Shown here piece by piece: positions 1 through 64,000 of a stretch of DNA of 64,000 bases. Under the pieces are notes generated by a model that saw only the letters and a list, made by a program, of their open reading frames with translations, made no database searches and had not been told where the DNA came from. Made by a program: the position numbers and the translations under genes. Within the stretch, counting starts at the first letter, position 1; every line of letters begins with the position of its first letter. Origin of the DNA: Candidatus Nanopelagicales bacterium. Its GTDB lineage: Bacteria > Actinomycetota > Actinomycetes > S36-B12. The DNA lies in assembly GCA_044240195.1 (NCBI GenBank), contig JBIHZX010000002.1:3079-67078 (forward strand). The letters run 5' to 3'.

Positions 1-2141
1 GCGATCATTGGATTAAGTAGTCCAGCCATGGCAAGCGGAATTGCTGCAACGTTGTAGGCGAAGGCCCAGAACAAGTTCCCTTTGATCGTGCCCAGAGTCT
101 TTCGGGCCAGTTCAATACCTGTTGCCGCACTCGTCAAGTTGCTGTTTGTCAGTGTGATGTCGCTCGCTTCAATGGCAACGTCCGTGCCAGACCCCATAGA
201 CATACCGAGATCTGCTTGAACGAGCGCGGCAGCGTCATTGACGCCATCTCCAACCATTGCAACAACATTTCCCTCGGATTGGAGTTGCATGACGATGTTG
301 ACTTTGTCTGCGGGAAGAACTCCGGCATAGACAGTGTCAATCCCGACCTCCTTGGCAACCTGCTCGGCTGCACTGCGATTATCGCCAGAGATAAGAACCG
401 GGGTCAAGCCAAGTTCTTTAAATCGCGCGATTGCACTTTTGGAGTCTGCCGCGATGGTGTCCGAGACAGAAATGATTCCGCGGACTTCACCATCCCAGGC
501 AACGACCACAACGGTGTGACCTTGGTCTTGCTGTTGCGATACCCAGTTCGAGTCAAAGGTCAATGACCACTCGGTGGCCAGCCAATCAGGGTTGCCGATT
601 ATTGCGGCTTTGTCATCGATGAGTCCTTGCACTCCGCGTCCTTGTGTTGAAATAAAGTCAATAGGAGTGACGAGTTCAACTCTCTCTGCGGAATAGTTTG
701 AAATCGCTTTAGCGATCGGGTGTTCGCTGGAGTGTTCAAGGGATCCAGCAACAATGAGGAATTCGTTGAGATCTACATTGCTAGTAATTTTGATCTCTCG
801 GACCGACATTTTCCCAGTCGTGATGGTTCCGGTTTTATCCAGTGCAATTACGTTGATACGTTTTGTTGATTCGAGAATTTGGGGTCCGCGGATGAGAACA
901 CCTAGCTGGGCGCCCCGGCCGGTTCCCACCAGCAGGGCGGTGGGTGTTGCAAGCCCCAATGCACAAGGGCAGGCGATGATAAGTACCGCGACTGCCGCAG
1001 TGAATGCGAAGTTGGGTTCTTCACCGGCGAGTAGCCAGCCGATCAAGGTGCCAAGGGAGAGAACAATGACGATGGGGACGAAGATGGCGGCAACCCGGTC
1101 AGCTAAGCGTTGAATTGGTGCTTTACCCGCTTGGGCATTTTCTACCAGGCTCGTGATTCTTGCGAGGGCTGTGTCAGCACCGATTGCGGTTGCTTCAATA
1201 ACGAGCCGGCCACTTGCATTTAGTGTTGCTCCGATAACCCTGTCCCCCACTGTTACTTCAATGGGGATTGATTCTCCGGTGATCATGCTCTCGTCAACGG
1301 CACTGGCGCCCTCAACAACTATTCCATCGGTTGCAATTCGTTCTCCGGGTCGGACAACGAATTGATCACCCAACTTCAAGCTACCGATAGGAATTTGACT
1401 TTCGGTCCCGTCCGTAATGACTGTGACGGTTTTGGCACCTAGATTCAATAGCGCTGTTAAGGCTGCGCTGCTTCTTGATTTTGCTCGTGATTCAAAATAG
1501 CGACCGAGCAGAATAAACACGGTGACAGCGGAGGCGACCTCAAGGTAGATCTCACTTGCTCCACTATGACTCGGAAGAAGGGTGAATGGCATTTTCATTC
1601 CGGTTTCACCTGCCCCACCAAAGAATAAGGCGTACAGGGACCAGGCGTAGGCGGCGATTACCCCCATTGAAATGAGAGTGTCCATGGTGGCGGTGCCGTG
1701 CCGAAGGTTGGTCCAGGTTGCGCGGTGAAACGGTAGAGCGCCCCAGATAACAACAGGACTTGCAAGTGTCAGTGAGAGCCACTGCCAGTAATTGAACTGA
1801 AGCGCGGGAATCATTGCCATGAGAACAACAGGAATGGTGAGGATCAAGGAGATTACAAGGCGGTTGCGAAGGACAACTTCAGCAGAGTCTTTGAGTTCCC
1901 CTTGTTCCTCAATATCGCGCTTTAGTTCTTTGGCCGTATATCCGGCGGATTCGACCGCGGCAATTGCATCAGTGATGCTTATCTCTGTTGGTAATTCAAT
2001 TGTTGCGTTTTCGGTTGCGTAGTTCACCGTTGCGATAACACCGGGTAGTTTGTTTAATTTCTTCTCAACCCGCATGGCGCACGTGGCACAGGTCATGCCA
2101 CCAATCGCCAGAACTACCGGAGGTGCTGACTGATTACTCAT
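1..2141 (-). CDS. copA: copper-exporting P-type ATPase; the C-terminus runs off the window edge
   Basis: The minus-strand frame is open from ATG at 2141 to base 3, so it is not in the ORF track. It has an N-terminal HMA domain (GMTCATC), DKTGT at about 820-845, [13 protein letters not shown] at about 943-980 and GDGVND at about 234-260. There is an ATGA overlap with the copZ stop. Confidence 0.9.
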
Positions 2142-2356
2142 GCGGGGACGATTGAGTAGCCTGCTTCTTCAACAGCTGCCACGATATCCACGTCACTGAT
2201 TTCATTGCCTGCGGTGATTGTCACTTGCGAGATTTCTCCCGCATGTAGGTCGATGTTTACCTCGGTGACGCCGGGGATTTTTGAGATTTCCTCGGTCACA
2301 GCGTTAACACAGTGATCACAGGTCATCCCGTCAACGTTAATTGTTTTACTTGACAT
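2138..2356 (-). CDS. copZ: heavy-metal-associated copper chaperone
   Basis: 72-aa HMA fold with the MTCDHC metal-binding motif, lying between csoR and copA. Confidence 0.85.
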
Positions 2357-2376
2357 GTAATCTCCTAACAGCTCGG

Positions 2377-2661
2377 TTAACTCTTGACAAGTCGTTCGAT
2401 TGCTTGCTGGGCTTCTTTGATCTTCTGGCTTGCATCTTCGCCGCCTTTGCTCAGCGCGTCAGCGACACAATGTTGAAGGTGATCTCCCATGAGAATGAGG
2501 GCAACGGATTGCAATGCTTTAGTTGCTGCGGAAACCTGGGTAAGGACATCAATGCAGTAGGTGTCTTCTTCGACCATCCGTTCAATGCCACGGACTTGTC
2601 CTTCGATTCGCCTGAGCCGTTTGAGAACGGCAACCTTGTCTTCTGAGTAACCCGGGTCCAT
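2377..2661 (-). CDS. csoR: copper-sensing repressor, CsoR family
   Basis: The ATG at 2661 (MDPGYSE...) gives 94 aa. The CsoR-type Cys/His/Cys pattern is present (YCIDVLTQ and DHLQHC). The track ORF up to 2880 would overlap the upstream gene. Confidence 0.85.
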   Translation of the reverse strand: MDPGYSEDKVAVLKRLRRIEGQVRGIERMVEEDTYCIDVLTQVSAATKALQSVALILMGDHLQHCVADALSKGGEDASQKIKEAQQAIERLVKS

Positions 2662-2670
2662 AGGTTGAGT

Positions 2671-2687
2671 ATACCCCAGGGGGGTAT
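2671..2687. promoter_or_regulatory. probable CsoR operator, inverted repeat ATACCCC-agg-GGGGTAT
   Basis: Perfect 7-bp arms sit 10 nt upstream of the csoR ATG. GC-tract palindromes of the ATACCC...GGGTAT type are the known CsoR operator class in Actinobacteria and Firmicutes. Confidence 0.6.
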
Positions 2688-2689
2688 TA

Positions 2690-4222
2690 CTACTCGCAGG
2701 TGGTTGTGGTGCCCGGGGAGATCGTTCCTTCAAGTAAATAGGCGTCGACATGATCAGAAACGCAGTCGTTGCCTTCACGGTAGGCGGTGTGGTTGTAACC
2801 ACCCTTCCACACGACAAGTTCAGCGTTACCCAGTTTTGTTGCCACTTCCTCTGCCCATTGGAGCGGGGTCGCTGGGTCATTTTCGGTGCCGATCAACATG
2901 ATGGGTGTCGAGGTGTTGGCGACAATGTCGACTCTTTGCTGGGTCGCGTAGGGCCAGTCTTTACAGGCGAGGGCACCCCAGCCCAGACTCGCACCGAAAG
3001 TTGGTGCACTGATCGCCAATTGGTTTGCGAAATCACGTACCTCATCAATGTTTTGGGTAACGGGGTAATCAAGACAGGAAACCGCGTAGAAGGCATCGGT
3101 TGAGTTATCGGTATAGCGGCCATCAGGTCCACGACTAATTCGCTGGTCTAGAAGATTTAATAGTGGGTCTGGGTCACCTTGGGTCATCGCTGAAGTTAAC
3201 CCAGAGCGTAAATCGGGAAAATCAAATTCTGGGAAATACAGGTAACTCACAATCGCAAAGGTTGCCAAACTCTGTGTGAGTTCGCGTTGGTTATCCCCCA
3301 TCAAAGGTTGGGAATCAAGGTCTGCAAGAAACTGTTGGATTTGCTGAACCCCCTGATCAACACTTCCCGTGAGCGGGCAGTCACTTTGCTCACGACAGTC
3401 ACTCACGAAGTAGCGCAACAGAACTTCAAATTCCTGCGCTTGCGCCTGGGTTAACTCCAATTGATTCAAATAAGTGGGCAGCACGCCGTCGAGGACCATT
3501 CGGCCAACTCGATCGGGGAACAAAGAAATATAGGTGGTTCCAATCGCTGATCCATAACTCTTCCCCAGTAAGTTCATTACGGGGTCACCAACAAGTGCTC
3601 GTGCAATGTCCATGTCTTTTGCAACTTCAACGGTAGACATGTGGGCAATCAGCGGGTTGTTTTTGTTCTTGCACGCCGCCCCGATAAAGCCGGCGTCAAG
3701 AATGAGGCGACTTTCTTCCAGCTCTGAATCCGGTGATCCATCGGCAGCCATCTGTGCATCAATCTGTTCATCGGTTAAGCAGCGAATTGTGTCGCTTTGA
3801 CCAACCCCGCGCGGATCAACTCCCACAACATCAAATGATTCACGGATTTGATCGCTGACAATGAAATCGGCAGCTTTGGCGTATTCAAATGCACTGCCGC
3901 CGGGGCCACCCGGATTGACAAAGAGTGAACCAATTGATTCCCCTCGGGCCCGCACCTTGGTCATGGCAAGTTCAACCCGATCACCTTTGGGGTCTTGGTA
4001 ATCCAGGGGCACCTCAAATGTCGTGCAGTCAGCATCACCGCAATCACGCCATTCGATTTCCTGGTTGTAAAAGACCTCAAGATCAGGCGCTAGTGAAGAA
4101 GTAGCTTGGGATTCCGGGGCGCTGGGAGCCGACACATTTGCTCCCCCGCAACCGGTAATTAGTGCGGCAGTCAAGGCACCCAGAGCAATTGCACGGATAC
4201 CGACTGGCATTGGTCGGGTCAT
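2690..4222 (-). CDS. secreted alpha/beta hydrolase lipoprotein, tripeptidyl-aminopeptidase (S33, TAP-like) family
   Basis: Signal peptide with lipobox LITGC, nucleophile elbow GKSYGS, and a TAP-like C-terminal region. The start is uncertain (TTG 4252, ATG 4222 or ATG 4210). Confidence 0.8.
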   Translation of the reverse strand: MTRPMPVGIRAIALGALTAALITGCGGANVSAPSAPESQATSSLAPDLEVFYNQEIEWRDCGDADCTTFEVPLDYQDPKGDRVELAMTKVRARGESIGSLFVNPGGPGGSAFEYAKAADFIVSDQIRESFDVVGVDPRGVGQSDTIRCLTDEQIDAQMAADGSPDSELEESRLILDAGFIGAACKNKNNPLIAHMSTVEVAKDMDIARALVGDPVMNLLGKSYGSAIGTTYISLFPDRVGRMVLDGVLPTYLNQLELTQAQAQEFEVLLRYFVSDCREQSDCPLTGSVDQGVQQIQQFLADLDSQPLMGDNQRELTQSLATFAIVSYLYFPEFDFPDLRSGLTSAMTQGDPDPLLNLLDQRISRGPDGRYTDNSTDAFYAVSCLDYPVTQNIDEVRDFANQLAISAPTFGASLGWGALACKDWPYATQQRVDIVANTSTPIMLIGTENDPATPLQWAEEVATKLGNAELVVWKGGYNHTAYREGNDCVSDHVDAYLLEGTISPGTTTTCE

Positions 4223-4240
4223 GCGGCTTACGGTATATCG

Positions 4241-5026
4241 GTGAGCCGACAACCACGCACACCGGCAGAGATCTCAGCAATGGTCGAAGCCGGGATTGCC
4301 AAGGGGTTAAATGTGATTGACGCATTTACCGCTGCCACCGGTAATCGAACGTTGAATCGTGCGTATAAATCAGAATTAGCTACCGCAAATAAAGCCCGTC
4401 GCAGATACCAGGCTCGTTTAGATTCCCTTCGTTTCGGGGCCATTGCGGGTGCTGGCGTTGCACTCGCAAGTGGCACCCTGGCGGTTGTCAACGGTGCTCC
4501 AGGACTGTGGGTTCTTAGTGCTGGCGCGGCACTTCTCTCTGTGATCAGTATCCGTCGTTGGCGACGATTGGGCACTCGCCCGGAAGCACGCAACCTGGTT
4601 CCACCCGCGACACCGTTACCTCGTGGAGCTACCGGTCGTGATTGCGTTAAACGTTACCTCACTGTTCGAACCCAAGTTGTAAACGTGAGCGCCAGTGTTT
4701 CTGTTTTACACGGTGATGCCGGCCGCGAAATGCTCCATGCAGACGCCGAGGCCGCCGTTGCACTCAATGCACTCTGTGATCGACTTTTGGTTTTGCATCA
4801 GTTGAGTTCCTCACTTCCGGGAACGGCAGCGGCCACCAGCGCGAATAACGCTGCGGTGATCGTTGCCTCGCGACTGGAATTAGGTTGCGACAGTTACGAC
4901 AATTTGCTGTCAGCCGCGGCTGAATTTCTCGCTTCGCCCGACATTGGTGGAACCGTCAACTTGCAGCCTGCTGCTAACTCACTCATTGCATATTCGTATG
5001 GACTGATGCGAGCTTCGGATCTTTGA
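4241..5026 (+). CDS. hypothetical membrane protein with two predicted TM helices
   Basis: 261-aa ORF with two hydrophobic helices followed by RRWRRL. The antisense ORF 4228..4593 is Arg/Ala-rich shadow-like. I recognised no family. The start could instead be ATG 4280. Confidence 0.5.
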   Translation: MSRQPRTPAEISAMVEAGIAKGLNVIDAFTAATGNRTLNRAYKSELATANKARRRYQARLDSLRFGAIAGAGVALASGTLAVVNGAPGLWVLSAGAALLSVISIRRWRRLGTRPEARNLVPPATPLPRGATGRDCVKRYLTVRTQVVNVSASVSVLHGDAGREMLHADAEAAVALNALCDRLLVLHQLSSSLPGTAAATSANNAAVIVASRLELGCDSYDNLLSAAAEFLASPDIGGTVNLQPAANSLIAYSYGLMRASDL

Positions 5027-6188
5027 TCGAAACCATCAATGCCTCAAGTGCTAGTTGTGGTGGTGTGTTTGCCTTAATTGTTGCTCGTGCGCGTTCAATG
5101 GCTTCCAGAGTTCGTGTGGTGTCAGCGGGATTGCCGCGAGCGGCAAATGACTCGATGTTTGGCCGCATCTCTTGATTAATGAGTTCAAGGTTGCTATCAA
5201 GTTGAATAATCAGAATGTCGCGGAATAGTCCTAGTAGGTCAACGAGGGACCTGTCCACTTCGTCACGGACCATACGCTTACGTCTTGTTTTTTGGTGGTT
5301 AAGAAGTTGCTTTTTTGCAGAATCAACACTGCGCTTAGAAGTTCCGGTGACCCGAGTTCCCTCTTCAATACCAAATGCAGCCCGGAGTAGCGCATCTTCT
5401 TTGGTATCGAGTTCGTCAGCTCGAGTGTTCGCGGCAGTTGTCGCTTCGGTGACCATGTCACGGGCTGCATAAATACATGAGGGGATGTCACGAAGACTCA
5501 TCGCTGCACGCAAATCAGATTGCCTTCTGGTTCGACTTGCTTCCTCGGTAGCCAATCCACGTGCCCGACCAATGTGACCTTGAGATGCTCGTGCGGCAAA
5601 TGCCGCCATGGCTGGATCAACTTTGTAGGTCTGGATTAGGAGTTCGGTTACGTCCTTGGTCGTTGGCGTTCGCAACGATACGTGTCTCGTTCGAGAGACG
5701 ATTGTTGGTAGAACGTCTTCGACACTGGGGGCGCACAGCACCCACACGGTATGCGGGGTTGGCTCTTCCAGACTTTTCAGCAGTGAATCAAATGCTTGGT
5801 CGGTAAGGCGATCAGCGTCTTCCATGACAATTACCCGCCAAGGGCTGTCAATGGGGGCAAGGGATGACAGTCGAACTAGTTCGCGGGCCTCGTCGACACC
5901 ATAGGACAAGCCACTGGGAGTAATGATTTCGACATCAGGGTGACCACCAACAGGAGCCATTCGGCAGATCTGGCAGGTACCGCAACCATTAAGTGGGCAG
6001 ATGAGTGCAGCAGCAAATGTTGTTGCCGCAGTCGACCTTCCCGAACCAGGCGGCCCGGTGATTAACCATGCGTGCGTCATGGCCGGACCGGGTTCACCAA
6101 CTCGAATTTTCTCGGCGTCATTAACCGCGCGGCTCAGTTTTTCAACTACGTCACTCTGACCAACCAATGCACCCCAAATCGGTTGCAC
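4983..6188 (-). CDS. holB: DNA polymerase III delta-prime subunit
   Basis: AAA+ P-loop GPPGSGRS and a Cys cluster CPLNGCGTCQIC. It sits immediately downstream of tmk, which is the usual order. Confidence 0.85.
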   Translation of the reverse strand: MQPIWGALVGQSDVVEKLSRAVNDAEKIRVGEPGPAMTHAWLITGPPGSGRSTAATTFAAALICPLNGCGTCQICRMAPVGGHPDVEIITPSGLSYGVDEARELVRLSSLAPIDSPWRVIVMEDADRLTDQAFDSLLKSLEEPTPHTVWVLCAPSVEDVLPTIVSRTRHVSLRTPTTKDVTELLIQTYKVDPAMAAFAARASQGHIGRARGLATEEASRTRRQSDLRAAMSLRDIPSCIYAARDMVTEATTAANTRADELDTKEDALLRAAFGIEEGTRVTGTSKRSVDSAKKQLLNHQKTRRKRMVRDEVDRSLVDLLGLFRDILIIQLDSNLELINQEMRPNIESFAARGNPADTTRTLEAIERARATIKANTPPQLALEALMVSIKDPKLASVHTNMQ

Positions 6189-6190
6189 TT

Positions 6191-6802
6191 CTATTTCAAT
6201 TCCTGCATTACTCGCTGGCGAATAACCTCAGCGATTTCTTCCTTCGTTCCGGTTGCATCAACAACGAGGTAACGATCTGGATCCAGCGAAGAGATTTCGA
6301 TGAATGCGGCGGCCACATCACGGTGGTACTGCATCGGTTCTGCTTCCATGCGATCAGGATTAATGACCCGCTTCATGCTGACTTCAGGGTCAAGGGTTAA
6401 CACGATGGTGAGGTTGGGAAGTAGTCCCCCGGTTGCCCACATGCTCAATTCCCGGACTCGATCAGGACCGAGAGCGCGCGCGTATCCCTGGTAGGCAATC
6501 GACGAGTCGATAAAACGGTCACAAATAATTACGTCACCTCGGGCAATAGCTGGCCGGATTACCCGAGCGACGTGGTCGCCACGTGCGGCTGCAAAAAGTA
6601 GCGCCTCACTCGCAGGATTCATGCCCTCATGTTCACGGCTGAGAACCGTGTCACGAATTTGTTCGGCTGCTGAAGTCCCACCCGGTTCACGAGTCCGGAT
6701 TACCGTCTTTCCAATTTCAGTTAGGTAATCTGCCAAGAGGGCTTCTTGGGTGGACTTGCCAACACCCTCACCACCCTCAAATGCAATGAAATATCCGGTC
6801 AT
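6191..6802 (-). CDS. tmk: thymidylate kinase
   Basis: FIAFEGGEGVGKST P-loop, DRF motif, 203 aa. Confidence 0.9.
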   Translation of the reverse strand: MTGYFIAFEGGEGVGKSTQEALLADYLTEIGKTVIRTREPGGTSAAEQIRDTVLSREHEGMNPASEALLFAAARGDHVARVIRPAIARGDVIICDRFIDSSIAYQGYARALGPDRVRELSMWATGGLLPNLTIVLTLDPEVSMKRVINPDRMEAEPMQYHRDVAAAFIEISSLDPDRYLVVDATGTKEEIAEVIRQRVMQELK

Positions 6803-6810
6803 AGTGGTTC

Positions 6811-9516
6811 CTAGATGGTGACTTCTTGGCCGGACATTACGTCGGCTGCTGTCGGCTCAGCTTTTTTCGCTACGGCTTTTTTGACCGCTTTCTTTGCCGT
6901 CTTCTTAGCAACTTTCTTCGCGGCCTTCTTGGCTGGTGCCCGCTTGGCAACTTTCTTGGGTGCAGGTCCTTTTGCCCGACGCTCGGCAATCAGATCACTT
7001 GCCCGATCAAGGCCGACACTCATAGGGTCATCGGCAACCCGCAGGGTTGCATTGATTTCACCGTCGGTGACGTAAGCGCCAAATCGCCCTTCTTTGACAA
7101 CAATCAACTTGCCGCTGGACGGGTCAATACCAATTTCCCGTAGTGGTCCGGCCGCTTGACCTCTGCCGCGTCGCACCTTCGGTTGGGAATACAACTGGAG
7201 TGCTTCAGCGAGGGTTACTTCAAAGATTCGATCCTCGTTGTCCAATGATCGAGAGTCTTTACCCTTCATGAGATAGGGACCGTAACGACCATTTTGGGAG
7301 GTGATTTCCTCAGCTGACTCAGGGTCGATACCAACAACTCGTGGCAGGCTCAAAAGTGAAATTGCTTGCTCAAGTGATACATCACTTGGCTTCATGTAAC
7401 TAAACAGTGATGCGGTGCGTGGCTTGGCTGATTTAGGTGAGCCCTCGGGAAGGTTCTCCGTTACGTAGGGTCCGTAACGGCCGGATTTTGCCACGATCAT
7501 GAGTTCGGTATCAGGGTGAAGGCCCAGTTCCCGATCCCCGGAAGGCTCAAGGAGTAACTCTTCGGCCAACTCAGCGGTGAGTTCATCGGGTGCCGTGCTC
7601 AGAGGAATGTTTGCACGTTCTTCACCACGCTCGACATATGCACCGTAACGGCCCACGCGAAGAACTGCGTCAGTTCCCCTGATGGGCATGGTTGCAATTC
7701 CGCGAGCGTCAATTGCTCCAAGATCTTCGGTGAGTGCTTTCACACCGTGGAAATGGCCCGTTGACATTTCCCCACCACGCCAAAATGCATCGAGTTGCTT
7801 GATGCGATTGGTTTTACCCATCGCGATTTCGTCGAGGGCTTCCTCCATGTTGGCGGTGAACTTGTAGTCAACCAATTCACCGAAGTGTTCTTCCAGGAGT
7901 CGGACAACTGCGAGAGCCGTGAAGCTGGGGACCAGTGCTGATCCTTTTTTCCGCACGTATCCGCGGTCAACAATTGTTGACATGATGGATGCATACGTTG
8001 ATGGGCGGCCAATACCAAGTTCTTCGAGCTTGCCCACCAAGGTTGCTTCGGTGAATCGTGCCGGTGGCTTAGTTGTGTGACCCTCAGCCGTGATTTCCTT
8101 CGCGTTGAGTTTTTGTCCTTCACTCAATGCGGGGAGTTGGCGGTCTTCTTCTTTGTCGTCCTCGGAGACGAGCTCGTCAAGGGCGGCCTTGAAGCCGGCA
8201 AAAATAACGACAGTTCCGCTTGCACTAAATTCAGCGTCTTTCCCATTTGCTGCTTGAGCACCAAATTTGATTGTGGTGGTGGCAACCTGCGCATTCACCA
8301 TCTGGCTGGCCACGGTGCGCTTCCAGATAAGTTCATAGAGTAAGAATTCGTCTCCCGAGAGTTCCTTGCTCACTTCACCGGGAGTGCGGAAAGTGTCACC
8401 GGCCGGACGAATTGCTTCATGGGCCTCTTGGGCATTTTTTGACTTGTTAGCCCACACACGCGGAGTCGCTTCAACGTACTCGGGTCCATACAACTCGGCA
8501 GCTTGTTTGCGCGCAGCATTTAATGCTTGAGCGGAAAGGTTGACCGAGTCTGTACGCATATAGGTGATGTAGCCATTTTCATAGAGTCCCTGGGCAACTC
8601 GCATTGTGCGCTGTGAACCCCAACGGAATCGACCTGACGCTTCCTGCTGAATTGTTGAAGTTGTGAATGGTGCCTTTGGCTTGCGTTGTCCTGGCTTTTG
8701 CTCAACGGAGCGAACCGTGTATTCAATACCGGTGAGGGATTCAACGAATGCTTTCGATTCGCTTTCATTAAGAAGCACGGCATCGGTTTTAACTAATTCG
8801 CCCAACTGATTGAAATCAGCACCCGATGCGATTCGCTTGCCATCAATTGATGCGAGCTTGGCTTCGAAATCCCCGGGAGTGAACTTGCCTTTGATATCCC
8901 AGTAGCCGGCAGCGTTGAAAGCCATCCGAATTCGTTCTCGCTCAACAACAAGGCGCACCGCAACGGATTGAACGCGTCCAGCAGAGCGGGCTTCTCGCCC
9001 AATCTTTTTCCAGAGCACCTCAGAGACGGGGTAACCGTAGAGACGGTCAACGATTCTGCGCGTCTCCTGCGCTTCCACCAGATCCATGTCAACGTCGCGG
9101 GTATTGGTAACCGCCTCTTGGATTGCTTCCTTGGTGATCTCGTTGAAGACCATGCGCTTGACGGGCACCTTGGGCTGAAGGACTTCCATGAGGTGCCAGG
9201 AGATTGCTTCGCCCTCGCGGTCCTCGTCCGTTGCTAGTAGGAGTTCATCAGAATTCTTCAGGGCAGCCTTCAGCGCTTTGATCGTTGCTTTTTTGGATTC
9301 ATGAACGATATAGAAAGCCTTGTAACCGTCATCGACGTCAACGGCCAGCTTTGCCCACGGCTTCTTGCGCTCCTCGAGCGGAAGGTCAGATTTTTTGGCA
9401 ACGAGGTCGCGAATATGGCCAACTGATGCAAGAACCTCGTAATTGGGTCCAAGATAGCCGGCAATTTTCTTCGCTTTGGCCGGTGATTCAACAATCACCA
9501 GTGTCTTGCTCGCCAT
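6811..9516 (-). CDS. topA: DNA topoisomerase I (actinobacterial type with Lys-rich tail, no Zn fingers)
   Basis: Toprim LVIVESPAKAKKI, active-site region YITYMRTDS, and a C-terminal AKK repeat tail. ATG at 9516 is preceded by AAAGGA. The track ORF start at 9597 is an upstream extension. Confidence 0.95.
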   Translation of the reverse strand: MASKTLVIVESPAKAKKIAGYLGPNYEVLASVGHIRDLVAKKSDLPLEERKKPWAKLAVDVDDGYKAFYIVHESKKATIKALKAALKNSDELLLATDEDREGEAISWHLMEVLQPKVPVKRMVFNEITKEAIQEAVTNTRDVDMDLVEAQETRRIVDRLYGYPVSEVLWKKIGREARSAGRVQSVAVRLVVERERIRMAFNAAGYWDIKGKFTPGDFEAKLASIDGKRIASGADFNQLGELVKTDAVLLNESESKAFVESLTGIEYTVRSVEQKPGQRKPKAPFTTSTIQQEASGRFRWGSQRTMRVAQGLYENGYITYMRTDSVNLSAQALNAARKQAAELYGPEYVEATPRVWANKSKNAQEAHEAIRPAGDTFRTPGEVSKELSGDEFLLYELIWKRTVASQMVNAQVATTTIKFGAQAANGKDAEFSASGTVVIFAGFKAALDELVSEDDKEEDRQLPALSEGQKLNAKEITAEGHTTKPPARFTEATLVGKLEELGIGRPSTYASIMSTIVDRGYVRKKGSALVPSFTALAVVRLLEEHFGELVDYKFTANMEEALDEIAMGKTNRIKQLDAFWRGGEMSTGHFHGVKALTEDLGAIDARGIATMPIRGTDAVLRVGRYGAYVERGEERANIPLSTAPDELTAELAEELLLEPSGDRELGLHPDTELMIVAKSGRYGPYVTENLPEGSPKSAKPRTASLFSYMKPSDVSLEQAISLLSLPRVVGIDPESAEEITSQNGRYGPYLMKGKDSRSLDNEDRIFEVTLAEALQLYSQPKVRRGRGQAAGPLREIGIDPSSGKLIVVKEGRFGAYVTDGEINATLRVADDPMSVGLDRASDLIAERRAKGPAPKKVAKRAPAKKAAKKVAKKTAKKAVKKAVAKKAEPTAADVMSGQEVTI

Positions 9517-9576
9517 GTGATCCTTTCGGGTCCGGGGCCTAAATTCCCCTTCGATCGAAACCTGACGGTAGGACAC

Positions 9577-9590
9577 ACCTATATATAGGT
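9577..9590. repeat. perfect 14-bp palindrome acctatatataggt in the topA upstream region
   Basis: Read directly from the sequence. It lies 61-74 nt upstream of the topA ATG. Confidence 0.9.
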
Positions 9591-9675
9591 ATCGCACCGC
9601 CCCCTGAATTGGGTCCCATCACCCCCCTAGTTCATGGGGCAAAAGCTTGTTTTACCCGAGCGAAACGCTCTTTTC

Positions 9676-9718
9676 ACGGGAAAAGCGAAGAGGGCCGGGC
9701 ACCTGGCCCGACCCTCTC
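9676..9718 (-). terminator. probable intrinsic terminator of hppA
   Basis: Hairpin of agagggccggg (9689-9699) with cccgaccctct (9707-9717), one mismatch. It lies 20 nt after the hppA stop and is followed on the minus strand by tcgcttttcc. Confidence 0.45.
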
Positions 9719-9737
9719 GCTTATTGATGAACAGGTA

Positions 9738-12059
9738 CTACTGAGCGACCGTGATCTCCTGTGAATCGCCGACCGCAATCGGGCGACGCTTGGAGATGAT
9801 GACAGCGATCACGATCACGATCACGGCGAAAGCTGACACCGCATACCGAATTGCGTCGCTGGCATCGGCGCCAACACTGAGACCGACAATCGCTGGAGCG
9901 ATCAACAGCGCAACCAGGTTCATCACCTTGATCAGCGGGTTGATTGCTGGGCCAGCGGTGTCTTTGAATGGGTCACCAACAGTGTCACCGATAACGGTAG
10001 CTTCGTGAGCAGCGGATCCCTTGCCACCGTAGTTGCCGTCTTCAACGAACTTCTTGGCGTTATCCCATGCGCCACCACTGTTGGACAGGAACACTGCCAT
10101 GAGAACACCCGATGCAATTGTTCCGGCGAGATAGGCACCGAGGGCACCCACACCCAAACCGAAACCAACCGCGATCGGGGTGAACACGGCAATGACTCCT
10201 GGAGTTACCAGTTCACGTAGTGAGTCGCGGGTAACGATGTCAACAACCTTGCCGTATTCGGGCTTCTCGGTTCCCTCCATGATCCCTGGGTGATCGCGGA
10301 ATTGACGTCGCACTTCGTAGATCACAGCGCCAGCAGCACGCGATACCGCGTCAATTAGCAGACCTGAGAACATGAAGACAACGGCTGCGCCGATGATCAA
10401 ACCAACGAGGTTGGCTGGGGATGCAACGTCGAGGATTCCGCTGTACTGAAGGGCGTCGGCTGGGCTCAAGTCCGCAACCGCGTCCTTGGCCGTCAGGGTC
10501 GCGCCAATGATTGCGTCGCGGAAAGCTCCGAAGAGTGCTGTTGCAGCGAGCACCGCGGTTGCAATTGCAATTCCCTTGGTGATTGCCTTGGTGGAGTTAC
10601 CAACAGCGTCAAGGCGGGTCAGAATTGCGGCACCGTCACCGTGGACGTCACCGGACATTTCGGCAATACCTTGGGCATTGTCAGAAACAGGTCCGAATGT
10701 GTCCATGGAAACAATCACGCCGACCGTGGTCAAAAGACCGGTACCGGCGAGTGCGATCGCAAACAGTGACAACAGAACCGAACCGCCACCGATGAGGAAT
10801 GCGCCGTAGACGGCAGCAGCAATGAGCAGCGCCGAGTAAACAGCCGACTCAAGTCCCAGGGAAACACCGGAAAGAATGACGGTTGCTGGACCGGTAAGTG
10901 AGGTCTTTGCAACGTCGTCAACTGGCCGACGATTCGTTTCGGTGAAGTAGGCGGTCAGTTGCTGGATGAGCGCTGCGAGGACAATTCCCGTGAATACCGC
11001 TCCAATGACATACCAGCGTGGGCTGATTGTGTCGGCGGCTTCAATTGCGACGATCCCACCAATACTTTCGATATCACTCCACGATTCCGGAACCCACGTA
11101 AAGACTGCGAGGATTACCAGCACCGCCGAGATGATCGCCGAGATAAAGAACCCACGGTTGATCGAGGACATACCTGAACGATCAGACTCACGCGGTGAGA
11201 CCGCGAAGATTCCAACAACAGCGGTGAGAACACCGATAGCAGGGATCACCAGCGGAAGTACGAGACCAAGTTCGCCGAATGCTGTTTTACCAAGGATGAG
11301 TGCTGCGACCAATGTCACCGCATAAGACTCGAACAGGTCTGCTGCCATACCGGCGCAGTCACCCACGTTGTCACCCACGTTGTCAGCAATTGTTGCCGCG
11401 TTACGGGGGTCATCTTCTGGGATACCTTGTTCAACCTTGCCGACGAGGTCAGCGCCGACGTCAGCGGCCTTAGTGAAGATTCCGCCACCAACGCGCATAA
11501 ACATGGCGAGGAGTGCTGCTCCAAAGCCGAAGCCTTCCAAAACCTTGGGGGCATCACCTTTGTAGACGAGAACAACAAGGGCGGCGCCGAAGAGACCGAG
11601 GCCAACCGTAAACATGCCAGCGACGCCACCTGTGCGGAATGCAATTTTCATTGCTTTCTGCTCGGTACCGTCTTTGGCTGCAGCGGCAACGCGAACGTTT
11701 CCGCGGACCGCGAGCCACATACCCATGTAGCCGGTCACACCTGAGAACACTGCGCCCACGAGGAAGAAGATGCTTCGACCAATTCGCTCACTCGTTGTAT
11801 CAGCGGGCAGGATGAACAGGACAAAGAAAACAACGACGGCGAAAATTGCCAGCGTCTTGAATTGACGGCTCAGGAACGCAGATGCACCCTCCTGAATTGC
11901 CCCGGCGATTTCCTGCATGCGCTCGGTTCCTTGGTCGGCGCTGAGTACTTGGCGCACGAGAACAGCTGCAACAAACAGTGCTGCGATGGCGATGACAGCA
12001 ACACCAATGACGATACTTTGGTTGCTCCCCTCCAACGTGACATCTGCGAACTTGATCAT
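9738..12059 (-). CDS. hppA: membrane H+-translocating pyrophosphatase, K+-independent type
   Basis: GDNVGDCAG and AWDNAKKFVE motifs with about 16 TM segments. The GNSTKA motif has Lys at the A/K switch position, indicating the K+-independent class. ATG at 12059 is preceded by GAGGAG. Confidence 0.93.
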   Translation of the reverse strand: MIKFADVTLEGSNQSIVIGVAVIAIAALFVAAVLVRQVLSADQGTERMQEIAGAIQEGASAFLSRQFKTLAIFAVVVFFVLFILPADTTSERIGRSIFFLVGAVFSGVTGYMGMWLAVRGNVRVAAAAKDGTEQKAMKIAFRTGGVAGMFTVGLGLFGAALVVLVYKGDAPKVLEGFGFGAALLAMFMRVGGGIFTKAADVGADLVGKVEQGIPEDDPRNAATIADNVGDNVGDCAGMAADLFESYAVTLVAALILGKTAFGELGLVLPLVIPAIGVLTAVVGIFAVSPRESDRSGMSSINRGFFISAIISAVLVILAVFTWVPESWSDIESIGGIVAIEAADTISPRWYVIGAVFTGIVLAALIQQLTAYFTETNRRPVDDVAKTSLTGPATVILSGVSLGLESAVYSALLIAAAVYGAFLIGGGSVLLSLFAIALAGTGLLTTVGVIVSMDTFGPVSDNAQGIAEMSGDVHGDGAAILTRLDAVGNSTKAITKGIAIATAVLAATALFGAFRDAIIGATLTAKDAVADLSPADALQYSGILDVASPANLVGLIIGAAVVFMFSGLLIDAVSRAAGAVIYEVRRQFRDHPGIMEGTEKPEYGKVVDIVTRDSLRELVTPGVIAVFTPIAVGFGLGVGALGAYLAGTIASGVLMAVFLSNSGGAWDNAKKFVEDGNYGGKGSAAHEATVIGDTVGDPFKDTAGPAINPLIKVMNLVALLIAPAIVGLSVGADASDAIRYAVSAFAVIVIVIAVIISKRRPIAVGDSQEITVAQ

Positions 12060-12215
12060 TGGTCTCCTCATTGATTAGCGCGGTTTCATTACCGTCGCAT
12101 TTCCCACTTATGTAGAGGTTTAACAGCTCGTGCAGGCACGACCTATTCCGCTCAACATCCGGTGAGAGCCTACCGATTGGTGCGTGGAAATACCGCAAAG
12201 GCAGACAAAATGTGA

Positions 12216-12572
12216 CTAATTCGACTCTAAGGCCAATTGTTGCGATTCATAGGTGGGGAAAAGGATGTCGACTCCCGTGAGGGCGAGCAATTGCACAACC
12301 CGTTCAGTGCGTTCCGTGTTGACCACTAATTCCAGTTCAATTTCGGCTTGGCGGGCACGTTTTAAGGCGGTAATCAGGCCGCCCAGCCCGGTTGAGTCCA
12401 TAAAACCGACCCCACTGAGGTCGATTATCAGTGTTGGTGCACCCACAACGAGCAGTGGGAGAACTCGGTGCTTGAACTCGTCGACCGTTTCCAGGTCCAA
12501 GTTTCCCGAGCAGCTAACCAGGTTGACGCCGATCCCCGATTCGCCAACCCCAGCACCCATGACGAATTCCAT
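12216..12572 (-). CDS. STAS-domain anti-sigma-factor antagonist
   Basis: 118 aa with the characteristic FMDSTGLG phosphorylation-loop motif. Confidence 0.8.
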   Translation of the reverse strand: MEFVMGAGVGESGIGVNLVSCSGNLDLETVDEFKHRVLPLLVVGAPTLIIDLSGVGFMDSTGLGGLITALKRARQAEIELELVVNTERTERVVQLLALTGVDILFPTYESQQLALESN

Positions 12573-12626
12573 TCCCCCACCTTGGCAGAAGAAGACGGTG
12601 TCGTCTGCTCAAGGCAAGATGTTCCC

Positions 12627-14888
12627 ATGCTGCTGGATCCCCGCTCCCTCATGGACACGGGTGAAGAGATCGTGCACCTGCGGGTGATCCCTGAAAACCC
12701 CGGCATAACTGCTCCTTGGCCCGAGTGGATCTCCCCCGATGTACGTGAATCGCTAGAGCGGGAGGGTATTTATTCGCTGTGGAAGCACCAGGTTGATTTT
12801 GCGCAGAGCGCCCACGAAGGAACTGATTCAATTCTTGCAACGGGGACGGCGACCGGAAAAACGATCGCCTTTAATGCCCCCGCACTCACCTCAGCCCTTG
12901 CTGGTGGGACCGTGCTTTACCTTTCACCAACCAAGGCCCTTGCCGCCGATCAGCTTGAAACCTTGAATTCGTGGGCATTGCCGGGTCTTCGGGCGGGGGT
13001 ATACGACGGTGACACCTCCCATGAGGATCGGCAGTGGTTGCGCAAACACGCAAACTACTTACTCACCAACCCCGACATGCTTCACTTTTCTATTTTGCCC
13101 GGACACAAATATTGGACACATTTTTTCCGACACCTACAGTTCGTGATTATTGATGAAGCACACACATATAAAGGTGTCTTCGGTGCACATGTCTCGATGA
13201 TCATTCGACGACTCCTGCGTATCGCACATAAATACGGTGCCACGCCCACTGTTCTGGCGGCTTCGGCAACTTCAGGGAACCCCACTCTTGCTTTGGAAAT
13301 GCTCACCGGCAGGGCCGCAACTTCATTTCGGGAAAACACCGCTGCTGTCCCGCAACGCACTTTTGTTTTTTGGCAGCCACCCACAATCCTTAATACTGAA
13401 ACCCGGCGAGGGGTACTCGACGAAAGTGCGCGACTGCTCGCCCGAATCGTCCCCAGCGGTGATCAAGCTGTTGTTTTCGCTCGATCGCGGCGAGGGGTCG
13501 AATACGTATCAGCGCAAACAAAGGAACTACTGAGTCAAGACTTTGACTCGGACGAGATCGAACACATGGTTCGCGCTTACCGTGGCGGGTATCTCGCGCA
13601 TGAGCGCCGGGAACTTGAGCGAGATCTTCGCTCGGGGGAAATTCGTGCGATGGCAGCAACCAATGCGCTGGAGCTCGGGATTGACATCACCGGTCTTGAC
13701 ATTGTGATCACAGCGGGCTGGCCCGGCACAAAAGCATCTTTATGGCAGCAGGTTGGTCGAGCCGGTCGCAGTGGCAAAGAGGCGCTCGCTATTTTTGTTG
13801 CGCGCGAAGACCCACTTGATACCTATGTACTCCACCACCCGGAAACTTTTTTCGACTCTGATGTTGAGGTAGCAATTTCACATCCGTCGAATGAGTACGT
13901 CATGGCGCCCCACCTGTGTGCTGCAGCGCAAGAGATTCCTTTAACAACCGAGGACCTCGAAAAATTCTTCCCAGCGAATGCTCCTGGTGTTGTGGAGACA
14001 CTCGTTGATCAGGGGCTTCTCAGAAAGCGACCAGCCGGGTGGTTCTGGACGCAAACACAGGCTGCGAGTGCACTCGCTGACCTGCGAGGCACCGGCGGCG
14101 AAACTATCCGGGTAGTTGAGATCGGGACGGGAAGACTCTGCGGTTACGTAGACCACGCAGCATCACACCAGAGTGTTCATGAGGGCGCCGTCTACACCCA
14201 TCAAGGTGAAACATTTGTTGTCCACGAACTTGATCTTGATGCCGCGGTTGCCTTGGTTGAAGCGACTCCCGTGGACTACACAACCTTTGCACGGGACATC
14301 AGCAATATTCATATAGTTGGTGAGGAACGAACCGAGGAGATCACACCCAGTCTTCGTATTCATTTCGGTGACGTTGAAGTTACTTCGCAAACTGTTTCAT
14401 TTGCTCGAAGGCACTTCACCGGTGAGAATCTGGGAACGGTCCCACTTGACCTACCCGTTCGATCCCTAAAGACCAAGGCCGTGTGGTGGACCTTTCCGTT
14501 GATCGACACTAATGTCGAAGACGCCACAATTGCCGGTGCGATTCACGGAGCCGAGCACGCCAGCATTGGCATGCTTCCGCTGTTTGCCAGTTGTGACCGT
14601 TGGGATATCGGTGGTGTGTCAACACCCATGCACCCGGATACAGGTGAGATCACAATATTTATCTATGACGGTTTACCCGGTGGAGCGGGCATCGCTGAAT
14701 TCGGTTTTGATAATGCTCTTTCGTGGATGAAGGCGACCTGTGAAGCTGTGAGCGCCTGCCCGTGTGATTTCGGTTGCCCGAGCTGTATTCAGTCACCCAA
14801 ATGTGGAAATGGAAATGAGCCCCTGAGTAAATCGGGGGCAATCAAAATTCTCACACTCCTGAGTAGCCAGCTCGAGCCGAAACAATAA
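12627..14888 (+). CDS. DEAD/DEAH-box helicase with C-terminal DUF1998 zinc module (MrfA/SftH-like, Rv3649-like)
   Basis: Walker A TGTATGKT, DEAH box IIDEAH, and a C-terminal CPCDFGCPSCIQSPKCGN module. ATG at 12627 removes the overlap with the STAS gene. Confidence 0.88.
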   Translation: MLLDPRSLMDTGEEIVHLRVIPENPGITAPWPEWISPDVRESLEREGIYSLWKHQVDFAQSAHEGTDSILATGTATGKTIAFNAPALTSALAGGTVLYLSPTKALAADQLETLNSWALPGLRAGVYDGDTSHEDRQWLRKHANYLLTNPDMLHFSILPGHKYWTHFFRHLQFVIIDEAHTYKGVFGAHVSMIIRRLLRIAHKYGATPTVLAASATSGNPTLALEMLTGRAATSFRENTAAVPQRTFVFWQPPTILNTETRRGVLDESARLLARIVPSGDQAVVFARSRRGVEYVSAQTKELLSQDFDSDEIEHMVRAYRGGYLAHERRELERDLRSGEIRAMAATNALELGIDITGLDIVITAGWPGTKASLWQQVGRAGRSGKEALAIFVAREDPLDTYVLHHPETFFDSDVEVAISHPSNEYVMAPHLCAAAQEIPLTTEDLEKFFPANAPGVVETLVDQGLLRKRPAGWFWTQTQAASALADLRGTGGETIRVVEIGTGRLCGYVDHAASHQSVHEGAVYTHQGETFVVHELDLDAAVALVEATPVDYTTFARDISNIHIVGEERTEEITPSLRIHFGDVEVTSQTVSFARRHFTGENLGTVPLDLPVRSLKTKAVWWTFPLIDTNVEDATIAGAIHGAEHASIGMLPLFASCDRWDIGGVSTPMHPDTGEITIFIYDGLPGGAGIAEFGFDNALSWMKATCEAVSACPCDFGCPSCIQSPKCGNGNEPLSKSGAIKILTLLSSQLEPKQ

Positions 14889-15195
14889 GGAATTCAATAC
14901 TGGAAAAACGAGCGAGCAAGTTTGGCGCCGGCATCCGAACTTCCACAATTGATTGACCACCATTTACTTCGCACGCGTGCAGTTCAACGCCATTGCGAGC
15001 ACTCACCAAGGCCGCAGCCGCACACGGGTCTCCGCTGGTTTGCGCCGCTGCAATTGCCGCGAGATCCGCATAGCTCCCCAAAGTTGCGCGCGCCAGGGTC
15101 AATTGGACAAAGAGCATGGCTAACACTCCCGCGCAGCAGATCACGAATCCCAGCGCCAGAGTGAAAACACTCGCACTCCCTTCGTCATTGCGCAT
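14851..15195 (-). CDS. TadE-like pilus assembly protein (Rv3654c family)
   Basis: Short protein with one N-terminal hydrophobic segment (SASVFTLALGFVICCAGVLAML). It is the last gene of the Tad locus. The start is uncertain (15195 or 15237). Confidence 0.65.
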   Translation of the reverse strand: MRNDEGSASVFTLALGFVICCAGVLAMLFVQLTLARATLGSYADLAAIAAAQTSGDPCAAAALVSARNGVELHACEVNGGQSIVEVRMPAPNLLARFSSIEFLIVSARAGYSGV

Positions 15196-15598
15196 TAATC
15201 CACTCCCGCGGCGCAATGTGTTTTTGGGAAATTTCAATCGGTGTGAGGCCCAAAAAGCTCACTCCGAATTCACCGGGCTTCCGTGTCAATATGGAGACGG
15301 TGTCGGTGTCCCAGATGATCTGCAATTGGGCGGTTGGCTCACTGCGATAAAAACCTTCGCGCACCAATTCCTCACTGGTGCCGCGAGCTAGTTCACGTGC
15401 CGCGGTTCGTGTTGCATCACTGAGGGAAAGGGTTTGCACACCCAGCGCGATCCCTGAAATAAAAAGAAAAGTTATCAGGAATAAAACAGGGATCATGAGC
15501 GCTGTTTCAAGTGTTGCCATTCCTGACTCACTGCGCAGTCGGGGATACTTCCTTGGACTGGTGAACAAGTCCAAGGAAGCTTCAATCCGAGTTTTCAC
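15185..15598 (-). CDS. TadE-like protein
   Basis: GMATLETALMIPVLFLITFLF N-terminal motif typical of the TadE/pseudopilin family. Confidence 0.65.
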   Translation of the reverse strand: MKTRIEASLDLFTSPRKYPRLRSESGMATLETALMIPVLFLITFLFISGIALGVQTLSLSDATRTAARELARGTSEELVREGFYRSEPTAQLQIIWDTDTVSILTRKPGEFGVSFLGLTPIEISQKHIAPREWINAQ

Positions 15599-15600
15599 TG

Positions 15601-15792
15601 TTAACCAAAGAACCGTGAGAATGCGCTGCTAATTATTGACCACAACAGGTCTCGCACACTGTCGCTCATCAATAACTTGATGAGTACTCCGCTCAATCCG
15701 GCGACCGCAACCGTTCCCACCGCGTATTCAGTGGTGGTTAGCCCGGTGTCGTCCTTCAGTGCTGACATAATTTTCGCGGATTTTGTTTTCAT
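15601..15792 (-). CDS. Flp-type pilin-like protein (DUF4244-like)
   Basis: 63 aa with the G/LTTTEYAVGTVAVAGL processing-site-like motif followed by a hydrophobic helix. Confidence 0.65.
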   Translation of the reverse strand: MKTKSAKIMSALKDDTGLTTTEYAVGTVAVAGLSGVLIKLLMSDSVRDLLWSIISSAFSRFFG

Positions 15793-15888
15793 TAGTACCT
15801 CTCTGTATCCCGAGTTTCGGTTACACAGTGAGTCTCAAACATGTAAACGCAAGCAAACAGGTGCAAACTGCTTTCTGTGGATTGGTGG

Positions 15889-16641
15889 TCACCCAGGGAG
15901 AAAGCCTGTGGAAGCAGCGAGTGAAGCAACAATTGGGACAACACCTAAAACAAAAAAAGCGGGAAGAAAACACACTGCAAGTGGAATAACTGCTTTCACA
16001 CCAGCAGTCCGTGCAGCAACCTCAACTCGAGAACGGTGCTCACGTCGCATGTCACTTGCGATTCCTACAAGGACCGATTCAAGTCCTGCACCGGTGTCAT
16101 AGGAGCGCATAACGCTGGTCGCCAATTGGCCCAAAACAGGTTCATGTATCAACGTGCTCCATGCATCGCGTGGATCGGCCCCCAGTTCAATAGCTGCCAA
16201 CACGGGTGCGAGCCGAATCTGAATCGGGCTGTTGTGCATCGCGTGCGCCGCCGCGGCCAATGAACTTCGCATGGTCGCTCCCGAGGCTAACGTTGCCGCC
16301 AGAAGATCTATGAAGACCGGGGTGTCTCGGGAAATCGCGGCTGCCTCAGTGTGTGAGGGTGCATTCTCGCGTTTACGCAGCATTCGCATGACATAAAAAC
16401 CTGCACCCGCACCAACTATGAGACCGAATAGTTCACCAAAGGTCCAGCCGAGTAATGCGCCCGCACCTATTCCAACCACGAGCAAAAACGCTGGTGTAGT
16501 TGCACTTATCGGTGTTACTACATTGGGTATCTCACTGCTCACCACCCGTGACAATCGGTTCCGCGGCCTGCGCCTTGCCGGTAATGGCTTCATAAAAAAA
16601 TAGGCACTGACTGCGGCCAAGGCCGCAGCGATGCCAATCAC
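15889..16641 (-). CDS. type II secretion system F family membrane protein (TadC-like)
   Basis: Polytopic membrane protein positioned after the tadB-like gene, with a 4-nt overlap. Confidence 0.75.
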   Translation of the reverse strand: MIGIAAALAAVSAYFFMKPLPARRRPRNRLSRVVSSEIPNVVTPISATTPAFLLVVGIGAGALLGWTFGELFGLIVGAGAGFYVMRMLRKRENAPSHTEAAAISRDTPVFIDLLAATLASGATMRSSLAAAAHAMHNSPIQIRLAPVLAAIELGADPRDAWSTLIHEPVLGQLATSVMRSYDTGAGLESVLVGIASDMRREHRSRVEVAARTAGVKAVIPLAVCFLPAFFVLGVVPIVASLAASTGFLPG

Positions 16642-17348
16642 AGCATCGCCTCAACACTGCCAGCAATGCGAGACGTCCACCACAGACCCAAAAAAGTTAA
16701 CGCAACACCAGTGAGAAGTGTTCCTAACCCGAATACACCTGAAATAAACCACGTTAAAGGTTCAGCGCCCAATAGATACCCGAGACCAATGCCGATAACG
16801 GGTAAAAATCCAAGTGTCACCGCAGTAGCGCGCGGCCCGGCTAATTCCGCTTCAAGGTGCGCTCGTACTTCCTGTTGCGCACGTAATGCCACGGACAGCT
16901 GGGCAATACTTGCTCCAAGCCCAGCACCGCTGTTGAGCCCGACCTGCCAACATGCGGCCAATGAATGAAGTTCAGGACGACAGCGGGCATCCAGTTCCAA
17001 TGCCACAGTTGTGTCGCTACCGCCAACCGCGGCGGTATACGCGAGTGGCCAGACGTGTGATCCGACGTTGATCAATGAGGTTTCCGGTGAATGACCCGCA
17101 GTGAGCTCTGACACGAGTACAGAGATTGCACCCAGTGTTTCATCACGCTGCTTGCTAACGGCCTTGCGTTTTCGACTTCCGAAGGTGTCAGCAATTGTAG
17201 AAATTGAAAATACTCGGCTAGCACTATTTATTGGATTGGTTTCGTCTGAATTGATAAATCCCAGACGAGCCCTTGCCCGAATAGGTATAAGCAGCCAAGC
17301 ACTCAATGCTGCAGACATTGCCGCAGCTAATTCAGTAGAGAGAATCAT
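16638..17348 (-). CDS. type II secretion system F family membrane protein (TadB-like)
   Basis: Polytopic membrane protein overlapping the tadA stop by 4 nt. Confidence 0.75.
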   Translation of the reverse strand: MILSTELAAAMSAALSAWLLIPIRARARLGFINSDETNPINSASRVFSISTIADTFGSRKRKAVSKQRDETLGAISVLVSELTAGHSPETSLINVGSHVWPLAYTAAVGGSDTTVALELDARCRPELHSLAACWQVGLNSGAGLGASIAQLSVALRAQQEVRAHLEAELAGPRATAVTLGFLPVIGIGLGYLLGAEPLTWFISGVFGLGTLLTGVALTFLGLWWTSRIAGSVEAML

Positions 17349-18493
17349 GCTCGTCTACTTTCACAGCGGCTAACAAGTTCAGAGAATCCCGATTCCTTAA
17401 TCCATGAATCCCCACACCTAGTCAGCGCGGAACGAGTGGTGGCAAAGCCCTTTTCATCGACATCAAAAATGTGAATGCTGTCGAGGAACCTGCGTCCATT
17501 AACTCTGGCTAGGTGAATAACCGCGTCAAGTCCACTACCGATCAGCGCATGCAGGGCTTCGCGCTGAATGCCGGCCGTTAACCCCAGTGCCGCCAGTCGA
17601 GCTGGTACTGCCTGAGGGCTATTCGCGTGAACAGTCCCGCAGCCACCCTCATGTCCAGTGTTGAGAGCCGTGAGTAGCTCGACAACTTCTGGACCGCGAA
17701 CCTCGCCGACCACTATGCGGTCAGGACGCATTCGAAGTGACGTGCGCACAAGGTCGCGCAAAGTAATTGAACCCTGCCCTTCAACATTTACAAGTCGAGC
17801 TTGCATTCGGACAACATGTGGATGGGTGGGGTTGAGCTCGGAGGAGTCTTCCACGATCACAATTCGGTGCGCTGGATTGACTAGGGCAAGTAATGCCGAC
17901 AACACTGTAGTTTTACCGGTCCCCGTTCCCCCACTAATGAGGAATGCGAGACGACCACCGATCATTGAGGTGAGCAGGTCGGCAATCTCCTCATTGATTG
18001 ATCCTGCGGCAATGAGTGATTCAATGGTAAAAGTTTTTGCACTGGGAATTCGCAGTGAAATAGTTGTTCCACCCGTTGAAATCGGTGAGAGTACACAGTG
18101 AAGTCGAGTTCCATCACGTAATTGCGCGTCAACCATGGGTGCCGCGTCATCAAGTCTTCTACCTGCTGTTGAAGCGAGCCGTTGTGCTAGACGCCTGACT
18201 TCGTTGTCCGAACTGAATGCAATTCCCGTTAGCTCAAGGCCCAGGCCCCGATCACACCAAACTGAATTGGGCCCATTCACCAAGACATCGGTGACACCAC
18301 GTTCTTCTAGCAATGGTTGCAGTACTCCAGCGCCGTTAAACTCACGCTCGAGGACCAGTGCAAGTGCCTCCGCCGATTCTTCGCTGAGAACAACCCCTTC
18401 CTCGCGTAAAGCCTGCAGGACGTGGGCGCGCGAGGCCATCACATTTGATGCGATAAGGCGATTGCGAACCCGGCTGGCAAGGGCTTGGTTCAT
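17345..18493 (-). CDS. tadA: Tad pilus secretion ATPase (CpaF/TadA family)
   Basis: Walker A SGGTGTGKTT, Walker B IVIVEDSSE, and His box GHEGGCGTVHA. Confidence 0.9.
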   Translation of the reverse strand: MNQALASRVRNRLIASNVMASRAHVLQALREEGVVLSEESAEALALVLEREFNGAGVLQPLLEERGVTDVLVNGPNSVWCDRGLGLELTGIAFSSDNEVRRLAQRLASTAGRRLDDAAPMVDAQLRDGTRLHCVLSPISTGGTTISLRIPSAKTFTIESLIAAGSINEEIADLLTSMIGGRLAFLISGGTGTGKTTVLSALLALVNPAHRIVIVEDSSELNPTHPHVVRMQARLVNVEGQGSITLRDLVRTSLRMRPDRIVVGEVRGPEVVELLTALNTGHEGGCGTVHANSPQAVPARLAALGLTAGIQREALHALIGSGLDAVIHLARVNGRRFLDSIHIFDVDEKGFATTRSALTRCGDSWIKESGFSELVSRCESRRA

Positions 18494-19605
18494 GCGGCAC
18501 TTTTCGAATGTTGGCTGCGCACCTCACCCAGCAATACCTGGCAAACATCGCGGTAACCAGAATTGATTCCCGGCGGATCCCCTTCATCCGCTCGAGTTGT
18601 CATGGCCGGCATGAATGGGATTTCAGTGAGCCCCTGATCTCCTAGGGCCCCGCATACATCGGGGAGTCCCAGGCCTTTTGAATCACTGATAACAACGAAG
18701 CGGGATTGGACTCCCAATTTTCTGACCCACTGAGATATCGCGATACTCGCTGCTATCGAGCGAACATGGTTACGCGTAATGACACATGTCACGAAACTTT
18801 GGCCAATCAGAAAAGCATTGCACTCACTGTGTTCGCGGGGAAGGTCTAGTACAACAAGGTCAAATGCCCTACGTGCTGCGTCAACAACGGCTGCGATTAC
18901 TTCAATTGTTACTTCACCCGATGCAGTACGACTCTGGGAAAGAAACGAGACGCCATTTACTTTAGGTAGCGCTGCTCTCAAGGTGTCTTCGGCGATCCGG
19001 CCAGCACCAGGATCTATGTCGGGCCAGCGCGTACCCGAGATTTCTTCAGCGCCAAGAATGAGGTCGATTCCGCCGCCGAACCGATCAAGATCAATCACGA
19101 CTGAAGTCATGCCTTGCCCAAGAGCAATCGCGGCAAGATTTACGGCAAAAGTTGAGGCGCCGGCACCACCGCTCCCCCCAATCACTGAGACTACGTTGCT
19201 CCCCGAGATTCCTTTAATCGGTTCAGGACTCACGAACGGTGATAACGCATCAACTAACCAAAAATTGGCAGCAGGTAATTCGAGGACATTTTCAGCGCCT
19301 AGTGCAACCGCATGTCGCCAAATGTCACGTTCAAAGTTGGGTTGCGTTAGCCCTTCGCCCTCCGATTGTTCTTTAATGTGGACCACGATCAAGTGGGATC
19401 GTCGCGGGGCCAAATTCTCAACGCATTCACCTGCTAGGTCAGACCCAATCAGGACAAATGCGGAACTCTCCCAAATATCTCGGGTAATAAGCGGGGATCC
19501 AACCACCTGGACATCAATTCCCAGGGGTTCAACAATTCCTCTAACACTATTAATAATGAGTGAATCTGCGGTAACAAGGAGCAAGATGTGAGTTGAATCA
19601 GACAT
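18490..19605 (-). CDS. ssd: septum-site-determining protein Ssd / CpaE-like ParA-MinD family protein
   Basis: Deviant P-loop VIGGSGGAGASTF. It is the first gene of the Tad locus, as for Rv3660c. ATG at 19605 is preceded by GGTGGAG. The track start at 19749 would overlap the divergent HAD gene. Confidence 0.75.
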   Translation of the reverse strand: MSDSTHILLLVTADSLIINSVRGIVEPLGIDVQVVGSPLITRDIWESSAFVLIGSDLAGECVENLAPRRSHLIVVHIKEQSEGEGLTQPNFERDIWRHAVALGAENVLELPAANFWLVDALSPFVSPEPIKGISGSNVVSVIGGSGGAGASTFAVNLAAIALGQGMTSVVIDLDRFGGGIDLILGAEEISGTRWPDIDPGAGRIAEDTLRAALPKVNGVSFLSQSRTASGEVTIEVIAAVVDAARRAFDLVVLDLPREHSECNAFLIGQSFVTCVITRNHVRSIAASIAISQWVRKLGVQSRFVVISDSKGLGLPDVCGALGDQGLTEIPFMPAMTTRADEGDPPGINSGYRDVCQVLLGEVRSQHSKSAA

Positions 19606-19691
19606 GGCTCCACCCAACGCCAGATAAACGTATTTGTTAATAGTGAATTTCACAACTGTGGACAACTCACCAGATGCGTTACCGTTAGGGC

Positions 19692-20489
19692 ATGCCCGTG
19701 GCCGCGTTCTTTGATCTCGACAAGACAATCTTGGCCAAATCAAGTTCATTTGTGTTTGCCAAGCCGTTCTACAAAGAGGGCCTCATTGGTCGAACCGATG
19801 TAATACGCAGCGCTTACGCCCAATTCACGTTTCTCACTTCCGGTGCTGATCATGATCAAATGGAAACGATGCGAAAATACATGTCACAACTCGTGACCGG
19901 CTGGGATGCGGCAAGAGTGCAAGAAATCGTTACTGAAACCCTTAACACTTTGATTGATCCCCTTGTTTATCAAGAGGCCGTTGACTTGATTAACTTTCAC
20001 AAGGAACAGGGGCACACGGTCATAGTCATTTCAAGTTCGGGAAATGAAATGGTTGAACCGATTGCTCAGCGGCTTGGTGCTGATTTAGCGATCGGAACCC
20101 AAGTGGAAATCATTGACGGCAAATACACGGGTGAAATAATTTTTTATGCATACGGCGAAGGTAAAGCTGAAGCAGTGCACTCACTTGCAATAGATCACGG
20201 CTTCGATCTCGCTGAATGTTTCGCTTACTCTGACTCTCATACAGATTTGCCTATGCTCGAGGCGGTTGGTAACCCGCGGGCCGTCAACCCAGATAGTGAA
20301 CTTCGTGCGATCGCCATGGAACGTGACTGGGAAATACTCGACTTTGCAAAACCGGTGTCAATGAAAGCAAAAGTCGAAAAACGTCAAGCGATTGCCGCCG
20401 GTGCCGGTGTCGCCATTAGTGCTGTCGCCGTGGGTATCACCTGGTACGCGATGCGTCGAAACGTTCGTCTAAGCGCTAGCCACCGGTAG
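19692..20489 (+). CDS. HAD-IB family hydrolase with C-terminal TM helix
   Basis: Motif I FFDLDKT, motif IV YSDSHTDLP, and a hydrophobic C-terminal segment. Confidence 0.85.
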   Translation: MPVAAFFDLDKTILAKSSSFVFAKPFYKEGLIGRTDVIRSAYAQFTFLTSGADHDQMETMRKYMSQLVTGWDAARVQEIVTETLNTLIDPLVYQEAVDLINFHKEQGHTVIVISSSGNEMVEPIAQRLGADLAIGTQVEIIDGKYTGEIIFYAYGEGKAEAVHSLAIDHGFDLAECFAYSDSHTDLPMLEAVGNPRAVNPDSELRAIAMERDWEILDFAKPVSMKAKVEKRQAIAAGAGVAISAVAVGITWYAMRRNVRLSASHR

Positions 20490-20504
20490 CGTTAACGCTC
20501 AGAA

Positions 20505-21272
20505 TTAACCGGCCGCCCTTGCGCCCAGTCCAAGACTGGCCGAGAACCAGGCGTAGTAAGCCTCGATGCCTTCTTGGGTCCCGGTCGCAAAGTCTCGGAT
20601 CGCAGCGACATACGCGTTTCGATTTGATTCGAACATTCCGTTTTCAGGGATGGAAAAATTTGAAGGATCAAGACTTCTGGCGGACAGGACTGTGCGCACG
20701 GTGGCGCGAGCCACGAGTCCTGAGCCCCAATCAAATGGACGCAAGCGCATGATTTCCCCATGAACGTATCCGGCTTCAATTACTGCTGGAACTTTTGTCG
20801 TTGAACACTGTTGGGACAAAAGCATTAAGGCGCCGGGAATTTCCTGGTGGTCGGGCAGAAATCCAATGTGCAGGGGGTCATCGGCCTCCTGATTCAACCG
20901 CGGTCGAGCCAGCCGGTCCTCATTAAGGAATTCTTTTGCAACAAGGGTGTGCAGGCCGGTGATCACCTGCAGCGGTGCCCGCATCCAGATCTCATTAAAT
21001 TTGGGGGCCTCAGCCGTGATGGCCAAACTTGCAGCGAAGACTTTTCCCATTGGCGACTCTTCAACTCCAACTAGGTCAGCTCCCTCAAGGGCCGCTGAAT
21101 CCGCGCCGCCTCGCGCAATTGAACTCTTCGCTACTTCAATTGAGGCCGATCGGATGTCACGCCGCCACAGCAACTCATCAATATCCGCCCTCGCCGCAGC
21201 GGTGAATTGTTGGACCCGCTCCCACCCAGCGATCAGGTCAAGGGGTGGAGTCGTCATGCCGTAACGGTACAT
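20505..21272 (-). CDS. Fic-fold protein with degenerate active-site motif
   Basis: RPFDWGSGLVAR aligns with the Fic signature HPFx(D/E)GNGRxxR but lacks the His, Asn and first Arg. The position matches fic (Rv3641c) in the syntenic block. Confidence 0.6.
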   Translation of the reverse strand: MYRYGMTTPPLDLIAGWERVQQFTAAARADIDELLWRRDIRSASIEVAKSSIARGGADSAALEGADLVGVEESPMGKVFAASLAITAEAPKFNEIWMRAPLQVITGLHTLVAKEFLNEDRLARPRLNQEADDPLHIGFLPDHQEIPGALMLLSQQCSTTKVPAVIEAGYVHGEIMRLRPFDWGSGLVARATVRTVLSARSLDPSNFSIPENGMFESNRNAYVAAIRDFATGTQEGIEAYYAWFSASLGLGARAAG

Positions 21273-21379
21273 ATTCCACAGGCGAGCCTGGATACAGACC
21301 TAAGTTTTCCGATCTGTAACATCTGTCGTTTAGTTTTCGGTAAGTTAGTGACACAAGAATCTAAGGAGTGCACACAGTC

Positions 21380-23344
21380 ATGGCTGAAGTCCACGAAACC
21401 CTCGACAATCTGATGCGCGAGAATCGCACTTTCCCACCGAGCCCTGCATTTGCTGCCAATGCAAACGCCACAGCCTCCATATATGACGAAGCAGAAGCTG
21501 ACCGTTTAGGTTTCTGGGCGAAGCAGGCTCGCGGACTGGATTGGGATACCGACTTCACCGAAGTTCTCGACTGGTCAAATGCACCTTTCGCCAAATGGTT
21601 CGTTGGTGGAAAACTCAATGTCGCCTACAACTGTGTTGACCGACATGTACTTGCCGGGCACGGTGATCAAATTGCAATTCGATTCGAAGGTGAGCCCGGT
21701 GATCAAATCAACATCACCTACCGGGAACTCATGGATCAGGTGTGTAAGGCAGCAAACGCGATAACCGAGCTTGGCGTAAGCGCCGGCGATCGAGTGGCGA
21801 TTTACATGCCAATGATCCCTGAGGCAGTTGTCGCCATGTTGGCATGCGCTCGTGTTGGAGCAGTTCACTCGGTAGTCTTCGCCGGTTTTAGTGCGGAAGC
21901 ACTGCGCAGCAGAATCGAAGATGCCCAAGCGAAACTGGTGATCACCGCTGATGGACAAAATCGCCGAGGCAGCGTGATGACACTGAAGCCAGCGGTTGAT
22001 GAAGCAGTAGCCGCCAGTCCATCGGTAAATAATGTTCTGGTTGTTAAGCGCTGCGGAAACGAAATTGCCTGGGGTCCGAAAGATGTGTGGTGGCATGAAT
22101 TCGTTGCGAATCAATCACCCGAGCACACTCCCGTCGCATTTGATGCTGAGCATCCGCTTTTTATTCTGTACACCTCGGGAACAACCGGGAAACCAAAAGG
22201 AATTTTGCACACGACCGGTGGTTACCTAACGCAGGTCTCTTATACGCACCGGGTGGTATTTGATTTAAAGCCTGACACTGACGTTTTTTGGTGCACCGCC
22301 GACATCGGTTGGGTAACCGGTCACTCTTACATTGTTTACGGTCCACTCGCCAACAGGGTCACCCAAGTTATTTACGAAGGCACGCCGGACACACCGGGCA
22401 AAGATCGATGGTGGGACATTATTCAGCGCCACGGTGTCACGATTCTGTACACGGCTCCGACCGCAATTCGTACGTTCATGAAGTGGGGTGACGAGTTCCC
22501 CCAAGCCTATGATCTGAGTTCACTTCGCCTACTCGGTTCCGTCGGTGAACCCATCAACCCTGAAGCCTGGATGTGGTACCGCAGCGTTATTGGCGGCAAT
22601 AATTGTCCGATCGTTGATACCTGGTGGCAGACCGAAACCGGTGGCATGATGATTTCGCCATTACCTGGTGTCACCGCAACGAAACCTGGGTCAGCGATGC
22701 GCGCACTTCCCGGTATCGGGATGGCGGTAGTCGATGACGCAGGAACTCCACTGGGCAATGGGCACGGTGGATTCCTCGTTCTCACGGAACCGTGGCCGGC
22801 AATGCTTCGTGGAATCTGGGGTGACAATCAGCGATTCGTTGATACCTATTGGTCCAAATGGCCGCAGTTTTATTTCGCAGGTGATGGCGCAAAACTGGAT
22901 GACGATGGAGCTCTGTGGTTATTGGGTCGGGTCGACGACGTGATGAATGTTTCTGGCCACCGTATTTCAACAACAGAAGTTGAGTCGGCACTCGTTTCGC
23001 ACCCCTCCGTTGCGGAGGCAGCGGTTGTCGGGGCAGCTGATGAAACTACTGGCCAAGCAATTGTTGCTTTCGTGATTTTGCGTGGTGGAATGGAAGGTGA
23101 AGACGGAACGACTCTCGTCACTGAACTTCGCAATCATGTTGCTACCGAAATTGGCGCGATCGCTAAGCCGAAGAAGATCATGATAGTTCCCGAACTCCCC
23201 AAGACGCGTTCCGGTAAAATCCTGCGCCGACTATTGCAAGACGTCGCCGAGCACCGCAATGTTGGGGATTCAACGACCCTCGCTGACCCAGCAGTGATGA
23301 ACCTGATTTCTGCGGGACTTGAATCTTCCAGCGCCGACGACTAA
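21380..23344 (+). CDS. acs: acetyl-CoA synthetase
   Basis: AMP-binding signature YTSGTTGKPKG and C-terminal PKTRSGKILRR. ATG at 21380 lies 11 nt after AAGGAG. Confidence 0.95.
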   Translation: MAEVHETLDNLMRENRTFPPSPAFAANANATASIYDEAEADRLGFWAKQARGLDWDTDFTEVLDWSNAPFAKWFVGGKLNVAYNCVDRHVLAGHGDQIAIRFEGEPGDQINITYRELMDQVCKAANAITELGVSAGDRVAIYMPMIPEAVVAMLACARVGAVHSVVFAGFSAEALRSRIEDAQAKLVITADGQNRRGSVMTLKPAVDEAVAASPSVNNVLVVKRCGNEIAWGPKDVWWHEFVANQSPEHTPVAFDAEHPLFILYTSGTTGKPKGILHTTGGYLTQVSYTHRVVFDLKPDTDVFWCTADIGWVTGHSYIVYGPLANRVTQVIYEGTPDTPGKDRWWDIIQRHGVTILYTAPTAIRTFMKWGDEFPQAYDLSSLRLLGSVGEPINPEAWMWYRSVIGGNNCPIVDTWWQTETGGMMISPLPGVTATKPGSAMRALPGIGMAVVDDAGTPLGNGHGGFLVLTEPWPAMLRGIWGDNQRFVDTYWSKWPQFYFAGDGAKLDDDGALWLLGRVDDVMNVSGHRISTTEVESALVSHPSVAEAAVVGAADETTGQAIVAFVILRGGMEGEDGTTLVTELRNHVATEIGAIAKPKKIMIVPELPKTRSGKILRRLLQDVAEHRNVGDSTTLADPAVMNLISAGLESSSADD

Positions 23345-23403
23345 TTTCTCGAGGGTTCACAGCGCAACCTTTTGTTAAATCATCTGATTAGTAAGGTGGT
23401 CTC

Positions 23404-24705
23404 GTGGCCAACAACGAGATCCTCTCGCGCCCCAGTCTTGGCGAACGAGGGTGGCTCATTGCCCAATTGCGAAATGAGACGGTCGGTGGCGCAGTCCTAC
23501 TCGTCGCCGCAGTCGTGGCACTGAGTTGGGCGAACTCCCCGTGGGGAGACAGTTATTTCAACATGGTCAACTACACGATCGGACCCGCCTCACTTGGCCT
23601 GGATCTCTCGCTGGGGGTTTGGGCAGCCGACGCCCTGCTCGCAATTTTCTTCTTCGTTGTGGGTTTGGAACTTAAACACGAATTAGTACTGGGTTCACTT
23701 TCCAAACCCGCACAAGCCATTGTCCCTGCCGCCGCTGCAATCGGTGGCATGTTAGTTCCGGCACTTTTTTATGTGATTATCAATGCAACCCTTGTAGACG
23801 GATCGCTCACAGGGTGGGGGATCCCCATGGCAACCGATATCGCATTCGCACTTGCAGTTCTTGCTGTCTTCGGTCGCAAACTTCCTGTTGCATTGCGTGC
23901 ATTTCTTCTCACACTCGCTGTCGTTGACGACCTTGGTGCGATCAGCGTTATTGCAATTTTCTACTCTGACAAATTTGCCTTGGTCTGGTTCGCAGCATTC
24001 TTATTCTCATTACTCGCCTATTGGCTACTACAGAAATATCGGGTTTCATCACCCATTATCTATATTCCGTTAGTGATTCTCGGCTGGTATTTCTGTTACA
24101 AAAGCGGTGTTCACGCAACCATTGCCGGCGTTGCATTCGGCTTCCTCACCCGGGTTCGTTTGGATCCGGGTGAAAGAAAATCACCCGCTGACACGCTGAT
24201 TCACATTATTCATCCCATCAGTGCCGGGATCGCAATTCCCGTCTTTGCCCTCTTTGCCGCCGGCATTGATCTGCGAGCCACCGGAATCATCGAACCTTTG
24301 CAATCTCCGATCGCGATAGGAATCATGGTCGGTTTGGTGGTCGGTAAACCGATTGGCATTGTCGGAATGGCTTGGATAATGGCACGGTTCACCCGCGCCA
24401 GTTTGAGTCCGGGAATTACCTGGCGTGATGTCACGGCGGTGGGTGTTTTGGGTGGAGTTGGTTTCACGGTCGCGCTACTCATAAGTGAATTGGGTTACGC
24501 CGACAATGCGCTCTACCTGGAAAACGCCAAGATCGCGGTGCTGGTTGGATCCCTGATCGCAGCGACAATGGCGGCCTTTACGTTGCTCTCCCGTGGTCGA
24601 GCCTATGCACGGATGGCGGCGATGGAAGAGGTCGAGCAAGATTTTGGCGCAACTGAGAACGTGAATCTGAAGGGGGAGGGCAATTCAAGGCCCGATCCAC
24701 GGTAA
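23404..24705 (+). CDS. nhaA: Na+/H+ antiporter NhaA
   Basis: About 12 TM segments and the conserved AVVDDLGAI (DD) motif. Confidence 0.92.
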   Translation: MANNEILSRPSLGERGWLIAQLRNETVGGAVLLVAAVVALSWANSPWGDSYFNMVNYTIGPASLGLDLSLGVWAADALLAIFFFVVGLELKHELVLGSLSKPAQAIVPAAAAIGGMLVPALFYVIINATLVDGSLTGWGIPMATDIAFALAVLAVFGRKLPVALRAFLLTLAVVDDLGAISVIAIFYSDKFALVWFAAFLFSLLAYWLLQKYRVSSPIIYIPLVILGWYFCYKSGVHATIAGVAFGFLTRVRLDPGERKSPADTLIHIIHPISAGIAIPVFALFAAGIDLRATGIIEPLQSPIAIGIMVGLVVGKPIGIVGMAWIMARFTRASLSPGITWRDVTAVGVLGGVGFTVALLISELGYADNALYLENAKIAVLVGSLIAATMAAFTLLSRGRAYARMAAMEEVEQDFGATENVNLKGEGNSRPDPR

Positions 24706-24730
24706 CCTTCAGGTCGGGAAGGGGAATCAC

Positions 24731-25126
24731 ATGGCGCCGCAACAGAGTTTGAAACAACTGGTCACGAACACAATCGGTGATGGCAAACGTCTCCTCACCG
24801 CGCAAGTGAACTTAACAACCACCGAGCTCTCCCAGACCAGCAAGACAATTGGTCAGATTTCACTCCTAGCGCTCATCGCAGTGTCATTGATCAGCATGGG
24901 CGGAATATTTAGTCTCATCGCAATTGCCTATGCCCTCGTGGCCCTGGGCCTGCCCGTTTGGGCTGGTTTCCTCATTGTTGCCGTGGTTCTCTTTCTCGTA
25001 GCCGCGATCCTGGGAGTTGTGATCAAGGGCAAAGGTAAATCCATCAAGGCACCTACTGTGGCTCGTGAAGAATGGAAGAAAACTTCTGACTCACTCGGAG
25101 CGCTCAGCAATAACTCCCCCATTTAA
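24731..25126 (+). CDS. small membrane protein, phage-holin-family-like (actinobacterial Holin-X type)
   Basis: 131 aa with two adjacent TM helices and a charged C-terminal tail. There are no phage genes nearby. Confidence 0.55.
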   Translation: MAPQQSLKQLVTNTIGDGKRLLTAQVNLTTTELSQTSKTIGQISLLALIAVSLISMGGIFSLIAIAYALVALGLPVWAGFLIVAVVLFLVAAILGVVIKGKGKSIKAPTVAREEWKKTSDSLGALSNNSPI

Positions 25127-26038
25127 GTGATCACTCCCGAAGCGGCAATTGCGCGACCGGGTCCTTGGACCCACCACAATGTCTCTGCCAACGGCGCCCG
25201 ATTTCACATTGTTGAAATGGGCTCCGGTCCCGCTGTCCTCCTATTGCACGGATTCCCCAGTTTTTGGTGGACCTGGCGTGAGCTGATCGCACCGCTGGCC
25301 ACTGCCGGCTACCGTGTAATCGCGATGGATTTACGCGGATACGGTGGCTCAGACCACCCACCGCAAGGGTACGACCCCACAACTTTGGCCCGTGACTGCG
25401 TAAGTGTCATCCGGTCATTGGGGGAAGCACAAGCGAGTGTGGTCGGACACGGTGTCGGCTCCATAATCGGATGGACAATGGCTGCACAAAATTCTGATGC
25501 AGTGAAGGCACTCGTTAGCGTTGCTGGCGCACACCCACGCGTTTTGCGAAATTCACTTTTACGAAATAACGAACAACGTTCGGGCTTGTCCTACATCACC
25601 CGGCTTCAACTACCGTTTATTCCTGAGCGCTACTACACCAAAAATGGTGGACGAAATATTGGGAATTTTCTGGAAAAGTATTCGTATGACCCCTCGTGGG
25701 TGACCCCGGAGGTGCGCGAAGCCATGCAGGCCGCCTATCAGAATTGGCCAACGGCCCACACTGCAATCGAATTTCACCGCTGGGCAATCCGTTCTCTCTA
25801 CCGCACCGACGGCCGACGTTTCCAAGAGTCAATCGAAGCACCTATCAGTGTCCCGGTACTCGATATCTTCGGCGAGCACGATCCCATGATTATTTTTGAC
25901 CTCGTCGAAAACCAATCCATGGTGAGTGCTTCCTACACCCGGGCGATCATGCCGACCGGTCACTTTCCCCACGAGGAAAACCCACGTGCATTCATTGAAC
26001 TACTCCTACCATGGTTGCGCCAACATGCAGGCTCGTGA
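25127..26038 (+). CDS. alpha/beta-fold hydrolase
   Basis: The LLLHGFPSFWWTW oxyanion region and overall length are typical of epoxide-hydrolase-like alpha/beta hydrolases. Confidence 0.85.
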   Translation: MITPEAAIARPGPWTHHNVSANGARFHIVEMGSGPAVLLLHGFPSFWWTWRELIAPLATAGYRVIAMDLRGYGGSDHPPQGYDPTTLARDCVSVIRSLGEAQASVVGHGVGSIIGWTMAAQNSDAVKALVSVAGAHPRVLRNSLLRNNEQRSGLSYITRLQLPFIPERYYTKNGGRNIGNFLEKYSYDPSWVTPEVREAMQAAYQNWPTAHTAIEFHRWAIRSLYRTDGRRFQESIEAPISVPVLDIFGEHDPMIIFDLVENQSMVSASYTRAIMPTGHFPHEENPRAFIELLLPWLRQHAGS

Positions 26039-26408
26039 TCGACTTGGCAAACCCCTTCGCGGTGGCAAAATAGCCACTGATTCTTTCCCACAGGTTCCCG
26101 AGCGCGAATTCATTTCGAGTGAACAGGCGTGGAGTGAGATCTCCGAGTACCTTGCTGCGGATTTGCCATTTCATGTTCATGAAGTTGCCGAGCAACGTTG
26201 GCGTTGCGCACCGCCCGTTGACGCAGCATTGTGGCGGGCCTGTGCACAAATGGGCGCTGCTTTAACCCACCGCGCTCGGGGGAATCGAATCGGAGCTGAC
26301 CGGTTAGCGGAGCGCGCTCGCATAACTCTCGCCACGTCAACATCACAAGCACCCGAGGTCAATTCTGCTGTGCTAGAAATCCTTTTTTCGGTAATGCTTG
26401 AGCCATGA
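26025..26408 (+). CDS. DUF309-like protein
   Basis: FHVHEVAEQRW ... HRARGNRIGA pattern typical of DUF309. ATG at 26025. There is a 4-nt ATGA overlap with the next gene. Confidence 0.6.
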   Translation: MQARDRLGKPLRGGKIATDSFPQVPEREFISSEQAWSEISEYLAADLPFHVHEVAEQRWRCAPPVDAALWRACAQMGAALTHRARGNRIGADRLAERARITLATSTSQAPEVNSAVLEILFSVMLEP

Positions 26409-27931
26409 ACGACCACGGCTCACCCCCGCGACTAATTCTCGTCACATTCGATCAACTCTCGCTCACCTACGGGGCGCTCGCCACATCAATTCCTGGGTAC
26501 GACGAGATTGTTTTCATTGAAAGTCAGGACATGCTCACGTCACGAAAGTGGCACTCACAAAGATTGTTTTTTATTCTCTCAGCCGTAGAACACGCTAAAG
26601 CCGACCTCGAGGCAAACGGCTTTCACGTTCACTCAATTCGTTCGGGAAACATCCGTGAAGGCGTTGACTCACTGCGGCTGACACACCCCAATATTCCAAT
26701 TGTTTCAACCACTCCAAGTTCGCGACCGCTAACTGAACTACTCACCTCACTCAATATTGAGCTTGTGCCCAACGACAACTTTTTGACAACGTCGGAACAA
26801 TTCTCACAATGGGCAAGTGGCTACAAGTCACTCACCATGGAATATTTCTACCGCTGGCAGCGCAAAAGTCTCAACATATTGATGGATGGAAATGAACCCG
26901 TTGGCGGCCAATGGAATTTTGATGAAGACAATCGCCTTCCCCCACCACGCGCCAAAAAGGGTCAAGCACCGCACGCGTGGCCACAGCCCCTGTACTTCGC
27001 ACCTGATGCGATCGATCAAGGTGTAATTGATCGACTCGGTGTGTTCGAGACTTGGGGTCAACCCCCAAACGGAACATGGGCCACCACTCGATCTGGTGCA
27101 CTCCAACAACTTGAACACTTCACCGAGAATGCACTTGCTGGCTTTGGACCATACGAAGATGCCATGCCCACGGATTCATGGACCGTGAATCACTCCGTGT
27201 TAAGTCCGTATCTCAACATTGGATTATTGAATGTAAATGAAGTGGTTGAAGCGGCCTTACGCAAGTACGAGCAAGGGGGCATCCCGCTTTCGTCAATTGA
27301 GGGCTTCATTCGACAGATTATTGGCTGGCGCGAGTACATCAATCGAATCTATTGGCACTTCCCAGACACGTACAGAAATGAAAATACGCTTAACAGTGAC
27401 CGAAAACTTTTACCATTGTTCATGGATCCGCGAGCCACGAAAATGAATTGCATGAGTTCAGTGATCACCGACGTTCACGAGCGCGCATGGGTGCATCACA
27501 TTCCGCGATTAATGCTGATGAGTAATTTGGCTCAACTCGCTGGCGTGAAACCGCAGGAACTTCTCAACTGGATGCGCACCCATTTCATTGATGCAGCCGA
27601 TTGGGTTATGGTTCCCAACGTGATCGGGATGGGTATGCACGCTGACGGAGGCGCCATGATGACAAAGCCCTACATTGCGGGTGGTGCCTACATTTCCCGG
27701 ATGAGCAACTATTGCGGTGGTTGCCGATTCGATCCAAAGAAACGGACCGGCGAAGATGCGTGTCCATTCACAACACTGTACTGGGACTATTTGGACCGCA
27801 ACGCGGATCAATTCGCGAGTAATCACCGAATGTCTCGACCGGTCGCTGCGGCAGCCGCGCGCGAAGATCTCCCGGAAATTCGTGAGCGCGCATTGTTTGT
27901 TCTTAAAGGTCTTGAGGCGGGTGAAATTTAA
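26405..27931 (+). CDS. cryptochrome/photolyase family protein, FeS-BCP (CryB/PhrB-like, COG3046)
   Basis: 508 aa with a photolyase-related fold and a C-terminal Cys set (CMSS..., CGGCRF..., DACPF) as in [4Fe-4S]-containing (6-4) photolyases. Confidence 0.85.
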   Translation: MNDHGSPPRLILVTFDQLSLTYGALATSIPGYDEIVFIESQDMLTSRKWHSQRLFFILSAVEHAKADLEANGFHVHSIRSGNIREGVDSLRLTHPNIPIVSTTPSSRPLTELLTSLNIELVPNDNFLTTSEQFSQWASGYKSLTMEYFYRWQRKSLNILMDGNEPVGGQWNFDEDNRLPPPRAKKGQAPHAWPQPLYFAPDAIDQGVIDRLGVFETWGQPPNGTWATTRSGALQQLEHFTENALAGFGPYEDAMPTDSWTVNHSVLSPYLNIGLLNVNEVVEAALRKYEQGGIPLSSIEGFIRQIIGWREYINRIYWHFPDTYRNENTLNSDRKLLPLFMDPRATKMNCMSSVITDVHERAWVHHIPRLMLMSNLAQLAGVKPQELLNWMRTHFIDAADWVMVPNVIGMGMHADGGAMMTKPYIAGGAYISRMSNYCGGCRFDPKKRTGEDACPFTTLYWDYLDRNADQFASNHRMSRPVAAAAAREDLPEIRERALFVLKGLEAGEI

Positions 27932-29158
27932 TTGATGTCACGTAGGTACCTGTCGCGTCCCATTGTTCTTTTAGAAGGCTCAAATGTCGCCTCTTCAATG
28001 GGGAATGGCATTGTTATGGTCACGATTCCTTGGCTGGTGCTGAGCAATACTGGATTGGCCTCTGCTGCCGGAATCGTCGCCGCTCTCTCAGCTCTACCCG
28101 CGCTGGTCGTCACACCGCTTGTTGGTTACGCGGTTGACCGATTTGGTAGGCGACTTGTGAGCGTGATCGCTGATCTTGCATCTGCGCTTAGCGTGATCGC
28201 ATTTCCGATATTTGCTTTCTTTACGGACCTCAGCTTTGCCCTCATCCTTGTCCTGGCGGTACTGGGAGCAACGATTGACCCTGCAGGCTACACGGCACGT
28301 AAGTCAATAATTCCCGATGCAGCCACAGCCTCGCACGTTGACCGAGATGCCCTGAACGGATTGCATGAAGGACTTTTTGCACTGGGATGGACAATCGGAC
28401 CACTTATCGGTGCAGTGTCAATCGCCGCCTTCGGACCGGTCAACTCTTTTTGGATTCCTGGGGCGCTCTTTATTTTCGCTGGCCTGTGCATCTTGGCATT
28501 ACGTGTAGGTGACGCGGGACAAGATGCCAGAGCGGAGCGGAGTGAGCCGCAATTGGGTTTCTGGCGTGAGGCAACGCAGGGGTTCACGGTTCTATGGCGC
28601 GATCGATACCTGCGGACAATCACAATCGCCATGATTTTTCTCGCCGGTGTTTACTTGCCAACTGAGAGTTTGGTTCTGCCGGTGTATTTCGAATCGACAG
28701 AGAACGCTTTAGGGCTTGGGATTGTCATTTCGGCAATGGCTGCAGGTGGGGTAATCGGAGCCTTCTCATTTGGTTTTCTCGCAAAGCGTTTAACCTACAA
28801 AGCGATCGCGCGGTTCGTATTGATCGTAACAATTATTGCGCTCATTCCCATGTCATTACTCCCCCCATTGCCTATTTTGGCCGGATTCGGATTCTTACTG
28901 GGATTGGCCTGGGGACCAATGAATCCGTTGATCAACTCGCTCGTCCAAAGTAGGGTGCCGGCCGACTTACAGGGACGAGTTTTCTCCATTCAACTTTCGC
29001 TGTTCTATGCATTTCCCCCGATTGCGATGCTCATAACCGGATTTGCAATTGACGGTGCCGGGGTTGAAGTCGTGTACCCGGTTCTGGCTCTTTTAGTGGC
29101 GGTGGGGTGCATTCTTACTTTGTGCACCAAAGCAATGCGCACTCTCGATCAAGCCTAA
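27932..29158 (+). CDS. MFS transporter
   Basis: About 12 TM segments with the GYAVDRFGRR loop motif between TM2 and TM3. The start is TTG 27932 or ATG 27935. Confidence 0.85.
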   Translation: MMSRRYLSRPIVLLEGSNVASSMGNGIVMVTIPWLVLSNTGLASAAGIVAALSALPALVVTPLVGYAVDRFGRRLVSVIADLASALSVIAFPIFAFFTDLSFALILVLAVLGATIDPAGYTARKSIIPDAATASHVDRDALNGLHEGLFALGWTIGPLIGAVSIAAFGPVNSFWIPGALFIFAGLCILALRVGDAGQDARAERSEPQLGFWREATQGFTVLWRDRYLRTITIAMIFLAGVYLPTESLVLPVYFESTENALGLGIVISAMAAGGVIGAFSFGFLAKRLTYKAIARFVLIVTIIALIPMSLLPPLPILAGFGFLLGLAWGPMNPLINSLVQSRVPADLQGRVFSIQLSLFYAFPPIAMLITGFAIDGAGVEVVYPVLALLVAVGCILTLCTKAMRTLDQA

Positions 29159-29186
29159 CCCCTGTAATTACTCCCGGGTTGAGCAA

Positions 29187-30428
29187 TTACTCCCTTAATT
29201 GGCAGCTGCCTGTTTCTGCTACACCATCAGTTTTTTCCCAGTCGTTTGAAAAATCAATAGCATCCTGTAATTCACTATTGGTCAGCGCGTAACCGACATC
29301 GGAGTCAATATTGGAACCGAATACCAGTCCAAGAACTTGACCATCGCTGTTTACCAATGGACCGCCGCTATTTCCCGGAATTACATTGGATCTGAGTGAA
29401 TAGACCTTCCGCTGCACCCCGCTGTCACCGTAGATGTTCTCACCACGGGCACTCAAAATCCCACTGACGCGAGCCGGTGTGACCGTAAGGTCTCCACCTC
29501 CGGGATACCCCGCCACCGCGGCATTGTCACTAATTTTCGCCCGTCCTCGTGCAAAGAGGGAAACTCGAGTGTCAAGCTCTCGCGTTGCGATCACAGCGAC
29601 ATCTTTTTCTGGATCAAAGTAGATCACTTCACCGGGCACCGAACTTTCCAAGCCGGGCAGACGAATTTGCATATCTTGTACGCCTGCCACCACGTGAGCA
29701 TTAGTGAGAAGTCGACCGGGTGCAAAGTAGAACCCGGAACCCGAAACACTCTGATTACATTCCTGCGCATCACCGGTTAGCCGAACCGTGAAAGTTTCAA
29801 CGACCGGAAAAACACTTTTAGAAATTCCTGCTTGCGGCTGCGCAACTTCAGTGGAGGGTTCCTGACCAAACCCGGTAACGATTCTCGGTATTCCCTTTTG
29901 TCCGACGAGATTGCTAACATTTTTGAACAAAGTGCGGGCTTGATTGGGAACAATCGCGTCAAGGGTTGACAAAACTTGGGACTGGCCAATTTGGCCCGCT
30001 ATTGAATTACTGGGTAGAAATACCAGAACACTGGCAATTACCCAACCAACTAACGCAAAGGCCAAAACATTCAGCGCTGATCCAGCGAAAGAGTCAACAA
30101 ATTTCACCGGCCGCCACGTGAGACTAGATCGTAATCGTCGACCAACAATAGAAAATAAAATTTGCCCTAGGATCGCACTTGCCAGGACAGCGACCCCCAA
30201 AACAATTACCGAGAGGCTTTGATCGGTAACAAATGACTTGATCAGGTCCGGCAACCACAGTAGGGCTGCGATACCTCCGCCAATAAAACCAGCAAAACTC
30301 AATACGCCAGCCACAAATCCTTGGCGCCAACCGGCCCAAGCAAATACGGCCAAGGCTCCTAGCAAAATCCAGTCAACCGTATTCACGCGAGTTCTCTCAT
30401 CATAAAATCTCTCGTCACAAGGTTCCAC
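29187..30428 (-). CDS. marP: MarP-family membrane serine protease
   Basis: An N-terminal CvpA-like 4-TM domain plus a C-terminal chymotrypsin-like domain (TNAHVV, GNSGGPL). It is syntenic with Rv3671c. Confidence 0.85.
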   Translation of the reverse strand: MEPCDERFYDERTRVNTVDWILLGALAVFAWAGWRQGFVAGVLSFAGFIGGGIAALLWLPDLIKSFVTDQSLSVIVLGVAVLASAILGQILFSIVGRRLRSSLTWRPVKFVDSFAGSALNVLAFALVGWVIASVLVFLPSNSIAGQIGQSQVLSTLDAIVPNQARTLFKNVSNLVGQKGIPRIVTGFGQEPSTEVAQPQAGISKSVFPVVETFTVRLTGDAQECNQSVSGSGFYFAPGRLLTNAHVVAGVQDMQIRLPGLESSVPGEVIYFDPEKDVAVIATRELDTRVSLFARGRAKISDNAAVAGYPGGGDLTVTPARVSGILSARGENIYGDSGVQRKVYSLRSNVIPGNSGGPLVNSDGQVLGLVFGSNIDSDVGYALTNSELQDAIDFSNDWEKTDGVAETGSCQLRE

Positions 30429-30429
30429 G

Positions 30430-31080
30430 TCATAGGGCTACAACCCGATCTTTATCCCAAGGAACACTCCAACCTGAGAGCTCAAACAGGGTTGAGAGCA
30501 AGCCTGCCGTAAATCCCCACACTAAAAGTTGATTAACCTGGAAAGCATCACCCCTGTAGCCCTTTGGGTGGCGAATTTGGACTCGGTTTTCAGGGTTGAT
30601 GAAGTCGGCGATCGGGATTCGGTGAACGCTAGCAACTTCCTGCGCATCCCGTGGACCCACCGGACTGGAATCATGCCACCATCCCAGGATCGGAGACACC
30701 ACGTAATTGCTCACCGGGATCAACACATCGGGGAGTTGGGCAAATGGGGTAACACCACGCGGATCCAGTCCCGTTTCCTCATTGGCTTCGCGTAGCGCCG
30801 CCCCGATCGCCGATTGATCACTGATTTCCACTCGACCACCCGGAAATGCCGGTTGCCCGCTGTGGGATCGGGAATTGGTAGCACGCTCAATAATGAGAAT
30901 ATCTTGCTGATCCCCAAAAAGTACGAGCACAGCAGAGTGGACACCCTCACCAACTGTTGGAACGAAGCGGGTTAGTTCTTTGGCTTCCAGTCCGTCTACC
31001 GCGCTTACTACCGGATCCAGCCACGGCGGCAGGGAGTCCAATGACTCTGGGATGAGCGTCCCGTGGGTTAACCAATTCAC
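30430..31080 (-). CDS. NUDIX hydrolase (CoA pyrophosphatase-like)
   Basis: Nudix box GGRVEx7ALREANEETG. GTG at 31080 overlaps the tlpA-like stop (GTGA). Confidence 0.8.
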   Translation of the reverse strand: MNWLTHGTLIPESLDSLPPWLDPVVSAVDGLEAKELTRFVPTVGEGVHSAVLVLFGDQQDILIIERATNSRSHSGQPAFPGGRVEISDQSAIGAALREANEETGLDPRGVTPFAQLPDVLIPVSNYVVSPILGWWHDSSPVGPRDAQEVASVHRIPIADFINPENRVQIRHPKGYRGDAFQVNQLLVWGFTAGLLSTLFELSGWSVPWDKDRVVAL

Positions 31081-31727
31081 CTGTTGATTCCTAAATTTTT
31101 CTGTAATAAAGAGTTGAATGTTTTCTCGTTGGGAATCGCGCCATCCCAACGCCCGGCAATAACACCTTCTGCGGTCACAAAAAACGTGACGGGTGGACCA
31201 GGAATTGTCAGTGGTGCACGAGTATCACCCGATCGATCAATCACCGATGGATAAGAGATGCCGAAGTCCTGCATGAGTTGGAGTGCCTTCGTGGGATCAT
31301 CTTCAAGATTTATACCAATAAAATCAACTTCACCCTCAAGTTCCCGCGAAACTTTTTCCAGCAGTGGCAACTCTTCAATGCAAGGCGGGCACCAAGAAGC
31401 CCAGACGTTGAGGACCATGGGTACCCCGCGAACTTGCGCGAGAGAAACGGCGGACGTATCACCGAGACAGTCAAAAACTTGATCGGGTAATCCGGGGATT
31501 GCAGCATCAGGCTTGATCACAGCAGTTGGACACGGATCCAAATTCACTTCTTGCATAAGCGCCAGCAAATCCGAGTCGCGTTCAATTCCACTGGATTCAT
31601 TATCACTACTACTCGAGTTCGGGCTCGGTTGACTCACTAATTCACCCGCAGTTTCCGAACCTGAACAAGCGCTCAACGAAATAGCTGCCGCCACTAGAAC
31701 TACAGCGATAGATCGGTATTTTTTCAT
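31077..31727 (-). CDS. TlpA-family thiol:disulfide oxidoreductase lipoprotein
   Basis: Lipobox LSAC and thioredoxin motif [11 protein letters not shown] at 31727 overlaps the nth stop (ATGA). Confidence 0.8.
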
Positions 31728-32443
31728 GCTCGACCTTGTAACTTCACTAGTTTTTCCGCTTCGTGAAAATCCGTTGGTCCTTCGCCGAATGATGGGCACT
31801 TTTTGGCAATAGTGCATGCTCCGCACGCCGGTTTACGTGCATGACAGACCCGACGCCCATGCCACAGAACAAGATGTGAAAGCCGAGTCCAATCTTTTGC
31901 CGGAAAAAGTAATTCGATATCACGCTCAATTTTGACCGGATCGGTGTTAGTGGTCCAACCAAATCTGCGAGCTAACCGGCCAAAATGTGTATCAATTGTG
32001 ATCCCGGGAAGACCAAAAGCATTTCCCATTACGACGAAGGCGGTTTTGCGTCCAACGCCCGGCAGCGTGACAAGTTCTTCAACTGTTGAGGGAACTTCAC
32101 CTCCAAAATCGTGTGTGAGTTGTGCCCCCATCCCAATAATCGTGGTCGCCTTGGTTCGGTAGAAACCGGTGGGTCGAATGAGTTCCTCAACCTCTTCCTG
32201 GTTCGCAGTTGCGTAGGCCCCGGCGTCGGGGTACCTGGCGAAAAGTGCCGGGGTGACCGCGTTTACCCGGCGATCGGTGCATTGGGCGCTCAGAATTGTG
32301 GCGACCAAGAGTTCTAGCGGCGAGGTGAAATCCAACTCAGGCCCGGCGTCGGGGTAGGTCTTGGCCAACTCGCGCAAAATCCACCGGGCGTCTTTGACCA
32401 GCACCGGATCTGGCGCATTTAGGGGGGTTGAGGCGGTCGACAC
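31724..32443 (-). CDS. nth: endonuclease III
   Basis: HhH-GPD motif LPGVGRKTA and FeS cluster loop [17 protein letters not shown]. Confidence 0.93.
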
Positions 32444-32577
32444 CCTCCTAGATTAAGTCCCTGAGAAGTGGTTCACGCCCCCCGACCTGCAGTGAGGCTC
32501 CCACGTATCCAATAAAGTGCCCCTTGCGGGGGCTCAGAGTTTGCTTCATTTAACACGGTTTGCCGAAAGGATCACAC

Positions 32578-33261
32578 ATGGACCACATGGATTCTGTCCT
32601 TCATCAGTCTCCATTGTTTGCCAGCGTGGATGAAGACGGCGCCGCAGCCCTCATGGAATTACTCACCGAGCAGGTTGTGAGTAAAGGCGGGGTTCTCTTC
32701 CACGAAGGTCAGCCCGGCGATCAGCTCTTCCTCATTATTGAAGGAAAAGTCAAACTTGGATACGCATCCGCTGACGGACGTGAATCACTGATGGCGGTCC
32801 TTGGCCCAGGTGAAATGTTTGGTGAACTGAGCCTTTTTGATCCCGGTCCGCGAGCAGCATCCGCGACAGCCCTCACCGAGGCGCGCGTTGTTCGCTTAGG
32901 CAATACACAACTCATGCCATGGCTGGCTGGTCGCCCCGAAGTTGCAGCATCACTTCTGCAAGCACTCGCCCGCCGGCTTCGACGCACTAATGAAGCGATG
33001 GCTGACCTCGTCTTCAGTGATGTCCCCGGACGAGTCGCCAAAGCACTCATGGAACTTGGTGAGAAGTTTGGAACGATGGTCCCTGGTGGTCTTCTCGTTA
33101 CCCACGACATGACCCAAGAAGAAATCGCGCAACTTGTTGGTGCCTCACGCGAAACGGTGAACAAAGCGCTTGCAGATTTTGCCCAACGCGGATGGATCTC
33201 TTTGGAGTCGCGGCAAGTATTGATTCTTGACGTTGAAAGACTGGGTAACCGCGCTCGTTAA
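32578..33261 (+). CDS. crp: Crp/Fnr family transcriptional regulator
   Basis: cNMP-binding domain (GEMFGELSLFD) and HTH (TQEEIAQLVGASRETVNKAL). ATG at 32578 lies 6 nt after AAAGGA. Confidence 0.9.
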   Translation: MDHMDSVLHQSPLFASVDEDGAAALMELLTEQVVSKGGVLFHEGQPGDQLFLIIEGKVKLGYASADGRESLMAVLGPGEMFGELSLFDPGPRAASATALTEARVVRLGNTQLMPWLAGRPEVAASLLQALARRLRRTNEAMADLVFSDVPGRVAKALMELGEKFGTMVPGGLLVTHDMTQEEIAQLVGASRETVNKALADFAQRGWISLESRQVLILDVERLGNRAR

Positions 33262-34070
33262 TCCACGACTGTGTTTTGCAAGTAATGAAGTTGGGCTGCA
33301 ACCGTGACCTCTGCAGCGATCCGAACATTTGGATCAACACTCGCGTATACCAAATCGGTGATTGATTCAACGGTTGTATTGCCATCTTTTATTGCTGCGC
33401 GAATTTGTTCGAGTCGTTCAAGGCGGTGCTTTTCATAGAAATCAATGAGTGCAACGGGTGATCCTGATGTGGGACCATGCCCGGGAAGCAGCATGGTGAT
33501 TCCCTGGTCATTGCAGTGATCGCGGAGTAGCCGCAACGAGTCGAAGTATTCACTCAGAACACCATCGGGGTGAGCGACCAGTGTCGTGCCACGACCCAAA
33601 ATTGTGTCACCGCTGAGAAGATAGCGTCCAGAGGGCGAGGTAACGGTGATGCAGACGCTATCGGAGCTATGCCCGGGGGTGCGGTGCGTAAGTAACTCGA
33701 CCGAACCTAAATCAAGTCCGGAAATCTCCCTGCTCGAGATGACTGGCGCTCCAACAAGTTCTGATAGATCAGGTGCGCCCTCGGAGTGATCAATATGCGC
33801 ATGGGTTAACAGAATCGCCGCGATTGGACCCTGCGCTAACTGGGAAACCCGCTGTAAATGCTGAGGATTCGCCGGGCCGGGGTCAACAACCACTTGTCGA
33901 CCTCCCACTTCGCCAATGAGATATGTATTTGTTCCTTCAAGTGTCCACGGTGAAGGATTAGGTGCCAACACGCATTGAACGTCAGCCGCGATTACGCCTC
34001 CGGTCCATGCCTGCACTGCTTCCTGCTCACTCATGTCGGCCTGTAGTTTCCTGCTTCGCCATCCCGACAT
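33258..34070 (-). CDS. MBL-fold metallo-hydrolase
   Basis: HxHxDH motif (THAHIDHSEG) and a downstream His/Asp set. Confidence 0.85.
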   Translation of the reverse strand: MSGWRSRKLQADMSEQEAVQAWTGGVIAADVQCVLAPNPSPWTLEGTNTYLIGEVGGRQVVVDPGPANPQHLQRVSQLAQGPIAAILLTHAHIDHSEGAPDLSELVGAPVISSREISGLDLGSVELLTHRTPGHSSDSVCITVTSPSGRYLLSGDTILGRGTTLVAHPDGVLSEYFDSLRLLRDHCNDQGITMLLPGHGPTSGSPVALIDFYEKHRLERLEQIRAAIKDGNTTVESITDLVYASVDPNVRIAAEVTVAAQLHYLQNTVVD

Positions 34071-34716
34071 TCGTTTGCATAGGTTCCCTCGTGTAACCGT
34101 TCACCAAATCCCAGCGAATCTCGCCTGTTGGCTCGAGTGAAGGTATAGGAAGCTTGGGTTCAATAACGCGCGCACGCGCAAAGTCGGTGAGCTCTTCAAG
34201 ATTTTTACACATGTCTAACTCGGCAAGGGCGATCTGCGTTGGACGCAGCATGGGGAGTGATCCGTCGATCGATCTTGCATGAGCTTGCGCGGGTGTCAAC
34301 CACAAGATGTTGTCCGCCTCAGTTGTTACCAAGGCACCTTCTACGTGCTCTTCCACAATAGACAGATAAAAACGCACGTCATATCGCAGTGGTTCAACCT
34401 CTGGAGTGATCCAGTGGTCAAGGGCAACCAAAGAAGCAAGTTTCAGTCCCACTTCTTCATGTACCTCACGGATTGCACAAGCCATAAATGGGTCAGGGAA
34501 CTCATAATCCTTCGGGTCAACTTTCCCTCCAGGGAACACCGCCATATTGGGCGCGAAGGCCATCGTGGAACTGCGCTGCATGAGTAGCACCTCAAAACCA
34601 GAATTCGCCGGTCGTGCGATCACTACGGTTGATGCCGGTTCAGCGACGGGTACTTTCCAACGCTCGTCGCCGGCAGCGACGGATCGCACACGCTCGCTAA
34701 GTGAAATTAGTTCCAC
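34027..34716 (-). CDS. NUDIX hydrolase
   Basis: Nudix box GGKVDx7ACAIREVHEEVG. Confidence 0.7.
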   Translation of the reverse strand: MELISLSERVRSVAAGDERWKVPVAEPASTVVIARPANSGFEVLLMQRSSTMAFAPNMAVFPGGKVDPKDYEFPDPFMACAIREVHEEVGLKLASLVALDHWITPEVEPLRYDVRFYLSIVEEHVEGALVTTEADNILWLTPAQAHARSIDGSLPMLRPTQIALAELDMCKNLEELTDFARARVIEPKLPIPSLEPTGEIRWDLVNGYTREPMQTNVGMAKQETTGRHE

Positions 34717-34719
34717 GTC

Positions 34720-35175
34720 TTATTTGAATTCAACAATCATGTCGACCTCGACAGGCGCTCCAAGAGGCAGTGCTGCAACACCCACTGCTGAACGGGAGTG
34801 AGCCCCGCCAAAAGCGATACCTAGTAAATTACTTGCCCCATTGATCACTGCAGGTTGGGAAGTGAATTCTGGTGTGGAAGCGACAAATCCGGTAACTCGA
34901 ACAACCTGGACAACTCGGTCCAAATCCCCGATTACGCTCTTAATCGCGGCAATAGCGTTCAATGCACAAATCTGAGCCAAAGATGCACCCTGGTCTACAT
35001 CAATCTCTGCGCCCAGACGACCCGTCGCCTGTAATGCTCCCGAAACCATGGGTAACTGGCCGGACGTGTAAACGTAGGAGCCACTAATCACGGCGGGAAC
35101 ATAGGCGGCCAGCGGTGCCACTACCTCTGGGACACTCAAACCCAATTCAGCCAGGCGATTTTCAACCGCAGACAT
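34720..35175 (-). CDS. RidA/YjgF family reactive-intermediate deaminase
   Basis: YjgF-like fold with the C-terminal LPLGAPVEVDMIVE pattern. ATG at 35175. Confidence 0.88.
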   Translation of the reverse strand: MSAVENRLAELGLSVPEVVAPLAAYVPAVISGSYVYTSGQLPMVSGALQATGRLGAEIDVDQGASLAQICALNAIAAIKSVIGDLDRVVQVVRVTGFVASTPEFTSQPAVINGASNLLGIAFGGAHSRSAVGVAALPLGAPVEVDMIVEFK

Positions 35176-35185
35176 GTATATCCCC

Positions 35186-35341
35186 TTAACCCTTCGGCCG
35201 CTTGAGGTAGGCAACCATGTTGTCAGGATTGGGACCCGGAACTACCTGAACCAGCTCCCAGCCGTCTTCTCCCCACGTATCAAGGATTTGCTTAGTCGCA
35301 TGAATCAAGAGCGGCACGGTCACGTATTCCCATTTGGTCAT
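35186..35341 (-). CDS. DUF4177-like small protein
   Basis: 51 aa, MTKWEYVTVPL ... GEDGWELV, typical of DUF4177. Confidence 0.7.
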   Translation of the reverse strand: MTKWEYVTVPLLIHATKQILDTWGEDGWELVQVVPGPNPDNMVAYLKRPKG

Positions 35342-35381
35342 GAGATGAGCGTAACGCGGAAGGGATAGGTACAGTGCACAT

Positions 35382-36368
35382 GTGCAAAATTGGCCCAATG
35401 CGACCCTTCATGTTGTAACAGGAAAGGGCGGGACAGGTAAGACAACCATTGCCGCGGCACTCGCGATCGCCCTTGCCAAAAACGGCCACCGGACCATCCT
35501 CATGGAAGTTGAAGGCCGCCAGGGAATTGCTCAACTCTTTGATACACCCCCACTGCCCTACGAAGAGCGCAAGATCGCGGTAGCACCCGGCGGTGGCGAG
35601 GTGTGGGCTCTCGCTGTTGACACCGAGGATGCACTTCTGGACTACCTCGAGATGTTTTATAAGTTGCGCCGGGCTGGCTCAGCGTTGAGCAAGATGGGTG
35701 CTGTGGATTTCGCGACCACAATCGCACCGGGGCTGCGTGACGTGTTGCTCACCGGGAAAGCCTGTGAAGTGGTTAAACGCAAGGAAAAAAAGCAAGACAA
35801 CGCATATGACTATGTAATTCTTGATGCCCCGCCAACCGGACGCATCACGCGGTTTTTAAATGTCAATGGCGAGGTTTCTGGTCTTGCCAAAGTTGGCCCC
35901 ATCAAGTCACATGCGGACTCGGTCATGAGCGTCATCGCATCAGAACAGACAGCTATTCACTTGGTAACACTCCTTGAAGAAATGCCCGTGCAGGAAACCC
36001 TGGACGGCGTGAGCGAACTTGAGGCTAGTGGACTTCCTGTTGGTGCAATCTTTGTCAATATGACCAGACCACCTCAACTTGATGCGGCGCAACGAGTAAT
36101 GGCAATTGCAGGTCAACTTCCCAGGTCAGAAATTGAAAGTGAAATTTCACAATCAGGTCTCACCGCATCGAATCAGCTCATTGATGCATTGCTAATGGAA
36201 GCCAGTGACCATGCGGAGCGGGTTAATTTGGAAATATCCGAACTTGTGCGTTTGGAAGAGCGAGGGTTGCCCATCTTCGCTTTGCCATTGTTGCCGAGCG
36301 GGATTGACTTGGGCGGACTCTATGAACTTTCCGCGATCATGTCCGCCTCAGGAATTGGCGGGGAGTAA
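35382..36368 (+). CDS. ArsA/Get3-family ATPase (Rv3679-like)
   Basis: P-loop TGKGGTGKTT. It is paired with a second ArsA-like gene. Confidence 0.85.
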   Translation: MQNWPNATLHVVTGKGGTGKTTIAAALAIALAKNGHRTILMEVEGRQGIAQLFDTPPLPYEERKIAVAPGGGEVWALAVDTEDALLDYLEMFYKLRRAGSALSKMGAVDFATTIAPGLRDVLLTGKACEVVKRKEKKQDNAYDYVILDAPPTGRITRFLNVNGEVSGLAKVGPIKSHADSVMSVIASEQTAIHLVTLLEEMPVQETLDGVSELEASGLPVGAIFVNMTRPPQLDAAQRVMAIAGQLPRSEIESEISQSGLTASNQLIDALLMEASDHAERVNLEISELVRLEERGLPIFALPLLPSGIDLGGLYELSAIMSASGIGGE

Positions 36369-36370
36369 TC

Positions 36371-37495
36371 GTGATATTGGACATTGATGCAATTCTTACC
36401 AACCCCGAAAAGCACATCATTGTATGTACCGGCTCGGGTGGGGTGGGGAAAACAACAACAGCAGCGGCGCTGGGACTTCGAGCAGCCGAACTTGGTCGCA
36501 ATGTTTGTGTTCTCACAATCGATCCCGCTCGCAGACTGGCACAGGCCATGGGACTCACCGAACTCGATAACACTCCCCGCTCTGTTCCCGGGATCTCCAA
36601 CGGATCATTGAGCGCAATGATGCTCGACATGAAGCGCACATTTGACGAGGTTGTTGAATCTCACAGCGACCCTGAGCGGGCTGAGCAGATTCTCAGTAAT
36701 CCGTTTTACCAGGCACTTTCCTCTTCATTTGCTGGCACCCAGGAATACATGGCAATGGAAAAACTCGGGCAGTTGCGTGCCCAATCCCAGTGGGATCTGA
36801 TCATCGTTGACACACCACCGAGTCGCAATGCACTCGACTTCCTCGATGCGCCAGCCCGACTTGGATCATTTCTTGACGGACGTTTGATTCGGATCATTAC
36901 CGCGCCAGCGCGGGGTGCGGGTCGTGGAATTGGGAGGATCGCAGCAATGGGTTTTGGGATTTTCACCAATGTCCTGAGCAAACTCCTCGGAGCGCAAGTA
37001 CTCGCTGATGTGGGGAACTTTGTTGCTGATATCGATACAACTTTCGGTGGTTTTCGCGAAAGAGCTGATGCAACTTACGCACTTCTCAAAGACTCCGGCA
37101 CCGAGTTCATTGTTGTTGCCGCTCCCGAGCGTGACGCATTGCGTGAGGCTGCATATTTTGTCGAGCGACTCAACCAAGATTCAATGCCTCTGGGCGGATT
37201 GATCCTCAATCGAGTACAAGAAGTTCCTGAAACAGGTCTCACCCAAGATCAAGTTCTGGCCGCCGCCCAAAAATTAACGGCTGATGGTCGAGGACCCCTG
37301 AGCGCAGCACTCCTTGAACTTCACGCGCAGCGAATGGAGATTAAAGAACGTCAAAAACACCTTGCAATGCGCTTCACGGCCGCCCATCCAGATGTTGCCG
37401 TGCAACCGATTCCCGCGATGGCTCAGGACGTACATGATTTAGACGGGCTGCGTGACATTGGTGCAGCCTTAGCGAACCAGGAGATCACCTGGTAG
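36371..37495 (+). CDS. ArsA/Get3-family ATPase (Rv3680-like)
   Basis: P-loop TGSGGVGKTT and DTPP Walker B-like motif. Confidence 0.85.
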   Translation: MILDIDAILTNPEKHIIVCTGSGGVGKTTTAAALGLRAAELGRNVCVLTIDPARRLAQAMGLTELDNTPRSVPGISNGSLSAMMLDMKRTFDEVVESHSDPERAEQILSNPFYQALSSSFAGTQEYMAMEKLGQLRAQSQWDLIIVDTPPSRNALDFLDAPARLGSFLDGRLIRIITAPARGAGRGIGRIAAMGFGIFTNVLSKLLGAQVLADVGNFVADIDTTFGGFRERADATYALLKDSGTEFIVVAAPERDALREAAYFVERLNQDSMPLGGLILNRVQEVPETGLTQDQVLAAAQKLTADGRGPLSAALLELHAQRMEIKERQKHLAMRFTAAHPDVAVQPIPAMAQDVHDLDGLRDIGAALANQEITW

Positions 37496-37518
37496 TTAGT
37501 TAGCTGGTAGTTAGTTAG
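37489..37518. repeat. tandem 15-bp repeat ctggtagttagttag x2, plus a partial third copy up to 37530
   Basis: Read directly from the sequence. Each unit carries TAG in all three forward frames. The first unit contains the stop of the upstream ArsA-like gene. Confidence 0.9.
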
Positions 37519-37530
37519 TCTGGCTGGTAA

Positions 37531-37842
37531 TTACGAAGCTCGGTCGGTTGCACTCAGGAATGACTGGCGCTCATATTCGTTTTGAGCGCTCATGAGAAGT
37601 GTCTTCCAGGAGCTCACATTGGGCCGACGACGAAGCAGTGCCCGACGCTCCCGTTCAGTCATGCCGCCCCACACGCCAAATTCAACCCGGTTATCAAGAG
37701 CATCGGAGAGGCACTCGGTGCGTACTTCACAACCTAAACAAATCGCCTTTACGCGGTTTTGCGCGGCCCCCTGAACAAACAGTGTGTCCGGGTCGGTGTT
37801 GCGACAAGCTGCATTGATGGCCCATTCGGTTGCAATTGCCAT
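37531..37842 (-). CDS. whiB: WhiB-family transcriptional regulator
   Basis: Four Cys (C..., CLGCEVRTEC), a GVWGG turn and a basic C-terminus. ATG at 37842. It is divergent from the PBP gene, as whiB4 is from ponA2 in M. tuberculosis. Confidence 0.9.
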   Translation of the reverse strand: MAIATEWAINAACRNTDPDTLFVQGAAQNRVKAICLGCEVRTECLSDALDNRVEFGVWGGMTERERRALLRRRPNVSSWKTLLMSAQNEYERQSFLSATDRAS

Positions 37843-38076
37843 ACGCGCAAACTCCTCAATTATTAGTTGCCCCACCGCAGAGTCCCAGGGCAGATTTGCC
37901 GGTCACTGCCGTACGCGTCGAACTATGCTCCGCTGACACCCGAGAGTCAATAGTTTTTTATTTTGGGAAAGTTTGCACAAAGTCCCCCGGGAATCCATCA
38001 AGAAAACTGCTATCCGGTTCCGAAAATGTGGGATGGCTTTGGAATTCGGGAACGAGGGATCTACCCTTGGCGTCTG

Positions 38077-40332
38077 ATGAATATGCCCCCGGAGCGAAGC
38101 ACCACAGGCGCACTTGCTGCCTCGATAGGGGCAATTGTGGGGATTTCCGTCCTTGCCGGTCTCCTAGTGGGGCTCATGCTCATCCCGTTCGCAGGCAGCC
38201 TCGGTGTGCTCACCCGTGACGTGGTCCGGGACTTCGAGTCGCTCCCTGACGAACTGAACACCCCGCCCCTGCCCGAGCGCAGTGTGATTCTTGCTTCGGA
38301 CGGCTCAGTATTGGCCACCATTTACTATCAAAATCGAATTGAAGTACCCCTGGAGAGCATTGCTCCCATCATGCGCCAAGCAATGGTCGCGGTGGAAGAC
38401 GCCCGCTTCCTTGACCACAATGGCGTGGACTTCCGTGGGATCGTCCGCGCGGCAGCATCTAATGCCAGCTCCGGTGAGATCTCAGAAGGTGCCTCCACCC
38501 TGACCATGCAGTACGTCAAGAATGTTTTGGTGAATCAGGCGACCAGCGCTGAGGAACTAGATGCTGCGCGCGGTGATAGTTCTGCCCGCAAAATCAAAGA
38601 AGTTCGGTTGGCGCTGGCCCTGGAGAAACGATTTACCAAGGGTGAAATCCTCTCCCGCTATCTCAACATTGCCTACTTCGGATCCGGTGCTTATGGAATC
38701 GAAGCCGCTTCACGGCGCTACTTTTCACAGCCAGCAGCCGACCTCACCCTCGCGGAAGCCGCCACCCTCGCCGGAATTGTTCAGCGGCCGACTTCCTACG
38801 ATCCAATTCGCAATCCCGAACTCTCTGCAGAGCGCCGCGATGTTGTCCTCAATCGCATGGCTTCCCTGGGCTACATTTCACAGGACGATGCCGAACGTGC
38901 CCAAAAAATTCCGATGCAAGAACTCCTCAAACCTGCTCCAGTCTCTAATGGCTGCACATCAAGTTATGCACCGTTCTTCTGCGATTACGTTCTGCAATCA
39001 ATCCGTCAAAACAGTATTTTCGGCGAGACCCCCGAGGCGCGGGAAGCTTTCCTCCGTCGAGGTGGCTACACCATCACAACCACACTTGACCCCACGGCAC
39101 AAAGAGCAGTCACCCAGATCGTTAACACAACGATTCCCATTGATGACCCGAGTGGCAAGGCAGCAGCCATCTCAATGATCCAGCCAGGCACCGGACAAAT
39201 AATTGCTATGACCCAAAACCGCGACTGGGGAACAGCCGGGCGAGGGAATACCACTTACAACTACAACGCACCACAAAACATGGGTGGCACTATTGGCATG
39301 CAGGCCGGTTCGACATTTAAAATTTTCACTCTTGCCGCAGCACTTGAGGCGGGCATCTCACCGAATGAATACATCGATGCACCAAGTCCCAACACATTTG
39401 TCAACTTTAGAAACTGTGACACCGGAGCGATCTACGAACCGGTAACAGTAAATAATTCAACGACCTCTGGCACTCTTAATATGCCGCAGGCAACGGCATA
39501 CTCAACAAACACTTACTTCATGGCAATTGAGGAACGCACCGGGATTTGTCGGCCCGCAGACATCGCTGAATCACTTGGAGTCACACTCGGCAACGGAGAA
39601 CCGCTACTGCGTGTACCTTCTTTCACACTAGGCACCATGGAGATTGCGCCCCTTTCCTTGGCAAATGCTTATGCAACTTTTGCAGCCCACGGTCGCTATT
39701 GCGAACCTGTTCCCATCCTTGAAATTCGGGATCGCGATGGAGCGAAACTCCCGATCCCCAATGGTGACTGCCGCCAAATACTGGAACGAGAAGTTGCTGA
39801 CGGTGTCACCGTGATGCTCAACGGTGTCGTCGACGGATTCATCCCTGGACGAACTGGCGCCGCAATGAATCTGGGTGACCGACCCGTAGCCGGTAAGACA
39901 GGCACAACAAATGAATCAGCAGCAGTCTGGTTCGCCGGCTTCACACCTCAAGTCGCCTCAGCCGTATGGGTTGGTGATCCTCGCGGAGGTTACGCGTTCC
40001 CTCTCAAAGACATCACCATTAATGGGAAGTACTACCAACAGGTTTACGGTGGGACGCTCCCCGGTCCTATTTGGAGAGAATCCATGTTGGCAGCATCTGC
40101 CAATCTCCCAATTGTCAATTTTGACTTGCGCACCCAGTTCACAGTTGCGCCTTACGGAACGCTTTCGCCGGAACAACTTTCCCAAGAGATTTTCATTCCT
40201 GAAGGTGAAACAACTTTTGACAATACCGATCCAGACTCACTTCAGAGGCCGGGTGAACCATCAACTCTTGCCGATGAAGTCTTTGAGAACCCGGCTCCGG
40301 CCGAGAGCCCTAATCGCACTCGGGTTCCCTAA
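38077..40332 (+). CDS. class A penicillin-binding protein (transglycosylase/transpeptidase)
   Basis: GT51 motifs VAVEDARF and GASTLTMQ. Transpeptidase motifs STFK and KTGTT. N-terminal TM anchor. The start is uncertain (37963, 38077 or 38083). Confidence 0.9.
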   Translation: MNMPPERSTTGALAASIGAIVGISVLAGLLVGLMLIPFAGSLGVLTRDVVRDFESLPDELNTPPLPERSVILASDGSVLATIYYQNRIEVPLESIAPIMRQAMVAVEDARFLDHNGVDFRGIVRAAASNASSGEISEGASTLTMQYVKNVLVNQATSAEELDAARGDSSARKIKEVRLALALEKRFTKGEILSRYLNIAYFGSGAYGIEAASRRYFSQPAADLTLAEAATLAGIVQRPTSYDPIRNPELSAERRDVVLNRMASLGYISQDDAERAQKIPMQELLKPAPVSNGCTSSYAPFFCDYVLQSIRQNSIFGETPEAREAFLRRGGYTITTTLDPTAQRAVTQIVNTTIPIDDPSGKAAAISMIQPGTGQIIAMTQNRDWGTAGRGNTTYNYNAPQNMGGTIGMQAGSTFKIFTLAAALEAGISPNEYIDAPSPNTFVNFRNCDTGAIYEPVTVNNSTTSGTLNMPQATAYSTNTYFMAIEERTGICRPADIAESLGVTLGNGEPLLRVPSFTLGTMEIAPLSLANAYATFAAHGRYCEPVPILEIRDRDGAKLPIPNGDCRQILEREVADGVTVMLNGVVDGFIPGRTGAAMNLGDRPVAGKTGTTNESAAVWFAGFTPQVASAVWVGDPRGGYAFPLKDITINGKYYQQVYGGTLPGPIWRESMLAASANLPIVNFDLRTQFTVAPYGTLSPEQLSQEIFIPEGETTFDNTDPDSLQRPGEPSTLADEVFENPAPAESPNRTRVP

Positions 40333-40796
40333 CCGTCGAGGGCTTTCTTCACCAAACTCGCCACGACTCCGCCGTCGGCGCGCCCTTTCACCTGCGGCTG
40401 CACAATTTTCATGACCGCGCCAATCGCGGCCCCACCAGTAACTCCACTTCCGGCGACTTGGTCTACTGCGGCCGTCACAATTGCTTCAACCTCTGCCTCA
40501 CTTAACTGATCTGGCAAGTACTTGGAGATAACTTCAAGCTCTGCATTCTCGCGCGCCGCCAATTCTGGGCGATTCGCATCCGTGTAAGCCACAAAACTCT
40601 CGCGTCGCTTCTTTCCTTCGCGGGCAAGTACGGTGAGTACTTCTTCCTCTGTGAGAACCTTCGACTCTTTCCCAGAGACCTCTTCATTTGTGATTGCCGT
40701 GAGCACCATCCGTATGGTCGCCGACGTGAGTTCATCACGCGCCTTCATTGAGGTGGTCAAATCAGCTTTTAGTTGAGCCTTGAGGTCAGTAGACAT
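40329..40796 (-). CDS. GatB/YqeY domain protein
   Basis: MSTDLKAQLKADLTTSMKARD start and length are typical of the YqeY family. Confidence 0.85.
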   Translation of the reverse strand: MSTDLKAQLKADLTTSMKARDELTSATIRMVLTAITNEEVSGKESKVLTEEEVLTVLAREGKKRRESFVAYTDANRPELAARENAELEVISKYLPDQLSEAEVEAIVTAAVDQVAGSGVTGGAAIGAVMKIVQPQVKGRADGGVVASLVKKALDG

Positions 40797-40841
40797 ACGG
40801 GCATTGTTCCACTGCGTTGTGCCGGGTGGGAATATGGTCAC

Positions 40842-41726
40842 ATGGTTTCAACAATCAAGGCGCTGGGAGTGACCGCCGCCGCTGGCATTGGGGCTTTGAC
40901 CTACGCACACCTTGAGACTAAGAGATTCACCCTTCGTCGAATTCAAGTCCCCGTACTTTCACCGGGCCAAGCACCAATTCGTCTACTTCATATTTCTGAT
41001 TTACACATGATCCCCGGACAAAAAATGAAATCTCAATGGGTGCGTTCATTAGCATCACTTGCCCCCGATGCTGTTGTGGCAACCGGTGATTTCCTTTCAC
41101 ATGAAAACGGTGTTCCCAGTGCACTAGAAGCACTTGATCCACTCATGGACCTTCCCGGCGCCTTTGTATTGGGCAGCAACGACTACTACGCACCAAAACC
41201 AATTAACCCGATTAAATACTTTTCTGGGCCAAGCCAACTCACGCCAACACGACAAATGCTGGATTGGGAGCCCCTCGCAAGCGGCATGACAGGTCGCGGA
41301 TGGCTCGACTTAACCAACACTCAAGTGGATTGGAAAGTAGACGGACGACTCATCAGTGTCAGAGGTGTCGACGACCCACACATTGACCGGGATGACTACA
41401 ACGCAATCACGAACAATTTCAATGGTGAAGCCGATCTCACTCTTGGCGTTGTTCATGCGCCCTACCTTCGAGTACTTGACGCAATGGCAGCGGACAACAC
41501 CCAATTGATTCTTGCCGGTCATACTCATGGCGGACAGCTTCGGGTTCCGGGCTACGGAGCCCTCGTTACCAACTGCGATCTTGATACCAAACGCGCACGC
41601 GGACTGTCCAGTCATCACAACTCTGCCCTGCATGTTTCGGCCGGGCTGGGGTGTTCGCGTTATGCACCCTTTAGATTTGCATGTCCGCCAGAAGCGACTC
41701 TGATCACGCTCACTTCACGAACCTAA
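40842..41726 (+). CDS. metallophosphoesterase with N-terminal TM anchor
   Basis: Motifs ISDLH, GDF, GSNDYY and GHTHGGQ. Confidence 0.85.
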   Translation: MVSTIKALGVTAAAGIGALTYAHLETKRFTLRRIQVPVLSPGQAPIRLLHISDLHMIPGQKMKSQWVRSLASLAPDAVVATGDFLSHENGVPSALEALDPLMDLPGAFVLGSNDYYAPKPINPIKYFSGPSQLTPTRQMLDWEPLASGMTGRGWLDLTNTQVDWKVDGRLISVRGVDDPHIDRDDYNAITNNFNGEADLTLGVVHAPYLRVLDAMAADNTQLILAGHTHGGQLRVPGYGALVTNCDLDTKRARGLSSHHNSALHVSAGLGCSRYAPFRFACPPEATLITLTSRT

Positions 41727-41738
41727 GTTCTTCGCGAG

Positions 41739-42311
41739 CTACACCGACAACGTAGTTACCTTGTACGGTTTGCTCTCGCGCGTGTACGTGACCCACTCAC
41801 CAGCCTTGACACCATTCTTAAAATTACCCGAACGCATCAGGCTTCCATCAGTTCGGTACCACTTCCAAGCGCCATGCATCTCATTCTTTTTTACCGTTCC
41901 TTCAGCCTTCAGCCGTCCAGATACATAAGACTCTTTAAACTCTCCACTCTTTTTGGGAAAACTTTCATTGATCTCCACTATTCGATGCCGAATGATTTTC
42001 TTTAACAATGGCGCCGGGAATTTTTCATCTCGCGCAAACTTCAAGGCGCCCTTTGTCGCCCGATACTTTTCCACCTCTGGCCCAAATCCTTCAAAGGGTG
42101 CACCTACTCCAGGGAAGATTGTGTTGTGATTCTTAAACCCCGCATAACTGAGGACCAGCACTCCCGAGATTCGAATACTGGGCATTCCCCAAGCAATTAC
42201 TTCCTCGCCGGCAGGTAACGCGGCGACAATTACCGAACGGACTGCCTGAAGGGCCGAGCGTTGTGGAGCATCAAAACTCTTGAGATACCTGGTGACATCT
42301 GCAGCGCTCAT
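41739..42311 (-). CDS. DUF1801 (YdhG-like) domain fused to MORN-variant repeats
   Basis: The N-terminal two-thirds resemble the DUF1801 family. The C-terminus has GxWKWYRTDGSLMRSGNFKNGVKAGEW, a MORN/YwqK-like repeat pattern. Confidence 0.6.
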   Translation of the reverse strand: MSAADVTRYLKSFDAPQRSALQAVRSVIVAALPAGEEVIAWGMPSIRISGVLVLSYAGFKNHNTIFPGVGAPFEGFGPEVEKYRATKGALKFARDEKFPAPLLKKIIRHRIVEINESFPKKSGEFKESYVSGRLKAEGTVKKNEMHGAWKWYRTDGSLMRSGNFKNGVKAGEWVTYTRESKPYKVTTLSV

Positions 42312-42465
42312 GTTCGCAACCTTTCACAAGCTGACCGCTTCTCGTGAACACATTGTGCTCGGGTCACCGAATTATTTCCCAAACTTTCGGATCGCTAGAC
42401 TTGGGGGGCTCGTTCACGCTGCTCGATAAAGGTGATTCTCGAAGCAGTTGGATATTCGAGTATTG

Positions 42466-42539
<74 letters not shown>

Positions 42540-42575
42540 CAAAATCCGTCAGGTGGCGTTGCCTAAAGTTTCAGG

Positions 42576-45648
<3,073 letters not shown>

Positions 45649-45711
45649 GGAATGAAGTTTAGTCTCTGCGGGTATCGTGGGTAATAAGCGCCAATCGGGA
45701 GTGGGGAGCAA

Positions 45712-46578
45712 ATGGCCAGCACACACGCAATATCGGCGCACAAAGTCACCAAGAAATATGGGGATTTCACCGCACTTGCCGGTGTCTCATTACAGGTGGC
45801 CACCGGTGAATGCCTTGCCCTACTTGGACCAAATGGAGCCGGAAAAACCACACTGACCGAAATCCTCGAAGGCTACCGACAGCGCGATGGTGGGGAGGCG
45901 GAGGTTCTCGGGGTTGACCCCGGAAAACCAACCGGTGCCTGGAGGGCAAAGCTCGGGATTGTTTTACAGAATGCAAGCGACATGGCAGACCTCACCGTAG
46001 AGGAAACGATCACCCAGTTTGCCCGCTATTACCCCAATCCAGCGGACCCGCAGCACGTCATTGCCGCAGTTGGGTTGACCGAGAAGTCACGTTCACGCAA
46101 TGGAAAGCTCAGCGGCGGACAACGACGCAGACTCGATGTTGCCCTGGGAATAATCGGAAACCCCGATGTGCTTTTTCTCGATGAACCGACAACGGGTTTC
46201 GACCCAGAAGCTCGCCGTGAATTCTGGGTGCTGATCGACCGACTTAAATCAGAGGGCACCACGATCCTGCTCACAACCCACTATTTGGACGAGGCTCAAT
46301 ACCTTGCCGATCGAGTCGCGGTGATCGCGCGCGGTCAGATAGTTGCGCAAGGTACACCGGATTCAATTGGTCATCGAAGTGAAGCGATCGTGAGTTGGAC
46401 ACAAGACGGGCGAGAAATGAGTGTCCCCACCAATGAACCCACTGCATTCATTGCGCAGCTCGGGCTCAAGTTTGACGCGGAAATTCCCAACCTCTCGGTT
46501 CGCCGTTCCAGTTTGGAAGATGCGTATCTTGAGTTGATCGCCCAGGATCGGGACTTGCAGGCTGGTGATCAACCGTGA
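45712..46578 (+). CDS. ABC transporter ATP-binding protein (DrrA/ABC-2 type)
   Basis: Walker [10 protein letters not shown], signature LSGGQRRR and Walker B LFLDEPT. Confidence 0.9.
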
Positions 46579-47387
46579 AGCTAACTCACGTTCGCACGTT
46601 GTCTCTGGGAATAGGCAGAGTCGGGATTGAACTCAAGCAATTCTTTAGGGACCGTGAGTCAGCGGTATTCAATTTTCTTCTGCCCATGATTCTGCTTGTG
46701 ATTTTTGGTTCAGTATTTAGTGGACAAGATCTCGGGGATTCCGGCATTACATTTTCACAGTACTTTGTGGCAGGCATGATTGCCTCTGGGATTCTTTATA
46801 CATCCTTTCAAAATCTTGCCATTGCCATTCCGATGGAGCGCGATGACGGAACCCTCAAGCGCCTTCGGGGAACACCGCTGCCGCCCGCCGCATTCTTTAT
46901 CGGGAAAATCGGAATGGTTTTTGTGGCCTATATTGCTCAGGTCACCATATTGATCGCTGTTGGCGTTCTCCTTTTTGGGATCGACCTTCCAACGACACCT
47001 CTGGCAATTTTTACCTTTATTTGGGCCAGCGTTCTGGGACTTATCGCTTTCACCCTGCTCGGGATCGCGTACTCGGTTGTACCCCGGCAAGGACGTGGTG
47101 CCGCCGCATTGGTCACCCCCGTTGTCCTCGTCCTGCAATTCACTTCCGGTGTGTTCTTTGTCTTCGGGGACCTGCCCCAGTGGATGCAGTCCTTCGCGTC
47201 ACTATTTCCACTGAAGTGGCTCACCCAAGCAATGCGCAGTGTCTTTTTGCCCGACTCTGCAGCGGCCATGGAAGTGAGCGGATCGTGGGAACTCGGTATG
47301 ACGGCAGCAGTTCTCGTAATCTGGATTATTCTCGGCGCTCTGCTTGCCACTTTCTTTTTCCGATGGACACCGCGAGGTAAGAACTAA
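46575..47387 (+). CDS. ABC-2 type transporter permease
   Basis: 6-TM protein overlapping the ATPase gene stop by 4 nt. Confidence 0.85.
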
Positions 47388-47983
47388 GAGCCGACCGTTC
47401 GCCGACCGGCGAATGCGCGGCCTAATGTGATTTCGTCCGCGTACTCCAAATCCCCGCCAACAGGAAGCCCACTTGCCAGTCGCGAGACGGTCAAACCCAA
47501 TGGCACCAGCATGCGGGAGAGATACGTCGCGGTTGCTTCACCTTCAAGATTAGGATCCGTTGCCAAAATCACCTCGGTGACACTTCCGTCAGCTAGGCGG
47601 GGCATTAATTCTCGGATTCGAAGGTCATCGGGGCCGATACCGTCAATGGGATTTATTGAGCCGCCGAGAATGTGGTAGCGACCACGAAACTCACGAGTCT
47701 TTTCAATCGCCACAACATCTTTGGGCTCTTCCACTACGCAAATCACACTCGGATCACGCTTAGGGTCAAGACAAATTCGACACTGGGTGCTCTGAGCAAC
47801 GTTTCCACATATCTCACAGAACTTAACTTTTTCCTTGACTTCAAGAAGAACTTCAGCAAGACGCTTCACATCTTCAGAGTCAGCGCTCAGAATGTGAAAT
47901 GCGATACGTTGGGCACTTTTAGGACCGACACCGGGTAAACGCCCGAGTTCGTCAATTAAGTCTTGAACAATGCCTTCATACAT
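47384..47983 (-). CDS. recR: recombination protein RecR
   Basis: Hh[12 protein letters not shown], zinc finger [16 protein letters not shown] and a Toprim domain. Confidence 0.95.
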
Positions 47984-47988
47984 GTGAA

Positions 47989-49758
47989 TTAACCGTTCTC
48001 AATCTCACCAATTGACACGCCACCCAATTCTTTTGCAATCAGGTCAGCGCCGGTTACTTCCTCCGAGGAGGAGTCATCCATTCTGGGAGTGTCATCTTCT
48101 TCGATGTGCGAGGCGACCGAGGCGCCATCGGCGGTTTCTATTGGACCGACTGAACCCATCGCACCAAGGACAACGTCAATCTTCGTGTCAACCTGCAATA
48201 CGTCAAGGATTGCCTGACGTAGGCGTTCCTCATGTCCGCCAGATTTCACGTTGTTGTAGCGGCCCGAGTCCTTGACCCCAACCGCTAACACACCGTCCTC
48301 AAATGACAAAGGCGTTGATTCGGTAAAACCCATCCAGGCGACCCGAGAATATTTCAGTAACGCATCCATGACCGCAGGCCACATGACGGTAAATGACGAA
48401 ACGTTTGTAGTACCGGGATTCGAAGCCGTCTCCGAAGCCATCACCGCTACCGGAGTAGCATCCTCCACAACAACGTCTTTGGGCTTCCCAGGCTTCTTGG
48501 GTGGCGCGGGGACATTTGTTGCAGCCTGTGCGGGTGCAACTACAGGAGTAACGGTAGGAGCTATCACAACCTGTGGAGCAGGTGCACTCACTATTTGGTG
48601 ACTCACGACACCCGTGCGTTCAAGCTGCTCGATCCGAACCCGCAGCCCATCGGTTGAATCATCGGTAGCCGGGAGGAGAAGCTTGGCCATGAGTAGTTCC
48701 AGTTGAAGTCGAGGGGCAGTTGCCCCCTTGATCTCACTCAGTGCACGGTTAACAAGTTCACCAGCGCGCGCTAACTCGGCTGCGCCAATACGCGATGCTT
48801 GCTCCACTTCGGTTGCGATCACGTCTTCCGGTGCATGAATCAATCCACTCTCCGCCGCCCCCGGGATGCTTTGCAAAACAATCAGGTCGCGGATTCTTTC
48901 CAGTAAATCGGTGACAAATCTTCTTGGTTCGTTACCGGATTCAATAACCCGGTCGACAGCGTTGAACAATGCGGCACCGTCACGATCGATGAGGGCGTTG
49001 ACCGTCTCATCAAGCAATGCCGAGTCCGTCATACCCAACTGGAGTACCGCTTCTTGGTAGGTCACCCCATCTGGGCCGCAACCAGAAATTACTTGACCAA
49101 GAATTGACAGTGAGTCGCGAACGCTGCCCGCTCCGGCGCGGGCGATAAGTGCTAGCGCTGCGGGATCAGCAGGGATGTTTTCACTCGCACAAATCTTCGC
49201 CAAATGTTCTTGTAAGATTTTAACGGGGACAAGTCGGAACCCGTAGTTGTGAGTGCGTGAACGAATCGTTGGCAGCACTTTGTCTGCCTCTGTTGTTGCA
49301 AAAATGAAACGCACATGCTCGGGTGGTTCTTCAACCAACTTAAGCAACGCGTTGAAACCAGCCGTTGAAATCATGTGTGCCTCGTCGATTATGTACACCT
49401 TGTACCGCGACTTCGCTGGGCCAAACATTGCGCGTTCCCGCAAATCACGGGTGTCATCAACTCCACCGTGGCTGGCGGCGTCAAGTTCAATAACATCAAT
49501 GGAGCCTGAACCCGTAGCCGAAAGGTCAATGCAACTCTCACAAACACCGCATGGATCAGGGGTTGGCCCCTGCTCGCAGTTCAAGGAGCGGGCCAAAATA
49601 CGTGCGGTTGACGTTTTCCCACACCCACGAGGGCCGGAGAGTAGGTATGCGTGGTGCATCCGATTGTTTTCCAGAGCCCTGCGCAGTGGTCCCGTTACAT
49701 GGTCTTGGCCAACAACTTCACCCAATGTTGCCGGGCGATACGACCGATACAGCGCCAT
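47989..49758 (-). CDS. dnaX: DNA polymerase III gamma/tau subunit
   Basis: MALYRSYRP start, P-loop GPRGCGKTS and Zn module [16 protein letters not shown]. The alternative GTG start at 49803 adds 15 aa. Confidence 0.92.
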
Positions 49759-49879
49759 GTGAGATGTCGTGGCGGGAGACGCCGTTTCGCTCTTTTTTGC
49801 CACCCGACCACTCTACACAGTCACTATGAGTGACATCTTCGCTAACGAATGGCCCTTGTCGCTAATTCCAAATATGTTA

Positions 49880-49980
49880 AGGATGGGGACTCCCCGCGCA
49901 CCTACCAGCGCCCACCTGCCCTTGCTGCCTTCCGGCCCTGGGGGATTCAGCGAGATGACACCGCGCGGGGAGTCAAGGAA
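49880..49980 (-). ncRNA. ffs: signal recognition particle RNA (small 4.5S-type)
   Basis: The minus strand reads ...ccccgcgcggtgtcatctcgctgaatcccccagggccggaaggcagcaagggcagg...ggtgcgcgggg..., containing the conserved domain IV GGAAGGCAGC motif and a long closing helix. The position upstream of dnaX is canonical. The ends are approximate. Confidence 0.8.
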
Positions 49981-50037
49981 GAGGTTACGCGTAGGGCAGT
50001 AATTCCGCGCACAGTGGTTACGGGTAACCTCCCCCAC

Positions 50038-50122
50038 GGAGGATTCGCCTAGTGGCCTATGGCGCTCGCTTGGAAAGCGGGTTGGGTTAACGCCCTCAGG
50101 GGTTCGAATCCCCTATCCTCCG
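50038..50122 (+). tRNA. tRNA-Ser (anticodon GGA)
   Basis: A manual cloverleaf gives acceptor ggaggat/atcctcc, anticodon loop ttGGAaa, a long variable arm and T-loop ttcgaat. CCA is not encoded. Confidence 0.92.
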
Positions 50123-50133
50123 CTCGAAGGTGG
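50110..50133. repeat. left copy of the 24-nt direct repeat cccctatcctccgctcgaaggtgg (last 13 nt of tRNA-Ser plus 11 nt of flank)
   Basis: A perfect second copy lies at 51177-51200. Shorter copies lie at 52303-52319 and 50189-50203. Confidence 0.9.
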
Positions 50134-50140
50134 GTAATTC

Positions 50141-50203
50141 TCCGTTTATTGGGTAAACGGGGGATTACCCACGATGAAATGGATAAAGCCCCCATCCTCG
50201 GCC
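50141..50203. repeat. degenerate solo copy (U0) of the ~70-bp cassette-end unit
   Basis: It shares ccgtttat, acggg, attaccca, tgaa and gga, plus a degenerate tRNA-end core cccccatcctcggcc. It contains the perfect hairpin ccgttta-ttggg-taaacgg (50142-50160). Confidence 0.6.
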
Positions 50204-50207
50204 AGAT

Positions 50208-51032
50208 TCAACCTTTAACCGAAACTAAAGCTGTGCATCCAATAACTTCCATTGGCCCACTGTCATATCCGCGTTTCTTATCTGCCGCCATAATTGTATT
50301 TAACTCCGCAGTTATTCGACTTTTTGCCGAAGCAGCAATCTTTGTAAATGGGCAGACATGTGTTGGTGGGCCACTGGAATTAATCAATAAACCAAACTCA
50401 ACCAACCCAATTCCTGGGGTGTAACGTTCATCAAAGTCACCAACTTTGGCAATTGGTTGACCCGCTTTTACCTGATCACCTTCTTTTACTTTCACGTCAA
50501 TTACGTGTTCTACTTCCCATATATTGTTCTGATCATTTTTTGCAGCAATCATTATGCTGTAGTCATTTGAATAAAGTTTTGAAATTTTGATTACTGTTCC
50601 AGTCTTAATTGCGAGGACATCCGTACCAAGTGGTGCATACAGCCCCGGTTGTGGGTTGATTGATCCAGAACCAACCGCTCCTTCACCTCGTGGGCCAATG
50701 TCAAAACCAAATGGAACGTAAGTTAATCCTTTACCTTGGCCTGCACCCTTTAAATCGACATCAAGTGGAGCCGTTGCATTAATCGGAAGTGATTCAATTT
50801 CATCACCGCTTGAGTTTGAAGTTGCGGTGGGTCCTTTCCCTCCAGAAACACCCTTATTCCAGATCAATTTACTGCCCGATTTAATGCAGGTAAATTTCTT
50901 TTTTCCGACATAAGCAACCTCGTTCTTAACTTTACATGCTGACCCTGCAATTGGCGCAGAATTTGCCACCAGTGAAATGCCAAATGCTAATAATAATGAC
51001 GTGATTCCAATTGCTGTTAGGGCTTTTCTCAT
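50208..51032 (-). CDS. secreted protein with N-terminal Cys-pair module and degenerate LytM/M23-like domain (cassette gene A)
   Basis: Sec signal peptide (LVANSA). Module CKVKNEVAYVGKKKFTCIKSGSKLIWNKGV. The C-terminal region YAPLGTDVLAIKTGTV ... VEHVIDVKVKEGDQVKAGQPIAKVG resembles the M23 core but has no HxxxD or HxH ligands. Confidence 0.75.
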   Translation of the reverse strand: MRKALTAIGITSLLLAFGISLVANSAPIAGSACKVKNEVAYVGKKKFTCIKSGSKLIWNKGVSGGKGPTATSNSSGDEIESLPINATAPLDVDLKGAGQGKGLTYVPFGFDIGPRGEGAVGSGSINPQPGLYAPLGTDVLAIKTGTVIKISKLYSNDYSIMIAAKNDQNNIWEVEHVIDVKVKEGDQVKAGQPIAKVGDFDERYTPGIGLVEFGLLINSSGPPTHVCPFTKIAASAKSRITAELNTIMAADKKRGYDSGPMEVIGCTALVSVKG

Positions 51033-51038
51033 ACCGAA

Positions 51039-51068
51039 ATATTATTGATGCATATAAACGCATGTCAA
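51039..51068 (-). promoter_or_regulatory. putative sigma-70-type promoter giving a leaderless mRNA for cassette gene A
   Basis: On the minus strand, TTGACA (51068-51063), an 18-nt spacer and TAATAT (51044-51039) are followed by 6 nt and then the ATG at 51032. No Shine-Dalgarno sequence is present. Confidence 0.4.
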
Positions 51069-51117
51069 TGCATTCGGGTTAAATTAAGTTCAACACCAAT
51101 GTGATCAGTGCTAAGTT

Positions 51118-51190
51118 GCCGTTTATGACCCGTTCACCTAAAAAAACGGGAAATTACCCAGGCTGAATAGGAAAAACCCCTATCCTCCGC
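51118..51190. repeat. cassette-end unit U1 (~73 bp), ending in a displaced tRNA-Ser 3' end
   Basis: gccgtttatgaccc...attacccaggctgaataggaaaaacccctatcctccgc. It shares the blocks tttatgaccc, attacccaggctgaa and cccctatcctccgc with U2. Confidence 0.85.
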
Positions 51191-51259
51191 TCGAAGGTGG
51201 CTCTGAATAAATCCTTCACTAAGGTCTCTGACTTGGCGAAGTATGAAACAGTAGGTCTC

Positions 51260-52183
51260 TCAACGACGTTTACAGTAGTCACTGTTTGCATCCCCATTAG
51301 AAAATGGCAGATTTAACACTCTTGCACGATCTGAATCAGAAAAATAGCTTCCCTCGTACCAGCAAACAGAGTAAAGAGAGTATTTAACATCTGCATTTGA
51401 CTTAAAACTTGAATCAAGAACCGGATTCTTTTTACGCAAATCTACTATTCCTAAATCCATGAAAGTGCCAAGGGAATCAGGGGACGCCGGTGGAAGCATG
51501 CCGACTTCAGATGCAATTAATTGGTCTTTCTTGATAAAGATGCCCGACAATAAGCTCTCACGCGAGTCATTTTCAATTGCAGGTGGGATTGTATTTAAAA
51601 TCTTCTTAATTGAATCTGATGGCTCTAATAGATGACCGAGCCGAAGCATAATCCCGCATGGGTGAATAATATTGATTGTAAATTGATAATTTCCTTCAGA
51701 AATATACTGGGCAGCAGCAACAATCTCACCATCAAAAGGTGCTTTAATAGAGATCCCCTTTACAACTCCTCCAAATTCAGACCAGCGAAGACCGGCATGT
51801 GGTTTGTAACTTCCACCTCGGATTTGACCAGGTTGAACAATCGAAAGAACTTTTGAAAAATCTAATAACTCCCCGGTTGGAATCAATGGGGATGGACATT
51901 GAGGAACACTTCCTTGAGAGATCCACTCTTTACCATCAAAGCGCCAAACAACTGGAGCTTTATTTGAAGTAGAGGCAGGGGCTGGCTTTGTAATCCGCAC
52001 GCCCTTGCTCCAAGTTAATTTGTTTCCAGATTTAACACACTTATATTTGAACCCTGAGTCAACAACTGTGTTACCTAGTTTCTTGCATTCTCCTCCTGCT
52101 TTGACAGCTGCGATTGCGCTAGGCCATAAGAGAGAGAGCACCAAAGAAGCGAGAACGATAGAAACAAAATGGGCTCGCTTCAT
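51260..52183 (-). CDS. secreted paralogue with the same N-terminal Cys-pair module and a degenerate LytM/M23-like domain (cassette gene B)
   Basis: ATG at 52183 gives the signal peptide MKRAHFVSIVLASLVLSLLWPSAIA. Module CKKLGNTVVDSGFKYKCVKSGNKLTWSKGV. The M23-like stretch is IKAPFDGEIV ... FTINIIHPCGIMLRLGHL. The track start at 52252 adds 23 aa. Confidence 0.7.
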   Translation of the reverse strand: MKRAHFVSIVLASLVLSLLWPSAIAAVKAGGECKKLGNTVVDSGFKYKCVKSGNKLTWSKGVRITKPAPASTSNKAPVVWRFDGKEWISQGSVPQCPSPLIPTGELLDFSKVLSIVQPGQIRGGSYKPHAGLRWSEFGGVVKGISIKAPFDGEIVAAAQYISEGNYQFTINIIHPCGIMLRLGHLLEPSDSIKKILNTIPPAIENDSRESLLSGIFIKKDQLIASEVGMLPPASPDSLGTFMDLGIVDLRKKNPVLDSSFKSNADVKYSLYSVCWYEGSYFSDSDRARVLNLPFSNGDANSDYCKRR

Positions 52184-52248
52184 CCCACAACCTTGCATTC
52201 TTGTCTTGAAAAAGTCAAGCAGTCGCAATCGATAATGCGTGCGAGGTT

Positions 52249-52319
52249 GCATTTATGACCCCTTGACCAGAAAACGTGGAATTACCCAGGCTGAAGAGGA
52301 CCAATCCCCTATCCTCCGC
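52249..52319. repeat. cassette-end unit U2 (~71 bp), ending in a displaced tRNA-Ser 3' end
   Basis: gcatttatgacccc...attacccaggctgaagaggaccaatcccctatcctccgc. Confidence 0.85.
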
Positions 52320-52327
52320 CAGAGCAA

Positions 52328-52356
52328 GCCCTCGCCACATCAGGCGAGGGCTTTTT
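52328..52356 (+). terminator. intrinsic terminator oriented for plus-strand transcription
   Basis: 9-bp perfect stem gccctcgcc/ggcgagggc, loop acatca, then TTTTT on the plus strand only. It straddles the stop codon of the minus-strand DUF2142 gene. Confidence 0.6.
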
Positions 52357-53815
52357 CATGCCTCTCAGAACTCCCCATGAATACCCCCGCTACAAACACC
52401 ACACCGGCTAAAACCGCAACGGTGATCGTAACAATTAGTGGAGGGCCATAGGACCAGACAATGTTTACAGAGAAAACGTCATTGACACCATTTGAGCCAT
52501 CTGTCGCAACGGATGAATAGCGGTGCGCATTGACCCAGATGGCCAAACTGGTGGAGATCCAAAGTCCACAAACGATCAGGATCGCGGGAACTCGTTGAAT
52601 TTGAATAGGGGTTTTCACTCGCGCAGGAATCATCACGACGGTAATCAATACTGCGAAGAGCGGTAATAGATATCGAGATTGCACGACTTCACCCACTGCA
52701 ATTCCCTGGGTTTGCATAAAGACCAATGGAAAACCAATAAAGGCGATGAAGGTGACGGTGAGTGCAACCGCTTTGTTCGCCCACACGTGCGAAAGTCCAA
52801 CATAGGCAATTGCTCCGATGACAAGAAGACCGATGACTGAAACGAATGCAGGAAGCACAGTGTCATTCCACCCGAGTGGCCAACCGCCCACTATCCCTTG
52901 CACCAAGTACGGGAACTGAATGAGATTTGTCCAGAGCAAGTTTGAGGTGTGCTCGGAGGTTCCCAGTTGACCGGAAGCTTCGACCGGAGTCACCATGAAA
53001 TACGTCACCGCTCCAGCAACTGCTAACACCACCATCAATAGTGAAGCGGGGACGTGCCCGATGATTCTGCGCCTCCCAGCCAGGGCAAATACAGCAATGG
53101 TGATCACACTAAGAAATGCAGCGGAATCAACTCGTGAAGACATTGCCATAATCGCGCTGATACACATGGCCACCGCGATCACCCATGTGCCCGGGTTCCG
53201 CCATGAACTTCGATACAGCAACGCCAATCCAAACGCAAAGAAATAAAGAGACCCCGCGATTGCCCAGCCACTGGGATTAGTGGATGCCACCAAGAACATG
53301 CCGAGTGGAATTAACGTCACGGCGATTGCCACCAATGTTGCTTGTCGGATTCCACTAGGAACAAAACGAATCAACGCAGCCATCAGTGCTGACACGACGA
53401 GCACGCTAAACAGCCGCATGAGATAAACAGATTTCTCTACATCACTTCCCACAAAAACCGACATAACGCTGTAATAACCGCCCGGATATAACTGTTGAAT
53501 GTTGTTCACTCGTTCGGTCAAGATCATTTCTGTGGAATTCAACTCACTCGCGTTGCATTCACCCGTGACATTAGGTTTGGTCGCAAAACAAAATGCGGAA
53601 TTCACGGCGCCCGCGGCAACAATAAATTTCTGCGGTACCAGGCCCGTGTCCTGGCATGCCTGATCCCGATCGCCTTGGGCGCACCAAATGGAAGCTAAGT
53701 GGTAGTCGTCGTCAGGAGCCGATCCCACCGGAGAAGTCACTGCCCACGCGCAGCCCAATAAAAAAAAGGAAATAGGAAGCCACACCCACTTCCAAGTTAA
53801 CAGTAGGTGGGCCAC
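52340..53815 (-). CDS. DUF2142-like polytopic membrane protein (putative GT-C-type glycosyltransferase)
   Basis: About 12 TM segments and the N-terminal loop motif SPVGSAPDDDYHLASIWC typical of DUF2142. GTG start at 53815. Confidence 0.75.
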   Translation of the reverse strand: MAHLLLTWKWVWLPISFFLLGCAWAVTSPVGSAPDDDYHLASIWCAQGDRDQACQDTGLVPQKFIVAAGAVNSAFCFATKPNVTGECNASELNSTEMILTERVNNIQQLYPGGYYSVMSVFVGSDVEKSVYLMRLFSVLVVSALMAALIRFVPSGIRQATLVAIAVTLIPLGMFLVASTNPSGWAIAGSLYFFAFGLALLYRSSWRNPGTWVIAVAMCISAIMAMSSRVDSAAFLSVITIAVFALAGRRRIIGHVPASLLMVVLAVAGAVTYFMVTPVEASGQLGTSEHTSNLLWTNLIQFPYLVQGIVGGWPLGWNDTVLPAFVSVIGLLVIGAIAYVGLSHVWANKAVALTVTFIAFIGFPLVFMQTQGIAVGEVVQSRYLLPLFAVLITVVMIPARVKTPIQIQRVPAILIVCGLWISTSLAIWVNAHRYSSVATDGSNGVNDVFSVNIVWSYGPPLIVTITVAVLAGVVFVAGVFMGSSERHEKALA

Positions 53816-53999
53816 AGACTCAACCTACTGTGCTGCACACGAAGAATTGCTGTACTTGACCCTGAAGTCAGCAGACCGACCATGAATAGGTTTCAGGTCG
53901 GTAACAGGAGTGATTACGCTCTTGCCGTGGGCGATTTCACCAAGTACTGTCAGGGAGTTACGCTGTGGATAGCCATTACGGGAGACAGAGGTTCTAGTT

Positions 54000-54545
54000 G
54001 TGAAACCATCATCTCGTCGAATTACCGCTCTTGTGTCATCAGCGGTACTTGCCAGTAGCCTCGCAGCATGTGATTCGGATACGCCCGAGGCATCAGATTC
54101 ATCAGATGCCTCCACCTCAACACAGGTGAAGGGGACCGCCGCCAAGGGCGACCCCACTCCATTAGAGGTCCTCATGGAGTCCGGCAAACCAGAGGGGGAT
54201 TACCGCTACACCCCCGAAAAATTCTGGGTATTAAAATTATCTGACGGGACATGGGAAGTTGGGCTTACCAACTTCGCCCAAGAAGCCCTGGGCGATATTG
54301 TCTTTTTGGAATTTCCACAACTAGTACCTGGTTCCACCATTACAGCTGGCATACCCTTTGGCGGCGTGGAGTCAACCAAGGCTTTGAGTGAGATTTTATT
54401 ACCCTTTGGCGGCGTCGTCACGGAAATAAATACGGGATTAGCCCCAGAAAAAATCAACCAGGACCCGTATGGCTCCTGGTTGATAAGACTGACACCAGGC
54501 GATCCCAACGCATTTGTTGATTTGCTCAGCACAATAACGACCTAG
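54000..54545 (+). CDS. glycine-cleavage H-protein homologue with N-terminal lipoprotein signal peptide
   Basis: GTG at 54000 follows GAGG. MKPSSRRITALVSSAVLASSLAAC has a lipobox and is followed by a D/S/T-rich linker. The GcvH core then runs YTPEKFWV...LGDIVFLEFP...VESTKALSEILLPFGGVVTEIN with the lipoyl-Lys position kept. The alternative ATG at 54174 would give a canonical 123-aa cytoplasmic form. Confidence 0.75.
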   Translation: MKPSSRRITALVSSAVLASSLAACDSDTPEASDSSDASTSTQVKGTAAKGDPTPLEVLMESGKPEGDYRYTPEKFWVLKLSDGTWEVGLTNFAQEALGDIVFLEFPQLVPGSTITAGIPFGGVESTKALSEILLPFGGVVTEINTGLAPEKINQDPYGSWLIRLTPGDPNAFVDLLSTITT

Positions 54546-54581
54546 GAGACCGACCCTCACCTCGTTTTACTACCCTACGAG

Positions 54582-56444
54582 TCATTCGATTGCGTCAGGA
54601 TCTACAGGATCATTTCCTTCGGGCTCCTCCTCGCGATTAGCCTCTTCGGAATTCCCGTTATCTGGGTCCGCGCCGGGATCAGAGTCCGCACCAGGATCAC
54701 CACCAGGATCACCACCAGAATCTGGGTCCGCGCCGGGATCAGAGTCCGTACCAGGATCACCACCAGAATCTGGGTCCGCGCCGGGATCAGGTTCCGCACC
54801 GGATTCAGAGTCCGCGCTATTTTCATTTCCGCTGCTGTCTACGGCATCGCGCCGATCGGACTCGCGAGCTTCTTCGACGAAGGTCCAATCAACGCTCTCT
54901 GCTTTGACGTCCTCCACTGACACCAGGTAGGACCGCTCAGCCTCGTCATACATGACTTCGGCGTACTCGACCTCTTCAGAGCTGCTATCGAATTCAACGT
55001 CATACTCAAGGGTTCGATCGCCCTCCTCATTGAAAAGTTCAACCAGTGCGTCGCCAACATCGTTGGTCGCCACGGTGAAGTAATCTCCTTCTGTCTCCTC
55101 CAGGTCTATAAAATCGACGCTGTTGAGTCCGTAGGCGACGTTGAGATCGGCCATCGCACCCTCGGGAAGTTGCACCAAGAGCTCAGCAGCCTCATCGACG
55201 GTGAAAGCGGCCCCGGATTCTTGGGAGGTGAGGCCCGAGAGGGTGACTCTCGGTGCGTTATACGCGTCGATCGACATTGTGATGGATGCTGGGTTTGAGT
55301 TATCGCTAACCAATCTCGGCGCTACAGAAAATGCTTCAACAAGATTCTTATCGATTCTTAACGTCGTCCCCTTGCCCGACAGGGTCGATCCAAGGATGGA
55401 ACGCGCAGCGACTCCCGGAGGCAGTTGCTCGGTGAGACTCATCGTGTCGTAATCCACGCCATCGACTGTAATAGTGGCGCCGACACGAGCCTCGGGGTCA
55501 GATGAAGTGAGCATCAATTCGTATTCTCCATCGGCAAGCGCAGCGCGCTTAGAGCCTTTATCAACGAACGACCCTTTAGCCGGAAGTATCCGGCTGTCCA
55601 TCGCAGTGAGTTCGATCGTTCCTTGACCGCCCTGCCAAATGCTGGGCTCTTCGTTGGGGTTCGTCGATGCCGCTTCATAGCTCCACTGCTCACTGCCCCG
55701 GTCGATAAAAATCTGCTGCACTGTGCCCGGATAGTTGTTGTCGTAGACGTCGACCACAATCTGGTCGCCCTCCTGCGTCACAGCGATTGGGTTGACCGCG
55801 TGACCACCGTATTCGGAGTAGATTCCCATCGTGTGGCCACTGCCGGACTCGAGCCCGAGGGCTAGTTCCTCCGCGATCTCGGAGGGCTGCAACTTTTGGT
55901 AGGCCGTAAAATTCTCCTGGACGGGCGCGAGCAATTGCGTTGCGTACCACATGGCCATCTGGGCTCTGACCTCACGATTTTCGAAGGCGAGGTCATAAGT
56001 CGAAACCGCGTTGGGATCGAGATCTTCGAGCTGCTCGTCGCCCCGAAAAAGGCGCTCCGCCATGACCGCTATTCCCTCGCAAATGCCCCCCTTCATCGCC
56101 TCATTGACCTGCTTCGCCCACTTCTTCGCGGCCGGGTAGAGCACGCACCCCTTCGACGTCCTCTCCGCACAGACTGCCTTGGCCCCGAAAAGCGCCACCA
56201 TGCTTGTCGCGTCGAGTTCGCCGGTCTTACCCCAGTTCGGAAAGTTGAAGCCGTCGACCGTTGGATCAAACCCGCTGTAAATGCTGAAATCCTGCGAGGA
56301 TGACGTGGAACCCTTTTCCTCGGTCACACCCAATTGCTCTGACTCGGAGGACTCCGGTGTACCTGAACCGCACGCCGACAGAACACAGGCAAGTACGGTG
56401 ATGGGCACGAGCGACATAAATTTACGAGAAGATCGTTCCCACAT
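54582..56444 (-). CDS. large lipoprotein with putative papain-like Cys/His/Asp arrangement and an acidic C-terminal repeat tail
   Basis: Signal peptide with lipobox LSAC. GGICEGIAVMA ... GGHAVNPIAV ... VYDNNYPG occur in Cys-His-Asp/Asn order. The C-terminus has DPGADPDSGGDPG repeats. No family was recognised with certainty. Confidence 0.75.
   Translation of the reverse strand: MWERSSRKFMSLVPITVLACVLSACGSGTPESSESEQLGVTEEKGSTSSSQDFSIYSGFDPTVDGFNFPNWGKTGELDATSMVALFGAKAVCAERTSKGCVLYPAAKKWAKQVNEAMKGGICEGIAVMAERLFRGDEQLEDLDPNAVSTYDLAFENREVRAQMAMWYATQLLAPVQENFTAYQKLQPSEIAEELALGLESGSGHTMGIYSEYGGHAVNPIAVTQEGDQIVVDVYDNNYPGTVQQIFIDRGSEQWSYEAASTNPNEEPSIWQGGQGTIELTAMDSRILPAKGSFVDKGSKRAALADGEYELMLTSSDPEARVGATITVDGVDYDTMSLTEQLPPGVAARSILGSTLSGKGTTLRIDKNLVEAFSVAPRLVSDNSNPASITMSIDAYNAPRVTLSGLTSQESGAAFTVDEAAELLVQLPEGAMADLNVAYGLNSVDFIDLEETEGDYFTVATNDVGDALVELFNEEGDRTLEYDVEFDSSSEEVEYAEVMYDEAERSYLVSVEDVKAESVDWTFVEEARESDRRDAVDSSGNENSADSESGAEPDPGADPDSGGDPGTDSDPGADPDSGGDPGGDPGADSDPGADPDNGNSEEANREEEPEGNDPVDPDAIE
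54661..54810. repeat. in-frame tandem DNA repeat (60-bp unit, 48-bp unit, partial third unit) inside the lipoprotein gene
   Basis: tctgggtccgcgccgggatcagagtccg(c/t)accaggatcaccaccag... starts at 54661, 54721 and 54769. The first unit has an extra 12-bp gatcaccaccag. Confidence 0.9.
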
Positions 56445-56632
56445 ACGCCCTCCAACTACTCACGAACACAATGGACAATTGTCTCACGGCGGTAAACCGG
56501 GTCTGCCTTCAACCCGAAGGTCAGAAGTTGAGTGCCAACTCCACCTCTGACTCTCGTCAAATCACCGACCGGGTGCACCCGACTTCAAGGGCAAAAGAAT
56601 CCGCCAAGCCGGGTATTTGTACAGTTCTCTGC

Positions 56633-56722
56633 GGTGGCGTGTCCGAGCGGCCAAAGGAGCGCGCCTCGAAAGCGCGTGTGGGGGCAACCTCACCGTGGGT
56701 TCAAATCCCACCGCCACCGCCA
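56633..56722 (+). tRNA. tRNA-Ser (anticodon CGA), CCA encoded
   Basis: A manual cloverleaf gives acceptor ggtggcg/cgccacc, anticodon loop ctCGAaa, a long variable arm, T-loop ttcaaat and a 3' gCCA. Confidence 0.92.
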
Positions 56723-56771
56723 TAAATTTTTTGAGGGATTTGGGAGGAAGCAACGCTAGTTGCTGACGGCT

Positions 56772-56787
56772 CCCACCGCCACCGCCA
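56772..56787. repeat. 16-nt duplicate of the tRNA-Ser(CGA) 3' end (cccaccgccaccgcca)
   Basis: Identical to 56707-56722 and located 49 nt downstream of the tRNA. Confidence 0.85.
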
Positions 56788-56805
56788 CACGTTTTTACTT
56801 TTGGG

Positions 56806-57465
56806 CTAACCCTGACTTGGTGATTCTGAGACACCCGCGGATTCACTTACTGACTCACTCGGGAGGACATCGGGAATTGGGCAGCCTGCAGGCGAAGCAC
56901 TCGGTGATGGTTGTGCAAGTTGAGCAACTACTTCGGCGTCGTTGGCTAGATCAACAAATTGGATGCCGAGAACAACGTCAATTCGTTTTCCAGCACGACC
57001 GTCATTTACCAGGGTTGCACCAGGGAAGTGATACGACATGAGTTCGGCACTCGCTTCACCCTTGGGTCCGTAACGAATCTCTCCTTGGCCTTCAATCACT
57101 ACACCGAGTGGATCGTTCTCAACCTTAGCTATCGGGAAACCACGAGCACTAAGAATCTTGGATAAATCTCCCGCAAGGCCAACTCGCTTGGTTGAGTTAT
57201 AAACATTGACGCTTACTCGGGAAGCCAGCGGTAACACCTCGGCCGGAGTAACCATGATGGTGGTACAACCGGGAACGGATGTCGAACTACTGGGAGATGC
57301 GCTCGCATCAGCGCTATCAGTTCCACCGGAGCCCTTAAGCAGTGTGGCAATCCCAAATCCAATACCGAAAAGAACCAGCATTGCGACCAGAATGAGCAGG
57401 ACCGTTAGCCAGAGCGGCCGCTGGGCAGGCCGAGTCTTGGGTCGGTTAATTCCACGTGTTGACAT
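56806..57465 (-). CDS. LytR C-terminal (LytR_C) domain membrane-anchored protein
   Basis: N-terminal TM anchor, S/T/A-rich linker, and a C-terminal VNVYNSTKRVGLAGDLSKILSARGF pattern typical of LytR_C. Confidence 0.8.
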   Translation of the reverse strand: MSTRGINRPKTRPAQRPLWLTVLLILVAMLVLFGIGFGIATLLKGSGGTDSADASASPSSSTSVPGCTTIMVTPAEVLPLASRVSVNVYNSTKRVGLAGDLSKILSARGFPIAKVENDPLGVVIEGQGEIRYGPKGEASAELMSYHFPGATLVNDGRAGKRIDVVLGIQFVDLANDAEVVAQLAQPSPSASPAGCPIPDVLPSESVSESAGVSESPSQG

Positions 57466-57475
57466 TGCGTTCAGT

Positions 57476-57922
57476 TTAGCGTTTCTCGCGCAAAAATTCT
57501 TTTAGTAATTGAGACGATTCACTCTCCAAAACACCGGGAATTACTTCGACCTGGTGATTCATCCGCGGGTCGCGAACTAGGTCCCACCGAGATCCGACCG
57601 CTCCGTATTCCTCATTCCATGCACCAATTACCAGCCGCGGTATTCGCGACATAGTGATCGCCCCAGCACACATCGGACACGGTTCCAGGGTCACATACAT
57701 TGTCGAATTGAGAATTCGCCAGTCATTCAATTTCGCTCCCGCTTCACGCAACGCCAGAATCTCCGCGTGCGCGGTCGGATCCTTGAGTTGCTCGCGGGAA
57801 TTCCCTGCCCGTGCAATCACATCACCCTGGTCGGAAACAATCACTGCACCAATGGGGATGTCCCCCCGCTCACCTGCAAGCTTTGCTTGCTCTAAAGCTT
57901 CACGCATGTACTCTTCGTTCAC
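57476..57922 (-). CDS. tadA: tRNA-specific adenosine deaminase
   Basis: CDA zinc motifs HAEILAL and PCPMCAGA. Confidence 0.9.
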   Translation of the reverse strand: MNEEYMREALEQAKLAGERGDIPIGAVIVSDQGDVIARAGNSREQLKDPTAHAEILALREAGAKLNDWRILNSTMYVTLEPCPMCAGAITMSRIPRLVIGAWNEEYGAVGSRWDLVRDPRMNHQVEVIPGVLESESSQLLKEFLREKR

Positions 57923-58407
57923 TTGTTAATGATCTTCTTCCATGCAAGTTCGGCGCCAATCCGCTTGAAGACTTCCGAGATTTGTTGATCTGGTTCAAGA
58001 TCAGGGTTTTCGCAGATCATCGATAAATCTTCTGCTTTCAAGCCAAAGTTAGCCAACATATTGAGGTCCCCAACTGCTTCATACTCCTCGAGATCCTCTT
58101 CCTGCCACTGCAAATCGATCAGGTCAGCGGCATCTTCGGCGATATCCCAGTCCAGCAGCGCAATGCCGTCACTGATGAGCGCTTCCGTCTTTCGAGGATC
58201 ACTCCGCAACAAAATAAAGAACTCGCCCGACACCCCAACTGCCGCATAAACGCCGCCCTCACCCGGGTATTGCCTGCATAAATCCAACAGGTCATCGAGC
58301 ACGATTGCTTGACGGGAAGGGACCTTAATTGCATTCCAGATCCCCTCTTCCCGCCACAAAATGGCACTGTAATCAAGGTCTTCGATACGTACCTGTTCTG
58401 TTGCCAT
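57919..58407 (-). CDS. tRNA adenosine deaminase-associated protein
   Basis: Acidic 162-aa protein directly upstream of tadA with a 4-nt overlap, a conserved actinobacterial pairing. Confidence 0.7.
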   Translation of the reverse strand: MATEQVRIEDLDYSAILWREEGIWNAIKVPSRQAIVLDDLLDLCRQYPGEGGVYAAVGVSGEFFILLRSDPRKTEALISDGIALLDWDIAEDAADLIDLQWQEEDLEEYEAVGDLNMLANFGLKAEDLSMICENPDLEPDQQISEVFKRIGAELAWKKIINK

Positions 58408-58495
58408 GTCTTAATAGTGACATGAGGCCCGCGGCGAACGCGACCTCTATCCATTATTCGCTGGTGAGTGGCGACATTGCACTAGTCTTGCCCGC

Positions 58496-59134
58496 ATGCA
58501 CACTCTTGTAATTGACCATCCACTCGTTGCCCACAAGATGTCGCGACTGCGCCGTGAGCAGACTTCATCGGCCACATTTCGCCTCCTGACCGAGGAACTG
58601 GTCACCCTGCTGGCCTATGAAGCAACGCGTGGACTCGAAGTGGGTGAAGTAGCAATCACAACGCCCGTTAGCCCCACAACCGGCCGGGAAATGTCTGAGC
58701 CCTTGCCACTGGTCGTACCCATTTTGCGGGCCGGTCTAGGAATGTTAAATGGCATGGTGCGCCTCATGCCGACTGCTGAAGTTGGTTTCCTTGGACTCGT
58801 CCGCGATGAGGAGTCCTTAACTGCATCGATCTACGCGGATCGACTGCCCGACGACATTCACAACCGCCAGGTCTTCGTCCTTGACCCGATGTTGGCTACC
58901 GGTGGAACTCTCATTGCAGCAATTGACATCCTGTTGGACCGCGGAGCAAAAGACGTCACCGCAATTTGTTTACTCGCTGCGCCCGAAGGCTTGGCACGGC
59001 TGGAGGAGGCATACGGAGACAGGGCAGAAAACGTAACCCTCGTCATTGCAGGACTCGATGAACGACTCAACGAAAAGGGTTACATCGTGCCTGGACTCGG
59101 TGACGCGGGTGACCGTCTTTACGGAACCGTGTAA
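58496..59134 (+). CDS. upp: uracil phosphoribosyltransferase
   Basis: PRPP-binding [13 protein letters not shown] and C-terminal [16 protein letters not shown]. Confidence 0.93.
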
Positions 59135-59197
59135 TACCCGCATTTTTTACGTGTCCTATTTCTTATTTCTCCCCTCGTCCTTTAACCTGTAATCGTG

Positions 59198-59347
59198 ATG
59201 CTCTCCATGTTCGTTCTCTGGTTAATCGTCTTTGCGGGCATTGCCCGTAAATGGAAGTGGACACCCGGATTGGCTGTGGTGACCCTGCTCTGGACCCTCA
59301 TAATTTTGCGGTTACATATGACCGATCCAATACCGCTGAACTTTTAA
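59198..59347 (+). CDS. unlisted 49-aa two-TM membrane protein upstream of the DsbB-like gene
   Basis: I translated this by hand as MLSMFVLWLIVFAGIARKWKWTPGLAVVTLLWTLIILRLHMTDPIPLNF, with stop TAA at 59345-59347. It is below the 60-aa track cutoff. The DsbB-like gene starts 25 nt downstream, after GAGGAG. Confidence 0.5.
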   Translation: MLSMFVLWLIVFAGIARKWKWTPGLAVVTLLWTLIILRLHMTDPIPLNF

Positions 59348-59371
59348 CCAAGATTTTCACGAGGAGTCATC

Positions 59372-60076
59372 ATGTCAGAAAAGCAGATACTTACCGACTC
59401 TCAAACACTTACTGTCGCCAGACTGATCAACATTGCGGCCCTGTTCGCACTACTCGGTGTGCTAGCAGGTTCACTGCACCTTCAGTTCGGTGCGGGCGAG
59501 CTTCCCTGTCCCCTGTGTCTTGTTCAACGTTCGGCCATGATCGGTCTGGCCGTTGGTCCCGCGATGAATCTGCTGTGGGGCATGAGGGCCCGCCATTACG
59601 CCTTGAGCATTTTGGCCGCACTTGTCGGTGGGGCTGGGAGCGCCCGGCAGATTTTGTTACACATTGCCACACCGGGTGATCCTGGATTCGGTCCAGCAGT
59701 TTTCGGGTTGCACCTTTATACGTGGGCTTTCATCACCTTCGTCATCGCGGTTGCCGGCTGCGCGGTCCTGTTGATGTGGAACCGACCATTTGACCTCGGT
59801 GATACGGGAGTGCTTGGCAAACGCCATTGGCACCGAACATTAACCCTGTTCATCACTATCTGGGGACTGTTGTGGCTATTGGTTGATCTTCTCGTCATCG
59901 GAATCTCGATAATTCCGCAATGTGGATTAGGGATGTGCCCAGATGATCCGCCTCCGGGTGCCGATCTCGGCGATATCGTTGGTTGGGCTCTGGTCTTGGG
60001 ACTCGGAGTCCTCGCCGCAGTTATCGCCTACTTTGTTGAGCGCCGAATGGGCGAGACTAAATCACTTGCGCAATAA
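59372..60076 (+). CDS. disulfide bond formation protein, DsbB/BdbC-like
   Basis: Polytopic membrane protein with CPLC in the first periplasmic loop and a second Cys pair (CGLGMC) in a later loop. Confidence 0.7.
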   Translation: MSEKQILTDSQTLTVARLINIAALFALLGVLAGSLHLQFGAGELPCPLCLVQRSAMIGLAVGPAMNLLWGMRARHYALSILAALVGGAGSARQILLHIATPGDPGFGPAVFGLHLYTWAFITFVIAVAGCAVLLMWNRPFDLGDTGVLGKRHWHRTLTLFITIWGLLWLLVDLLVIGISIIPQCGLGMCPDDPPPGADLGDIVGWALVLGLGVLAAVIAYFVERRMGETKSLAQ

Positions 60077-60835
60077 GGCCGAGAGGTACCGGTCGAAGAT
60101 TCCGGCGACTTCGCGTCCACCGGGGGTTTTCACTCCGTAAACGGGTGTACCAAATCCTTCAGCTTGGGTGATCGCAATGCGCTCGGGCATAAACGGTTTG
60201 AGAATTGCCGTCTTTCCGTAAATACTTCCCAACTCATCCACGCGGTACTGGTGTTCCTCGGCGACTGAGCGCACTCGGTTCACCACGATTCCAGCAAGTT
60301 TGAGACCCGGATTGACACCTTTGCGAATCTCTTCAACCTCGGCAACGGCCTTCTCAACTCCTTGGGTAGCAAAGTAGGAAGGTGTTGTAACGATGAGGGC
60401 GAAATCAGAAGCGGCCAACGCCTCGCGGGTAAGCGCACCCAATGATGGTGGGCAATCAATCAAAACAAGATCGTAACCTTCAAGTTGCTGCAATGCTTTC
60501 GCCAACTTTGGTTTGAATACTGCTCCGGGCTGCGTCCATGAGTCGAATCTGATCACACTTGGGTGAGAAGCCAACACATCAACTTCACCCGGACCCATCT
60601 CCCAATCACAGGGTGTCAGGGCCGCCTCAATTTGCGCACGGGTGGGATGCTCAAGGACATTGGCGACCGTTGTCTTGGAGGGGTGTGCTCGCAAAATGGA
60701 CGTTGCATTCCCCTGGGGGTCAAGGTCGATCACGAGTGAGGCTAGGCCGCGGGCCGTTGCCGCCCCTGCTAGACCCAAAGTCACCGATGTTTTACCGACT
60801 CCACCTTTAAGACTCATAACACTAATAACGGGCAT
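60062..60835 (-). CDS. ParA/MinD-family ATPase
   Basis: ATG at 60835 gives MPVISVMSLKGGVGKTS (deviant Walker A). The track start at 61066 is an Arg/Ala-rich extension overlapping the divergent gene. Confidence 0.85.
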   Translation of the reverse strand: MPVISVMSLKGGVGKTSVTLGLAGAATARGLASLVIDLDPQGNATSILRAHPSKTTVANVLEHPTRAQIEAALTPCDWEMGPGEVDVLASHPSVIRFDSWTQPGAVFKPKLAKALQQLEGYDLVLIDCPPSLGALTREALAASDFALIVTTPSYFATQGVEKAVAEVEEIRKGVNPGLKLAGIVVNRVRSVAEEHQYRVDELGSIYGKTAILKPFMPERIAITQAEGFGTPVYGVKTPGGREVAGIFDRYLSALLRK

Positions 60836-60947
60836 ACGGCATATCTTTCTGGGTTCCCAAGGCGAGCGCAACCCACCTGCACAATCTGGGTCACCCAACC
60901 AATTGACCCTTTTGGGAGATTCTGGCCCCAGAAGGTAGTGTGAAACC

Positions 60948-61772
60948 ATGCTTCCCGCCCTATCCAAATCCACCGCCGTCACCGCCTGTATCGGTCTGAT
61001 CGCTGGAGTAACCCTCATTGCATCCCCCCTTCCCCGTGCCCGCGCCTCAGAGGCGGTCGCGGCCACGGTCGGTAACTGCTTCGACTACAAGTCCAGTGGG
61101 ACAAAGGACCAAGCGGCGAGTGCCCCGGCTGTTGACTGCGCCACGCCACATACCGCGCAGACCTACTGGGTGGGCACATTGCCTGAAAACTTCGGGGTTC
61201 CTGAGAAGGCCAGCGCAGCCAGCCGACTCAAGGCGACCCAACCCTGCACGGTAAACAGCATCAATGCCTTCGTGAATATTGTGGATCCGAAACTGCCGAC
61301 TCGATTGCAAAGTGTCACAATTTTTCCATCAAAAGAACAATGGGGTGCGGGTCAGCGTTGGGTTCGCTGTGATGTTGTCTTTCGGGAGGGGAAGAGTTAC
61401 AAGCAACTGTCAACACCCGTGGCCGAATTTGTTGCCGCGACCCCTTCAAGCCAATTGAATTTTTGTACGTCAGGCGTTCCTGGGAACAGAACGACAAGCG
61501 CCTACCCGTGCACGGATGTCAATAAAAACTGGATCATGATCCTTGAACGAAATCTAGGAACAACTCCGACCAAAAAATTCCCGGGTGCGCGAACTGTGGA
61601 AAATCAAACAAAACGGATTTGTGAAAATGCGGCCAAGCCCTACGTCACATTAAAGAAGTACTACCCGTGGTGGGCAATTTGGCCAGATTCAGCCGGCTGG
61701 TCCCGCGGTGACAGGACAGCGCAGTGTTTCGTTCCTTATAGCGAGTTCGTTAAGAACACTGTCAGTCAATAA
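60948..61772 (+). CDS. septum formation family protein (secreted)
   Basis: Signal peptide followed by the GNCFD ... C.TPHTAQ pattern typical of the Septum_form domain. Confidence 0.7.
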   Translation: MLPALSKSTAVTACIGLIAGVTLIASPLPRARASEAVAATVGNCFDYKSSGTKDQAASAPAVDCATPHTAQTYWVGTLPENFGVPEKASAASRLKATQPCTVNSINAFVNIVDPKLPTRLQSVTIFPSKEQWGAGQRWVRCDVVFREGKSYKQLSTPVAEFVAATPSSQLNFCTSGVPGNRTTSAYPCTDVNKNWIMILERNLGTTPTKKFPGARTVENQTKRICENAAKPYVTLKKYYPWWAIWPDSAGWSRGDRTAQCFVPYSEFVKNTVSQ

Positions 61773-62997
61773 CGGGTCTCTTGGGGCCAACACCCCAAAA
61801 GATGTAATTCCAGAACCAGTCAGCCATTACCGAAATTCGGTTTCGACCTCCCGCAAGATAGAACACATGCAAACCTAACCACGCAAACCAAGCGATCGTG
61901 CCGTGTAACTTGATGCCGTTTGGCATTTCAACCACAGCGCGGCGTCGACCAATTGTCGCCATCTGGCCCTTGTCCTTATAACTGAATGGTTGCGGCTCGT
62001 CACCTTTGAGTATTTTCTCGATACTCGCAGCGACATAGCGCCCCTGCTGCATAGCAACGGATGCCACCATGGGTAGCGGGCGGTCACCCGTGCCAATGAC
62101 ATGGGCCATGTCTCCCAACACCCAAACATTGGGTTGTAGTCGAAGTGTGTCCGAAACAATGAGTCGATTAGATCGATCCGTGTTCCCTAAAACATTCCAC
62201 TCTGCCGGTGCCGCTACCCCGGCCGCCCAAATGATGGTTCCCGCGGGAAGCACCTCACCAGACTTAAGGTGAACGTCACCGGGGTACATGCGGTCAACCG
62301 CACTGTCCACCATCACGTTCACACCCAACTCTTCCAATTCACTCTTCGCATGTGCGGAAGACTTTTCTGCGAAGGAAGGAAGGAGCCTGGCTCCGGCTTC
62401 GACCAATGTCACCGCACCATGTTTGGCAACGTCAAGAAACTCACGGTGCATGCTTTTCTGCAGTTCTGCAACGGCACCAGCAATTTCGACGCCCGTGGGT
62501 CCCCCACCGACAACGACAACGCGTAATGATTCTTTAGGCTTCAGACCGGTCTCAACGTCTTCATACGTTTGAAGAAGTCTGTTTCTAATGGCTCGCGCTT
62601 GATATAAATCTTTCATTTGCATGGCGTTTTCCTGGACACCAGGGATACCAAACGTTGTTCCGCCACTCCCAACGGCTAAAACCAACTGATCAAAATAGAG
62701 GACCCGACCATCTTCCAATCGAATGTTATTTGCTTCCAAAGAAACTTTCACCACATCACCACGAATGAAGTCCACACCAGGAATGGCCGAACGAACAGGG
62801 TAAGCAATGTCGTCTTCTGGCAGTCCACCCGTTGCCACTTGATACAACAGTGGGGCAAACAATTGGTACGAGTGACGATCAATAACGGTCACGTGGACAT
62901 TTTCTTGCTTTGCTAATTTAGTAGCGGCGGTAAGGCCACCGAAACCTGCTCCGATGACAAGGATTTTTGATTTCGTTAATTCAGATTGGGCATTCAC
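61762..62997 (-). CDS. ndh: type II NADH:quinone oxidoreductase
   Basis: Two Rossmann motifs (VIGAGFGG and VVGGGPTGVE) and a C-terminal membrane-anchoring helix. Confidence 0.9.
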   Translation of the reverse strand: MNAQSELTKSKILVIGAGFGGLTAATKLAKQENVHVTVIDRHSYQLFAPLLYQVATGGLPEDDIAYPVRSAIPGVDFIRGDVVKVSLEANNIRLEDGRVLYFDQLVLAVGSGGTTFGIPGVQENAMQMKDLYQARAIRNRLLQTYEDVETGLKPKESLRVVVVGGGPTGVEIAGAVAELQKSMHREFLDVAKHGAVTLVEAGARLLPSFAEKSSAHAKSELEELGVNVMVDSAVDRMYPGDVHLKSGEVLPAGTIIWAAGVAAPAEWNVLGNTDRSNRLIVSDTLRLQPNVWVLGDMAHVIGTGDRPLPMVASVAMQQGRYVAASIEKILKGDEPQPFSYKDKGQMATIGRRRAVVEMPNGIKLHGTIAWFAWLGLHVFYLAGGRNRISVMADWFWNYIFWGVGPKRPVID

Positions 62998-63950
62998 TTG
63001 AGTGGGCTCCTTGGTTCGGAATCAGGAAAAGGGCTTTCCCCAACGGACTCCGTGGCACTGAGACGCTCACATTGAGACTCGGTAAGTTCAATATTCAATG
63101 AACGAACAATTGAGTCCACTGTTACCGGCTTAGTTGCGCCCGGAATCGGAATCACAACCGGTGAAAGTTTCAATAACCAAGCAAGTGTGATTTCTTGAGC
63201 TGTTGCATCGTGTTCTTGCGCGACAGCAGCAAACTCACTAAATTGCGATTCGACATTTTTTGCGTTGTCTGATCCGCCCAGCGGGGACCACGGTAGAAAA
63301 GCGATTCCCAGTTCGGTGCATCGGTCCAATACCTCACGATTCTCACGGTAACGTGGCGAGAATTCGTTTTGTACAGAAACTACACCGCCGCTCCCCGGCC
63401 CTCCCAAAATTTCGAGGGCTACCTCTAGCTCAGGCAGGGTTGCATTTGAAATTCCCACCTCCCGAACCCAACCGAGATCGCGCAAGGCCAGAATGCCCCG
63501 CATTTGATCGGTGTAGGTCTCGCGTGGATCATGTCGGTGAAACTGATAAAGATCAATGACGGAAACGCCAAGTGCTGTCATGCTTGCCTCACACGCCGCT
63601 TTTAGACCTGAAGCACTTCCATCACGCGTCCAGGTTTCACCTTCACCACGGGTGAGGCCACCTTTTGTCGTGACCAGGATGTTCGCGGTATTTGCCGGCC
63701 CGGCGTATAGGGATAGGGCTTCCTCGATTAACTCTTCATTGTGGCCAACGGTGTCCCATGTCGGCGCATAAATATTTGCCGAATCAATGAATGTAATTCC
63801 CACATCAAGTGCGCGATGGATAGTGGCAATAGCCTGTTCTCGATGCGTCACCATGTGAGTAAACGAAAGGGGCATCGCGCCCAGACCAATTGCCGAGACT
63901 TGCCACGGTCCGAGTTGACGCTGAGGTAGGGGCGTAATGACAGCGCTCAT
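62994..63950 (-). CDS. aldo/keto reductase
   Basis: AKR fold motifs (GLGAMPLS, FIDSANIY, LPWSPLGGS). There is a 4-nt overlap with ndh. Confidence 0.9.
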   Translation of the reverse strand: MSAVITPLPQRQLGPWQVSAIGLGAMPLSFTHMVTHREQAIATIHRALDVGITFIDSANIYAPTWDTVGHNEELIEEALSLYAGPANTANILVTTKGGLTRGEGETWTRDGSASGLKAACEASMTALGVSVIDLYQFHRHDPRETYTDQMRGILALRDLGWVREVGISNATLPELEVALEILGGPGSGGVVSVQNEFSPRYRENREVLDRCTELGIAFLPWSPLGGSDNAKNVESQFSEFAAVAQEHDATAQEITLAWLLKLSPVVIPIPGATKPVTVDSIVRSLNIELTESQCERLSATESVGESPFPDSEPRSPLK

Positions 63951-64000
63951 GACCGCAGTCTACCGCCCCAACGCTTATTCGCGCCTGGCTGAAAGTTCCT

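Follow-up and report, generated by a model that had tools for sequence, protein, structure and literature searches.

The segment at positions 50124–52319 of the window (the whole 64,000-nucleotide stretch of DNA analysed) is a 2.2-kb insertion at the 3' end of a tRNA-Ser(GGA) gene, and is probably a tandem array of att-flanked cassettes devoid of an integrase, a CIME-like "additive island" that arose by serial site-specific integration into this gene. It comprises two genes for secreted proteins only, without recombination or transfer genes. The array adds one more case to a type of tRNA-linked island already described and does not constitute a new element class. A sequence-only reading of the window had found no described class to match it; nevertheless, elements bearing the same terminal unit at the same tRNA (L011 and L128) are ordinary integrase-bearing ones, and tandem arrays of att-flanked derivatives without an integrase were already known, for instance as CIMEs, as tycheposon arrays that include remnants, and as additive islands in which the tRNA 3' end recurs (PMC10872708; 10.1101/2020.12.28.424599).

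The integration target, and at the same time the regenerated attL, is the plus-strand tRNA-Ser(GGA) gene (50038–50123; ARAGORN, Rfam 50.8 bits), whose 3' end is formed by the core CCCCTATCCTCCGC (50110–50123) followed at once by element DNA (TCG...). Two relatives, L001 and L005, with dnaX 90–91% identical to that of the window, have an empty site: their tRNA 3' end reads ...CCTCCGCCAGAGCAAGCCCTCG, with the encoded CCA that is absent after the window tRNA, and CAGAGCAAGCCCTCG lies directly behind the tRNA, while in the window it comes after the third exact copy of the core. The native chromosomal flank CAGAGCAAGCCCTCG... (52320–52356, plus strand), delimited by the L001 and L005 sequences, contains a hairpin at 52326–52353 (inverted repeat I15). 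The conserved right-hand neighbour of this integration hot spot, also found in L001, is a minus-strand gene coding for a DUF2142 membrane protein (52340–53815; PF09913, E 2e-45); many metagenome loci have a minus-strand ORF of 470–500 aa, located by position, in its place. The G+C content is 0.40–0.45 over 50200–52199 versus 0.50–0.58 in the flanks (mean 0.427 within the array and 0.537 outside). The array is thus compositionally foreign, and its DNA appears to derive from a different, lower-G+C lineage. The AT-richness of the segment and its insertion at the tRNA had both been noticed in the sequence-only reading, which called for a comparison of the junction in relatives and named as signs against its idea an invariable, host-like arrangement and a unit scattered through the genome; the comparison revealed empty sites as well as variant arrays, the composition differs from that of the host, and in the 64 kb and in metagenome contigs with visible context the unit keeps to the tRNA-Ser locus instead of being scattered.

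Exact copies of the core start at 50110, 51177, and 52306, and a copy with two mismatches at 50189 (four matches versus 0.40 expected, a number reached in none of 100 shuffles). The first two copies belong to an exact 24-mer (50110–50133 and 51177–51200) and to a 27-nt repeat of 96% identity (50107–50133 versus 51174–51200), and the third to a 17-nt copy of the tRNA 3' end at 52303–52319. The arm sequence AAACGGGRAATTACCCAGGCTGAA is found in the 64 kb solely at 50155, 51144, and 52272 (0.00 expected), marking three units, U0, U1, and U2, of which the latter two also have the block TTTATGACCC in common (repeat family D4). The picture originally drawn, of tandem units with one attachment arm each, terminated by copies of the tRNA 3' end and separated by one minus-strand gene, is therefore correct in its coordinates and in the 24-mer and 17-mer; the conserved unit is, however, ca. 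85–90 nt long instead of ca. 70 bp.

All three units lie on the plus strand. U1 (51108–51190; arm 90% identical to the family consensus) terminates in a host-type displaced copy of the tRNA 3' end (core 51177–51190). U2 (52237–52319; 84% identity, as against 91% for the L007 U2 in the same comparison) has a degraded hairpin and appears to retain at its end the tRNA 3' sequence that the host had originally (core 52306–52319); its T-arm-like dyad is a hybrid with an element-type left half (GAGGA) and a host-type right half (CCCCT). Both U1 and U2 thus combine host-type cores with element-type arms. U0 (50154–50203) is decayed, with an arm of 67% identity, and its core CCCCCATCCTCGGCC matches the low-(G+C) Nanopelagicales version CCCTCATCC and not the host version; in L007, L044, and L132 it reads CCCTCATCCTCGGCC. 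A 19-bp inverted repeat just 3' of the tRNA (50130–50148), overlooked in the sequence-only reading, matches in reverse complement the arm of U0 (50154–72) and those of U1 and U2 (inverted repeats I2–I4). It belongs to a left-arm (P'-like) sequence, TCGAAGGTGGGTAATTCTCCGTTTA (50124–50152, plus strand), an inverted copy of the unit arm. Together with U0, 50130–50148 makes a 19-bp hairpin, giving U0 the appearance of an element of which just the two arms are left. The first 10 nt of the left arm, TCGAAGGTGG, reappear behind the U1 core, at the left end of cassette 2 (TCGAAGGTGG|CTCTGAATAAATCC..., 51191–51259, plus strand), which was delimited by junction clustering and by the map and sequence of L096.

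The origin of the unit is indicated by sequence comparison, in which it corresponds to the putative attP/attR arm of 8–10 kb integrase elements widespread in freshwater Nanopelagicales. In L011, tRNA-Ser and the unit are 8 kb apart, and the DNA between them codes for an integrase of the tyrosine type (PF00589, E 1.9e-18) along with a TrwB/TraG-like ATPase; in L128 the tRNA-Ser core and a variant of the unit enclose 9.8 kb, and the integrase is 71% identical to that of L011. An integrase of this type adjoins the full tRNA-Ser(GGA) in L129 and L130 as well. The left arm of the window is homologous to ..GAACGTGGGTAATCCCCC.., located directly behind the tRNA in L011 and in about 14 other loci. The integrase family comprises 68 clusters, one with 238 members. 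Distinct integrase elements numbered only two, compared with dozens of arrays made up of cassettes alone. Cargo of the two elements is dominated by defence-type genes (Eco57I RM, GmrSD, DUF488, and DuOB), none of which is present in the window; the gene adjoining the unit in L011-type elements is DuOB, unrelated to the secreted-protein cargo.

As the sequence-only reading stated, there is no recombinase in cis. No integrase, recombinase, or transposase domain was detected in window ORFs of at least 100 aa (Pfam, E ≤ 1e-5; 1–37.5 kb and 53.9–64 kb); for 37.5–50 kb, a gene-by-gene Pfam search of the related contig L001, syntenic by eye, revealed no recombinase, and tblastn with the cognate integrase gave no match in the window. 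The integrase was not found in the window's own lineage. A prophage or phage satellite was considered and rejected: the virome search that had been suggested gave no match in IMG/VR for either the unit or the integrase, and there are no phage genes in the array or in L011 and L128.

Searching metagenomes for the unit, likewise suggested in the sequence-only reading, proved fruitful. One DNA pattern retrieved it from at least 120 freshwater contigs; wherever the context is visible, it sits in the dnaX/tRNA-Ser(GGA)/DUF2142 neighbourhood, adjoining tRNA-Ser(GGA), tRNA-Ser(CGA), or the DUF2142 flank. This location, along with the confinement of all three arm copies in the 64 kb to the array, led to the rejection of a dispersed intergenic (REP/MITE-like) repeat. 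The tRNA and the unit occur together on about 45 contigs, the usual span being 1.0–1.5 kb with one gene; multi-gene spans of 4, 6.9, and 8 kb occur too. Over 62 nt next to the core the unit is 96% conserved, while the flanks of the hosts are very different. Genes adjacent to the unit, 63/93 of them on the minus strand, fall into 36 unrelated clusters among 93 and include HicB, Zn-dehydrogenase, a Rieske/MBL protein, and DuOB, so the array, contrary to what had been supposed, is not dedicated to secreted proteins, for which wall binding would be conjectural in any case.

Cassettes are reused in a modular fashion. When the left ends of cassettes were clustered, at least 14 clusters proved to follow the tRNA in part of the contigs and a unit in the rest, with the junction at ...CCTCCGC every time, and they include those of cargo 1 (L099) and cargo 2 (L096, L126). 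The left boundary of cassette 2 lies directly behind tRNA-Ser in L096 and is found, diverged, in L126. It also follows the unit of the L011 integrase element, again diverged, and L011 thus shows the accretion of a cargo 2-family cassette. Many cassettes have no recognisable left (P') arm, the cargo stop codon being 4–40 nt from the core. About 14 loci retain the left arm with a truncated 5' piece of the gene adjoining int and are plain deletion derivatives. Cassettes of the window and of the L007/L044 lineages are 95.5–97.8% identical versus 85–87% for the flanking recR–dnaX and DUF2142 genes, which shows a recent transfer of cassettes between lineages; the tRNA/SRP segment is 99.6–100% identical between lineages. 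The arrangement of the array is the same in all five lineages carrying it, and the two window cassettes gave no sign of an excised circle, of an attP junction, or of polymorphism in the length of the array.

From these data we infer the acting integrase, a crossover in the T-loop, and the order of events. Insertion would take place at the T-loop/3' end of tRNA-Ser(GGA) by serial site-specific recombination, each cassette having the ca. 85-nt arm at its right end. Cassette 2 (cargo 2 with U2) would have entered first, displacing the host tRNA 3' end together with the native flank, to be followed by a composite block of the left arm, the U0 relic, cargo 1, and U1, with the tRNA regenerated. The integrase would come from outside the cassettes, either in trans or from a tandem integrase element later excised. 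CIMEs behave likewise, using an integrase in trans or a joined element. Several findings speak against such serial integration: the frequent absence of the left arm, as a lambda-type integrase normally needs the P' arm; the small number of integrase elements and the failure to find the integrase in the window lineage; and the uniform arrangement in the five lineages, with neither circles nor attP junctions. Some of the shuffling could also be due to homologous recombination between units or via the conserved tRNA. Since U0 and U2 have diverged from the consensus arm, present-day mobility in the window is doubtful, and the array is probably an immobile, slowly decaying relic supplying its genome with two secreted M23-like proteins.

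A dedicated integron-like system, in which an integrase acting in trans catches 1–1.5 kb circles of one gene and one unit at the core of tRNA-Ser, with the one-sided ca. 85-nt unit as a sufficient attP and the 8–10 kb integrase elements as mere helpers, is an unlikely alternative to serial integration of att-flanked cassettes. Such a tRNA-anchored exchange in Nanopelagicales would account for the prevalence of one gene per unit, mostly in the same orientation, for the conservation of the unit amid dissimilar host flanks, for the many cassettes with no left arm, and for identical int-less boundaries in different host lineages and array positions; if true, it would mean a population-wide shuffling of dozens of genes at one site by integrase from rare helpers. 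It is at odds with the failure to find a circular junction, the multi-gene spans, the deletion derivatives, the decaying units of the window, and the promoter-like site of cargo 1. Moreover, the unit is not an attC-like bulged hairpin: its single-strand DNA folds are no better than those of shuffled sequences (z −1.7 to +0.5), and it contains only a 7-bp internal hairpin in which one pair covaries, covariation being weak overall. The array does resemble integrons in its compact, mostly single-gene modules, with one conserved site each and the newest nearest to the fixed capture site. Unlike integrons, however, it lacks intI, attI, and Pc, uses a tRNA gene as its capture site, has a unit that does not form an attC-like imperfect palindrome, and includes at least one cassette with a promoter-like site of its own; an integron proper was rejected as a candidate because of the missing integrase, the nature of the capture site, and the folding scores.

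It is very unlikely that the cassettes arrived as full-size integrase elements and lost int, tra, and most of the cargo in situ, never having been mobile as such. Deletion derivatives with left-arm and ORF remnants are known at other loci, and the decaying units and the two-armed appearance of U0 would be in keeping with such a history, but the same int-less left boundaries of cargo 1 and 2 are carried by low-(G+C) hosts with another tRNA core (L096, L099, and L126), indicating that the deletions predate arrival in the window lineage. Furthermore, 50124–52319 is free of int or tra pseudogene fragments (ORF scan, tblastn), and the array is 95–98% identical between lineages whose flanks show 85–87% identity. 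That homologous recombination alone was at work, the unit being no more than the conserved DNA upstream of a family of genes for secreted proteins and the arrays arising by duplication and by allelic replacement, with the conserved tRNA and unit sequences as the regions of homology, is highly improbable despite the position of the unit 5' of minus-strand genes, many with a common N-terminal module, the potential of the tRNA/SRP segment as a homology arm, and the fact that Nanopelagicales islands are known as recombination hot spots (PMC12817590), as the unit ends in a tRNA 3' copy and has a T-arm-like dyad, the junctions are exact at the core (the hybrid U2 passing from its host-type right half into native flank), the unit also terminates integrase elements next to the unrelated DuOB gene, its adjacent cargo is diverse, and a homologue of cargo 2 lies in an ordinary chromosomal context without the unit.

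The closest counterparts of the proposed att-flanked cassettes are CIMEs, known from the Streptococcus ICESt1/ICESt3 model as att-flanked segments without integrase and transfer genes, located beside a cognate element and thought to move by composite excision or with the integrase of another element. The window cassettes are similarly bounded by att sites (unit with core, and tRNA core) of the L011 and L128 elements and lack recombination and transfer genes; a tandem with the cognate integrase element is seen in L011 and not in the window. They differ in being mostly single-gene and 1–1.5 kb in size, with dozens of alternatives at one tRNA site across the order, often without a recognisable left arm, and in that their mobilisation is deduced from sequence. 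The term CIME is used in ICEberg 2.0 (PMC6323972). Additive islands of streamlined freshwater plankton, fGI-2 of 'Ca. Methylopumilus', in which the final 20 nt of tRNA-Lys recur (PMC10872708), and the tRNA-flanked GI2–GI4 of Planktophila (PMC12817590), also carry variable, often hypothetical genes beside a tRNA in blocks of a few hundred bp to tens of kb separated by tRNA 3' repeats; the accessible text of both papers describes no conserved ca. 85-nt arm per repeat or cognate integrase element and does not single out the tRNA-Ser(GGA)/dnaX site. Prochlorococcus tycheposon arrays consist of tyrosine-recombinase elements at tRNA genes, the older ones pushed inward, with partial tRNA copies as sole separators, degenerated remnants, and defence or adaptation cargo (10.1101/2020.12.28.424599). 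The present system shares with them tyrosine-integrase elements at a tRNA, successive integrations, remnants, and extra partial tRNAs. It differs in that neither L011 nor L128 showed a helicase/primase module for replication, and their transfer module, a TrwB/FtsK-like ATPase, is closer to actinomycete integrative elements. AICEs of actinobacteria integrate at tRNA 3' ends and code for a tyrosine integrase and a single FtsK/TrwB-like ATPase. L011 and L128, 8–10 kb in size, agree with this description, unlike AICEs having no recognised RepSA-type, Nudix, or pra genes and a predominance of defence-type cargo. A regenerated tRNA with a displaced fragment marks island ends according to the Islander abstract (PMC4383910); the window shows an intact regenerated tRNA, displaced 3' copies, and an empty site in relatives, while an integrase gene inside the island, usually beside the tRNA and also part of the Islander definition, is found in L011 and L128 and not in the window.

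No other freshwater bacteria are as abundant as the Nanopelagicales. In this lineage, which has streamlined genomes and is largely uncultured, the locus illustrates the acquisition of single genes at a tRNA hot spot, by way of an integrase family common in lake metagenomes and from a different, lower-(G+C) source lineage. The ca. 85-nt unit is a practical marker, and the variant arrays, at least 120 in number, could be used for charting gene flow and strain-level diversity of Nanopelagicales. Cassettes without the left arm raise the question of whether a one-sided attP is enough for an integrase; if so, the system would stand between classical integrative elements and integrons.

Each of the two cargo genes is the one minus-strand ORF between consecutive units. 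Cargo gene 1 (50208–51032) codes for a 274-aa protein with a signal peptide, an N-terminal Cys-motif module, and a Peptidase_M23 (LytM) domain (PF01551, E 3.6e-11), in which the canonical metal-binding His residues are apparently absent (by eye); its homologues are located directly behind the tRNA in L099 and in the second position in L055. Cargo gene 2 (51260–52183, longest ORF to 52252; ORF list, Pfam, hhalign) codes for 307 aa from MKRAHF, with a signal peptide and the same Cys module, and represents a family of 110 clusters, all hypothetical. Its C-terminal domain gave no match in a Pfam search. The AF2 model (pLDDT 91) is matched in Foldseek by LasA, ShyA, Csd1–Csd2, and SpoIIQ (best E 1.8e-3, with match probabilities ranging from high to maximal), a weak hint of an M23/LytM-like fold. 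The two genes, previously regarded as paralogues, are homologous by sequence over the N-terminal ca. 110 aa only, i.e., the signal peptide and Cys motif (BLASTP 43% over 46 aa; hhalign over columns 1–110, with near-certain probability), and their C-terminal parts have at most an M23/LytM-like fold in common. The promoter-like TTGACA-16-AATAAT of cargo 1 (51041–51068, minus strand), a pattern match of 11/12 in a consensus scan, is situated between U1 and the start codon.

The window array lies behind the tRNA-Ser(GGA) gene (50038-50123, plus strand; ARAGORN and Rfam), with dnaX (47989-49803) to its left, the SRP RNA (49882-49977) between dnaX and the tRNA, and a DUF2142 gene (52340-53815) as its right-hand neighbour. 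The window dnaX protein places the genome among Nanopelagicales-like freshwater Actinobacteria. In two relatives, L001 and L005 (dnaX 90-91% identical), the tRNA reads ...CCTCCGCCAGAGCAAGCCCTCG, an empty site, and the CAGAGCAAGCCCTCG found after the tRNA there is exactly the sequence after the third core copy in the window (52320), so that the whole of 50124-52319, U2 included, is inserted. The tandem integrase-less insertions at a tRNA claimed by the sequence-only reading, which had called for this comparison of relatives, are thus real. The tRNA-Ser(GGA) gene of the empty site includes its own CCA (CCGCCAG; L001 8391-8404); the occupied window site (50110-50126) reads CCGCTCG, with TCG following the tRNA and no encoded CCA, which fits replacement of the tRNA 3' end by element DNA. 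The window tRNA-Ser(GGA) would rely on a CCA-adding enzyme.

Exact copies of the last 14 nt of tRNA-Ser(GGA), CCCCTATCCTCCGC, lie at 51177 and 52306, and a copy with two mismatches lies at 50189 (4 matches in the window versus 0.40 expected; 0 of 100 shuffles reach 4), and the 24-mer at 50110-50133 is repeated exactly at 51177-51200. Every displaced tRNA 3' copy in the window closes a common unit, i.e. a shared arm with the displaced core at its end (U0, 50154-50203; U1, 51108-51190; U2, 52237-52319); across the whole window the arm sequence AAACGGGRAATTACCCAGGCTGAA is found at 50155, 51144, and 52272 only (0.00 expected). A single minus-strand ORF lies between consecutive units, cargo 1 at 50208-51032 and cargo 2 at 51260-52183, and the G+C content is 0.40-0.45 within the segment versus 0.50-0.58 outside. 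The repeated tRNA end, the shared units, the one gene per unit, and the low G+C content noticed earlier were all confirmed in the window. The sequence directly 3' of the tRNA (50130-50148) is the unit arm in inverted copy (inverted repeats I2-I4). A regenerated tRNA with a displaced fragment is described for Islander as the standard signature of integrase-mediated islands (PMC4383910), additive islands flanked by tRNA are described in Planktophila (PMC12817590), and the account of the 'Ca. Methylopumilus' additive island gives a recurring last 20 nt of tRNA-Lys and a span of 330 bp to 42 kb (PMC10872708). Tycheposon islands show successive integrations with only partial tRNAs between them, plus degenerated remnants (10.1101/2020.12.28.424599).

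At least 120 metagenome stretches match a degenerate arm-plus-core pattern. Among the matches listed the unit consensus is ..GCTAARTTGCCTTTTATGACCCGTTTACCTAAAAAACGGGGAATTACCCAGGTTGAAGAGGATAAATCCCTCATCCTCCGC, with complete divergence after its end, and the identity of 86 distinct copies among them to this consensus is 96% over the 62 nt that include and adjoin the core, falling to 86% in the 15 nt after these and to 53% beyond. Where the context suffices in the matches listed, the unit is located either downstream of a dnaX-adjacent tRNA-Ser(GGA) or upstream of an ORF of ~470-500 aa, the latter occupying the same position as the DUF2142 gene in the window. The tRNA and the unit occur together on at least ~45 contigs, usually with a span of 1.0-1.5 kb and a single gene; longer spans of 4, 6.9, and 8 kb are also seen. 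A scan of a genome collection with the pattern SGMTGAA ... CCCYATCCTC matched one MAG (L007); this pattern covers the window-type core and the GGCTGAA variant only (GGATAAATCCCTCATCCTCCGC being the form of the unit sequence named beside the window-type variant), so the main low-GC unit form was missed. Among metagenome contigs of relatives, ends no more than a few hundred bases away from tRNA-Ser(GGA) or a unit are very frequent (left ends of L002-L006, many of L008-L127), as is usual where a strain-variable region interrupts the assembly.

The 8-kb span, on contig L011, encodes a tyrosine integrase (PF00589, E 1.9e-18) and a TrwB/TraG-like ATPase, together with two DUF488 proteins, a DuOB protein, and a DUF2510 protein. 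A homology search with this integrase gave 68 clusters, one of which holds 238 members. A 71%-identical integrase is located inside the 9.8-kb element of L128, with the tRNA-Ser core at its start and a unit variant at its end; the sister contigs L129 and L130 contain tRNA-Ser(GGA) in full. An Eco57I-type restriction-modification gene is among the L128 cargo, and further members of the integrase family are accompanied by GmrSD or type I RM genes. Since both elements end in the unit or a variant of it, the unit is not a free-standing novelty; it is the attR/attP arm of an integrative element that encodes an integrase and a conjugation-type ATPase. L131, whose integrase is 52% identical, is not located at tRNA-Ser and has no unit, which restricts the link between integrase and att site to the closer clade. 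Upstream of the L011 integrase lies a 186-aa ORF (579-1139), starting inside the left att arm (GTGGGTAATCCCCC...) and having a weak MraZ/AbrB-like C-terminus, which could code for an excisionase or a regulator. Remnants of this ORF, its first 20-85 codons only, are present in many integrase-less arrays (L020, L033, L037, L043, L077, L081, and L106).

CIMEs are att-flanked segments devoid of an integrase that travel with a neighbouring integrative element, and the window array fits this kind. What sets the window case apart is an ~85-nt arm under strong conservation, modules that mostly consist of a single gene, and a left arm that is frequently absent. The same three features speak for an integron-like system with cassettes mobilised in trans, which is nevertheless improbable, as the fold of the unit is unlike attC (attC-like folding was rejected on the fold test) and clear deletion derivatives exist. 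A new class of element, suspected in the sequence-only reading, is not upheld, because the unit bounds integrase elements and the window conforms to CIMEs.

Clustering of the 60 nt after every core copy gave at least 14 left-end clusters that follow the tRNA in part of the contigs and the unit in others, and the junction of the shared left ends is always ...CCTCCGC. The cargo 1 left end stands directly behind the tRNA in L099, the cargo 2 left end (..GTGG followed by CTCTGAATAAATCC) in L096 directly behind a tRNA-Ser(CGA) whose 3' end is the same, and a diverged cargo 2 left end behind tRNA-Ser(GGA) in L126; in L011 the unit is followed by a cargo 2-type left end, i.e. the integrase element and a cassette are in tandem. 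This reuse in L099, L096, and L126 indicates that both cassettes already had their integrase-less boundaries before they arrived in the window lineage, which argues against in-situ decay, i.e. the loss of genes by two full elements within that lineage. Since the 3' ends of tRNA-Ser(CGA) and tRNA-Ser(GGA) are identical in these low-GC genomes, the elements that use tRNA-Ser(GGA) seem to have the CGA gene as another target. On the 3.8-kb contig L096, tRNA-Ser(CGA) is found at 979-1064 and again at 3687-3770, and the two genes enclose a cargo 2-like cassette and a unit.

Nucleotide identity between the window and L007, L044, L068, and L074, compared per segment, is 95.5-95.9% for cargo 1, 97.1-97.3% for cargo 2, and 96.5-97.8% for the U1 spacer, versus 87% for the recR-dnaX flank (92% over the partial L044 match) and 85-86% for the DUF2142 flank. 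With identity higher in the array than in its flanks, the array is younger than the split of the host lineages, which it reached separately or by exchange between them. The same gene pair is found in the more distant low-GC genome L137 (GCA_964868435.1, CBBESB010000016.1) with 75% and 87% nucleotide identity; there a cargo 1-like gene adjoins a cargo 2-like gene in the window order, with no unit between them (~1024-1140), which would mean loss of the unit or a pair that was once a two-gene module. The contig of L007 (CAMAVT010000002.1) bears the record title 'Bifidobacterium breve isolate ME-08apr19-199'; it is collinear with the window (dnaX, recR, SRP RNA, tRNA-Ser, cassette array) and dnaX relatives are labelled Nanopelagicales, and the Bifidobacterium breve label looks wrong.

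The unit holds a T-arm-like dyad, GAGGA-TAAAT-CCCTC, beside the acceptor 3' strand. The dyad of U2 in the window is a hybrid, its left half of the element type (GAGGA) and its right half of the host type (CCCCT), followed by the host acceptor strand and native flank; the U1 dyad behaves likewise. The U0 core is the version of the low-GC lineage (CCCTCATCC in L007, L044, and L132) and is more mutated in the window. Strand exchange in the T loop would fit both the hybrid U1 and U2 and the low-GC-type U0 core, and the latter suggests a composite block, U0 / cargo 1 / U1, put together in a low-GC host before its integration here.

A hidden integrase was ruled out for the window: no integrase, resolvase, or transposase domain was found by Pfam in ORFs of at least 100 aa at 1-37.5 kb and 53.9-64 kb, the annotated L001 genes judged by eye to be syntenic with window 37.5-50 kb have no recombinase domain either (the synteny covers 37.5-47.4 kb in place of the Pfam scan), and tblastn with the L011 integrase gave zero matches in the window. 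Arm identity to the family consensus is 67% for U0, 90% for U1, and 84% for U2 (91% for U2 of L007); such divergence indicates drifting sites in an array that has probably lost its mobility here. The two-gene arrangement is identical in all lineages with the array, no array-length variants were found among the closest relatives (dnaX 92-100%), and L132 and a contig with a dnaX protein identical to that of the window have the same array start.

In cargo 1 (274 aa) a signal peptide and a Cys-motif module accompany a Peptidase_M23 domain (E 3.6e-11), whose HxxxD and HxH metal ligands are replaced (by eye), so that the LytM domain may be non-catalytic. Cargo 2 (307 aa) had no hit in the Pfam search and belongs to a family of 110 clusters, every one hypothetical. 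The best Foldseek hits of its AlphaFold model (pLDDT 91) are all M23/LytM proteins (LasA, ShyA, Csd1-Csd2, SpoIIQ), with weak E-values (1.8e-3 and above), probabilities of 0.96-1.0, and low TM-scores. Cargo 2 also has a 64% homologue at an ordinary chromosomal location that lacks the unit. The paralogy proposed for the two genes holds for the N-terminal ~110 residues, the remainder being unrelated by sequence. Local tandem duplication of one gene was ruled out by these unrelated C-terminal parts and is also contradicted by cargo 1 and cargo 2 each having its own orthologues in other arrays. Among the metagenome loci listed, clustering of the genes adjoining the unit gave 36 clusters among 93; many of the products are secreted, and others include HicB-like, Zn-dehydrogenase, Rieske/metallo-beta-lactamase, M9-like peptidase, and DuOB proteins; with so many unrelated functions, the notion of a cassette system for wall-binding proteins has to be dropped, and the tRNA-Ser site is not reserved for any single class of proteins.

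The unit as an RNA gene is opposed by the lack of an Rfam family over the units and by RNAalifold, which gave weak structures only for 86 distinct units among the matches listed, with a CCCGTTT/AAACGGG hairpin showing one covarying pair (TA to AT, 7 distinct sequences) and otherwise invariant. A viral origin was ruled out by IMG/VR, where two unit DNA patterns and the integrase protein had zero matches.

In the gap between dnaX and the SRP RNA, L001 (8724-9848), L005, L007, and L132 carry a gene for a ~375-400 aa Peripla_BP_6 (periplasmic-binding-protein) product where the window has only 78 bp (49804-49881), a second indel at the locus, on the opposite side of the tRNA from the array. Between the tRNA-Ser terminator and DUF2142, L001 has an LPMO_10 / fn3 / CBM_5_12 gene (7093-8331; a secreted chitin-active-type oxidase) with no flanking unit or tRNA repeat. 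A 620-aa ORF with no Pfam hit (54582-56444, minus strand), having an N-terminal hydrophobic lipoprotein-like signal and a very acidic D/P/G-rich C-terminal repeat, sits between a GcvH gene and tRNA-Ser(CGA); a small EthD-like gene is all that L001 carries there, which makes the interval another variable spot. A small plus-strand ORF at 24671-25123 matches 'Putative Actinobacterial Holin-X' (PF07332, E 2e-15); there are no other phage-like genes nearby, and it probably codes for an ordinary membrane protein of the PF07332 family.
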